A program made the translations under genes and the position numbers. From the NCBI GenBank assembly GCA_048013815.1, contig CM106586.1, positions 23,126,001 through 23,190,000 of the forward strand: a stretch of DNA of 64,000 nt, in the 5' to 3' direction. The stretch's first letter is position 1. Every line of letters begins with the position of its first letter. The notes under the pieces are model-generated. The model was not told the DNA's origin. It made no database searches and saw only the letters and a program-made list of their open reading frames with translations. The stretch comes from Setoptus koraiensis (lineage: Eukaryota; Animalia; Arthropoda). Positions 1 to 64,000 of the stretch are shown in pieces.

Positions 1-46
1 AATAATGACCAACTAACCGGGCCGCAAGCCCACGACATACCCACAC

Positions 47-190
47 CACTTACCTAGACAGTTACCTAGACAGTTACCCAGACAGTTACCCAGACACTTG
101 CCCAGGCATTTGCCCAGACAGTGGCACAGACGCTGGCATAGACGCTGGCACAGACGCTGGCATAGACGCTGGCACAGACGCTGGCACATG
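47..190. repeat. 12-bp minisatellite, 12 units, drifting from CAGTTACCYAGA to CGCTGGCAYAGA
   Basis: Units read directly: cacttacctaga, cagttacctaga, cagttacccaga x2, cacttgcccagg, catttgcccaga, cagtggcacaga, cgctggcataga/cgctggcacaga alternating, cgctggcacatg. Confidence 0.9.
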
Positions 191-2700
191 CGCCTGCCAA
201 CTGGCTTGACTCGACTGGTGGCGAGCGCATTTTTCATTCGCCAGCCTCAAATTCGGGCCCCAAACGCGCGCCATTGAACAGCCGCGCTCCGCTAAGGGCC
301 ATTCGTCTATTTGGGGCTACGCGACAGAGCCCCTGTGGGTCGCATCTACACCCAGACAGTCCCAGTCGAAGCGTTTGGATGTTTTACGAGCCGAGAGTTT
401 TCGTGCCAAACCAAAATCTAGACACACGCTCTTGCGCCATTATCATTGTTTTGACCGGCAGTCGGGCCGGCACTGCTAATCCGCTAACGGGGCTCCCCCC
501 CCCCGGTGCCAGCTTCACCAGCATATCCGACACACGGCCGCAGACCGCTGCAGCGCGTATATTGGATTCACTAATGAGGGCGCGCGTTGCAAACTTTTCA
601 TCATTCTCAACGAGCATGCAACGAGCCGGCTCGTCCTTGCCAGCGCTCGTCAGGGTCGAGTTAATTCTGAGAGTTCAGCTATTTGCATATCGCCCAAATG
701 ATGTCGGCAACTCGCTGGCACTCCTGAGGCCCGCCGAGGTCCGTTGGGGCCCGGCGATTGTATGTGTTTCGAGTGTGTTCGCATTTGTACATGGAAATTG
801 GGGCCCGAGTTGTGCGCAAATGTACGCCGCAAGCTGAGCTGTGCCACAAAAAGGTGCGCAACTGGCATGGTTGGTGTTACCATTGAGTTACATGATTGCA
901 TTTTGAATGTTGGCGATTGAAAAGGCCAAAATAGCGGGGCCAAAATGGGCCAGCGGTGGTCTAATTGCGCCGGCCAGCCGCCGGCCGATCCAATAGTGTC
1001 AATGGGGTGTGCGTGATTTATGGAATCTGGCGACAAAATCAACAACAGCGCGCCGTGGCAAACTTAACAGTGACACTGCCAGTGCAGATCCACATGACTG
1101 ACTGACATTCAGTAATGTCATGGACACACACCGTTGCTGGCATTTCAATGGGAGCGCGTGGGGGCACGCAATCACAATACATGCTCCGTCATCGTCTGGG
1201 CAAGAGATTTTTCGTCGTCGTGATCGGATTGTTGAGCAACTCGGCCTGCCAAACGACAATCGCCCGACAGCAAACGGGCAAGCGCTTAGAGGCTTAGCGA
1301 AACATCAATATTTGGCAATATTACCCCCGTGTATATCATCTGCTGCAGCTTGACATTTCCACACAAACAAGCGTCAACCAAACAACAACAACGATTACAG
1401 CAGCGACAATGACAACAACAACGACAACAACAAACGCGAGAGAGTCCTCGAGTAGCTAAACATTTAAACGCCAGCGCGCGCGATTATATCCGCCGATAAC
1501 CGACCTGTCTTATCTGTATTGGCCGCATTATCTGTTTGTAGCCGCGAGTGTGTGCTCTCGACGGGCATGTTTTTTGTATTATGTAACAATAGCAGAATAA
1601 CAATTATTATCAACTGTCAATTACATTGTGTAAGCCGAAATGTGTTTTTTTCGTCTTCGTCTCTAGCGCTTTTTTTTTTCATTATTTATCACGTTCAAGC
1701 CACATACTGTTACATCAGCGTAATGCACCCTGTTGTCGTTTGCTCCGGCACAATTTGCTCCTCTTTACAACGTTTGTATACTACGTACGTTGAGTCAACT
1801 ACAGTTGTATTACGCAACTCTCGTGCACTATGCTCTCTGGCGCGTAGTCGTCCATTTTGTTTACTAGCACAGGTAACACGATCTACACGCAGGATATACA
1901 AAAATTATCTATTTCATCTTATCGTTTGCTCCATGTCACTTGGCTCTAATCCTGCACACAAACACACACACACACACACATACATATCGTGCTAGAGAGT
2001 GCGGGTTAGATAACTTATAATCTATATGCCATATCAGGTAAACATGGCGCCGATAAACGTAGCCCCCGATAGCAACGATATCCTCGCCCGGCCAAAAAGC
2101 TCAGCGGCGAGAGCCAAGTGTCCGCTTACTGTGCCCCGTATACAGTGTATACATAAAAATGCACATATCTCCGTCTCGAAGGGGCCTCACTCACACTCAT
2201 ACGGCACGACTTATACGGCATTAGGCACCCTGGGGTGAGTGCGCACACCTCGCGAGCCCGGGGGTTCATTTTTGACGGGCACCACTATCGGAAATAAACT
2301 TCAACACGTGGTGACGGTAATTATTCGCCGAGGCTCCATCGATGCATCGAAACACGCTGTACTTGGTCGACTGCAGTCGGAAATTTGTGCACCTCTACGA
2401 AGCTTTGAAGTGCTGCGACGGTGCTGCAATGGTGCCGTGCCCCAACTTTAGTGTCGACAGTGATTTGGTTAACCTGACAGTCGAGATGCATCTCAGCTGA
2501 TTGTCAGCCATCAGCCATGATTCTTGCTGGCAGGCCCATTTCGCCCGTGATGCCACCAGGAAGAGCCTGAGTTGGCTGCGAACACAAGTATGGCTAGCAC
2601 AATGAGTGTAAAATGATATTGAAATAAGAGAATTTTCACTAACGAGTTGGTGAAAATTGTAAGCTGAGGCGGACACTGGTGCGGTTTTGAGTTGTCTCGA

Positions 2701-2755
2701 CAACTGCAAGAAATTGCAATAAATTGCAAGAAACTGCATGAAACTGCAAGAAATG
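2701..2755. repeat. 10-bp degenerate tandem repeat (AAAYTGCAAG-like, about 5 units)
   Basis: caactgcaag aaattgcaat aaattgcaag aaactgcatg aaactgcaag. Confidence 0.7.
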
Positions 2756-5700
2756 AAATGTGCTCTTCGTGTGTCATGTCGTATTCAGGCGAGATTTGTC
2801 ATTTCGCTCGGTATACAGTCGTTTTGCTGGTATCTGTGGTGCCTGGTGGAGCCTGTTTGATGTGAGTGGCATATGCCAACATCAAGTTGAAATGTCGAAG
2901 AAAGTGAGAGAGCGAAAGAGACTTTTAGACTCACTGACAATGCACACTGGCAGATTGGCAGGCTGGCCGCCTAATCAGATAAGCAGTGGTGGCTCAATTT
3001 GCCAGCGAGGCCCCAGTGAGGCCCTCCTTTCAACTTGGATCGCTTGAGTCGCCTCGCTGTTGTGACTCACAACTTGACGCTGCTGTGAAGCGACCACCAT
3101 AAATCATAATTTACCCAGGCGCGCACATATCACATCTATATCATGCCGTTGATATAGATTAATTCATACAATGATCAATGATCGCTGGATCATAAGCTCC
3201 AAATTAGCTCAACCAGCGCAGACAGCACGCGATTGGGCCGCGCCGGCACCACCAAGTGCTCAATCGAGCGACTTGGCACTCAATCTAGCAAATTTAATTT
3301 AGCGTGCTCATTGTAATAACTGTGCCACTGGCCCATTGCTGGCAAGCTCGCTGGCTGGCTGGCTGGCTAGCTGGCTGGCTGGCTTGTTGTTGCAGGGGTT
3401 GGGGTTCCGTTACCTAGAGCGAAGCCCCGCTTTGCCTCAAAACAAGCTAGGGATTCTATCAATCACTGGCACGCACAACCAACCAGACTTAATGACCTCT
3501 TCGCTACTTATCGAAATCCGCCAGACAGTATTTGCCTAGGCTCTGGGCCACGCACTATCCCGAGAGTATCCCAAACAAAGCCAGCGTCTACTCACCGAGG
3601 GTATAGTTATCTGTTCTGTCTAGCCAGAAAATATATATATATATATATATATACAATTGTCCATATACAAGCAACTCATTGTGTGATCTCTCATTGCCGC
3701 TCGTGCTGTATTCAGCCAGAAATTACGTCACACTGTTGTCGGGCGGGCCCCAGTACGCGCTACTGTGCGTCATTTTTAATAGTATTAATACTATTATCAT
3801 TATATAACCGCGCCATATGTTGTTGTTGTTGCTGTTGCTGTTGTAGTATTTTCACAGTCGACACAGGCTCAGTCAGCTAGTGGCGCTGCCGCTCGCCTAT
3901 CGTTACAGATATAACGTTACATATTAGCGTTCGCTCAACTCGGGCCCCTAGACACACTCAGAGGTGCACTCAAACCACCGTATGGGCACTCGTATTTGCT
4001 GTAACACCAGCGACACTTTGAAATTGAGATCTACTTTGAAATTTGTCGCTGATTACACAGAAGCCCACTACTCGATAAACTTGACCCTGTCGTTGTTGTT
4101 GCCGTTGTTGGCGATGTTGTTGCTGCTGTCGTTGCTGCTGTCGTTGTTGGTGTAAGGCCGACAGCAGCCAACTGCTGAATATCACAACAATTCAACAGCA
4201 GTCGCAATTATATTATTGGCCTCAAAATGAGTGGCTATACTCACTTATCTAGCCGAGAGGTAAGCCGAAAGGGAGTTGCATCATGAATACTTGAGCGGCA
4301 CCGTGATGACCATGAAATTTCTGCTAACAGCATATGTAGGTGACAGGCTACAGGCTCTAGATGAAAACATTAAGTTACTTTACGACACACACACACACAC
4401 ACATTCATACATGGAGAGAGAACTTAACCAATTGGATGACTTTATCATGGGCAAAATTAATATCATACTAGGGACCGATAACGAGACCGTAAGTAACTCC
4501 GACAATAAAGCCAGTTGGCGAGTGCACTTGAACAAATGAATCTCTACTGATCGTACGAGTGTGCATGAGTTAAAGGTAAGCCCATATGTGTACAGGTGGC
4601 TATCAACCTGATTGGTGTCAACTATAACTCTGTCATTGTCCGAACACTGTCCAAACCGCGGTACATCGCGGCGAGTAGATAAAATTATTTGCAGCTAGCT
4701 AACTGGCTAACTCGCTTGCTGTCTAACTGACTCACTGGCTGGCTCACTGGCTCACGGGTGTGCTCCAATGGAGACTCAAAAACGTGATTGATGATAGCTA
4801 CAGATGATAATAATCAAATCTAGTCGTCCATCCTGTTTTGCTGCGAGCGTGGTAAACTGTCACGGAACTGTGTGACAAGATGCCAAACCATCACAAGCAT
4901 CTCTGTAGATCTGTAGATCTGTCTATCTCAAAGTCATCCCGTTCGCCTTCTACCTGATACGATGATGTTGTTATGATCTAGTTATCACGCGAATGACTCT
5001 GGCTCTCTTTGTAAAATCCGATTCACTGCCATCAACCGAGAGAACTCACTCAACTAAATTACTTTCTCCGAAATTGTGAACCGGTGGCGCACACACGTTT
5101 CGTATGGCTATGTGATTTTGTCAAATCTTATCATCAATCTAGATTATTCAATTTTGTCAACCGACACCCTTACGCTTTGCCTGATATAAATGTGTGTGAG
5201 TTTAAAAATAAACTTACCGCTGAGTCTCGCTTGCCAACAAGGTTGCTAAAATCAATTATAAACATAGTAGTAATCGGCAAAAGCTAAATAGGACAACGGC
5301 ACTGACTTGTGAAATGGATTCGAAATTTGGCGAATGCCGTTCGAAATTCACAAGGTTTCACAAGGTAACCTGGGGAAACTTAGCTCTCAGATATAATCAA
5401 TCAGCCGAGTGTGCTAATGACATTAATATTCATAGTGTAATTAGGCATAAACTATATCACAGTATTAGCACGAACAATGTAGCTAACTTTGTTTTTTCTC
5501 AGTATCGGCTATCTAACCCAATGTACCCAATGTATGTATCTAATGCAAATCGAACATGTTTTGACGACAAACATCCAACAAATGCCTCAACATTCGCGCT
5601 CACAAGAGACTGTCAAGTTGGTGCCAACTATCCGTGGTGCGTAGATTTGACTAATTAGACATACCGGTCACAATACTGATATTACTCGTGTCTGACACCA

Positions 5701-7067
5701 CCGAAAAGTGCCCTCATCACGACATATCCAACCGATAATATCCAACCGATAATATCCAAGCAATGAGCTCATTAGACAGGCTTAAAAACTTTTTCTGTAG
5801 GAAACTACCAACTGATTCTCGTGAGCATACAAAGTATTTGCAACAACAAAAAAAATACTGTCAGGCGGTAGACGGATGATGCAAAAATGCAAGCTGTGCA
5901 AAGATTGTTATCGCTTGGACACACTAGACGAACAAGTGCAGTATCGCAGACAATTTTTTATTTTTGGCTTCAAATTTGGCGGGCAAAACTCTCGAGATAG
6001 GGTTCACAGTGACTGTTGTGTCTAGTCTGGATGCACTGTGTGCCATTTCCCAGTCGCTTTGAACATTGTTCAAAAGGAATCCGACAGGGCGGCGCTACTT
6101 GGCTTACTGTAAGCAGCGCAAGCGAGCAGCAAGGGGCAGTTGTGCGAAGGATTGCCAACTGGCGATGCAGCCCGTACGCTAACTTGTTAAAGAGCACGCC
6201 GAAGGCAGGCAATCAAAAAAAGGTAATGATCAATGAGACAGTCTGTGTTCGAGTGCACATTTTTTGAGCGATGCCAGCGCCTCTGGCGAACTTTCCTTGA
6301 GCACGGTTTGGAAGGGCTCACAAAGTATGTGTGTGTGTGTTTTTGTGTTGTTGTTGACGCGATTGTGCTAGTATAGAGCCAATGTGTGTTGTGGCCAGCG
6401 TTCCAACTTGGTGAACACCCTTGCGTTAGGGAATGTGCATGATCCTATATGACAAGTGATCAGCAGCTAGAATAAAAGCATTGGAATATCTGCGAACTTG
6501 CGTCATACATATACTCTGCCAATTGGTTGTACAGATAGTGTAGAGATAATAGTACAGTGCACAACAAACACACACGCACACAAGCACACACAGACGGACA
6601 GACAGACAAATGGGTATAGTGCAGCGCAGAGCCACACAGGCAAGAAATACACTGAATTCTCTCTATCTCTGTATATCTTTTCTTTCTGTTTCTCTGCTTT
6701 GAGTTAATGCACAATAAACAATAACAGGCCAATACACTACACTACATACACTACGAGATATATCACTAAAAATATATATATTCAAGGCAATGCGATCAAT
6801 TTACATTTGATTCTATATATTCGAGATTTATCCCAACACACCAACACACATACACACCATCTACTACCATTGGTGCCACAACACAAATATTAAAATAATA
6901 AATAAATAAATATAATTACAATTAAATAAATAAATAAATAATATTAATAACGATAAATAAATGAAATCTCGAGTTTCAAGAACAGCATCATCTTCGAACA
7001 TTGCGCTTATTGAACTGGATAAATAAGGTAACAACAACAACACATCAACAACATTGTAAACAACAAC

Positions 7068-7848
7068 ACACAATAAGGAAAAGAGTCGAGTCATAGCACC
7101 AGGATCATAGCTATTGGTGATCATTGTTTAGACTCTTATTAAATCGTCAGGACTAGCACCACGATTTTGATTTATATTACGATTAAGACGACGCAGACGA
7201 CGACAAACCATTACAAAAATGGGAATACCAAAATTTTTCAGATGGATGAGCGAACGGTACCCGGGTCTTTGCATGACCGCAAAAGAATATCAATTACCTG
7301 AGATTGACAACTTCTACTTAGATATGAATGGCATTATACATAATTGCTCACATCCTTGCGATGGCGATGTACACTTTAGAATAAGTGAAGAAGAAATGTT
7401 TGAAGATATATTTAACTATGTTGAAACTCTCTTTAAGATTATTAAGCCAAATAAGTATTTCTTTCTGGCCGTTGATGGTGTGGCACCTAGAGCAAAAATG
7501 AATCAACAACGTGGAAGAAGATTCAGGTCAGCTAAGGAGGCTGCTGAGCGAGAAACTGCCGCGGTTCGAAAAGGAGACATATTACCCACCGAGCAACGTT
7601 TTGACTCAAATTGTATCACTCCAGGAACGACATTCATGATTAAATTGAATGAGGCATTGAAAAAATTCATTGAAACAAAATTGACTACTGACCCTAGCTG
7701 GCAGCATGTTAAAGTTATACTATCTGGACATGAGACACCTGGCGAAGGTGAACATAAAATAATGGACTTTATCAGATTTGAACGCTCTCAACCAGGTTAC
7801 AATCCTAACACCAGACATTGTTTATACGGATTAGACACTGATCTAATA
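7068..7848 (+). repeat. Left arm of about 780-bp inverted repeat (XRN1 5' flank plus first 210 codons)
   Basis: Reverse-complement match to 14485-15284, compared line by line. Confidence 0.95.
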
Positions 7849-9696
7849 ATGCTCGGTTTGGCATCTCATGAGCCCTATTTTATGTTACTCAGAGAAGAAA
7901 TCAAGTTTAACAATAAGAAGTCCAACAATAAGGATATAGCCCGAGGAACATCGCAAAGGGTAGACTCATCTAAAATAAGTTTTCATGTACTCTATTTGAC
8001 ACTTCTGCGTGATTATATCGAGAGGGATTTTACTGTACTCAAGCCAAATTTACCATTCAAGTTTGATCTAGAGGCTACCATAGACGACTGGATATTGATA
8101 TGCTTTTTGGTGGGAAACGATTTTATACCTCATATTCCTCATTTCCATATACATAAAAGTGCACTTCCTCGCATTTTTGAAGTCTATCAATCAGTTCTGC
8201 CGGAGTTGGATGGATATTTAAATGAGAATGGTTTTCTCAATTTGAAAAGATTTAAGAAGTTCGCAAACAAATTGTCCCTCTTGGATATTGACAATTTTGT
8301 CATGTTACCAGACAACAAACCGAATGGTAACTATTCATCCGCTAACAGAAGATTGAACGGTTCTTGCAACAACGGATTGCCAGACAACAAACAAAACGGT
8401 AATTATTCATCCGCTAACAGGAGATTGAACGGTTCTTGCAACAATGGATTGCCAGATAACAAGCCGAATGGTCATTATTCTTCTGCCAACAGAAAATCGA
8501 ACGGTTTTTGCAACAACGGATTACCAGATAATAAACCAAATGGTCACTATTCATCTGGCAACAACAGATTGAATGGTGTTAGCAATAGAACTAACAGATA
8601 TCACACACCAAATGGAAAGGTCGGTGTCCACAGCTTCACCGAGGAGCAATTGAATTCATCTATTAAAGTTTGTGCTGATGGTGATTTTATGGACTTGTCC
8701 GATGATGATTTTGATAGTGATGAAAAATTTCCGGGTGAGCCACCGGTAAAGAGTAAACATCAATTCGACAAGAAGAAAGACAAGGTTAACATCATGGAGA
8801 TTTTTAGAGAGCATAAACTGGATTATTATCGAACAAAATTCAAGATCAATCCCGATAAGGAGACTGTCCGTAATATCACTCATGAGTATGTACGTGCATT
8901 ACAATGGAATTTACATTATTACTATCATGGATGCGTTTCATGGGGGTGGTATTATCCTTTCCACTATGCTCCGTTTATATCAGACGTCACAGATTTTATG
9001 TCAGTCGATCTGAAATTCGAGCGCGGTGCGCCATTTAAACCATTTGAGCAATTGCTAGCCGTTTTGCCCCCAGCAAGTTCGGGCTTGCTGCCTAGCATCT
9101 ACCGGAATCTTGTAATGTCGTCGACCTCACCATTATCTGAATTCTTCCCAGCGGACATAGAGTATGATTTGAATGGGAAGCAAAATGAGTGGGAAGCAGT
9201 TGCGTTAGCTCCGTTCATTGACGAGAAAATTCTTCTCGGTGCAACTACTTTATGTAATTTGTTTCTCACCGAGGCCGAGCGGGGGCAGAATGTACTTGGC
9301 CCTCACTTTTTGTATGAATGCAAGCTGATGCGTATTGGGCCACCACAGGGACAGAACAATCAAGCTGGACGTGGTGGTGACCACCAGAAACCAAGAGTTG
9401 TAGCCAGGATCAAGTGTACTAAAATTAGTTTGGACGGGTTCCATCTAGCCACCAATAAGATCAAGTTTGGTTTGCTGAAAGAACCCAAGTCGAAGCAGGG
9501 CTCCGACTCCGAGGATAAAGATGATTGCTTGGGCTTTCCTACACTATCAGCGATTGAGCATAAGTTCAAAGATACGCCTAAGTCTATCAACAATAACGGC
9601 AATAGATTTAGATCCAACAGGATAAAGGACGTTTTGGTTCGACCTGCTTGGAGTGGCTCGGCTCGGCAATACTCAAGAAATAAGGGATGGTCTTAA
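7219..9696 (+). CDS. XRN1: 5'-3' exoribonuclease 1 (XRN1/Pacman), intronless, 825 aa, lacking the usual C-terminal domains
   Basis: MGIPKFFRWMSERYP start; catalytic acidic motifs YLDMNGIIH, AVDGVAPRAKMNQQR, GEGEHKI, GLDTDL, VGNDF; CR2 motifs WYYPFHYAPF and PFEQLLAVLP; XRN1-type GFPTL..I.HKF near the end, then a stop at 9694-9696. Confidence 0.95.
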   Translation: MGIPKFFRWMSERYPGLCMTAKEYQLPEIDNFYLDMNGIIHNCSHPCDGDVHFRISEEEMFEDIFNYVETLFKIIKPNKYFFLAVDGVAPRAKMNQQRGRRFRSAKEAAERETAAVRKGDILPTEQRFDSNCITPGTTFMIKLNEALKKFIETKLTTDPSWQHVKVILSGHETPGEGEHKIMDFIRFERSQPGYNPNTRHCLYGLDTDLIMLGLASHEPYFMLLREEIKFNNKKSNNKDIARGTSQRVDSSKISFHVLYLTLLRDYIERDFTVLKPNLPFKFDLEATIDDWILICFLVGNDFIPHIPHFHIHKSALPRIFEVYQSVLPELDGYLNENGFLNLKRFKKFANKLSLLDIDNFVMLPDNKPNGNYSSANRRLNGSCNNGLPDNKQNGNYSSANRRLNGSCNNGLPDNKPNGHYSSANRKSNGFCNNGLPDNKPNGHYSSGNNRLNGVSNRTNRYHTPNGKVGVHSFTEEQLNSSIKVCADGDFMDLSDDDFDSDEKFPGEPPVKSKHQFDKKKDKVNIMEIFREHKLDYYRTKFKINPDKETVRNITHEYVRALQWNLHYYYHGCVSWGWYYPFHYAPFISDVTDFMSVDLKFERGAPFKPFEQLLAVLPPASSGLLPSIYRNLVMSSTSPLSEFFPADIEYDLNGKQNEWEAVALAPFIDEKILLGATTLCNLFLTEAERGQNVLGPHFLYECKLMRIGPPQGQNNQAGRGGDHQKPRVVARIKCTKISLDGFHLATNKIKFGLLKEPKSKQGSDSEDKDDCLGFPTLSAIEHKFKDTPKSINNNGNRFRSNRIKDVLVRPAWSGSARQYSRNKGWS
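8305..8580 (+). repeat. In-frame 72-nt (24-aa) tandem repeat x~4 inside XRN1
   Basis: Units start at 8305, 8377, 8449 and 8521 and encode LPDNKPNGxYSSANRRLNGxCNNG variants; the fourth unit is partial. Confidence 0.92.
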
Positions 9697-11752
9697 GACA
9701 GACAGACCGCGAGAGAAAGGGAGAGCGAGAGAAGAGCGAGAGAAGATCGGGATGGAGAGAGAGAGAGTAAAGTAGAGAAGGAAGGAGGAGGGAGAGAAAA
9801 AAAACAGTGGAGAGAGATGGAGCGTGTGAGCGAGAGAGAAAGAGAGACAGTATGCGAAAAAGGGAGAAAGAAAGATAGAGGGGAGAGAGAATGAGACAGG
9901 GAGAAAGAATGAGACAGGGAGAAAGAAAGAGAGAGAGAGAGAAGGAGAGAGAAATTGTTGAAATAAAAAAAAAACTGGTTCTGGCTAGTGACAGAGTTTG
10001 GAGCCAGTTCAAAAAACAGTCTTGCGCACCCTTCCAGTTAATCTCGATAATAATTTGGACTCACTTGAATGCTAACAAAGAGCAAAGCATGTTAATTTAT
10101 ATAGCGCTTAGCCTTATCAGCCACCTGTTGTTTTGTTATACCTATGTTGTTGTTTGTTTGTTTATGATTGTGTGTGTAGTTCTGAATCTCGTTGTGCTCA
10201 CTTCTCTCATATGTCATCTTCGAAGTTGTTGTTTCGTTATCCAGTTTAAGTGGAAAATATTTGCCACCATGTAGAACGACAGCAACTGGATGAACGGTAT
10301 GGGTAGCAATGATAATTTTGTTGGAAATGCTACGTTCATTGCTCTTGCTTTTTCTCTCTTTTTTTTTCTATTCAATGCAATTTAATTTGCTACAATCATT
10401 CTATCAATACAAGTTGATCCATTACTATCTGCGCGAACGAACTAAGAAGCCAATATTGTTATCACTTGATCACGTTGTTCATTGTATATACTATATTGAG
10501 CTTGTCGCCCGACCAAATATCATACACACATGCACACACAAACATAAATCGACATATAAGCAAGCTACTCATCTGGTTAAAACAATTAAGGTTGTAGATT
10601 TTGTCGTGACGGTCAGCCAAAGTTGTTTCGGTAATCAACCTAGGTAGGGGCACACTTGTCAGACAAGGTACAACACTAGCAAGCTTGTGTGTGTGTCGCT
10701 GTTTTTGCATGCTTGAGTTTAAAAATCAATAGCGAAAGAGTTACGCAACTTTTGTTGTTGCGTGGTGTTGTTCTAATTAGTTTACAGTTGCCTTTATTAT
10801 TGTTGTTGAACAACTTCAACCACTGCTACCTCAGCTACGCGCGCTTGTTTGAGTCACTGACACTAAAGGGACCAAGCATGCAAGCAAGCACCAGCGGCAA
10901 CAACAACAGCAACAGCAACAACAAGACCATGTTGTCTAGCAACGAGCAAGCGACAGAATATGCCATTAGGCATACGTATGCGATTATTACTATTATGATT
11001 AATATTACCATCATCGTCGTCGTCATCTGATGACCGTGCGTCTTGCCATTACGGTTGTTACGTAGCTACTTATGCAACGTTATTTTTCGAAACTGCCCCG
11101 TTCGCTCTACCTACTCGTACACACAGTGTTTATCCGTTGTGTTTGGTTCTTTTCTTTCTCTTTGCTTAGCTCGGCCGTAATGTTTGTGCGTGTCTATGAT
11201 AGACCAACTACCGCTTTATTTATCGTGCAAGCAAACGAACAAGCCAAGACCAATCATTTACATGGCATCTCACGCACACACACTAGATTGTGCCCTAGTT
11301 ACCAATTAGAATGGTGTGGTGGCGAAGGAATCGTAGTTATGAAGAATATCGTCATGTCAACCGTTTGAACACGTAGCAAGTCCACGTCCGTCCATTTACT
11401 TGGCTCTGTTCCTCGTGTCGCAAACAATCATTTGAGAAATAAGAAGCGTGATACATTAGTTTGAATTTCAGCAGAAAAATCATCACCCCGACATGTCCTA
11501 GACAGTTTGCAGTTTGTCACACTGAGAGAGAGAGAGAGAGCGAGAGAGAAGGAGGACACACAATACACAATTGACAGAAGCGTGCAACCAAAGACGAGAC
11601 GGGATAAAAATTGCGTTGCAAATGCGAAAGTATTTCGGAGACACATTCAAATCTATAGTCAACGGAGTTTAGTAGTTCTAGATTAAGTACAGGACACTAT
11701 ATTCGTAATTTTTTCTCGCAGTGACAATTGATTTGTCAAATCAATACACGTC

Positions 11753-13915
11753 ATGAAACGACAACAACAACAGCAACTACAACCGACTAATGGTAGTCAA
11801 AGTTGCGCAAGTGTCTCATTGAGTTCATCTAGTGTGTCTCTAGCTGCAAATCAGTCAAACGATGTTGTTGCTGCTGATGAAATAACAACAAAGCAAACTA
11901 GCGATTCTCAACTGGATGATAACACAATTCGATTGCATAATGAAAATCATTGTTTCGGTTTGGTTTATCATGAAAGCGAACGTCATCATCAGCTGAATAG
12001 AAGCCCGTGTTCGTCTACTTCGTGGCGAGCCGATTCTATGTGCTCAGGCAATTCTTCGTCCTCCACTGTGCAGCAACAAAGCAGCCCGGAAGAAGAATAC
12101 AACAACGACGACGAGGAGGCTTCATCGTCCAGTGATTATGGCCGAACTATTAGCAACAACATTAATAGCGACACTAGTCAATTAGAAACAAATAATAACA
12201 ATGGCATAGCAGTGAGACTCAAGAGATACATGTCAATCAGCAACAGAAAGAATCGCCACATCAACAAAAACAGTATGAGTGTTAAAAACAACATGACTAA
12301 TAAACGAACAGGAAGCAAAAAGTTACCCATTGACGACTCAATAGAGCAACTACTCAACGCGAATAGACGCCAGATCCAAATAACAACCTGTGCTCAGATA
12401 TATAATAGATGGCGCCTAACTAAACGAATCTACCACAAGGCACCCAAGAACGGCATTCAATTGGAAGTGGATTACATAGACACTGGTATCACCATGGCGA
12501 GTCACCTGAGAGACAGGGCACCTATCGTGCTCGCCCTGCACGGAGCCCCAGGCTCCTATACAGACTACGGCCTACTAATACAACATTTAACGGGTCAGAC
12601 CATCAGAGTGATAGCGCCAAATTTCCCGGGTAAGTGTCGAAACGTTTTATCGGTTATAATTTAAACATGCTTCATAACTGTTTGTCATTATAATCCAAAC
12701 TTTTTTTAATCGTTCAACCATTGTATTATATCACTAATGGGGCGAAACAGAATATACTGCCACGGTGGAAACAAAGACCATGTTTAGGCATTCGGCAGAT
12801 GAAAAGGCCTCCTATTTGAGGGACTTTTTGCGAGCTATCAATGTGAACAGAATTGATCTGTTGGTGTCGCATAGTAGCGCCGTTTTCCCCTCTCTACTCA
12901 TACTGTTAAACGACAATCCTCATTACGAATACAAACAAATGAACAACATAGATGACAACAACGACAATGGCAAAGAGCAAACAAATTACGGCGACAATAA
13001 AGGACCCGAACCAACCTCCGATTATCACATTCAAATAAGAGCACTAGCATTATTTAATCCGGCCGGACATCGGCTGCCACAATCAATGAAACCAACTTGG
13101 TTCAAGTGTGGCTCGGTGCGTATTTATCAGAACAAAATTGGAAGGATATTCTTCCAAAAATTTGGCTCGGAATTTCTCACAATTGTTGGTGTACCTGTGC
13201 GTGTGAACAATATGGATCATGTAATGCTGTCCGCAACTGTGATGCGCAATAGTGAATGCCAACGTGTAGTACACCAATTAAACTATTTGAGTCAATTAAA
13301 ATTGCCCACACTTCTAGTATTTAGCGAAAATGACAAACTCATCGAGAAGGACATTTTCTATGAGATGACCCAATTTATGGGGTTGAATAGAAATCACTTT
13401 GATATATTTAATCATCAGGGTCAGGTCGAACAAGCACGTAAGTATTCGTTTGAAGAAGAGGAAAGAGAGAAAGGAAAAATAAATTGAGAAACCTGTTGAT
13501 TCTCGAAGGTGAAATATATAGAGATGATAAACATCAAAAGTCTGATAAGACTAACCTGACTTATTCTCGTATAATCGTCTCAAACGCCATGTATCTATAT
13601 TTAAATATAGATTCTCAAAGAGACAACTGGATTCGCGTCATGGTTTTCAAGGCGGGCGGCCATTATGCCTATTCAAATTATGCCAACACTGTCAACAAGG
13701 CCGTCACTGAGCTATTATGCAAAGTGTGTTCTTGCTCTGATTCAAAAGCAGCAAACGAACAACAAAAGGACATGACAGGTGCCAATGATGGAGACGAAAA
13801 ACGGAGTCTCAAACTACTGTTGGACGAATCACAACACAGCGAAAGGCAGAAAGTGACGATAATAACCGACAGATTCATGCCAAATGTACAAGTCAAGCGA
13901 CATTTCAAATGGTAG
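11753..13915 (+). CDS. Alpha/beta-hydrolase fold protein, DUF1057-like; predicted exons 11753-12629, 12751-13437, 13611-13915
   Basis: VLALHGAPGSYTDY...RVIAPNFP motif; nucleophile elbow LVSHSSAV; C-terminal GGHY His motif. Phase-compatible GT-AG introns 12630-12750 (G|GTAAGT..ACAG) and 13438-13610 (C|GTAAGT..ATAG). Long Ser/Asn/Gln-rich N-terminus. Confidence 0.78.
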
Positions 13916-14466
13916 TCGATCTGTATCTCCATGGTCATTTAAATTGCCATGGATGGATAGACGCTCATTCATATCAATTGCACGCTTATTACTCACCAAA
14001 TCAAATCATTAGTATAGTGTCTCGAGTAAGCAATGAGCTCAAAAGTTTGCTATTCATTGAGATTCAGTTTGCACAAATTGGATTAATTGATTAATTTATA
14101 GAGATTTTAGATGTTGATCAACTCTTCTGTGGTGGTTACCAATTAAAATAAGAATGTAATCGGTGTTTCACACATGTATTAAATGATCTCAACAAAGTGT
14201 CAGACGATGTTCGACAATTTACTCATGTTTCCTCTAGTCCTGCGGCTAGATACCACAGAAGATAGACTGATTGCTTGTCACCTCTTGATTATATTCCCAA
14301 GGTGTGTATATGTATACCAGTAGAGAAATGAAGAGAAAGAGGCTAGCTTGAAGTGAGTTGAGGAGAAGTTTGACACGGCTGTATCGAATTGCTTACTTCA
14401 AATCTATCAAAGTCAGCCAAAATTCTTTCTAAGTCATTGACGCGTAATAAAATTTTCGTTGATGAG

Positions 14467-15114
14467 TCAACCCTTTGTGACCAATATTAGATCAGTGTCT
14501 AATCCGTATAAACAATGTCTGGTGTTAGGATTGTAACCTGGTTGAGAGCGTTCAAATCTGATAAAGTCCATTATTTTATGTTCACCTTCGCCAGGTGTCT
14601 CATGTCCAGATAGTATAACTTTAACATGCTGCCAGCTAGGGTCAGTAGTCAATTTTGTTTCAATGAATTTTTTCAATGCCTCATTCAATTTAATCATGAA
14701 TGTCGTTCCTGGAGTGATACAATTTGAGTCAAAACGTTGCTCGGTGGGTAATATGTCTCCTTTTCGAACCGCGGCAGTTTCTCGCTCAGCAGCCTCCTTA
14801 GCTGACCTGAATCTTCTTCCACGTTGTTGATTCATTTTTGCTCTAGGTGCCACACCATCAACGGCCAGAAAGAAATACTTATTTGGCTTAATAATCTTAA
14901 AGAGAGTTTCAACATAGTTAAATATATCTTCAAACATTTCTTCTTCACTTATTCTAAAGTGTACATCGCCATCGCAAGGATGTGAGCAATTATGTATAAT
15001 GCCATTCATATCTAAGTAGAAGTTGTCAATCTCAGGTAATTGATATTCTTTTGCGGTCATGCAAAGACCCGGGTACCGTTCGCTCATCCATCTGAAAAAT
15101 TTTGGTATTCCCAT
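14467..15114 (-). pseudogene. XRN1: Truncated inverted duplicate of XRN1 5' region (215 aa; first 210 aa identical, then LVTKG-stop)
   Basis: No mismatch found by eye against 7219-7848. Identity ends at 14485. It lacks the VGNDF catalytic Asp and the whole CR2 region. Confidence 0.9.
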
Positions 15115-15284
15115 TTTTGTAATGGTTTGTCGTCATCGTCGTCGTCTGCGTGGTCTGCGTCGTCTTAATCTTAATATAAATCGAAATCGTGGTGATCGTC
15201 CTGACGATTTAATAAGAGTCTAAACAATGATCACCAATAGCTATGATCCTGGTGCCATGGCTCGACTCTTTTCCTTATTGTGTA
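14485..15284 (-). repeat. Right arm of XRN1 inverted repeat
   Basis: Reverse complement of 7068-7848. The 5' non-coding ~150 bp carries about 6 substitutions, a 1-nt indel and 18 nt of insertion relative to the left arm. Confidence 0.95.
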
Positions 15285-15500
15285 TTTTTTTTTTACAACG
15301 ATATCTTATTTATTTAGTTAACGTATTTTCTAAAGGTGATGATGCCTAAAATTAGATGTTTGTCGAATCTTACTAGCGCTCATTGTTGTTGTTTTAGTAA
15401 AATGAACAAAGAGGGAAAGACGGTACAACTTCATGCGACACTAGTGGATTGATTCTATTTACATTAATAGCCTAAAACATTTTCCTCAGTCGGGTTTTCT

Positions 15501-17409
15501 TCATCTTGGTATAAGTTCTAGTTCAAAACATTTCTCATGAGGATCTATGGCAATCGAACCCTTAGGGCATATTAATTTACGTGTAAGCTCCTTGTCGACT
15601 GGTTTTATAATAAAATTCATACAAAGATTCGCAACTAATACTATTGTAGTTGTTTCCACCATCTTGAAACCAAGACACATCCGTTGGCCTTGGGAAAATG
15701 GTTTGAAATGCGCCGGCAATTTAACCTTTTGTCCACCGTCGTTAGTTTTACGCAAAAATCTTTGTGGCTTAAATTGTTCTGGGCAATCCCACATGTCCTC
15801 GCACAAATTAAGATAATAATTATTGAATAGGATAATAGTTCCCTTCGGTACATGATAATTATCAACTGTCGTATCCTTATTCGCCACATGGGGCACTATC
15901 GGAGATGATGCAAGCCGAAGGGCCTCATTCAAAGATGCCTCCGCCATTGGGAGATAAGGCTTGTGCGATAATGTGATATATTTCGCTTCACTATTGCAGG
16001 AAGTATCGTTGCTTTCTTGTGCCATCTTGTTACTTTCTGAAACACATGATGAATTGAGAGCATTTCTAGCTTCTTCTGCTATAAGATCTTGAACGTCTCT
16101 ATCAAGCGCCAAGTGTCCTAGAAGTCTCATCAGTATGTTAGCAACAGCGGCATGTCCAGCTACTAGATCGGCGAAACCAACCTGATAATCGGCCAAAGAC
16201 ATGCTGCTCTTTTTTTCTAAATGATCCTTGATTATGTTATCTAAATAGTCAGTTTGCGAACCTAACGATGATTGGTGTTCCAGAAGGCGAGGCTGGAATA
16301 TCTTATTGTCAATAAAGTCTCTGGTTTTCACAATATAAATTAAAAGAACCGAGGTGAGGATTGTTAGCTCTGAGATTGACTTCAAGCGTTCGCAATTTAT
16401 CACAAATCGCATTCACAATACAAACAAAATGTTAAATGAGACAAGAGAAATTTGTTCGCGCCACTTTAGAGAGTACCAACCTTAGATAATCTGTAACCTT
16501 TTTGAGATGTTTCAAATAGAAGAAACTGATGCCAAATGATGTCAAGAATGGTAGAAAATCAATGAGATAACAATGATTTATGTCCCAGAATACATAATCG
16601 CAACCATCGACAAATTGTTCATATTCAATATCGTCATGTCTGTAACTTTTTTTGCAAAGGAAGTCCATAAAGATGTCTGACGTTAAATAAAGTATATCCT
16701 TTTTCCGGACAACTTGATTACTTGTTTGAACATATTGAATATATTTTTGAACAAATGTGTTGATGCTGTCCTCTAGTTGCTGATGCCTAGCTGTTCCAGA
16801 GCCAGGTATCACGCCCCTTTTGCAAAACTTTCTTCTATCTTCGTGCACACTTGACCAACTGCACAAGGCCAACGAGTTTTCACGATCACCCCCAAATATA
16901 ATATCGTATCTAGGAAAATTAGGCCTGTTGGCAAAAATTTCGCCTTGGTAAAGTAGAATTTGGTTCATGGCGCTTTTACTGGACACGAGTGCCATCTCAT
17001 GAATGCCCATCTTGAGGCTAACAATGTCACCATACTCTTGACGAATTTTATTGAAGCCCTCCCAAGGATTATTGGGGTACTCTCTGAGTAAGTGTAAATT
17101 ACCAAATAAAGGAATAGTTGGTGGTCTTGGCATAAACATGAATTGTTGCTGCGTTTGGGTGGTTTGTTGTTGCTGCTGATGATTGTGATGATGTAGGTGT
17201 TGTTGTTTTGGTGGTTCATGTTGTTGATTCATTTGTTGGTGGTATTGTTGTTGTTGATATGGGCACTTGTTGCTAAATTGTTGCTGCTGCTGTTGTTGTT
17301 GTTGGTTTGGATGCTCTCGATGCTGATGTAAGAGTATCAGGGCTTTGCGTCTCTTGCACATGGCAGCAAAGGCCAACAAGATTGTGACTAAAAGTAAGTA
17401 GATGAACAT
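15501..17409 (-). CDS. CYP307: Cytochrome P450 CYP307 (spook/spookier, ecdysteroid biosynthesis); predicted exons 17409-16481 and 16320-15501
   Basis: Heme motif FSQGQRMCLG, ExxR (EALR), PEQFKPQRF. CYP307-type RPNFPRYDIIFGGDRENSLALCSWS and I-helix DLVAGHAAVAN. N-terminal TM anchor from ATG at 17409. Phase-2 intron 16480-16321 (AG|GTTGGT..CCAG) gives YLR-DFID. Confidence 0.88.
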
Positions 17410-17917
17410 TTGTGATAGCTGACACAGAAAGTAATGAAACAAATTTAAAATGAATGATTGAACGATTTACGCGATCTTACACAAATTGTTGTTGATGAAA
17501 ACTACTACTTATACTTATACTTGTACTACTACAGCTACTCTTACTGCCACTGCTGCTACACACTATCGCGAATTAATTGATTCATGTGGTGATAAAAACT
17601 GTTGTGAAAGGCTAGCATTTATTTATATATATATACTTTCTTGAATGCTCCGTCGTCGTCGTCTTGTTGTTAGTTCGCTCTCGTCACATTCAACACCACT
17701 AATGATTTGTTTGTGTACCTTGTAGCGAGTGGCGTTGGTGTGCATCATCATTGCCACCATCTTTTTGTTCCATTGAACATACTCCAAGTAGGGATAGCAC
17801 GTTGCCTTTCCCTATGTGCGCAGAACAAACAAAAAATTCGCAGGTGATTTAAAATTGGCGCTCACCTTGCGCGTGGCGAACGACGACAGTCCAGCGAGCA
17901 GCACCAAGTGATTTAGA

Positions 17918-18294
17918 TCACCACCATCACCATCACCATCACCATCACCATCACCATCACCATCACCATCACCATCACCATCACCATCACCATCACCATC
18001 ACCATCACCATCACCATCACCATCACCATCACCATCACCATCACCATCACCATCACCATCACAATCACCATCACCATCACCATCACCATCACCATCACCA
18101 TCACCATCACCATCACCATCACCATCACCATCACCATCACCATCACCATCACCATCACCATCACCATCACCATCACCATCACCATCACCATCACCATCAC
18201 CATCACCATCACCATCACCATCACCATCACCATCACCATCACCATCACCATCACCATCACCATCACCATCACCATCACCATCACCATCACCATC
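17918..18294. repeat. (CACCAT)n hexanucleotide array, about 63 units, one internal variant (CACAAT near 18060)
   Basis: Read directly from the sequence. Confidence 0.98.
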
Positions 18295-20268
18295 ATTATC
18301 AACGCTGAGCAAATCGAACTTGTCGCATCGAACCAATCGCGTCGCGCATATCGCATTGAGCCTGTCGGATCGCATCGTAACCCATCATCAAATCCCGTCG
18401 CATCGCACTGGGCGAGACACGAGATTGGCTACAATTCACCGCGAGCTCACTGTAACAATCCACATGCAGCGATAATCTTGCGCGTGCGAGCGTGTAAATG
18501 TTTTTAGCGAGCCACACTTGACATGGGGCCTTTTTCCCCTTGTTCCCCTTGTGCGCGTGTGTTCGATACAATGATGCGCGTACGCCATTTTCCTGACATG
18601 CGTCCTACATTGAATGAAGTTGAATCAGCCAATTATGTAATTCATCTCGAGTTTGTGCAGGCTACGAACCACAAGTCTCCTTATGTTTTTGTTGTTGTTG
18701 CAAAATTATCATTCTACTTCACATTGTCAGCCAGAACTTTTATTTGTGATTAATCTATGAGAGTCGCAAGTCCGGAGAAAGCGCGCACGCACATTACAAA
18801 TCTAACAGTTGCGCACGAGGGAAAAAAAGCGGGGCACGCAGTTGGATCTGTAGCCCAGACACTCACTCAAAGATGCAGACAGAGAGCGCAAGTAACGACA
18901 CGTCGCAACCAGCATAATGTTAGACTCACAAGTTGTCAGATCGAGTTGAATCGATTGATCGAGTTGTTTCTCAACCGCATCAGCAGTACGCGGGACGTTT
19001 CGTTTTGTCTCGTGGCTGTGTTTGGTTTGGCCACAAACGTTTCACTGGCTCACTTTATTTTGTATACAGTCTATCAAAGGCTCTATCACTTCTATTCCCT
19101 AACCAGCTGCCTCTAGTCACTAGAGTCTAGTGGCGCCATTAGACAGCCATCAATCTAGATCTCAAATTGATTTGCGTGTGCATCGTCTGCGTGTCTTCTT
19201 CAGTAACAGCAGCTACGCGCGCACACTGAAGGAAGGCTCATTAGACTGGCTGACAAACTGAGACACCGCGTTAGACAAAATCGAATTAATCGGGTGTATA
19301 TAGTGAGAGAGCAAAATCTATTAAAATGCAGATGGGGGCGGCACGGGGGACGCAGGAACGAATTGATGGAAGCGAACAGAAGTGTAAGACGCTTGTTGCC
19401 TGTAGCCTGTTGCAGGAGCACACACACGCAGCACACTTTTATTCTATATGTGCATCAGAATAGCATTGCACAGACTGAAATCCGAAAGTGGGTGAATGAG
19501 GTTTCAGTGTGGCGAAACAACACTTTTATGTGTGTGTGTGTGTGTGTGTGTGCGCTGACAATCTACTGTTGTTCAACGATATAGATAGATTGCTACATGT
19601 AGATTTTGCTGCTACAAACAAGAGTTGTCCATCGCCGCCTACGCAGCTGTTCAGCGATCACTAAGGCGACACGGAGCGAGTGAGTGTGTGTGTGTGTGTG
19701 TGTGTGACCATCAAAGTATCATCTTGATCACTGTTGCATCCACGACTATTTGCGTCTATTCCATCGCTAGAACTTGTAGCCTAGAAGGGAAGGAAATAAA
19801 CTTTCTCACGTTTTTTCCCTCCATTATGAGCTACTGGCTGGAAGAGCTATGCGACTGTGATCATAAGCGTGAGCGAACTATCAGACGAGCTATTATATGT
19901 GGACTTGTTGTGGCATTCTCATTTCGGCACCACCGTCACTACTCTTTTGTAGTGCGCTGACGAGCATGTGTAGCACAAGGGCTGCAAAAAACAGGGCAAG
20001 CAAGGCTGCATTGGTGCCGGCGTAGCTGGCTGCATTGTTTCATAATGTGCCTCAAACTTTGAGGCTCAAAGCGATTCTGAAATAGTTCGATTTGATCGAA
20101 CTATTTTGCACATGGCACGCACACACGCGAAGCGGAGCGCGTACACAATCGAACTAAACAGCGATGACTAGCGTTGCCGAATAGCGGCTATTCAAACGCT
20201 GTTCTATTGAATCTCGCTCACTTGTCGGGGACGCTCGCGTTCAATCGACGCTGTCTGTGCTCGCTATT

Positions 20269-20351
20269 CCAATCGAACATTTTTCGCTAGGCCAAATCGA
20301 ACGTTTTTCACTAGGCCAAATCGAACATTTTTGTCACTAGACCGAATCGAA
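20269..20351. repeat. About 24-bp tandem repeat x3 (AATCGAACATTTTTCRCTAGGCCA)
   Basis: caatcgaacatttttcgctaggcc / aaatcgaacgtttttcactaggcc / aaatcgaacatttttgtcactagacc. Confidence 0.8.
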
Positions 20352-23300
20352 TTGGCACCATCGAATCATTCAGTAATTGTCCCGTGCTGTTACTATGACG
20401 CCGCTCGAGCCTAACAATGTGCCCCTCCATCAATGGCCACTATGAAGTTCGCTTTGAACAGTCAATCTAGACGAGGCTGTTATCGCAACAATAGATTCGA
20501 GCATGGAGCGAGGGAGCGAGAGAGAGAGAGAGAGCCGAGGATCGGAGGAAATAGGAAAGCGTTGATTTTATTAAATGGCACCCGGACACTAAATAAATTG
20601 CAATTGATTGTGGTCAGATTATCGCGTGGATGGCTCATTGGTTTGAAAAGTGCAAAACGCGCTCGAGGACGTCCAACGAGGACCAACAAGAGGACATTCA
20701 TTCAATTGAGAGCCGAACATTTGGAATCATCAAATTTGGAACCAGTAAACAAACTTAATCTCTTTTGGACTGACTTGTGATATTGTTGTGCTTGGTATGG
20801 TTATTCGGAGAAACGAAATCCTCTCATTTCATTATTTTCTACGAACACACAAAACAACATTGCAAACTCATTAATCCTCAGCCAACAGCGGCACAGCAAA
20901 TTTAGTGCTTCTCAACCAGCAACCCTCATCACTAAATACCCTCGATTGTTCCATCTAATTTCTTTTGCTAAACCACCACAACAACAGCAACAACAACAAC
21001 AACAACAACGGCCAGTGTAAAGATGCGCCTGGCTAATGTAGATGGACAACACAATAATATTGACATGCCATCCAGTACAAACATCTCATTTAACAAATGA
21101 CTTTATATATTACCAAGAAATAATGGGAGTCACATTCCTAATTATCACTGTATGATATCAGAAGTACATCAGCAGCGATCATTTGCTATCAACCATAACG
21201 CAGCTCAAATGTGTCGGCCTTCTGTGAATTCTCACACATTTAAGCCGATTAGAGCCAGAATCAAACAGCGTTTGCCAACAAATCAAATTACCAGTGAAAT
21301 GAAGTAAAAACAAACTCTGCTAAAACTTTCTTTGCCCATCTACCTTGATATTGACAAAACTGACACATGACCACTTGCCCAAACAGGTGAGAGGCATAGC
21401 TGTCAGTGGGAATCAACACGCAGTCATTTGTTCAAACGAGAGGTGTATGTTGAATAAGACGAAGCTGATTAGGCTTCCAGGAATTCTTTACATATTGGCC
21501 ATCTTAGCCATAGAAACTTTACTATGTTAATAGCAAATGACCAACGGTTTCCAATTATATTGTTTCGAGCTCAAGAGTAACCGGAAACCCAAATCTAAAT
21601 TTATCTATTCTACGAATCGATCTCAGGAAGAGGAATTTCACTGCACTAATGAGATATCAACAGATAAGCATAAAAACCTCTTGTGATTGAGAGTGAATGA
21701 TTCGATCTGTAGAGTATTTAGGATGACGCTGAATGAATAGTAAAATGTTTCAGAATCGCAAATCCGTTCTTCCATCCCGTACTCATCTCGCGAGCATTTC
21801 GAACCTTATCAATTATCTCAATATCAGCCGTGCCAAAGATGTGACTATAAACGACTATCACTTCAGGCAACTGGGACAATTACTGGAAAAAGCAAGCATC
21901 GCACCAGAATTTACTCATGATGATGATTAATTTCAACTTAAAAAGTCGTCAGATATTGGAGAAATGATATTCATCTATCGACAACAACGCTTATGAACAG
22001 TAACACAATAGAAAACTCTAATTGTTTGTAACTTATGCATGGCCCAATGACTCTTAGATCGTGCAGATACTCAAGTATCGATGCGAAACTTTCAGGCAAA
22101 TCTAGCGTGGATCATCAAAAAAGTTAGTCATTAAGATAATTGTCGCTAGTTATTTAGATGTAAACAAGGCGCAATGCTTGTTTTTTTTATTACTAAACAC
22201 CATGGTACCGTGGAATAAATGTTGTGATGGATAACTAGTTCATTGCCTCAAATGAGGTAATTGAGAACTCTTTTTACGTCATTCTCTACTTTAATGCATA
22301 TTATTCGCCGACTCTCTTTTTGAAAGTCACCTTGAATACTGAATCAACAATTCTGGAAATATCTATAATCATTAATGTAAAAATACTTGAGGAATTAATG
22401 AGATCATTAAAATCCTGCAGATTTTGACAAGTAGAAAGCTATCTCACTGAAATGTTTGTATCAGACGCAGTTCAGCATGACGAGTAGTAGTACCTTTTAA
22501 ATTCACGTGACAAATGCAATAGATAGAGATGAGAAAACTTTGATACATTCACTCAATTCCCAGATATACCAGTATGTCAGCAACATGAATGAATGCTCCA
22601 CACTAATAACTTGCTGAGAGGAAAGGTTAGACACTTTTTCAGGAAGTTCACCACTGTGTTCTAAGAGATCAGGGTCCCTAGTTTCGTTGGAGGCTATAGA
22701 GTTCAAGCACCTCATTCAGTGAATCCTGTATTGAATTCATGAAAATTGACAGTAATAAACCGAGAGATAAGACCAAGGTCACTGCGAAACGGTCGCTAGC
22801 CAACGAACTCTAACATATATTGGAACAAAAACAAATAGTATATAATATTATGCGATTCTTGGTGCGAGGTTTAAGGCACTATTTTCTAGACAAGCAGCAT
22901 CAGAAGACCAAACGATCATGTCTGGAATCAGTTCAAAGTTGTAACATAGCGCCGCCCAGAAAACTACTATTTCAATAACACATTCACTCCACATAAGAAT
23001 AGTTTCTCCCCATTTGGCTCTCTCTCTCTCTCTGTCTCTCCCTCCCTCCCTTCTGAGTTAACCGAATTCGAACCTGCATAGGAAGATGAATGAAATAACA
23101 AATTTTTGGGGAGTAGCTTGAGGGATACCTTTGAAATTGAAAGATGTTCACTCTTGACATACGAGTGCAACCACTCTCATAACTATCTTTTAAAGGAATT
23201 ACATTTTAAAAGATTATTTTCAAAAATATCTTAGCACAGTTATGAGTGGCCGAAGTAAAGATTCTTGATTACTAAAAGTGGTCGCATCTCCAATGATGAA

Positions 23301-25794
23301 ATAAAATGTTGATGATGATGCTACTGGTGTGCGACCGTTTCTAATGTTAATTTGGTAAGGTATTGAAGTCGTCGTTGGCATTCTAATAATAATAATAATC
23401 ACATTCTCTTGAAAGTATCTGTGCAATCTCGCGTTGCGAACAACCAATAAGACAGAAAGCTCGAAATTAGGCTATCGGTCATCTGGACACTGTACGAGCT
23501 TTATTTCTCTTATTTGAATTCGCCATCAAGGTGTTCACCATCCACTACGGTAAGGAGTCAGTCGAGTGTATAATCAACCATGACCATCATTATAAAACAT
23601 CACCATCATCAACTACTACAGAATTGATATATCTACACTAGACAAGCACTTTATCCAATATTGTATACCCATATACATAATTTCTCTCTCTCTCTCATTT
23701 ATGGGTATTTTATTTATTTATATAAATGCAAACATACGACATGTTTTCTGACGTTGTTGATTCTTATGTTGCTAGTGTTAGCCGACTCAAAAAAAAAGAA
23801 AAATCCACAGGTGATCATCATTATAATAACATTGCGCCATATCAGGTTTTCAATGGTTTCTCGGCTCAAGGGGATCAGAGCAACGTCTAGTCTAGTCGAT
23901 GGGAATGTGAGCATATCCTCTATGGTGATGAAGCCAAGGTGATGAGGAGAGAAGACTCGATTGAAGAAGCTCTCGCTTCTTATTTTTGTGTTCTTGTTCA
24001 TGGACTTGATTAGTAACAAGTAAAATTCTAGCCAGCTCAACTTTGATCGTTACTATGCCGAGTCTCTCTCTCTCTCTCTCTCGTCTCTCGCTTTATGTCT
24101 GCCACCATTAAGACAAGATCCTACGAAAGTGAACAGGTAAAATTGAACAGGTTTGCCGAATCACATTTACTTTATTCACGGGCAATAACACACTGTTTCT
24201 TTTTTATGATGATGATATGATTGAAATCTAGCTCAACCCATTACTCCCTTTGTCTAACTTTCTGGATTTCTTTCAAGCTAGTCATTGATCACAACCAGAG
24301 GGAGGGGAAGAGAGAGAGAGGGAGAGACTCAACAGGATGATATGATATAAATAGTGATATTATTAGATATTATAATTGATCTTGCAATAATTCAGTGTCC
24401 ATGTGAGCTGCTATAAGCTAGCTCATTCACTTTGAGACGCTGTAATGATATCAACATGTCGGCATGCTACTAAGCAGAACAAGGCCTCGCCATAAGTAGG
24501 TCCATGAGCAGTAGTTGTCCTAGAATCCGCAACAACAGCAACAACCTCGAACACAACAGCAATAACAATTTCGACAACCACAACAACTATAGGACCTTAG
24601 ATTAGGCACATTGGAGACTTCAGTGCGACAGCCGACAAGAGTATCCTGATATATGTCTATTGAGAGCCAAAAAAATTTTACCCAACAGATACCTTTGATG
24701 CGATTTCATCTCCATCATTCATTTTCCTAAGGTATGCACCGACAGTGCACCTATCAACCCCCTCTGAATATGTATTTCCGTAACTAATCACTCATTTTCA
24801 TTCTTCTGCTCCCTCCCTCTCCTCTTGTCTGCTTCTTGTCTAAGTCTAATAGACTCGTTTGCACTTCCGCATCATTATCTCAGGCCCATCTTTTATTTAG
24901 ATCAGCATCATCTTCACCCTTCTATTGAACATCTTTCGACAATATCACTTATCAATAGGAGGGAGGGAGGGCGAGGGAGAGAGAGAGAGGGGGGGAAGAA
25001 AGAAAGAGAATCCACCTGCCATCAACTATCGCTAGATATCATAATATAATCCCTCTGCAACTACCATCTAACAGTTGGAACCTTAAAATACTTTTACATG
25101 TGAGAGAACCAACTGACCCGAGGCTATCTCAAATTGTTATCTAGAAATACACCTATGCGTTTATGTCTGGCCGTCTAGCCAAAAGTTGTTAGTCTGCCTG
25201 GTAAGTCGCCGCCAATATCATGTCAGTTCATTCGTATATATTCTGTATAAATTGCTCTCTGAGTAGCGTAGAACTACTAATTATATTATAGCCAACTTGT
25301 TCAACACCAACAGCTTCTTTGATCAAAAAAAAGTCGAGCTGCACTCTATAGATGAGCTCTCCAAACATTCTGCTTATTATATTCTATTCGTTAAGCGGTG
25401 GAACCCTGAGCAAACTTTTCGCTCATCGATAGCCACATATGGACATCAAGAATGGATTTGAGTTATCTATTGAATGTCACGACAAACAAGTACAACTCAA
25501 CCGAAGAGGCTACACACATTAAAACTACTTGTATATCAATGCCAAATAGTAGAACATGTCATACTGTTATTATCCTTTTCCAGATAGTCCGAGCAAAGTA
25601 AATATCTATATGTACCATGTATTCGTGTCTTTGTCGCCAGACTGGTGCACATGGGTAACATAGGTAATTTATTTAAGGCCATCTAATTGATGGTAGTTTA
25701 ATTAATTAATTAGTTTCAATTACATCACATCTCAATACTTAAGTATCATTTGGGGTTTGTTGTTAATGTCACAAGTTTCGATTGATTGATTAAA

Positions 25795-26598
25795 TCATCC
25801 ATGTGCCAATTGTTGACATGTTCTCTCAACCTTACATTTGGTCAGTGCCTCAGTTTTAACAAAATCCACTTGTCTGTACACTGTTGATTGCATTGATGGT
25901 GGTGAGATTTGTCGAGGCAGGGGCTTCTTCTGTTGCTGGGGCGAATGATCCTTTTTATCATTGAATGATAATTTGTCTAATTCCATGTATAACGACAGAT
26001 ATTGAATGCTCTGACTACCCTCAACTCCACACGATTGGGATTTTTGATGCAATGTAGCGCTAGAACACTGATTGGTGGGTTTGACAGAAGATATTGATGT
26101 GGACAGGGTCTTTCTATTGTTAGTTGTAAAATAACCAGGTTGCATCTGCTGGTTCTGATGATGCTTGGCATTACCATTGACCAACTTCGCCGCCTCCGAT
26201 CCTGTAACTGGAACTTCCAAATTCTTCAATTGTTGTTGTTTTATGGAGAATTTTAATGGTTTCTCCGGTTTTGGGGGTGGTCCAGTGTGACATTCACTTA
26301 TTGGTATGTATAACTGTGAGGATCCTTCCATCATTACAGATCCATTTGATGTTTTCTTCATAGAAGAGGTCAGTAATGATGATGTTGGTCTAGGTGGAAG
26401 GGCTTTCTCGTTCCGCGATCTCATAGAAGATGTCAAGTTAGACATGGTAGACCTACTTCCGTTAACAACAGGATAGGAAATCTTTGATGAGCCCGTCGCC
26501 CAAGATGAAGAGGCACCGTGTTGCGATCTAGCGCTAGCTAGAGACCTATGCTGCAATCGAGTATCTGGTGGCGGTGGTGGTGGAGGTGGCCGACTTGG
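25795..26598 (-). CDS. dos: Terminal exon of a DOS/Gab-family docking protein (upstream exons not located)
   Basis: C-terminal TVYRQVDFVKTEAL resembles the DOS VVYRSVDFVKTEAF SHP2/Csw site. Also present: IQYLSL (second SHP2-type Tyr), LYIPISECHTG and Pro-rich SH3 ligands. An AG acceptor at 26600-26599 opens the frame at PSRPPPPPPPP. Confidence 0.75.
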   Translation of the reverse strand, partial: PSRPPPPPPPPDTRLQHRSLASARSQHGASSSWATGSSKISYPVVNGSRSTMSNLTSSMRSRNEKALPPRPTSSLLTSSMKKTSNGSVMMEGSSQLYIPISECHTGPPPKPEKPLKFSIKQQQLKNLEVPVTGSEAAKLVNGNAKHHQNQQMQPGYFTTNNRKTLSTSISSVKPTNQCSSATLHQKSQSCGVEGSQSIQYLSLYMELDKLSFNDKKDHSPQQQKKPLPRQISPPSMQSTVYRQVDFVKTEALTKCKVERTCQQLAHG

Positions 26599-27864
26599 CT
26601 ATTATACAAACATTAAAAAAAGATATATGCACATGTGTAAGTAGAGGTTCTGGTAATTAATAACGTTTGTATTGAAAGCGATAGTCTAATGACTTTATAA
26701 TCAATGTCGAAAGAGTGAAATACAATCCAAATCTGCTATATGTTAGACATCCGATCATCGAGCCTGCGGAAACTTCAAATGTATAAACGAAACAACAGTT
26801 GCTAGAACAAGCAAAAATTTCCCCTGCCGACACATGTTAGACGTGTAATTCGACTCTAATAAAACCAATCTGTTAACTTCTTCTCGCATAAGACAATTTA
26901 TATATATATATAAATATATATGATTCTCCATGTATCTAGCATGGGGCTTGGAGTGTTTGGGTAGCAGTAAAAGTCGAGATAAAATCAACAAGTTTCGATT
27001 AGTTGCGATATTCTTAAGGGTATTGTAATGTGATGAGACATATGAGATGCAATAAAACATTTGAGCAAACATATGTGTGATATCGTTTTTCATCTAACAA
27101 GTTGTAGTGGATGTCGTCTGGGTTCATTAATTATTCGAATAATGAACTCGTGTATGTTCTTGTGTTGTGTGTAATTAAGAAGTGTCGCCAATGATAATAA
27201 AAGTCTAGCTTTGTTTAGGAAACAGTTAGAGAGTACAGTTAAAGTGTTAGTAGACAAATTAATTATTTGATGCATCCTTGGCACTTCAATCAACACTATC
27301 ACAACACATTATACTGATCGGTATAAACGTTTGAGAAAATCAAATACTCAAGTTATTCTGTTTGTATTATGAATGTGCTAGGTCCAAGACAGAGTGAAAT
27401 ACTGATCAATGTTCGTGAAAGGACTTTAACTTATTGTGGCAACTGTAGTGAAAGATGATTCTTTTCTAAATCTCAATGTTTCAGGCCGCGAATTATCTGA
27501 ACGACAACATGTTGAGGTTGTGTATAAACACATGGGGTTTACGACGATGATAAGTGTCTGAGATGATTTGACTATAATGACTCAGACGATAATAAATGGT
27601 CGTCTTGTTTTCCTCCGTAATCTCTAATAGAATATCTAATGACTCATTGGTGTGGTTTGTAATCATCGGCGTCACTCGAATGCTGGACTTCTCGTTGGTC
27701 ATATCCTTCGACATTCAACATATATCTAATTAGACTAAAGCTATTAGATTTGGTGAACAGTCATGAGAACGGTCCTCACAAACAGACATCCAAAGAATTG
27801 AATCTCCAACGTTAAAATCAAAGTTAAAGAATCTCTACTCAAAAAGTACCTCAATTAATCAACT

Positions 27865-29070
27865 ATGGAAGAATTAATTTCTCAAACTAAAAAGTTATCA
27901 TCTTCATCGAAGAATAATGGAAAACTAACCCAACTCGCCATAACTAAGTTTCATCATTTGAAGGCTTGGTTATTTGGGATAGCCGTAATAGTTTTGGTTG
28001 GCTATAGCCAATTTAGATCACATTTTCATTGTAAAGAAAGAGGGTCACTAGATCAAAGCACTTGGAATACACTGTGCTGGACAAATGGGACAACCACAGT
28101 TACAACAGGCCCTAAAGATAATTCAATGCCGCATGTTGGGATATATTTTGTAAGAAATGAGGAAGAGAATATAACAGAGAAACATGATCACATTCAATGG
28201 TTATGGATGCTACTCATTTCAATGATTATATGCTCGTGCGTGACTCTAAAAGTTTGGTCATCGATATTCTCCGATAGTAACTTGAAATTAGTATTGAAGC
28301 TGGAAAAGAAAGAAGCGGAGAAGAAAGAAGCGGAGAAGAAAGAGGCAGAGAAGACAGGGGCGAATACTCGAAAGAATGTGTACGAAAAAGAGTTAGAGAT
28401 GTATATCAGTGGTTTGGAGAGTTTTCTGAAGAGCAAAATCTATGAAAATGTCGATATCTCATCAAAAATATTTTGTTATGCAACCCTCTCACTTGTGATG
28501 ACATGTTTGCAAATTGGATTCACTTTCTACTTCTTAGGTGTCATGTATGCCTTGTATGGCTTCAACTTTTGTTGGCAAAAAATGGGATTGCCCTCATTTG
28601 ATTTTGTATTGGAATGGCCCACCGTAACTGAATGCGCAATACAACTAACAGGATTCAACGGCGAAGAAGAGACAATCCATACATTTTGCACCGTGCCAAT
28701 TAATCAGACATGTAGTGTACTATTCGCAGCAATCTGGTGGCTGCAATTTGTAGATCTACAGGTACAGGTGTACAGTTGGATTAAGTTTGCAACATGTTGC
28801 TTGTCGTATAGAATGAGCAGATTTTGGTTTAGATCTAGGTGGCCGGACGCTTTAAAAGAAGTGGATGAGATATGTAACTTAGAAGCTGCCAAGGAAAAGA
28901 ACGATGTATTGTATAGCAAAAATAGATATAGCATCGATATGATCTTCATATTGTATCTATTGAGCTTGAGAATCAACAATAGAAATTACATGAACAGAGT
29001 CATAATTGATACAATGGAGCGGCTTAGATTGAATATCAATGGACGATGCTTGTCTGAGTCAGGAGTATGA
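27865..29070 (+). CDS. Highly divergent innexin (gap-junction/hemichannel protein), intronless, 401 aa
   Basis: Four hydrophobic segments with innexin topology. Extracellular Cys pairs HFHC...TLCWTNGT and WPTVTEC...TFCTVPIN, equivalent to PIDC...TYCW and FPKVTKC...LCVLPLN. HIQWL stands in place of the YYQWV signature. Confidence 0.8.
   Translation: MEELISQTKKLSSSSKNNGKLTQLAITKFHHLKAWLFGIAVIVLVGYSQFRSHFHCKERGSLDQSTWNTLCWTNGTTTVTTGPKDNSMPHVGIYFVRNEEENITEKHDHIQWLWMLLISMIICSCVTLKVWSSIFSDSNLKLVLKLEKKEAEKKEAEKKEAEKTGANTRKNVYEKELEMYISGLESFLKSKIYENVDISSKIFCYATLSLVMTCLQIGFTFYFLGVMYALYGFNFCWQKMGLPSFDFVLEWPTVTECAIQLTGFNGEEETIHTFCTVPINQTCSVLFAAIWWLQFVDLQVQVYSWIKFATCCLSYRMSRFWFRSRWPDALKEVDEICNLEAAKEKNDVLYSKNRYSIDMIFILYLLSLRINNRNYMNRVIIDTMERLRLNINGRCLSESGV
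28303..28350 (+). repeat. 15-nt in-frame repeat x3 (EKKEA) in the innexin cytoplasmic loop
   Basis: gaaaagaaagaagcg gagaagaaagaagcg gagaagaaagaggca. Confidence 0.85.
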
Positions 29071-30148
29071 TCGAGGCGAAGAACTAATTTACTCACCTTT
29101 TTCACTGTAAAATTCAACATGATACTGTTTTCCTTATGAGTCAGGATGTTTCCTTAATTTATACCGTCTAATTAAAAACGGTCCGAGCTATGATAAATGT
29201 ATTAAAATAATAGTAATGCGAATAATATGCAATGATTGGCAAAATTCTCCTATTAAAGCTTCTGTAAAATAAATACTGTCTGTCAGCTGTTCGGTTATTT
29301 TGGGGAGCTACAGTTTTTTGTAATTTGTATAATGTCTTGAAATGTCCGTTGAATAGTGATTTTATCACAATGAATTAATTTCGGTAAGTTAATAAGTTAA
29401 TAAAAAGCTTCAGGTACAATTGGACATGGCAGCAACAGTTGCGATAACAAGAAATATCTGGTATTTCTGTGAGTCATTGGCTTCTCTGTATTTATTTTTC
29501 GAAAAATAGCGCTGGATTTAAATCATAAACTTCGCGTTCCAGTCTTCAGAACAGATCAGACAAAGATCTACAGTGCTTTTCAGGCCTTCTTTATCATTGG
29601 AAAGCAGAAAGAATGCGAAGAGTTGCTTACAAGTTGTTACGAGTTGTTAGTGGATTTAATTTATCGATCTCCGGAATGACCTTCTAATGGAAACAAAAGA
29701 GGGTTCTATGATAAGAGTGCGTGGCGATCTCAGCTTTTCCTAGACTGCCTGGTCCCTCTACTAGAATGAACTCGATCTCACTTGCATTTGCCTAATCCAA
29801 ACGAAATCTAATATTGTTATACTTACAAATCTTCCTGATTTTATAGAGTTAGCCATTACTGTGTGATTGGTTAAACCTAGGAATAGACTAGATTTTACTC
29901 CAGTTTTTTTGTTGATAGCAACCAACTCAATACAAATTATTTGACCAGATGAGACGGAAATTTCATTCAAGAATTCTTGTTCACACATCAGAATGACAAC
30001 AACAAGTGATAATGTATATAATTAGGTTTGAGTTCAATGAAAATCTAAGTTTCAATAAATTTTAATTTAATTGATCCATCTACTCGGTTGAAATGACTAA
30101 GGCCGATTGAGTCCTCATTATGTTGTCGTGCAATTAAAATCCAACGCA

Positions 30149-31765
30149 TCAGTCCAGCCGATGGTATAGAAACGAGGCCTTCTCATTTCCAGTTTCGTTG
30201 AGTTTAGTTCTTAGACCTCTATATGTTCGCTTACTTCTATCTTTAACATTTTTGTAGGCCAGTCTCATTACAGGATTGATGCTTCGTAGAAATAATCCAC
30301 CCTTTCCTTTCATGGTATTCAACCAATCTTGATATTGGTTCTTCAAATGTTTTGCTGACCTTTCCTCGTACAAATTAACTTCATACTCAAATTCGTCGTT
30401 AAATCCCTCGCCTGCATTGAGCATGTCCAATCTACCCTCAACGAATTGTCGAAAAATTTGCAGATGTAACATCTTCTGAAGATAAGGCTGCACAGGTGCT
30501 GGTCTTGTTTTAACAAATGTATCATAGTTAAAAGTTATCTTGTCGCCGTTGTTGAATTGAAGTGCCTCCCTATAGCCACCAATGAGCATTACAACAGCTT
30601 TTAAGAAGGCCCTTGCCAAACAGTCACCAATAATAATGGGACCTTTAAGATTTCGTTTCAGACAATTAACGATCTCCATGGGCATTGTTTGCAAATCATC
30701 ATATGGTGTTTCTATGATATTTTCGTCTGCTCTTAAAATTACAACTTCAACGATATCTTTGGGGTTGATTTCTTTCATAATACAATCGGGAACTCCAATG
30801 AGAAATGGCATAGGCGCCGTGACATAACCAACCAAATGTGATGGTAATATTGGAATATAGATGTGTTGCCAATTCATTGGATAAATAAGGGTATTAGCGG
30901 CTTGGACACATGATGACAATCGATCTAGTCTCTTTGATGTGACTATTATCCTCCTCTCATTTAGTATGCTGGCAAAAATAGTTATCATATTGTTCACATC
31001 TATGGCACTGAAATACTCGGCAAGATTTCTCTGGTTAGATTTACAAAAGAATCAGAGGACGCGGAAATTTCGACCTTTGTGTTATCAAATAATAACAATA
31101 ATAAAATATTTGAAAAATGTGTAGACATAATACTTACGTCTTGCGGAATTGTTGGTATGATACAAGTATCAGGACAAAAGGCAACAAAGTCTTTCGTCTT
31201 GCCATCTGCAAAATATGAAACCGTAAAATTGGCCCCGGGGGTTGGCATCTCACTCATATGGAGACATCTTAGGAATTCTAAAAGACATGATTGCTATATT
31301 ATATATTAGAGGGGAAAAGATTGTCAGAAACAAATTATGTATGGTTATAAATCGTTTTTCAACAGGTGTTAACCGTAGATACTGGTAGGCACTATATCGA
31401 ACCTTGTTTGTATCTATGTGTAACTGGGCAATGTGATTGATGATCTTATAAAAAGTATCATGCCAAGGCAATTGACTTAGAAGTACGAGGCAAATATCTG
31501 AATTAGGTGTTAGTCTACAATAGCCAAATGTCCACTTGGAATCACCATTAGTGAGAACAAAGGAGAAGTGAGTTACATTAATGACTTCCATGTCGCAAGG
31601 ATAGGCGAATTTGGGCAAAGATTTCAAGACCTCTCCATCTTTGAATTCTTTTGGGTATCTTCTTTTGATGAATGGTGGGTCTCCATTGATCGGTAAGCCA
31701 ACCTCGCAATAACAATCATATATCTTTTGTGCGTCGCTCTGGTACCGCGTCGATCGATTATTCAT
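30149..31765 (-). CDS. DENND1: DENN domain Rab GEF, DENND1/connecdenn family; predicted exons 31765-31403, 31293-31138, 31030-30149
   Basis: uDENN KFAYPC..FSFVLT..KWTFGYCR; DENN RNLAEYFSAIDVNNM..FASILNERRI..YPMNWQHIYIPILP..APMPFLIGV; dDENN LQIFRQFVEGRL. Phase-0 introns 31402-31294 and 31137-31031. Confidence 0.88.
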
Positions 31766-32384
31766 TTAAATCAATAATAATAATTACATTAGAGCTGATA
31801 TTGTGATAATTCATTTAGAAATTTATATTAATTATATATGCAACATTAAATAATAATAATAAATAAAATATAATAAAAATAATTGATACAAGTAAGGCGT
31901 AGCAATCGAGATGTACAACAATACAAACACAACAACAACAAATGTAATATAACGAGTAAGCACATGCATTACACAGCAATTATTAAATCATCGTAGACTG
32001 CGAATCGCAGTTGGAGGGTTCGTCAAGCAGCTGATCGGAAAAAAACAGGATGTGATCTAATGTCACAGATCATTTTCTAGGATCTAATTCACAACTGTCA
32101 GATCAATTTCGACTAACAACCCTCGAACATGTTTTCCTTTTTATATTGTTCTTTCAGTTTTACGTCAATCTCTTGACTGAGGAGAGAAAGTGATATATTT
32201 TAGTGTACCAGAAACAATCAGTGAAACTACTAACAAATTTGATGGAAAATTACAATCAATAGCTACAACTTCTGCCAGTTGAACCGATGCAAGAAATTAG
32301 TGAAGAGAAATTAATTAAAGAGTTTAATTTTTAATCGATCAGAGAAATGTTAGATTCGATAGATTTGCTTAATTTAGTTGTTTG

Positions 32385-33422
32385 TCAAATGACGTCATGA
32401 TGGCGATCTTTAAAGTGTAATAGGGATGGCCCACATCCTTGATTGTTGCTTGTCACAATTATCTGGGCCCGGTGTGGGTGTGGTTGTTGCTGTTGTTGTT
32501 GCATTGTTGCGAAGGGCAATATAATCTTGTTGACATGTTGAATGTGCATCTGATTTGCTTGTATGGTTGAATTGTTCAACATTACTGTATGTGGAGCTCT
32601 CATTGAATTGAAATCAGATAGTTGAAGAGATCCGTTGAGTATGTTGGGTCCAACTAAACTACCATGAGAATAGACAGCATTGTCATAATTAGAATCAGGT
32701 AGTATCATCCCGGTGTTACCTGGCTTGGTTAGCTGGTCGCTCGTGGGATCCATGACTTCGGCATAGGTGTGCATGTTGTATGGTGAAAATAATCTGGCTT
32801 GTGCCGTCAAGTGATGGCCCTCATTGGTGAGATCTGCATAAACTGCGCTTGAAGTACACGTCGAATTAGTTCTTGATGAAGGTACCTCATAATCGTTTGG
32901 TATTCTACTAATGGTGTTGCCTATAATAGAATTAGGTTGAGCCCAGTATTTGCTAGGAATTGATGTCTTCTTATGAGGAACATCTGTTATTATTGGTGAA
33001 GTTAGATTCTTCTCTCTATTCATACCCATCAAACAAGGGTCTGTTGGGTGATGGGACAAGCGTGATGACTCTTGGCTAGATGATGATGATTTATTACTTG
33101 ATGATGAAGTGTTTGTATTCGATTTGAATATTGTAGCACGAATGTTTGAGGCAACAATTTTGCCCCGTCTGGTACGCACTAAATAAACAATAGACACCAA
33201 AGAGATCAAAATGGTGACGATCATTAAAAAGCCTGCCCTTGAGTAAATGGCTTGAGTTTGTCTGGCCTCGGTGGCATCCTCATTAAATATATGACAAAAA
33301 TGACATTCTAAATCCATAGATTGTTTGACAGCCTCAGATTCGATTGACATGTCACGATTGGGAAATAATGATGCTTGTATCGTTGGAGGTAATGGTGGCG
33401 GTGGCATAAATAGTATATCGTC
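32385..33422 (-). CDS. Unnamed single-pass membrane protein with a Tyr-motif-rich cytoplasmic tail (5' end abuts the gap)
   Basis: Open frame of about 345 codons. PPPPLPP and CHFC precede one TM (AGFLMIVTILISLVSIVYLV) followed by RTRR. Tail has NDYEVP, VYADL, TYAEV and NYDNAVY. The family was not recognised by name. Confidence 0.65.
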   Translation of the reverse strand, partial: DDILFMPPPPLPPTIQASLFPNRDMSIESEAVKQSMDLECHFCHIFNEDATEARQTQAIYSRAGFLMIVTILISLVSIVYLVRTRRGKIVASNIRATIFKSNTNTSSSSNKSSSSSQESSRLSHHPTDPCLMGMNREKNLTSPIITDVPHKKTSIPSKYWAQPNSIIGNTISRIPNDYEVPSSRTNSTCTSSAVYADLTNEGHHLTAQARLFSPYNMHTYAEVMDPTSDQLTKPGNTGMILPDSNYDNAVYSHGSLVGPNILNGSLQLSDFNSMRAPHTVMLNNSTIQANQMHIQHVNKIILPFATMQQQQQQPHPHRAQIIVTSNNQGCGPSLLHFKDRHHDVI

Positions 33423-33922
33423 NNNNNNNNNNNNNNNNNNNNNNNNNNNNNNNNNNNNNNNNNNNNNNNNNNNNNNNNNNNNNNNNNNNNNNNNNNNNNN
33501 NNNNNNNNNNNNNNNNNNNNNNNNNNNNNNNNNNNNNNNNNNNNNNNNNNNNNNNNNNNNNNNNNNNNNNNNNNNNNNNNNNNNNNNNNNNNNNNNNNNN
33601 NNNNNNNNNNNNNNNNNNNNNNNNNNNNNNNNNNNNNNNNNNNNNNNNNNNNNNNNNNNNNNNNNNNNNNNNNNNNNNNNNNNNNNNNNNNNNNNNNNNN
33701 NNNNNNNNNNNNNNNNNNNNNNNNNNNNNNNNNNNNNNNNNNNNNNNNNNNNNNNNNNNNNNNNNNNNNNNNNNNNNNNNNNNNNNNNNNNNNNNNNNNN
33801 NNNNNNNNNNNNNNNNNNNNNNNNNNNNNNNNNNNNNNNNNNNNNNNNNNNNNNNNNNNNNNNNNNNNNNNNNNNNNNNNNNNNNNNNNNNNNNNNNNNN
33901 NNNNNNNNNNNNNNNNNNNNNN
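33423..33922. other. Assembly gap (500 N)
   Basis: Run of exactly 500 n. The round size suggests a placeholder scaffold join. Confidence 1.
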
Positions 33923-35175
33923 AAGGAATGATATTCATTGGACGCGACACCAGGGAGTCAGGACTAAAGTTACAAGATTGCCTAGAGGCCGGAATTGATG
34001 CAATAACATCAAATTGTGATCATCGATCGTTTGGCTTGGTAACCACACCAATAATCCATTATTTGGTGGCAGAATCCAATCTGAATTTGGGGTTTTCAGC
34101 TCAAACGGAAGCTTATTATCAAAGATTTATCTCTGCCTTCACCAATGCTATCGACCGATATGATTTGCGAAGCAACAAACTCAGGCTCAATTATAACTCG
34201 AATCTAGTTGTCGACTGCGCCAATGGTGTAGGTTATACTAGTATAGCGATGTTAACCAAAGAATTATCCTCGTATACGAGCCATCTCAACCTATCATCTA
34301 TCAATATCGGCGAAGGAGTGTTGAATTATGAGTGCGGGGCCGATCACTTGAAAACGAAAGTGATGGCACCAACTTCAGCAGTCCGTACAGGCACGAGATA
34401 TGCGTCTTTGGATGGAGATGCCGACAGATTAATATATTTTTACTTGACAAATGATCCGCAAACAATAGAATTGATAGACGGTGATAAGATAGCTTGCTTA
34501 TTTGCTTTGTATATCAAGAGTCTTCTAAAGGAATCTAACCTAGACGCTGATCTTAGCATGGCGATAATACAGACGGCCTACGCCAATGGTGCTAGTACGA
34601 GCTACATAAAAGAGAAACTCGGATTGAGGGTCGACTGTGTTGACACGGGTGTAAAAAATCTAATCAAACAGGCTCAAAACTATGATGTTGCCATTTATTT
34701 TGAAGCTAACGGTCATGGGACAGTGCATATCTCCGAGAAGGCCCGCAAGAGCATACAAGATAGCGACTCAGAAAGACTGAAATTGGTTGATTTGATGATC
34801 AATCCCTATATTGGCGATGCTTTTTCGGATATATTATTAGTGGAGACAATATTGAGACAGTTCGACTGGACTAATGAAAAGTGGGCTGCCCTATACACTG
34901 ACAGGCCGAATGTATTAACTAAAGTGGTAATAAGTGACAAGAGCCTAATACAAACTGTTGATGCGGGCACTAAATGTACGAGTCCTGTTGGTCTACAAGA
35001 GTTTATAGACGACATAGTGAATCAATTCGGTGAATCGTCCAGGTGTTTTGTCAGACCATCGGGCACCGAGAATGCTGTGCGTGTTTATGCCGAGGCTAAT
35101 ACATTGGAGGCAGCTAGAAAAATGGCGGCTATTGTGGGGGAAAAAGTCAAGCTTTTCACACAGAGTTCAAGCTGA
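33923..35175 (+). CDS. PGM3: Phosphoacetylglucosamine mutase (PGM3/AGM1), 5' part lost in the gap
   Basis: IGRDTRESG, VDCANGVG, metal-binding SLDGDADRL, YFEANGHGT and phosphate-binding VRPSGTENAVRVYAEA. Confidence 0.93.
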
Positions 35176-35412
35176 TGAGAAATTCAAATTCAATTCATCG
35201 TGGTAATTCTGTGCTGGCACAGAATTGACACGGTAAAAATGTATTGTTGAAAACAGCGGTTCAAATACAATACAATAGCTGTTTTACACGTTATTTTTGT
35301 TATTTGTTCTGATTCCTTACATTTCGCACGTAGCGTCTCTGTAAAAACAACTTGTTGTTGTACAAAATTTTAGAATTGTGTTATGTCTAATTAAACAACA
35401 ACGATCCAAAAA

Positions 35413-36393
35413 ATGGAACATACAAGTCAAATAAATTTTTATGAAAGTTATGTATCCCAACTTGAAAAAAAGTATTCAGACAATCACGATAATGACCATG
35501 ATGGAATTGATTTGGAAGATCTCGAGAACTATACCAGGGAAATTGTACAGTCAACACCGAAACAATCACTACCCAGAAAAGTTAGTAGCAATGGGGTTAG
35601 ATCCAACAAGCGCGCTGCTGACTCGGCTCCAAAATTACAAACAACATCATCGAAACGCGTGTATGACAGTTATCAAGTAGATGATCTTAGTGACGATGAT
35701 TATGATTATGAGCTGACTACCCCCACCATTCCAAGGCAAAACAACAACAAGGCATTTGCTGGTAACCAATTGGAGAAACTGAGTTTCACCAGCCCAGATG
35801 CAGCACTCCAATGCGAGTTTCTGAAAAACATACTAGATGTCATAAAAAAGCGACAGCATTATGGAAATTTTCTATGCAAATTAATTATTGACCAATTGGT
35901 GGAACATCTTGGTCCCATTGTGTTTCAGCTATTCCTCAAAGATGAGATGCCGCTGAATTTTATAGCATTGATAAAGGTTAATAAAAAAAATGTACCTACT
36001 GTAGAGTTCCTCATCAAAAGCAACCACTCAGATGATGACTATTTGAGACAACTGGGTTGCACTCCTCGACAAATAGAGATTTCTAGCGAGATACTTCAAG
36101 AAATCAGAGAAAACTATTTCCGTAACCTCTGCTCCAAAGTTACCAGTCAACAAAGACAGATTCAAATGCCCAGATCACAACCTACTCAGCGCAGACTACC
36201 AATAACCAACGGTGTCACTCCCAGGAGAACATCATTACAGGTGGCCATCGAAAGACCCCCGCCTAGAAAAACAGCAAGTTTTGCAAACGATAAGATGGTT
36301 TCAAATGGGCAATCAAATTCCTGCTTGGATTCTTCAACGATACGCAGAAATCCACGAAGGTCCTGCCAGAAACAAAATCAATGCATTGACTGA
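35413..36393 (+). CDS. Uncharacterised 326-aa protein (orphan-like), intronless
   Basis: ATG-initiated 981-bp ORF, too long to be chance in AT-rich DNA. Acidic N-terminus, predicted helical core and basic S/TP-rich tail. No family recognised. Confidence 0.6.
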   Translation: MEHTSQINFYESYVSQLEKKYSDNHDNDHDGIDLEDLENYTREIVQSTPKQSLPRKVSSNGVRSNKRAADSAPKLQTTSSKRVYDSYQVDDLSDDDYDYELTTPTIPRQNNNKAFAGNQLEKLSFTSPDAALQCEFLKNILDVIKKRQHYGNFLCKLIIDQLVEHLGPIVFQLFLKDEMPLNFIALIKVNKKNVPTVEFLIKSNHSDDDYLRQLGCTPRQIEISSEILQEIRENYFRNLCSKVTSQQRQIQMPRSQPTQRRLPITNGVTPRRTSLQVAIERPPPRKTASFANDKMVSNGQSNSCLDSSTIRRNPRRSCQKQNQCID

Positions 36394-36873
36394 TTATGAT
36401 ATTTGCTCCAGTAAATTCAGACAGAGCTGAGAAGTACTAGCGATTCTTGTTAGTCACTCAAAAGGGTTTCCATAAATATAGTTTCCTTATGTATATAGAT
36501 TATAGCAAATCTGCAAGATCCTCTAGAGGCCTCATTACTAGATACTCACAAACGAATGAATAAAAGTGGTTGTAGTATAAGCCAATTAAGTAGGAACAAA
36601 TAAATTGTACCTAGAAGCAGGTATCGGCTGATTTCAGTGTAAATTAATTACTAATCAAGTATGGCATCCACATGAACCCACAGAGAGAATAGTCTTTGGA
36701 TGTTGGTACCATACATTAGTAGAAAAAAGAAACAAAATCTTTTTCTATAACATTACCGGAGTTTATTTCATCAGGACATCAACGAATGCGAGCTCTTTTT
36801 CAACTTCACACTTTAAGTGCATCAGTCGCTGAAATAGCTAGATACCTTACTTGCAAGTCAGATGGCATACAAT

Positions 36874-38868
36874 TCATTTACATTTACTCTCTAATTTAAG
36901 TAACCTATCGAGAATAATCATATTAGTTAATAATATGAGGATCATTAAAATCAATAAAATGATAAAAGTACGATTTTTCGCACTCGCTGGGACAAACGAT
37001 TTGAGTGAATCTGCCTTATGATTAAAGTTGAGGTCACTGTAACTGTTACTCATGGTCATGTAGTTTATCGTAGTACTATCGGATCGTTTCCTGCGTTTCA
37101 TAGTTGACATACAACTTCCGTTAATACTCTCTTCAAATGAAAAATCATCGGTATCGTGAGTCTCGCTCTTCTCACTACTTACACTGATATCAGACTCCTC
37201 ATTTGTTCGTGCTTGATTAAACGTTTTCTTTTTAAACCTATTCCTTAGCGAATGTTCTTTTGGGATATTGTCATCAGTTGTATCCTGATAAAAATCCGAT
37301 GGATTGCTTATGTAATGATCAGTGGAGTTTTTCAAGTTTTCGATAAAGTCTGTCACACCTTGTAAAGACTGTCGCTCTATCATGGTTTTAGCAATTGAGA
37401 GCTTCCAACCACTCTTTTCTTTCTTAAAATTGATAAGTGTGTGGACGCGCATCCGACTCTTATTTATGTCTCCTTTCCTAGTTAGACAATATGTCGTGTC
37501 CACTGTGAATGTGTCACCATAGGGTATACCGGAATTAGTTGTCTGAGAATGAAGCACGTACACTCCGTCTCTTAGCTCTGCTATGGTCTGATTCTCTTTG
37601 ACATCGACATGCTTAGCTAATACGTGGTTAAGATTCATAGAATACGTTAACTGGCGAGATTGTTTCACTTGGTGATTCGTAGATCCTTTTAATGAACCAG
37701 AATTTCGCGTCCAAGACCCTAGGATTACATTAAATAGTCCTCGTCTAGCCATGTATGTGAGCATAAATCTGGAATTTGTGAAAATAAGAGTGAAAAGTGT
37801 GTCGACATTGATATCGAACTCGTAATCGACGATTTCTAGACCATCGTGATTTTCGCAGTCACAATGGGTTGTTAGTTCGATGGGCTCTGCCTCTTCGTCG
37901 TGCCGACAACCCAAACTGACTTCATCGTCTACACTTTTTAGATCCGTTTGTTGGGTAGCCCGTTGTTCCTCGTGACTATTCGAAGATGGTTGTTTAGAGG
38001 ATGGAGTAGAATGCTCGAGTTTTATCCGCTCAGTAAGAGAAGTCAATTTTTCAGCTACTTGGTCCATGATTCCGTCATTCCGTTTATAATCATTGCGACC
38101 CTCGCTGTTGGACCGATGGTGTCCTTTTTCAAACAAACTTGATTCTGAATGATAAATGACTGCATTGTTTTCCGAGCAAGTGTCTTCTTTCCTGGAAGTT
38201 GGGGTAACAGTGTGATTATTGATCATGCTGCTTATATTTCTAACATCAAAGTCTTTTTTGCTCTCCTCTGATTGTGGTATCAAATCTAAGGCCAGTATTC
38301 CGGGTGATGGAGGTTCGGGACTATTGACTGTGAAGTCCTCGTCATCCGTCATACCCAAATCCCTGCCATAACTAAAATGTACTAGATTCCTCATTTCCGT
38401 GTCCGACATGCGCTCAAACATGAGATTGTTTTGCCAGATCCTAAGAATCATAACATAACTTTTGTCCCTTGCAATAAACGATGCAAATACGTGCTTGTCC
38501 CCGTTTGTTGTAACAATTTGTATGGCATTAGGTATGAATTTTGCTGTGTTGGCTTTGTATATTTCCGAAACATCTCTCAGCTTTACGACAAGTTTTGTCA
38601 CCCATCTAAACAGGTTGGAATAAAATGCGATATAATTGACAGAAATATAGACTCTACCATGTATGAGAATCTCTCTATGAAGAGCACATGAATAATCTGC
38701 TATTAGACGCTCAGTGGAAGGGATAGTATCACAGAAAAGTTTCAAAAATTCATCTGATCTAGATTTGTAACTGGGGGTTAATAAGTGCCTCCAACCTGAG
38801 CGGCGCTTGCCAGTATGAATATTGGGATTTGATCTAGTTGCAACTGGACTTGTTTCATTAGAACTCAT
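36874..38868 (-). CDS. GRAMD1: GRAM and VASt (StART-like) domain sterol transporter, GRAMD1/Aster family, intronless
   Basis: SYKSRSDEFLKLF..ERLIADYSCALHREILIHGRVYIS..FYSNLFRW (GRAM); LFTLIFTNSRFM..GIPYGDTFTVDTTYCLT (VASt); C-terminal TM. Confidence 0.92.
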   Translation of the reverse strand: MSSNETSPVATRSNPNIHTGKRRSGWRHLLTPSYKSRSDEFLKLFCDTIPSTERLIADYSCALHREILIHGRVYISVNYIAFYSNLFRWVTKLVVKLRDVSEIYKANTAKFIPNAIQIVTTNGDKHVFASFIARDKSYVMILRIWQNNLMFERMSDTEMRNLVHFSYGRDLGMTDDEDFTVNSPEPPSPGILALDLIPQSEESKKDFDVRNISSMINNHTVTPTSRKEDTCSENNAVIYHSESSLFEKGHHRSNSEGRNDYKRNDGIMDQVAEKLTSLTERIKLEHSTPSSKQPSSNSHEEQRATQQTDLKSVDDEVSLGCRHDEEAEPIELTTHCDCENHDGLEIVDYEFDINVDTLFTLIFTNSRFMLTYMARRGLFNVILGSWTRNSGSLKGSTNHQVKQSRQLTYSMNLNHVLAKHVDVKENQTIAELRDGVYVLHSQTTNSGIPYGDTFTVDTTYCLTRKGDINKSRMRVHTLINFKKEKSGWKLSIAKTMIERQSLQGVTDFIENLKNSTDHYISNPSDFYQDTTDDNIPKEHSLRNRFKKKTFNQARTNEESDISVSSEKSETHDTDDFSFEESINGSCMSTMKRRKRSDSTTINYMTMSNSYSDLNFNHKADSLKSFVPASAKNRTFIILLILMILILLTNMIILDRLLKLESKCK

Positions 38869-41234
38869 GTTGGAAACATATATGAATATTTGTAATAAAA
38901 TAAAAATAATGGTTCTTGTTCTTTAAATCATGTGGAATGTGTCAGCGAATGAGTGTGTGTGTGTGTGTGTGCGTTGTCTTGTTTTTTCGAAGAGCATGCA
39001 CAACTAACAGATGAGTGTCGAAATTATTCGCTTTGCACCATCAATGACTGACTTCTTTCCAACCAATCAACATCCACATTTGCTAGATATATGTTTATAA
39101 ATTTATTTTGTCTAAGCAGCACTTTTTCAATTGCGTGTTCTATTACTGAATGATATATCTTTTTGATGATCAAATTAAGCTCAAATCCATGCAGTGTGAC
39201 GCTCACTGTTGTACTATCTGTTGTTGTTGACTAAATTTATCTTGTCACCAAGATTAAGATAAAAGCTAGTTGAATAGATTAAGGCAGGCTATAGCTATTG
39301 CGGTGATTCTGTTGATATTTCGTTGCTTTAATTCACTTATCACCAGTTTACGGTGGCAAATAAAAACCATACACCTCCACATACACAGGTAGCTCCTTCA
39401 GCATAACTATATCTGTTTGAAAAATTTATGTGCTCTCCTCGAGTGTTACCTGATTTCACTTGATTAGTGTACACACATTATAAATAGTCTAGATGAGATC
39501 ATTGACGGCAAAAATGGCTACTATGATACGATTGGTTGCTATCAAATATTTGCCTAGTGGAAAAATTAATGTTTACCTCCTCCCTGTACCACGACGCGCC
39601 ATCTCGCGACTGAGGCAATACTTTTATGTACATTTCTATACAACTTTATTTACATTGCTTGGAATGGTGTGTCATGGTATTTGGTGTTATATAATGGTGT
39701 CTCTATCTAATTGTTGTCCTGTGTTAATAACTTATTGAAGGAACAAGGCAGCTTGCATCAGTAATATCATTAATGACGGTAAGCAGTCATTTAATGTGAG
39801 TTCATGTAGCAGTAAATCTTTGAGTAGTTTCCTTATTGATTCTGGACGTATACTTGGAATTAGTCGGCTGCATAGAAATTTCGCTCTTGATTGTCTCTAA
39901 GATTAAAAAGTATAACATGATCAAAAATTATTAGCAACCATTTTCGACATATCTTCCTCTTGGGGAAATGTTCTATACAGACATATGCAAGAGAATGGGA
40001 ATCGCAATTGTAGCCTTTCAACTTCCCTAGTTAGATGAGCATCGTGTCTGACATTTTCATCAATAACGCAAGAAAGCATGTGGTGAGAGTGATAAAACTT
40101 TTTATCCATTTTTCCCATCTGAAGTCTAAAGATGTGATAAATATCTCTACATCACTCATACAGGAGAAATGGTGTAAAGGTATTCGCAGGATACTCCTCG
40201 ATGACGAAGGCTAACGGGGTTGAAGGATTAGTCAGATTTTGCGAATGCTGTGCTGCTATCTCATTATGATAGATAAAAATATACTCAAAAGTTCCACAGA
40301 CGGAGATCGAAATTGACAACTTTTGAGACGTGATGTTCCAATCGCCAAACGAGATGGCTCAAGAGCACTGTAGATCCACTCTGTTTTTTACGGGATGATT
40401 CATTCTCATTCTTCACTCGAAACTCATCGTAATAATATCGTCAATTATCCCTCAAGATCAAGTAAAAGAACAATGGGGAGAAGAAAACAGAGAAGCGACA
40501 AGAAGTAGGGGGAAAAGAGCGCTGCTAGAATGGTTTTACAGTCGCAGAATTCTGCACATCATGAAACATCTGAACTATAATTGCGATTTGGGGCGTATGG
40601 CCATGATGTTCGCGAAACTCAATCCCACAGTAGCCGTCATACGGTCCACTTGTAAAAAAAAACAATAGGATACGATAGGCTTGCGCCAGTGAAGATTTGG
40701 AAAATTGTTGCTTGCTGTGCATGTAAGTTACGAGGACGACGGCGAAAAACCATCTTGCATATTGATTGCTGACTTCCCATCTGAAAGTGTTAAATCTAGC
40801 ATGAGTCGCGGTTCGTTATATTGAACTAGGAAACCCCATCCTTCGAGTTGGTGCATCTATAGTTGCATCAAGAGATGAATCACAGTGTCTCAATGGTTAT
40901 AATTTATTTAGCTTTCATTGACAAAGAGAAAATTCGATGTTTTTGCATCTGATGAGGTCGGATTCAATGATGACTGTCGTCGAAACGGTAGCTCTATATC
41001 TTATTTTTTTCAGATATCTACGTCGTTATGGTGATTGTTATTAAATTAATCCATCACACAGATGTCAAGGATGCCAGCTGTTGTCGCGCTCAGACCAAAT
41101 ATTTTTAGAATGCTTGATTAAAATCCGATCATCAGATCGCAACTAAACATTCTTCAATGCTGATAACTTAAATTTTAATTCAATCCAAGGATACCAACGG
41201 TAATATCAAGTTCTTCAAATGTGATTTTAAGAAA

Positions 41235-44200
41235 TCAGTTGTTCGGTGTTGATGGGCGATTTGTGGCGGAGGGAGATTGGGCCTCACCTGTTAAGCACGA
41301 TGACGCAATCTTTTGGGCTATCGCCATTTGTTGCTGTTGCAACTGATGACGCTGTTGTGCGAATAACTGCTGGCGATTAATTGTCTGGCGAGGGGGAGCG
41401 ACTGATAATGTTTCCATGGAACTCTGCATACCTCTTGTTACTAGGTTTTTGAGGCCAGCATTTCCACCATTGTTCAATCTCTGATAAAGTCTGCTGGCGT
41501 ATCTACTGATAGCTTGAAGTTCATCTACAACATATTGACATAGTTCGTGAGTCAATGGCACTGAGGCAGGATTCATTGCAGAAAGGTCAATTTTCTCACA
41601 ATAAACAAATTGTGAGGGTTGCCCATTCCATATACCACCACCTCCACAAAGCGAACTACCTGGCCTACTTGAGTAGATATTGGACATGCCAAGAGAAGAG
41701 AGGTTGTACTCGCTCTTAGACGATCGCATTGTACCAGAAGAATTCCATAATTTACGACCGATCGGTCTGTTCCGAACGTTGAAGTTATTTAATGTTCCAT
41801 TCTGGGAAGCCAAGGCAACATAGTCATTGATATCATTTTTGTTCGAATGTATGGAATGAGTTGCGGAGTTCCTACGGATTTGACGCAATAATGTAGGTCT
41901 CGGCGGTGTGACGGGACGAACTCTATAACGGCTACCACCATCGTCGACTGAAGACAGTTCGTCGTCTGAACTATCATGTCTCATGGTGCTATTGAGGAAG
42001 TGAGATGATCTGGATAGACCGACACTACTACTACTCCGAGCACTTGAGTAATGATTGTAATTGTGCATGCTCGGTTGATGATTCATCATCGACATAGCGC
42101 ATGAATTATCATTGAGATTTGACATTCGGGACGAAGATCTCCAAATACTCTGCGTCTTCAATGGTTTTAAAGTTTGGGCTATCAAATCATTCGTTTGCTG
42201 ATTAAGATTGGCATAACTGGTGGTTCTGACAGGACCAAGATTTAATTTACGTGATCTGGTGATGTCTCTAGGATGGTTGCACCAGATAGTATCTGGTACT
42301 TCATGGTTGTTGGCTGGTAAATAAAGTCAAGAATTTTGATCATATGAAAAATCTGATTAGAACTCAAGAGGCTACAAAAGATAGGTAACGAGGTAGATAT
42401 TCGAGGGTACTCACCAGTGTTAAGATTATTATTGTGATTTGGAATTCTCTGTAGCAATCTTCTCGACCCAGCCAAGTCGCTCAAAGATATAGATCTTTTG
42501 AGAGAGTCGAGTGGTGTTGTCCCACTGAGAGTTGCGTATTTTGACGGTGCATGATAATTATCCAATTCATGACGAAGAGATACATCACCTAGATTGGCGA
42601 CACTTTTGCTGCTTTCAGAATTGTAACGATTAATGCCTCGATGATTTACCTATGATTGGAGGGGAGAACGTTATCATTTATGTTTATTAGTTCCAAATTC
42701 AATAATGATGCCGAGTCGAGAATTTGAAGCTTGCGGTGCACTCGGTAGCAAATCTATTTCGAACTATAATGTATAGATCGTATGGTCGATGTAGTTCATG
42801 GAAATCACAGCTCAATCTACTGACTTGACATATCTATACCTCTTTCAAGTGTTCGACTTGTAGTCAAAAACAAAAGCAGGCTTTTTAAGAGATACGATGA
42901 AAAAAAGGATAGAATAGTAGTTCATTTCCAATAAAATGTATCGCAGTGTTTCAAACTAGTGACGATCTAAGTTCGAAAGCGACAACATCTTTTCGAACTA
43001 CCATTGAATTCTTAGCTAGATCTATTGAAGGTAAAAAGCATGCAATATATAATCTCAACCTGTTTGCAGAACAAAGGTTTGTAGCAACGTCTATCTTACC
43101 GTTTCTAATTTTTGTCGAGCTTCACTGATTGCTCTCGTGAGTCCTTCTCTTTTCTTCGAAAGAGGTCTACTAAGGGAATTACTCATTGGAGAGTAGTTCA
43201 ATGGAGTATTGTGTGCTTCATGCGTGTCTAACATGTAGCTTCGATTGTTCAGATTGGAATTCTGCCTGAAAATCTTTTGATCGGCTTGCTCAGTGCTATC
43301 ATTGCCAGTACTTCTAGCTAAATATCTTGACGACATAGAAGATGCAGCTTTCTTTGGCTTGCCTATAAGGCGGTTGACACCTGTTTCAGTTGTAGAACTA
43401 TGATTTTCCGCAGGTTTTAGCATGGAAGCAGATGTTGGCGATGATGAAAACGAAGGTGAAGTAGAGCGCGATGGTTGTTTTTCAATTTGAGCAGCCATGT
43501 TCATTTGATTGTTCATGGTATCAGATAATATCACATTATCTTTAACAAATTTTTCACGAGAGTTTATCTTATCTAGATTTTCACGGCTCTGGAACATTTT
43601 TGCGCGATTAATTACAAGTCCGTTTTGTATAATATTTCCAGGCTCACTGATTTTCCCATTTCGAAGCGCGTTATTGGATGTAGGTTTGTTCTGACTTATT
43701 CTACCACCATAATCGTCTTCATCTTCAGTCGCTGTTGTTGGCATAAAGGCGGAAGATGAATGAAAACTTGTAGTTCTCTTAGATGTCTGATCGCTGTCAG
43801 ATTTTCTACTAAACTGGTCACTGTCACTTGGATTATTGATATCTTCTCTGTTTGTCTTTTCTACTTGACACTGAACTTGATAGATAGGACGTTCATCTCG
43901 CTGCCCACTGTCTGAATGATTTATCATCGAGGAGAATTCTGTCTTGGTTGTTATGGACGTTCTTTCATTATTACTTGGTATGGTTGTTTCGACAATCGAT
44001 TTGTGTTGATGCTTGATTAGGTGGCCATTGTTAAAGAATTCACTTGTTAGCGGTAGCTTGTCTTCGTGAGTATGTATCAACCTGGACCTTTCATAAGTTC
44101 TTGAGGAAGGATTCTGTGGATAAGAGATGAGAGCATCAGTGTCTAGACTAGACTTCACACTTAAATTCTTCGTATTGTCCATAGTTTCCACCCAGAGATT

Positions 44201-46780
44201 TTTTTGTGATTCTCTTTGGAGATTCTCATCGATGGTGGCATATTCAGATCCTGATGGTTTGTATAAATGTTCTTGCTGAGAACTGTGTTCAGGTTTAGAA
44301 TCTAAAAAGAGCTGAGAGTTTTCGCTCATCACAATACGTCCTGATGTGCCGCTACCTCTCACGTGTTCATCTAGCATTTCTTGTTGTGCCCAAGAAGGCA
44401 AGGATCTTAGACCGACACGTTTAACTTGTCGATCCAAATCATTACTGATTTCAAATCCGCTCCGTGGAATATTAGGATCATTAAAATTGGAATTTGAGTT
44501 CAGTGAACAGGATGATCGTGACGAGGGAGGTATGTCCAAACTCTCTGCGATCGCATTTGCAATTTCCGAAGGCAAAGACCAAATGAATATGCAGCCATCT
44601 CCGGAAACGGATATCAGATGCCTGCCATCGTTTGTAAACTTGATACCCGTGACTAAGTCGGAGTGTCCATGATCAATAGTGGCAACGCATTCACCCCTCT
44701 GATAGTCATAGATGTTGAGGCTTTTATCCGTAGAGCTAGTAGCTAAGAATGTACCTGATGGATCAAGAGCAATTTTGATCAGTGTCCCTTCGTCACAAAA
44801 TGTACCCTTGAAACTAGAGCTGTATTTGATTTGAGCGACATTAAATAAACGAATTAGGCGATCCTGGCACGCTGTGATTAAACACGAAGATTCACTGTCA
44901 ACTTCCATGTCATAGTAGGTGACTTTGCCTCCCAACCTCTGATCTGCAATGAATGTCAATTGATTGTCTTGGTTCTTTAGACCTTTTCTGAATATTATGG
45001 AGTTGTCGGAACCGCAACTTATTAACTGAAGACTGTCACGGGCACGATTATTAACGAACCTCACAGCCGTAATAGATGAAGTATGATCATCTATTGTCTG
45101 TAGAAATGCGTAATTTTTATCAACGTCAAAAATGTGGATGAGATTATCGCGACTTGATGATGCCAAGTAGGAGTAACCACCAAATCTCTTCCCGTCTGAA
45201 TATTCTAAACAGAGTACCTCGGAATCGTGCGCGGCAATGTTACATATTTCTTTGTTTTGTAAGACATCGAAAACACGAATGCTACCAGATCTGCTACCAG
45301 CGGCGAGGTGTTGCCCTCCGGGGGATATCTTGAGGCATCTTATTCCGTTGCCAGAATCATAAGAATTTCCACCGTTCGCATTGTTCTGAGCATTATCACA
45401 ATCTGGATCGCAGATGAATTTCACTTTGGGATCAGTGAAGAAAATTTTCAGCAATTCGGGAGAAAAAATATTCTTACTGTAAACTTGATTCTCATCCGGC
45501 AAGTAGTTCAAGCCCTTCCTGACATTGGTTGACTTTGTAAGGCCTGGTATATTCCAGATACGCACAGTGTCATCACTGGAGCACGTAATAAAGCATCCAT
45601 TCGGTAATAATTGATTTTCAAGATCCGCAAAACTGGGGTATGTATCTAGACCCCAAATGCATGAGCTATGATAAAGAGATGAGTACAGCTTACTTATCTT
45701 TTCATGATCCTTCAGATCCCAAACGTAAACACTACGATCGCTATAGACACACGACACAGTTTTCAATTTTTCTTCGATTGATATGGCAATAACATTGGCA
45801 TGCAATGAAGAATTTAGCTGCTGTGATGGCTGACTGCTTCCGTCGAAATTTCCATTCCTAGCTTTTTTGGCGATGTCTGTTCCCAATAAATGAGGCCGAG
45901 GAAGATTTTTTAAAAATCTGAGTTCCTTAGTGTTGAAACATCTAATAACTCCATTGGCGCATCCCACGGATATCAAATTCTCGCTCACACTCAGACAATT
46001 GGCACTACTAGTTTTCAAATCCAACCATTTATGCAGTAATCTGCGGTTGTTAAACTCGCATAGCAGTCCGGATCTTGTAATGCAGAAAGTAGATTGAGAC
46101 ATGGCTCCTCGGCCGCATTTGACATCACAAAAATTATTGCCTTTTTTGTCTCCCAATATGGCACTCCGACCGTTGATGACGACCGATGAAGTGGACAGAC
46201 CGGATGCGCTCAGGTCTGCTCCACTATCACTAATGGGAAAATTTTGAATATACCAAAATTTTACGTGCGCTTCACCGACTGTAACAAAATACGAACCATC
46301 GGCAGAGAAAGACACTGCTTTGATCTTTGATGAAACTTTATGGGATGCAACTCGCGCATTTCTTTTCCATTCCCATACATTGATTGTCATGTCATGATTA
46401 GATCCGATTGAAACTAAAAATTTGGAGTCTGGCGAAATGGCCACGCATCTTATTTCGAGCTTATGGCCTGTGAACTCTGCAAGTGAATTTAGTGAGCTTG
46501 TATCCCAGATCCGAACAGAAGCTTTGTTTCCACATTCGCCTGTGACTAAATATCTTCCATTCTCAGATAAGGCTAGGGCCGTAATACTTCTTTTGGACGG
46601 AATCAACAGGTGCGATTGTACGTTTGTTCTCGGACTTAGCATGACAGCAACGCATCCAGCGGCATAGATTAAATTTCCAGTATTGGGATCGCACGTAAAA
46701 GAGTTTCCATTGCTGACATTGATTCCCAAGACCCTTTCCAACTTAACAAGTTGTTGCTGGTGTATCGATAGACTGTTCAT
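41235..46780 (-). CDS. WDR62: WDR62/MAPKBP1-family WD40 protein; predicted exons 46780-43100, 42649-42415, 42292-41235
   Basis: VKLERVLG start, YAAGCVAV, GRYLVTGECG, many WD repeats (CSSDDTVRIW, AHDSEVLCLEY, SSSRDNLIHIFD, GHSDLVTGIKF), and the conserved KLET and RSISLSDL motifs. Splice sites are phase-compatible, but the 3' exon boundaries are less certain. Confidence 0.88.
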
Positions 46781-47930
46781 CGTGGTGTAATTGCTCTGAC
46801 TAATATAGCAGCAATATATAACTACAAAATGTAGAGTTGATTATTCAAATATAATGGGGTTCACCCTCTTATTTATACTATTCATGTATCACCAGAGTTC
46901 AATTGATATGTACTTTTTTTTAATATATTATGTTCCGATTCGAATTAGCTCGAGTTCGTTGTAAATATTGTTGTATAAAATTTATTTTGACAAATTCCAA
47001 TATGTATAGTAGAGAGTATTTTGAATGGGTCTTTTTAAAACACCAATATGAGATCTACTTGTTGCTTGAATCGATATTTTGATGGACGACGGCGTCTCTG
47101 TTCATGGTAAATCTACTTGTCCCAATTTGGTTGTTTTTGTCGAACGGTCAGTGAGTGACCAGTCAAATTTAATTGGTGTCGATTGTATAGTCTCGATAAA
47201 TAATAGTGTTGGATGATGTTTTGATTTAACAGGTAAAAAGGAATAACTTTGATGACAGAATAAATTTAAATTAAGTAGTATAACATTTATCTCGAGACCA
47301 ATATCATGAATGTGCTATGTTGGTGATAAGATAGCATGGTAGATCCTTAGTATGATTTGATAACTGGTGTCTTAATGAGACGAATTAGGCCATCAATTGT
47401 TGCCAATAATAGTGATTCTTTGTATAGAAAGGAACAACAACACTAGCATTAAAATGATGCTAATAGTGATAATAGTAAAATAATAGATGTGTACTAGCCA
47501 TGATAATGGCGATAACAGTAATAATGTTGTCGACCATATCAAATATCGAATTCGTTCAGTACATAGAATTTGATGCCAGCGAATCAACAACAAGTATTCG
47601 CCTTCGTCGTTCCGAGAGCATAAAGTAGAAATAATGTAGTGTAAATCTAGGCAATGAAGAAAGGAAATCAACAATAGTTTTAACACCATTGCGAGTGGCG
47701 GCACCTGGTGATGGGACTTATTGAAGTCATTGATCGCTCAATGTAAGCATGTGTTCGCATGACCACTGGCTATCTTGTTGTGTTGGTACACACGAACAGA
47801 AGAAGCGCGTTGAAAATATAAAGTATTCTTTTTTCCTCTTTGAATTATTCAGAGCCGTTGTTGTTATAACACGGGTCAATCACACCCATCAATAGTTTTC
47901 GGTTTATTAAATTAATTAATAGACTCAACA

Positions 47931-49508
47931 ATGGACTTGATGCTTGACTATGAGACTATAGAATGTGATCTTCTGGTGTGCTATCTGCAATGCAATGTCC
48001 GAGGACTAAAAAGGGCTGCCGATTGGGCATCGGAATTGTCTATTTCTTTAAGCAAAAACTCCGATGACAACAACACCACCTCACATATTGATAAGTCTGT
48101 GGATATGGACGCCGAGGATGATAGGGACACATTAACAGACATGAATGGATTGGAAATGTTTAGGCACCAAGACTCATTGCTCAACAAAAGATATAGAAGA
48201 GCCAAAAGCTGCTTTGATTTAGGCGAGTACGATAGGGCAGCACATTTTGCTAGCAGTTGTAGGACAAACGATCAAAAATTTTTACATTTCTATTCTAGAT
48301 ATATGTCGGCAGAAAAGAAACGATTGGACCTTATGACGGAAACCACCATGACCATTAATAAGACTGCTTTACAGGCTTTTGTCGAATTAAGAAATGATTT
48401 GGAAAGAGGAATGTCAACAACTCCACCTGATAGCTGGTACCTCTATGTTTACGCCATTGTTTTGCTAAAATTAGATCTCACAAGTATGGCCATCAAGGCT
48501 CTTGTTGAAGCTGTCAAGATGCATCCATTGAACTGGCCGGCTTGGCAGCAATTGGCCGTTGTTATTGAGGATAAACCTCATTTAGATTCATTAGATTTAC
48601 CTAATCATTGGTTTAAAATTTTCTTCCTCGGAATCGTTTACATGGAGATATTAATGAATGAGGAGGCTCACGATTTGTATACAAATAGATTGGGTAGATA
48701 TTTCTCAAACTGCAACTATGTTAGAAGTCAAATAGCAACAGCGCAGAATAATCTGAGAGATGTTAATGCAGCTATAAGTCTATTCAAACAAATTAGAGCA
48801 GATGATCCATTCAGACTGGACAACATGGATACCTACAGTAACCTACTATATGTGAGCCAACTTAAGAGTGAACTAAGCTCTCTAGCTCATTCTGCCAATG
48901 AAATCGATCCGTTCAGGGTAGAGACCTGTTGTTGCATAGCCAACTTTTACAGTCTAAGGTCGCAACACAACAAGGCAGTTGTATATTTCTCTCGAGCACT
49001 TCAGCTAAATCCAGCCCACATTGCCGCTTGGACTTTGATGGGGCATGAATATATGGAAATGAAGAATACAGGAGCGGCTATACAAGCTTATAGGTCTGCC
49101 ATAAATTGTAACAAGCGCGACTATAGAGCCTGGTATGGTCTTGGACAGACATACGAAATAATGAAACAACCATGTTATAGTTTATATTACTACTCAGTGG
49201 CTAGTAATTTGAGGCCCAATGATTTTAGAATGATTATTGCGTTGGGTGATACATATGAGAAACTGAATCGCGACGATGATGCGATAAAATGTTTCAAAAG
49301 GGCAGGCGGTGGTGGCCTCGCTAAATTGGCCGCTATGTATGAAAAGAAAAATGATAGAAAGAAAGCTTATGAGGCTTACACGGAATTGATCCAATGGTCC
49401 AAGCAAACTGGAGCTCTAGCACCGACTGCACTGGATAGAGACAGTGACTTCAATCATGCCACAAAGTTTATCGAGTCCTACAACAAAGATGGCTATGGTG
49501 CGACTTGA
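47931..49508 (+). CDS. CDC23: Anaphase-promoting complex subunit 8 (CDC23), intronless
   Basis: RGLKRAADWASE, AKSCFDLGEYDRAA, DPFRLDNMDTYSNLLYV, ETCCCIANFYSLR, AWTLMGHEYMEMKNT, RDYRAWYGLGQTYE TPR repeats. Confidence 0.96.
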   Translation: MDLMLDYETIECDLLVCYLQCNVRGLKRAADWASELSISLSKNSDDNNTTSHIDKSVDMDAEDDRDTLTDMNGLEMFRHQDSLLNKRYRRAKSCFDLGEYDRAAHFASSCRTNDQKFLHFYSRYMSAEKKRLDLMTETTMTINKTALQAFVELRNDLERGMSTTPPDSWYLYVYAIVLLKLDLTSMAIKALVEAVKMHPLNWPAWQQLAVVIEDKPHLDSLDLPNHWFKIFFLGIVYMEILMNEEAHDLYTNRLGRYFSNCNYVRSQIATAQNNLRDVNAAISLFKQIRADDPFRLDNMDTYSNLLYVSQLKSELSSLAHSANEIDPFRVETCCCIANFYSLRSQHNKAVVYFSRALQLNPAHIAAWTLMGHEYMEMKNTGAAIQAYRSAINCNKRDYRAWYGLGQTYEIMKQPCYSLYYYSVASNLRPNDFRMIIALGDTYEKLNRDDDAIKCFKRAGGGGLAKLAAMYEKKNDRKKAYEAYTELIQWSKQTGALAPTALDRDSDFNHATKFIESYNKDGYGAT

Positions 49509-49597
49509 ATGTCCTGTGAATACCAAATCTGCATTTTGTCGATATTGAATAAAACCAAACTCACAGGTTGATTTACTGAATGAGTCATCTCAATAGT

Positions 49598-50977
49598 TTA
49601 TTGATAACATTTTTCGAGTGGAGGTTCTACGAAATATGGCAAACGACCTCGTTGCCAATCGTTGAGTACCATCTTGGAAACTGTGTTAACATCAGGTTGA
49701 CCACCTTTGAGTAGTTTTCCTGTTCTCCTGCCGATCATCTCTAAGAAGTGATTCGCATCTGTCCATTCGTCAATCTTGTAATGCTTTAACAAAAAGTCTT
49801 TATCAACGCGTCTTAGAAGTTCCGGTATGTGAGATTCTGGTTCTTGAATGTTTTCTACTCTAACAACATTTTTTAAAACAATATCCGTGTCGGATTCACC
49901 CTGCGGGTGCACAACGCCGGGACAATCTATAAGATATATACCTTTCATCAGAGATATATATTGCCAAACTTTGGTTTCACCGGCAATTGGTGCGACATCG
50001 CAGACTTTTTTGGATTTTAACGCGTTGATCAAAGAGCTCTTACCAACATTCGGATAACCAACAATACCAACGCTTATTTGTTTCTTGTCGTCATGGAGCC
50101 GTGCAAACTGCCTCAGTAGTCCAAACAAATCTGCCTTACCAAATGGATGAGTCATTGATGCTCTGAATGACAAAGTGGGGTACTCTTTGGACAATATGCC
50201 TACCCAATATTTGGTTACTTGAACAGGAACTAGATCACATTTATTTAGCACTATGACCAGATGTTTGAAAGGCTTTTCTTTCTTGAGGTAAGTCTCTAGG
50301 TAAGTAGATCGCGTCCCCATTGGGTCTCTCACGTCTACAACTTGAATTAGCACATCGGACGAGTCGATGACTTTGAACAGTTCATTATATATTCTCTTGG
50401 ATTGGCCAGCCTTTAGAAGAGGATCACGCTTTTCATCTTTGAATTTCATTTCTCTTTTTTCTTGTTGTGAGCCTAATTGAAAGTCAGCTTCCTCGCTGTA
50501 CTCGGCTTGTTTTTTTTCTGTTTCCACGATAAGATCGGCATAATCGTGAGCCTTGATATTTGGCCTTTTTTTCTTGGCCTTCTGGCTGAAGACTTTTTGG
50601 AAGGGCTCAACTTCCAGTATGTGAAATCTGGAATGTTTAGCGCGCTCGTTCAACAATGTGACGGGCAGTTTGGATGTTTTAATAACAACCTGAGTGGGTT
50701 CTCTGATAGTTTTCGCTAATTCTTGTTGGAATATTTGCAAGGCATCCTGTGTGACGGTTCTAGTGTTACCAAACCACTTCTGATTTGGCGCGATTCTGGC
50801 CACAGTACCACTCTTTTGGTAAGATAGATAAATTGCAGGCTTGATTATCTTTCCTTTAGAACTTCTAATTGGCTTTCCACCTTTGTACATCAACAACCGT
50901 TTAATCGTGGCTTTGTCACGAAGGTTGGTTTGGCCCTTCTTTCGGGGCCGGTCGACATTTAGGCTGTGATTAGACAT
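49598..50977 (-). CDS. GNL2: Nucleolar GTP-binding protein 2 (GNL2/Nog2), intronless, 459 aa
   Basis: NGP1NT N-terminal domain ([23 protein letters not shown]). Circularly permuted GTPase G4 NKCD, G1 [10 protein letters not shown]3 DCPG. Ends with [12 protein letters not shown]. Confidence 0.96.
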
Positions 50978-51744
50978 TGTTTTTTCAGGAATAATACCAG
51001 TGTCAATAACAACTGTCTAGGTTGATAAAAAGGAACGTCTAACTCGGTCTGCCGGCACGTGCTCATGTGGCCGCCCAGCGGTCTGGCTTGCGAACTAGCC
51101 AATGACCGCCCTATTCAAACGCCAAAATATAGATTTCACCAAAAGATGAGAGCATTTTCTCGAGTGTGCAGACGAGCACAGACGAGTGCAGAAGCAATTT
51201 AGAAGAAGCTTTTGTGCTTGGCTTGTTAGAACGCTGATCAATGCAATTTCTGTGATGAAGTTCGCAGCTCACAGACAACCGTCAGACGCTCTGTGCGCTC
51301 TCGAGCTGCACAGTCCGTTTCCATGTGCGGCTGCAATGTGTAACTCTACAATCCAGTAATGTAATACAGTACATGCGGCGATTCACAGCTTCCGGCTATC
51401 GCCGATAGGAGGCTATCTTTTGACTGTTTTCACTTCTGATCGGTCACAACTTGTGACTCACAGGCGGCCGAGACAACTTTTTTTTCTCTCCACCATATTA
51501 CTTTAATGTCGACATATGGCATTGGGTAAATTGTATTATTACTACATGAAGGCACATCGTTTTACCTTATATCTACTATTATTCATCATTGGAAACATGT
51601 TTCCATTATTGCAATCAGGAATTCCTCATCAATTTATCCATCTTTTTTAAACTATGATCATAGCCAGCCCTTTAGATGACAGTTGTAACAATTATAGACA
51701 TAACACTCACAAAATTTATTAGGTAATTATTGACATTCAGAAAC

Positions 51745-54700
51745 ATGACCGACTCGCATGTCAGCAGGGTCGTATGTTACAATTCTAGGAGCATTTTATT
51801 ACACGGATATCTGGCGCCATTTATAGTCTTGCAAGCAATCATATATTATGCCTTCACAGATAACACCTCAAACAATTTGCTTCCTAAACAACCCGTGGAA
51901 GGACCAAACAGCAACAGTAGTACGCCACATGACACCACGACGCTACAAGCGCAAAAAGTCCTTAACGATGAATCTAGCCACTTCTTTGAACACTGGGTGA
52001 TAGCTGTAGCTGTTGTGATAGCCACCCAATTAGTCACATATCTCTTCTGTCACTGGTCAGTAGATGTTAAATGTTTTCTATCATTTAATAAGTGCTACGA
52101 TCCTTATAAAGCCTCATATGTCAAGGTGGTTCCAACAGCCAACAACGGCTCAACAGAACTGGTTGTTCTCCATAATGATATCACTTCAGTTAAACAAACA
52201 GGTAAACCTGTGCTCTGGTTTGAGTTTCAGAAAACAAAATTTACCTACAATGATAAGATTCAAGAATTTACAACAGCCGAATTTCCCTGCGATGGGACAA
52301 TTTCGTTCTACAAGCAATGGAAAGGCTATCAAGAACCGCACGAAATTCAAGCAATAGAGCGTCGATATGGAAGAAACGAGCTCGAGATGGTGGTGCCGGA
52401 ATTCATGGAACTATTTAAGGAACGTGCGTTGGCTCCATTCTTTGTTTTTCAGGTCTTTTGCGTTGGTCTGTGGTGCTTGGATGAATTTTGGTACTATGCT
52501 CTTCTGACTCTTTTCATGCTTGTTACGTTTGAGGTTGTACTCGTCAAACAGCAACTAAGAAATATGCAAGAAGTTAGAAGAATGGGTAATAAGCCTTATA
52601 ATGTCCAAGTATTCAGACAGAACAAGTGGAAAACAATCAAGTCCGATGAATTGATTCCAGGAGACCTAGTCGGCATAACTAGATCAGAAAATAACATTGC
52701 GTGTGATATTTTACTTCTTCGTGGATCGTGTATTGTAGATGAATCAACATTAACCGGCGAGTCGATACCACAAATGAAAGAGCCCTTGGAAGATATCGAC
52801 TCAAGCGATACTAGAAGATTAGATATAGTTACTGATGCTAAACTTCATATAATCTCAGGTGGAACTAAGGTTCTGCAGCACACAGCTGCAAACAAAGAAG
52901 TTGGATGTGTAGGATATGTGCTCAAAACAGGCTTCAATACATCTCAAGGGAAGTTGTTGAGGACTATTTTGTTTGGAGTCAAAAGGGTCACCGCCAATAA
53001 CTTTGAAACTTTCTGTTTCATTCTATTTCTGGTAGTTTTCGCTGTTGCTGCAGCTGTTTACGTTTGGAACAAAGGAATAGAGGACGCAAAAAAGAGTCGA
53101 TACAGATTATTTTTTGAATGTACTGTTATTATCACTTCTGTCGTACCGCCAGAGTTGCCTATAGAATTATCTCTAGCCGTGAATACCTCATTGATGTCCC
53201 TTTCAAAACTGTATATATTTTGCACTGAACCATTCAGGATTCCGTTCGCTGGTAAAGTTGAATACTGTTGCTTTGACAAGACTGGAACTTTGACCAGTGA
53301 TGATTTAGTAATCGAAGGTGTTGCGGGATTGTCGTCCGGTAAATCTAAGCAGCGTGCACCTCTTGTTGATGCCGACACAACTAATCTACAGATCTCAAAC
53401 GCTAGTCCTGCAGAAAGAGCATCTTCAGCCATAACTGTTAAACCAGACTCGACGAAAGACAAGTCCGATCCTAAGGAAACCAATACAGAGCCCGTATCAT
53501 CTCTAGCAAATCATCACAATGTCACACCACTGAGCAAATGTCCTATTGAAACACTTCAAGTTTTGGCTTGTTGTCATTCTCTAGCCCATTTAGATGATGG
53601 GCTTGTAGGTGATCCACTGGAGAAGAAGATTCTTGAGGCAATCGATTGGAACTTTTCAAAATCTGGACTACTCACCTCGAAGAAGACTCGCTCACCCCCT
53701 CTGAGAATAGTTCAGAGATTTCATTTCAATAGCACATTGAAGCGCATGTCTGTCGTGGCTTCGGTCAAGAACGAAAACAGAAACGATTATTCATATATTT
53801 GCGCTGCAAAGGGCGCACCAGAAATGATGAAGTCCATGATATTGAATGTTCCTGCTAATTATGATCAAACATATCTGGAAATGTCGCGATTGGGTGCGCG
53901 AGTACTAGCGTTGGCCAAACGCAATCTCGGCAATCTTTCCGAAACGAATCTCCGAAATTTAACTAGACAAGATGTAGAGAAGAATCTGGAATTTGCAGGC
54001 TTTATTCTGATAACTTGCCCCTTGAAACCTGATTCAAAGAGCGTCAGCGTAGAATTGGCGCAATCTGGTCACAGGCTCATGATGATAACCGGTGATGCAC
54101 CATTGACCGCTTGTCATGTAGCAAAAGCATTGCATTTCATCAATAACGATGCACTGGTACTAACTAATTGCAATGATATCAATCGAAGTCAGTCAGCGAG
54201 TGTTTTAGACTCCGACAACAACGCCACTGGTGACAGTCAAAAGTTGACTCAAGATGATGATTTCAAAGACGACTCTCACAACCTCAACAAGAGTGCCAAC
54301 TGGTGTTGGACTTCCACAGATGACGAAGTGGTAATACCTTTCGATGATTCAAAATCAGTCATATGCAAATTGGCCCGACAGTACGATCTTTGCTTAACTG
54401 GAGACTCTCTATCCTACGTACTTGGTCATCATTGCAAATTGGCCGAGTTACTAATCGAGAGAACCAAAGTTTTTGCTCGAGTCTCGCCAAAGCAGAAGGA
54501 ATTGATTGTAACAACATTGAAAAGTGCTGGCCATGACGTACTAATGTGTGGAGATGGTACAAACGATGTTGGTGCTCTCAAGCATGCTCATGTCGGCGTG
54601 GCCCTACTGGCATCGAGCTCGTCTAGCGCTGCCGCTAAGAAAGCTCGTGACATTAAAATGGGCACAGCAGGATCGAACAGGGTGCCGCTAGAAAGTCTGG

Positions 54701-55938
54701 CACAGTCTGTCAATCAAAAGGTGACACCAAGCCAGCAAAATGTAGCTCGTGGTTCCTCCAACAAGCGCCCATTGCAACACCAGCAAGCCGTTAGCGTCAA
54801 TCCGGCTCAATCAGCGCAAGACAAGAGACGAGAAAAGTATTTAGAGGCCCAAAAGCGATGGAAGGAGTTGATGGAAGAGCAAGAAAGGGTACAGCTTGTC
54901 AAATTGGGTGACGCAAGTATTGCCGCCCCATTTACGTCTAGACTTTCTTCGGTTCAATGTACGTGTCACATTATAAAACAGGGAAGATGTACTCTTGTGA
55001 CAACTCTGCAAATGTTCAAGATTTTAGCCCTGAATGCCCTGTTATCAGCCTATTGCCATAGTGTTCTGTATTTAGATGGCATCAAGTTCAGCGATGCACA
55101 AGTTACACTGCAAGGCTTACTTAGTACTGCCTGTTTCTTGTTCATAACTCGTTCACAGGTAAGTACTCTCGATCTATCCTATATCGACACTTTATTATTA
55201 TTTATATACCAAGTAATTAATCAATCGTCATTATGTTCCTCTCTCTCTCTCTCTCTCTCTCCCTCGTTTTTTTTCTTTTTCTCCTTCTTTTGTTCATACC
55301 AAACATGTTGACAACAGCCACTTAAAAAGTTGTCAGCGCAACGTCCATTGCCTAACATCTTCAACATGTATACAATTCTGACAGTTACGCTGCAGTTTAG
55401 TGTGCACTTCGCGTCGCTAATATTCCTCTATGAGCAAGCCAGACACATTCAGTGTGACGACGGCAAGTCAACCGATCCACCTTGTCAAAAAAGTAACGCA
55501 ACCGCAGTAGATTCGGACATCATTAATGATGTCATTAATAATGGCACAGTTAATGCTACCAGTAGTGGTGGTAGTAGTTTACCACTGGATCAAATATCTA
55601 AAGAATTCAAGTCATCATTAATGAATAGCACAGTCTATGTGATATGGCTTTCGTTGCAAGTGGCGACGTTTGTGGTTAATTACAAGGGCCATCCGTTTAT
55701 GCAGAATATCAGAGATAACAAGTCACTATTGTACAGCTTTGTAGGTTCAATTTTTTTCATAATTGTTTGCGTGACAGGATTTTATCCAGATCTCACAGAC
55801 TATTTATCTGTGGTGAGATTCGAGCCAGAATTCCAGAAGGTGCTATTGTTAACAATTGGTTTGGACTTGTCAGTTGCATTTGCAATTGATCGTAGTTGCG
55901 ATTATTTGTTCGGTCGGGCTAAATTGAAACAGTTATAA
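51745..55938 (+). CDS. ATP13A1: P5A-type ATPase ATP13A1/Spf1 (ER transmembrane-helix dislocase); predicted exons 51745-55158, 55318-55938
   Basis: Phosphorylation site DKTGTLT, P5A motif VPPELPIELS, LTGESIPQMKE, MITGDAPLTACHVA and MCGDGTNDVGALK. Intron 55159-55317 (CAG|GTAAGT..ACAG) gives RSQ-PLKKLS. Confidence 0.95.
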
Positions 55939-58524
55939 AGTTGCCAATCGCCCTCATTATTCACAACACAAGATTTGCATAACGATGCAGCGACAATAAG
56001 ACAACTTAGGTGAATCTTCATCAGATATAAAAATATTGTATTATTAAACAAGATTACATTGAAAGAGTAAATTGTATTTCAAAAGAACATATGATATGAA
56101 TGATTATACATAAATAAGCTATAAAAGGCATAAAACTAAACTAAACCCGTGAGGTGCGAGCTTAATAAACTAATATAATTTGGCTTAATATCATTTCGCT
56201 GATAACATTTATTTTACAATTAAAGTGTAAATAGGAGCAGTTTAGCGTATCTGACAGCATTGCACCAACTAATGGAGAATTAAAGACCATCTATTGTATC
56301 ATTGTGCGCAAAGACAATTGTAATGGGAACGTCATTTCGCATAAGGTTAGCCTGTCGGGTTGTCGCCTAGGGCAACTAGCAGCAACAGTAAAAACAACAA
56401 CAGAGTATGTATTTGTTTAATGTCTTAGTAAATATCTATTAATTTTAGATGAGGAGCCCATTTCTCTCAGTCAATTCACTGAATTTTATTTGTCCATTAG
56501 TCGAGTTTGACCGTAATAATAATATGTGTGTGTGTGCCGATAGTAACTTGTTCGATAGCAACTCCAGTTAGTTACTATCGGCCGGTTATAGCGAAATGGA
56601 CTTGGCATGGCCTCGAGCCGGATAGCTGTCGATGGAGCTAGTTGATGTGTTTACCCGTGAAAAGAATTCGATTGGGAGCAACACAGAAATGGAGTTTGAA
56701 AGAGAGGGAGAGAAATAAAGGGACGGCTTAGCATTTTAATGGATGAGGCGCGCCAATCTTTACTGATCAATAATCATCATGGTGGAATGTGTTTGCTCAG
56801 CGCCCTCTGCCATGTATATAACTTATTTATAGGAGCGATAAAGAGAATGTGGGCCCTTATCGTGCTCTATCGCGTGGACCTCGTTCTTTCGCTTTGCGGC
56901 TAGCGATACAGCCAAACAGAGAACTGGTGGTAGTGGCCAACATATCCCAAAGAAATTAAGGACTTGGTGCAACGCTAATAGACTGGTAGTATAGCGGCGG
57001 GGCAGCGCGAGTTAGCGCTAGAGAGCAAGAGCGAGTCAGATCATCAGAATAGGCAACAAAGAACAAATTTTAGATTGCCGCGAGCATGCGCCCATGTCCG
57101 AACGCCCCTATGTCCTCCCGCTCGTAATACAAAAGCGCGTTTGTTTGTGCTTGAATACATTCAGCATCAGATCCCTCATGGCCACGCTTAGTTGTTAAAT
57201 GATTGCAAAGTAACCGTATAACGTTATATATATATATATCTATACACGCATTTATATCTATTACCCTCACAATTTCGCTGCCTGCTTTTATTTCATACAC
57301 TATTATTTGTTGTTTGTTTCTGTAGCATGTGTGTCGGCGAGTGCATTGTGTTTGAGTGGAGATATAGCAGCGGAATAGGAGCGAATTGAGTTGACAACAA
57401 CAGTAGCAGCAAATCGACTCGACTAGAAGCATCGACAGAATTGTTTGGAATTTCAAACAGAATCAAATTGTTTGAACTGAACCAATTTGAAATAAAACGA
57501 ACGAACGCAACCAAACGAACACGACACAATTTAATGAAATGTAGTCCTCCCAGCGGGATTCAATCAAATCTTTTCAACCCACAGTGATCAGCAGTATCCC
57601 AGAAATAATAAGGTAGCGCCATATCTGATCTGATATTGGCATTGCTGTTGTAACATTGTATGTGTGTGTGTCACCGGCGATCTTTGCAGCGGGTCAGTCA
57701 CCAAAAGTTGTCATTGTAGTATTGTGGTGGTAAAGATCAAGTGATATCGATAGCACAAGTGAATGTCCAAGACGTGTGCCCCAAAATCAGTCAACATTCA
57801 ACGACTAAACAACGAAACTTTGTTAGAGAGAGAGAGATCGCTGTTAGACACACAACCTCATCTCATACATGTAGTGATTACGTCAGCATGGCCAGTTAGT
57901 TAATGGTACAAACAATACCATTATACCCATTGAGTCAGTGAGCCAGCCAGCCAGCCAGCATCTTGCATCATCTGTATATGTCAGTTTTCATATCCACAAA
58001 CACACACACACACACACGCACACTTACACGCACACACACTCACATCGCATATTGTTTGTTTGCATAAACACACTGCAAAAGCTTAGCCATAGCTTGTTAG
58101 CGCGTTATATAACCGTTATAACGGTGCTTTATATAACGAGCCACCGTTGAACGATATATTATTTCTCCAGTGGTCTTGATAGAGATCATTATCATCATCC
58201 CGTGCTCACCATTAGCGTCACATCATTAGATGCTATATAATGTTGCCAACAAGAATATATCGAGATGATGAAAAATTTTGTTCACTAACTGTGAGCAACG
58301 ACAACCACAGTAATAACAATAATAATAACAATAATAATAGAAGACATAATAATATTGTTATTATTAATAGTAGTAATAGTGATAACTGTGATGCGTGTGA
58401 AAAAAGAAGATTTGTCTTTTGTTGTTGTTTGAATTGTCGTGTTGTCAAATTTGATAATAATAACAAAACCGGATATTACAATCACAAGTCAGCCCCAACG
58501 CGACATGAACTGTTGTCAAGATCA

Positions 58525-60157
58525 ATGAAGAGAAATAACCAAAATCAACGCTTACTTTTTATACAATTGTGTCTGTTTATGTGTCTGACACTGAACTTGT
58601 TGTCTGCGCAAGTTAGCGCCCACTCAAGTAAGTAATAGTTGATAGCCGCTTGTAGACAGGCATCATTAATAATCATTACGTAACCACCTTTAGCTTCTAT
58701 GGCTTTCACTTGTGCGTGTGTGTGTGTGTGTGCGTGTCATGTCATCACTCTCTTGCTCTTTGTATTTTTTTCTCTTTCTATTGCTCATCCGAATAAATCG
58801 TTGCTATAATGATTCTAACTATATAAAACGCTATGAATTGATTCTATCACAATTTATCCATTCAATTGGCTGCTGCTGCAATCATTAATCAATAATCAGA
58901 CGCGGAGCTCGCGCCTCATGGTCTCAGTTGTTACGCTTGTTCCACAATGGACAACGAGGCGTGTCGTTCACTGAAGCCAAAATCTAATCTGGCCTCTACT
59001 ATCGGTCTGACCGCTCACATGAACATGTTGTCCACCTCTCAGAGCACTGTTTCCACAAATGTGGGTACAACACTACCAACACCAACAAACAAACAAATAC
59101 TCGAAGAAACGGTGTCGTCGTCTCCGGATTATACACCGGGTGAATTTTCCGGACGCGATGACAATGTCAGCCACTACAGGTATCACCATCAACGTCACCA
59201 GCATTTGCATCATCATCATCAGCAGCAGCAGCAAGATCAAGATGATCATCAAATCCGGCACCATCAGCAAGTAGAGGCCACTAATGATATGATAATGCCC
59301 TACAGCGCCAATGATTCGTCGTTGGGCGCCTCTCTAAACACATTGGAATCAACGCAATTGGTCCAATCAAACAGGAGCCACATCAGATCGAGAATATGTA
59401 ACACAGACGAGAATTTTTGTTCTGTTGTATCTATTGTGAGATTGGAGTTCGTCAATAATGCATTCGTTAGTAAATTTTGGGCCTTAGAAAGGTAAGCCGA
59501 TTAGAGTGACGCGCTTAGGCGACCTTGCCACAAACTGCGCTCTGTGTAAAAAACTCACCTCATAGACAAATATTGGCTTATGTTAATCAGTTGGCCAGCT
59601 CGCAGCCCGCTCACTGGCTGGCTGGCCGAGGCGTGGGCGCGAGCGCAACAAAATTAATTGAATTATATGCACCTTGTTGTTACAGTACAGCACCAAAATA
59701 ACCTTGCGTCGTTGTCATTGTCTCCATCAATTTCCCAATCATCTATGCCACCCATGTACACGCGGACTATCTCATCGCCACTAATAATCTATCTGGTGAA
59801 ATAACAAACCGTCTCTAAAAACACCCCTAAAAACACCTCCAAAAACACCTCCAAAAACACCTCTAAAAATGCCTCTCAAAATACCATGGAAAATTATAAC
59901 GATCTTTACGTAACGATATGTTACACAACGGTGCATCAATGATTGTTGCAATGTATAGAAACTGTTCAAAGAGTTGCAATCATGGCTGCATAGTCATTGG
60001 TGAGCGAATCAAATTAAGAATGTGCAACGAATGTTGTACCACTCCAAATTGTAACGTTGGCGACCATTCCAGTTCCCTGTTACCGTCAGTTGTTTTAGTG
60101 TACACTCTATTGTCTATATTGATTTTGGGCACAATAATTACGTCATCAACGTCATGA
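58525..60157 (+). CDS. GPI-anchored Ly6/uPAR (three-finger) protein with a large low-complexity insertion; predicted exons 58525-58627, 58900-59491, 59959-60157
   Basis: Signal peptide (LLFIQLCLFMCLTLNLLSAQVSA), LSCYACSTMDNEAC start, C-terminal CCTTPNCN Ly6 signature, then a spacer and hydrophobic GPI tail. Both introns have GTAAG donors and compatible phases (1 and 2). Confidence 0.82.
59812..59882. repeat. 12-bp tandem repeat (AAAAACACCTCY) x~6 in Ly6 intron 2
   Basis: ctctaaaaacacccctaaaaacacctccaaaaacacctccaaaaacacctctaaaaatgcctctcaaaatacc. Confidence 0.8.
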
Positions 60158-60710
60158 TAACAACATGGTCATCATATATGATATATGTATAAGCTCGACA
60201 GCTATGGCTGCTATCTCATAGCCGACAGACACAAACACCATCGCGGCGGACACGAGCACAAAGAAACAACAAACAGACAAACAAACAATTGAGTCATTGT
60301 GTTTGTGTGTCTAGCTTGCTGAGAGAGCCAGTTAGTTATCACGTCACTTGAGTCAAGAGCAATGTCTATGGCTCTTCATTATTGCACAACACAATCAACA
60401 TTACCATCACTATACAAATACACCTGTACCTACCTGAGTGATGTGTGACGTGCAAACTAGGACGTGACAGGAAGAAGATTATCACACATACACACAAGAG
60501 AAGGAAATCATGATAGAATAATAATAATAATAAAAAAGAAACTACTCATAAGCAAACATCATCAGCTCGTCCAATCAATGCAACTATCGCATATGGCTTT
60601 AGCCTTTTCTCGCCCTCTTTCTCCAGCTATTTCTATGCCTCTTGTCCCTAGGTAAATATGTATATCTGTTAGTATTGTGATGCAACTTTGTTGTTGTGTC
60701 GGCCATAATG

Positions 60711-60750
<40 letters not shown>

Positions 60751-63700
60751 CGCGCTACATCGCGCTACATCGCGTCCATTGTGTAACAGCTAGCTGGCTG
60801 GTTAGCTCGTGTAGTGTATAGAGTACCGGTGTATAGAGTACCGGTATATAGAGTATAGCCTTCATTAAATTGGTGCGCACCATTGAAAGCAAAACATTCA
60901 AGGGGGGTTATCTTGGCTCGTACACTAGCTAGAAGCACCTAGCTAAAGTCGGTACAACATTTAATGCATCTAGTGGGCGCGAGATAATTTCTCTACAATC
61001 GCAAGTTGCAACAAATATACGGATGCAGCAAAACACGTTGAGATGACGGAAGAGCGAATGGCATGCACCAATAACTTCCTAATTGCAACAGACTGACACA
61101 GAGTTGTCTATTTAGGCATTTTCTGTTTGCTCTTCTGCTGCTGCTGTTGCTGCAGCAAATATTGCCGCTTCCTCTGGACAGATTAACGAGAGATTGAACT
61201 AATTCGGCTATCTGAAAGATGGATAATTTCAGCCAATGTCATCATCTAACAGAAAAATGCGCTTAAGTCGTCAACTTGGCACACTAGTGCAAAATCAACA
61301 TATATCACGTACCCTGAATATCAGCTGCCTCACACTTGCGAACTCTCTCTAGCTTTTGCGTGTGGCACGAGTCGCAACACGATCTCTTTCTCTATTTGTA
61401 GGCTATCGACAGCTCGATGATTCAGGTGTAAAAGTGCATAGTGGCGTAGGCTGCTTTGTATAGCGAGCAGATTCGAGAAGCATTCAATGCGGTAATAAAT
61501 CACGATACAAACCTAGTCGTTGGTTAACTAACAACAGTCACAGTTCGGCAGTTGGCTGCACCTCAGGGGCTTCAGTCAGCCACTAAAATAGCTAGACAGA
61601 CAGCAGGGCTAGTAACGTCGAGCTAAACGACTAAATGAGTAACATTGTATAATGCAATCATATAATAATAACAATAATGTACCCAAATGAACGAGTAATG
61701 ATTTTGGCGTGCCATCATTGGCTCACAAATGTTTGAGACATATCGAGTGCGGTTCGCGAGCATTGTCGAGGGAGCCATTGCGTGATAATACGACATCAAC
61801 AAGCTTACATGCTGCCATGATTGTACGGCAATAATCTCAGAAAAATTAATTAAGGGTTACTCATGCAGCCAACACCAGAATCAAATCACTTAGAGTTATG
61901 CGTATATATTATTACGATAATGGGAGCACACATAGCTTGACCAAGCGAGGGTCAGGTGCCCGAGCACAAGTATCCAACTTATTTCAATAACAAAAACAAC
62001 GAGTTAATCTTATTTGCTTCACATAACTTATCCTTGTATCTTTTGTGTGTGTCATTATCATAATTCACATCATTAGAGTAATGCAGCAGAATTTAGCTTT
62101 CGATCGTTGGCTTCTATGTTGCCAATAGTCGCCACTTCTTATGATATAGGGGCGCTATTTGCAGCAGCACCACCACCAAACATAGCAATACATTCATCCA
62201 TAGATTAGCTAGTTGCAGCTTTCACGTGATACTAGTTGAGTATTTACTAGTGAATATCATGAGTTGTTGCTGACCGCTAGCCACTACATGAAATTAGACA
62301 AGGTCTCTCTGGTCAGCTGGAAACTAAATTGATTGAGTATAGTAGTAATCCAGTCGTAACATAGTCGTCATCAGCAACACAAGCATGAGTGTGAGCGTTG
62401 GCGGATAATATCATGGTTCATGATATATAGTGCTTACCGTAAGGAGCCGACTACTTAGGAAATTCAGTTACATACTCTCAATCTTTCAGTGCAAGCTACC
62501 ATTTGGTGCCTATATGTGCCTTACCGTTTGCTGTTAACGCTAGTCGCTACCGTTAGGTATAAGAGCGTATGTTTACATGAATATTCAGCATCGTGCCAAT
62601 AGTTAATCTATTCAGTGGATATCTATAGCAGCTGATTAACTGACCATCCACTTATTGCCAACTAGAATCTTGCTCTGGTCACTGAGAGCGTCATTAAACG
62701 GTGTCTCCCTTTGATCACGATCAACATAATTAACATCAGAAACGTTGGTTAGTTAGTTGCCTGTTAGTTGGGCAGCTCTAATAAAGACAAAAAAATCTAT
62801 CCGCTTTCATGATTTGTCGCTACTCGAAATAGACTACGACCATAGTGGCTTGAACTTACCTATAAGCCAACAAAAGCCCAACTCGCACAACAGTATTAAT
62901 TAATGTTAACGAAGCTTGCCAAATGGATTAGATTAGCTCGAATCGAGCTTACTAGAAACTACTGTTTGCTACCGCTATCAATAGTCAAAAATATCAACAA
63001 AATGCACTTGAAACAAACACGTTCGCATCGGCCATGAAACGCCCGAGGTCTCTCTTTCTGTGTGTGTGTTTATACAGTTTGTATAGGTATATGACAGTGC
63101 GGACAAAAACCACCCACTACTAGACCCACTGGCACTACCACCGCCAAATACGACTGGAACACTTTATTTACGACCGTCGTGATATACTTTATGCTAAATC
63201 ATAATCAATTAGAGCTTAATCAATGGGGCGCCCCAGATAGGTTCAACACTTGCCGTTGCTTTCTTTCCTACTCTTTCGCACTCGAATGCAAGCAATATCA
63301 TCTCTTTGCCTTTGGACATTCCTATTGACTTGCAATGATCAGTCTCAGACTGACTTAAGTGCTCAAGACGTCATAAATAAACTCAGTACGACAAGGCAAT
63401 TCAATTGGTGGTGGTGGTGAGATCGAAATGAATGGTCCTCAATCAATTTACACAAGACACTTCGACAAAATGAGAGGCTCAAGAAGTTAATAAGCAAACG
63501 AAAGTGCATGTACCTCTTTTAGTCACTAAGCTTCAAGTCGTCGTCAGTTCGTGCACACCTCAAATCAGTAATACTTTCCCATGAACACAATCCCAGCTAA
63601 GTACATCCTCATAGCAGCCTGAAATTTACAGCAAATTCAACGAATCGCTGTAAAGGACCTTTGACTAATTTGGAAACCGTGTTCCATCGACGAAACCTGA

Positions 63701-63917
63701 TGAAATGCAGATCAGTATGCGGCTTTGACCTTGATTCCCAGATTATACCAAGACCAAAACGAGAGAGAGAGAGAGAAAATGAAGTTGAAATTCGCAGAAT
63801 CTATGACAACACTAACACAACTCATTTATATATGTATATACATTTATACAGGGAAACACTACAATGTACAGGCACTATAACAGTTAGAACATTCGGATTG
63901 GATTTGCATTACAGATT

Positions 63918-64000
63918 CTAAGCGGTGCTCTCTTTCTCATCATCGTGCTTGTTAGCTTTTTCGAGCGGGGGAGGTTCTACGAAATATGGCAAACGACCTC
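63918..64000 (-). CDS. GNL2: 3' end of a second GNL2 copy running off the window
   Basis: 63970-64000 is identical to 49620-49650 (31 bp). It translates as [26 protein letters not shown]-stop, versus [16 protein letters not shown]-stop in the first copy. Confidence 0.72.
   Translation of the reverse strand, partial: GRLPYFVEPPPLEKANKHDDEKESTA

Follow-up and report, generated by a model that had tools for sequence, protein, structure and literature searches.

A partial inverted duplicate of XRN1 in the mite Setoptus koraiensis and its probable homogenisation by gene conversion

How can two inverted copies of one gene segment be identical at every coding position while the sequence immediately upstream of them has diverged? 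The question was raised by a preliminary description of a 64,000-nt stretch of the Setoptus koraiensis genome (the window), in which 630 coding nucleotides of an XRN1 gene recur, synonymous sites included, in an inverted copy a few kilobases away. That description proposed an older duplicate whose internal tract is being homogenised by gene conversion, and called for an exact alignment of the arms.

Anatomy of the inverted arms

Ungapped comparison of the arms in the assembly confirmed the coding identity and lengthened it by 20 nt of leader, with no mismatch in 650 nt (7199–7848 against 15134–14485; leader plus XRN1 codons 1–210). The features of the locus are as follows.

7054–7198, plus strand: left arm, diverged outer part, which is the XRN1 upstream region (alignment, motif search, anchored extension)
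7199–7848, plus strand: left arm, identical tract, with 20 nt of leader, ATG at 7219 and XRN1 codons 1–210 (ungapped comparison)
7219–9696, plus strand: XRN1 gene, single exon, 825 aa, XRN_N and XRN_M (Pfam, solved-structure matches)
7849–14484, no strand: spacer of 6,636 nt, containing the body of XRN1, non-coding GA-rich sequence and the hydrolase gene plus 569 nt past its stop (repeat search, open reading frame list)
11753–13915, plus strand: alpha/beta-hydrolase gene (DUF1057-like) in the spacer, three open-frame pieces (Pfam, open reading frame list)
14467–15114, minus strand: truncated XRN1 open frame, 215 aa, with 210 XRN1 codons, five new ones (LVTKG) and a stop (open reading frame list, Pfam)
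14485–15134, minus strand: right arm, identical tract (ungapped comparison)
15135–15152, minus strand: 18-nt insertion present in the right arm only, between the TATA-like box and the ATG (gapped alignment)
15153–15298, minus strand: right arm, diverged outer part (gapped alignment, anchored extension)
15501–17442, minus strand: cytochrome P450 gene, two open-frame pieces (Pfam on the first piece)

In the assembly the arms belong to one uninterrupted sequence, lie in inverted orientation and bracket 7849–14484 exactly; the spacer is free of N gaps, and the nearest such gap is at 33423. The inner edge of the homology is sharp and falls in mid-exon directly past codon 210, with the first mismatch at 7849/14484 and similarity absent beyond it. 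A repeat search of the 64-kb window recovered the same two arms and no other repeat of at least 80 nt, and an Rfam scan of positions 1–33000 gave no matches.

The outer flank presents a different picture. Gapped alignment of 7068–7198 (131 nt) revealed six substitutions, at 7091, 7095, 7154, 7156, 7168 and 7180, which lie 108, 104, 45, 43, 31 and 19 nt from the core edge, respectively. The right arm also carries one 18-nt insertion (15152–15135) within a GAC-type microsatellite, where the placement of the gap is ambiguous, and this insertion forms the outer boundary of the identical tract. A reading as two units of 9 nt, both bearing a base change of their own, is also open to it and agrees with the two 9-nt insertions described earlier; the six substitutions stood, and one-base indels were confined to the outermost low-complexity A/C-rich zone. 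The outer parts as a whole (7054–7198 against 15153–15298) are about 93–95% identical, and no difference between the arms is found more than about 165 nt from the outer junction. Weaker similarity had further been noted between 7015–7067 and 15285–15320. Anchored extension beyond 7068 reached a score of 13, which 16 of 1000 shuffled sequences and 5 of 1522 real-sequence controls also attained, and lengthened the homology by only 14 nt, to about 7054/15298; free local alignment of the outer flanks was not significant. The weaker similarity is thus retained up to about 7054/15298, and further out it does not rise above chance.

A full-length gene and a truncated copy

The left copy encodes a full-length XRN1, matching Pfam XRN_N (PF03159, 1.4e-97) and XRN_M (PF17846, 9.4e-85) and containing all seven conserved acidic residues (D35, D86, E176, E178, D206, D208 and D301). 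Its best solved chains are XRN1 (5.9e-209 and 2.9e-191), against 4.2e-141 for XRN2. It is the sole full XRN1 in the genome; the only other XRN gene, at C2:8.236 Mb, is of the XRN2 type, and there the order of the XRN1 and XRN2 structure matches is reversed. No Pfam match to the C-terminal D1–D4 or SH3-like domains (PF18129, PF18332, PF18334) was found in the 825-aa frame. Since the listed eriophyoid relatives (750–950 aa) also all carry XRN_N and XRN_M only, unlike the XRN1 of other mites, in which extra C-terminal domains are present, the 825-aa protein is a short lineage-specific form. Motif search of the left upstream region, which is preceded by AT-rich sequence, located a CCAAT-type box (ATTGG, 7113) and a TATA-like box (7173). 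Boxes of both kinds are present in both arms.

The right copy matches only positions 1–226 of the 241 in Pfam XRN_N, and XRN_M is absent. Six of the seven acidic residues are retained (D35, D86, E176, E178, D206 and D208), while D301 and the helical domain are missing. Judged by this domain content, the right copy is a fragment and appears not to be a functional member of the XRN1 family. It sits between the 3' ends of the hydrolase and P450 genes, with the P450 gene directly upstream of it in tandem; its diverged outer part begins 16 nt past an AATAAA (15314) that is itself 3' of the P450 stop. Among the hydrolase pieces, the first two, scanned separately, gave weak PF06342 matches (1.4e-05 and 5.9e-05), and the third (13484–13915) was assigned by adjacency and strand only. 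The same holds for the second P450 piece (16432–17442), the first (15501–16412) having a Pfam p450 match of 8.5e-33. In all likelihood this truncated copy is a relic, and its open frame of 215 codons would have stayed intact as a by-product of overwriting from the working gene. Annotation pipelines will call this stump a second XRN1-like gene, and users should be warned accordingly.

A genome search returned two copies of the arm and no third that could have served as donor for either flank. Related XRN1 loci were collected from Logan, NCBI, ENA, JGI and a metagenome scan based on the 210 residues common to both copies. The nearest available ones have about 60% protein identity and different gene neighbours, the closest reaching 86% over the first 210 residues and about 59% across the whole protein. 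No second XRN fragment was found within 10 kb at the related loci L004, L007, L008, L015 and L016, and neither the exact 215-aa nor the exact 825-aa product had a match on record in the public assemblies searched. The RpL14–XRN1–Arf–Cullin order of other eriophyoids is not kept in S. koraiensis, where the Cullin ortholog lies on C1 and an RpL14-like gene at C2:15.0 Mb.

Origin of the identical core

Substitutions number 0 of 650 in the core versus 6 of 131 in the flank, plus the 18-nt indel. With all sites counted, the probability of all six falling in the flank is 2.2e-5; with the count restricted to 127 synonymous and 20 leader sites it is 0.011. The step in divergence is not due to chance. 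The 95% upper bound on core divergence is 0.46%, against 4.6% in the flank (CI 1.7–9.7), and by calculation about 19 changes would be expected in the 650-nt tract if the stump were unconstrained. The change from 0% to about 5% occurs exactly at the 18-nt indel with no gradual fade. Purifying selection as the cause of core identity was rejected because the approximately 127 synonymous sites are unchanged too.

We consider it probable (about 0.68) that an older inverted partial duplication had its core later overwritten, arm to arm, by gene conversion. A piece of about 0.8 kb, comprising the core promoter, the leader and the first 210 XRN1 codons, would have been duplicated in inverted orientation, either by a micro-inversion with staggered breaks or by template switching during replication. 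The copies would then have drifted to about 5% divergence, which is still visible in the outer 131–145 nt, the stretch on which the age of the duplication rests. Because the flank holds several separate mutations (point changes and two slippage-type 9-nt units), it presumably accumulated change over time. Subsequently, one or more non-crossover repair events within the chromatid would have copied one arm onto the other, probably from the working gene, over a 650-nt tract that starts at the inner limit of homology (7848/14485) and extends outwards. The tract halts at the 18-nt microsatellite indel, where the heterology, together with the mismatches of the flank, would stop heteroduplex from extending further. 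The step at the indel, the lack of a third donor and two further loci described below uphold the proposal of an older duplicate homogenised by conversion. However, one event suffices, and the sequence supports no claim of continuing homogenisation. Several observations run counter to conversion: the tract reaches the inner edge of homology exactly, as a very young duplication also would, the test on synonymous sites is significant at about the 1% level only, and the GC-bias footprint described below is missing.

A single young duplication followed by no conversion is an unlikely alternative, in which either an error-prone template switch of the MMBIR/FoSTeS type or a locally hypermutable promoter and microsatellite flank produced the differences. 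The crowding of all changes near the outer junction, the clustered double change (7154/7156), the slippage-type insertions and the run of identity up to the inner breakpoint would all fit such an origin. So would the missing GC-bias footprint: GC3 is 0.33 in codons 1–210 and 0.43 in the remainder of XRN1, with no sign of GC-biased conversion in the converted tract, and orthologs have no consistent GC3 offset. Such a footprint is not obligatory, and a single recent conversion event would leave none. Against the young origin, divergence changes as a step at the indel instead of declining away from the junction, and the internal conversion blocks at an EGFR-like locus indicate that conversion is active in this genome. 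Moreover, about 5% point divergence together with two 9-nt units far exceeds known junction-proximal error rates.

An artefact of assembly or polishing, whereby the right arm is unreal or small differences between the arms were erased by polishing with multi-mapping short reads, is less probable still. Missed-adapter PacBio fold-backs give spacer-less palindromes, and this source was ruled out by the 6.6-kb spacer with its two unique junctions. According to the published methods, the assembly was made with Flye from unamplified pooled DNA of more than 100,000 wild mites, using 496x PacBio CLR from a 30-kb library, with 1.13% heterozygosity and two rounds of polishing with 150-nt Illumina reads. 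Its pooled consensus, heterozygosity, noisy CLR reads and double polishing lend the suspicion some weight. However, without whole-genome amplification there are no MDA chimeras, and the MDA inversion chimera suggested earlier as a possible refutation does not apply; the right arm's private mutations exclude it as well, private substitutions and an insertion being impossible for a fold-back copy. The right arm is also joined to unique sequence on both sides, with an intact gene to either side of it, no assembly gap is nearby, and the whole structure spans 8.2 kb, well within the reads of a 30-kb library at 496x. Polishing might hide a few differences but, we reason, could not erase a divergence of 5%, because mis-mapping of short reads requires copies that are almost identical.

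It is very improbable that the arms form a functional module, kept for a 6.6-kb flip that swaps the XRN1 promoter and leader or for a regulatory product of the stump (a truncated nuclease domain, or an antisense or hairpin RNA against XRN1). A full XRN1, a stump and an undamaged hydrolase gene would be present whichever way the segment lay, both arms keep their CCAAT-like and TATA-like boxes ahead of leaders that differ by 18 nt, and hydrolase read-through would run antisense into the right arm. But such read-through must pass three polyadenylation-type hexamers (14142, 14178 and 14446, all before the right-arm start at 14485), the stump is without D301 and the helical domain, and the large frames of the spacer (the XRN1 body and the hydrolase) include no apparent recombinase candidate. 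Equally remote is a recombinational flip-flop, with crossovers between the 650-nt arms inverting 6.6 kb and both orientations coexisting in mite populations; two diverged upstream regions would then take turns in driving the sole XRN1 body, the right one lying directly behind the P450 gene with a leader 18 nt longer than the left, and XRN1 could in addition come under feedback from the stump or from read-through antisense RNA.

Probable conversion-homogenised pairs in this genome and in known systems

Two other inverted pairs on the same chromosome were re-measured. In a SERCA-type pair, 3.34-kb arms without a mismatch stand beside a 300-nt outer piece at 92.3%, while EGFR-like inverted paralogs with a 70–85% background contain an internal 949-nt perfect run and further blocks at 98–99%. 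Like the XRN1 pair, both combine a perfect core with older diverged homology next to it or around it, and by these patterns both carry clear signatures of gene conversion. They differ from the XRN1 pair in holding two full genes instead of a full gene and a promoter-plus-5' stump. The two-chromosome gall-mite genome seems rich in conversion-homogenised inverted gene duplicates, and a systematic count against other arthropods could inform on repair and recombination in eriophyoid mites.

We regard the pattern at the XRN1 pair as real, clean and ordinary, a textbook-style footprint that gene conversion, a well-known process, most likely left between inverted copies. It has one small twist, in that a housekeeping nuclease gene, apparently present once in the genome, is here paired with a stump that carries a promoter: conversion would keep the relic looking intact and could in principle feed its mutations into XRN1. 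With a perfect inverted repeat of 650 nt, polymorphism for a 6.6-kb inversion is also likely.

The closest parallels are palindromes and inversion breakpoints. PMC6790999 and PMC5490193 (the latter citing Rozen 2003) give non-crossover intrachromatid recombination as the established explanation of arm identity in gene-bearing palindromes. Palindromes have also been reported in Adineta vaga and Folsomia candida. As in the human and ape Y palindromes, the XRN1 arms flank a spacer in inverted orientation and their identity is far above the expectation from age. Unlike those palindromes, the XRN1 arms are tiny (0.8 kb, with 0.65 kb converted) and hold the front end of a gene only, one arm being a stump and not a second working copy; the age of the pair is also without outgroup support, and a GC-bias signal is absent. 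In the Drosophila melanogaster group, 17 of 29 inversions have inverted duplications at their ends, produced by staggered breaks (Ranz et al. 2007, PMC1885836). There, as here, once-unique and partly genic sequence occurs as inverted copies at both ends and one copy is a non-functional fragment, whereas the XRN1 segment is only 6.6 kb long and has no outgroup with the uninverted state. The Drosophila duplicates, with a mean identity of about 88%, are in decay (PMC1885836), in contrast to the identical XRN1 core. The XRN1 locus has a mark of each system: the segment is bordered at its two ends by inverted copies of what was once unique sequence, as staggered breaks leave, and it has a tract far more alike than its adjoining homology, beyond what constraint explains, as in palindrome conversion.

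Inverted XRN1 arms

A repeat search of the 64-kb window returned two adjoining pairs of inverted arms and no further repeats of at least 80 nt.

Inverted arms and features of the locus
7186-7854 (+) / 14479-15147 (-): inverted arms, inner pair, 669 nt, 99% (repeat search)
7058-7202 (+) / 15149-15293 (-): inverted arms, outer pair, 145 nt, 93% (repeat search)
7219-9696 (+): full-length XRN1, left copy
7849-14484: spacer between the arms
11753-13915 (+): alpha/beta-hydrolase gene
14485-15298 (-): right arm with the truncated XRN1, or stump
15501-17442 (-): P450 gene

Ungapped, base-by-base comparison of 7199-7848 with 15134-14485 gave 0 mismatches in 650 nt (20 nt of leader and 630 coding nt of XRN1), which bears out the mismatch-free coding tract of the preliminary description and includes the leader as well. 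On the inner side the first mismatch lies at 7849/14484, and similarity is absent past that point. In the outer part (7068-7198), gapped alignment gave six substitutions, in line with the roughly six of the preliminary description, at 19, 31, 43, 45, 104 and 108 nt from the core edge. The right arm also carries an insertion of 18 nt (15152-15135), readable as two 9-nt units, inside a GAC-type microsatellite. Outward of 7068 the sequence is of low complexity. The weak similarity described far out was overstated, as anchored extension found homology above chance only to about 7054/15298, and free alignment of the outer flanks was not significant.

The left copy encodes a complete XRN1 of 825 aa in a single exon. 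It has both XRN_N and XRN_M (Pfam), is nearer to solved XRN1 than XRN2 structures and contains all seven catalytic acidic residues. The right copy consists of 210 XRN1 codons followed by LVTKG and a stop (open-frame list), keeps 6 of the 7 acidic residues and is devoid of the helical domain. An ATTGG box of CCAAT type is retained in both arms, as is a TATA-like box; these motifs may form a working promoter, and the 18-nt insertion sits between the TATA-like box and the ATG. The linker between XRN_N and XRN_M in the left copy carries a 72-nt in-frame tandem repeat (8305-8585; three overlapping 137-nt copies, 80-100%) encoding about four LPDNKPNGNYSSANRRLNGSCNNG-like units of 24 residues, at which BLAST alignments of XRN1 to its relatives break. 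The XRN1 relatives found are from eriophyoid mites. Domains D1-D4 are absent from the left copy and from all of these relatives (750-950 aa); among the proteins compared (P0001-P0030), eriophyoid XRN1 has XRN_N and XRN_M only, and XRN1 of other mites, insects and vertebrates additionally has D1-D3 (PF18129, PF18332, PF18334). The eriophyoid lineage seems, from these sequences, to have lost domains to which a role in bracing the catalytic core is ascribed.

Genomic setting and assembly

The genome comprises 48.76 Mb in two pieces, and its only XRN genes are these two copies and an XRN2-type gene at 8.236 Mb of C2, the 24,533,333-nt chromosome that holds the window (C2:23126001-23190000). In other eriophyoid lineages, five related loci each have a single XRN1 with no second fragment within 10 kb; these genes are only ~60% identical, and their neighbours map elsewhere in the S. 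koraiensis genome.

The 6,636-nt spacer contains the XRN1 body, a GA-rich stretch and, on the plus strand, a DUF1057-like alpha/beta-hydrolase gene in three open-frame pieces, two of the three scanned, each singly, as unjoined exons. GA-rich low-complexity tracts lie directly past the XRN1 stop (9704-9957) and ahead of the hydrolase gene (11509-11554). The right arm is placed between the 3' ends of the hydrolase and P450 genes and begins 16 nt past the AATAAA that follows the P450 stop. The P450 gene is read as two open frames of differing phase about 20 nt apart (16412/16432), which could reflect either a one-base error in the assembly or a short intron whose ends fall within the frames. About 0.4 kb past the 5' end (17442) of the upstream P450 frame lies a very long and almost perfect microsatellite of 12-nt period (CACCAT-type, 17823-18355, ~530 nt). 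Positions 1-4000 have a G+C content of ~50%, compared with ~40% in the remaining window; neither a convincing open frame nor a match to Rfam turned up there.

The published Setoptus koraiensis assembly, the probable source of the window, was built from DNA of a pool of over 100,000 wild mites (PacBio CLR 496x, Flye 2.6, two rounds of NextPolish, 3D-DNA scaffolding into two chromosomes, N50 24.53 Mb). The sole gap in the window (33423-33922) is a scaffold join of exactly 500 N, the default gap length of 3D-DNA. We reasoned that polishing with short reads might mask a small number of genuine differences between near-identical arms and could not remove 5% divergence. A fold-back artefact was rejected: the right arm has substitutions and an insertion of its own and meets unique intergenic sequence at two junctions, features that such an artefact would not show. 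An MDA chimera is out because the source DNA was unamplified.

Probable conversion between the arms

Divergence is 4.6% in the flank (CI 1.7-9.7%), whereas its 95% upper bound in the tract is 0.46%, and it shifts as a step at the indel rather than as a gradient. Under uniform divergence, all six substitutions would land in the 131-nt flank with a probability of 2.2e-5 when every site is counted, and of 0.011 when only 127 synonymous and 20 leader sites are counted as free to change. From the divergence figures, about 19 changes would be expected in the tract if the stump were unconstrained.

The pattern is best explained by an older partial duplication in inverted orientation, after which one arm was copied onto the other in at least one repair event without crossover. 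The copied tract would have extended outward from the inner end of homology and stopped at the 18-nt heterology; conversion is well established to halt in diverged sequence through heteroduplex rejection triggered by mismatches. The proposal of an older duplicate being homogenised is supported as to conversion. A GC-bias footprint is absent in the XRN1 tract, so long-running repeated conversion gains no support, and a single recent event is enough. Most likely, the stump is a relic held open through being overwritten.

Re-measurement of two other loci showed that conversion does act in this genome. The arms of a SERCA-type inverted pair (C2:24126105-24138200) match over 3.34 kb with 0 mismatches and one gap, and a 300-nt outer piece, offset by ~1 kb in one arm, is at 92.3%. 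EGFR-like inverted paralogs (C2:21954492-21978675), aligned over 3.96 kb at a background identity of 70-85%, contain a perfect internal block of 949 nt and two further blocks of 98-99%, an internal mosaic that cannot be attributed to junction errors. Elsewhere, an RpL14-like N-terminus occurs with equal scores in opposite orientation 15 kb apart (C1:10651308-10651550, minus; C1:10666263-10666505, plus), probably another inverted gene duplicate.

Origin and comparison with known systems

The arms bracket a 6.6-kb segment exactly, which is the footprint of staggered-break inversions (Ranz et al. 2007, PMC1885836). The copies could instead stem from a replicative template switch, and both are already-known types of event. 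No recombinase candidate was apparent among the large open frames of the spacer (frame list and Pfam). A crossover between the arms would flip the segment; as either orientation would keep a full XRN1, a stump and an undamaged hydrolase gene, an inversion polymorphism of the 6.6-kb segment is plausible. The XRN1 case is real and clean, but ordinary: the pair amounts to a conversion-homogenised palindrome (PMC6790999, PMC5490193) on a small scale, built from a gene fragment.
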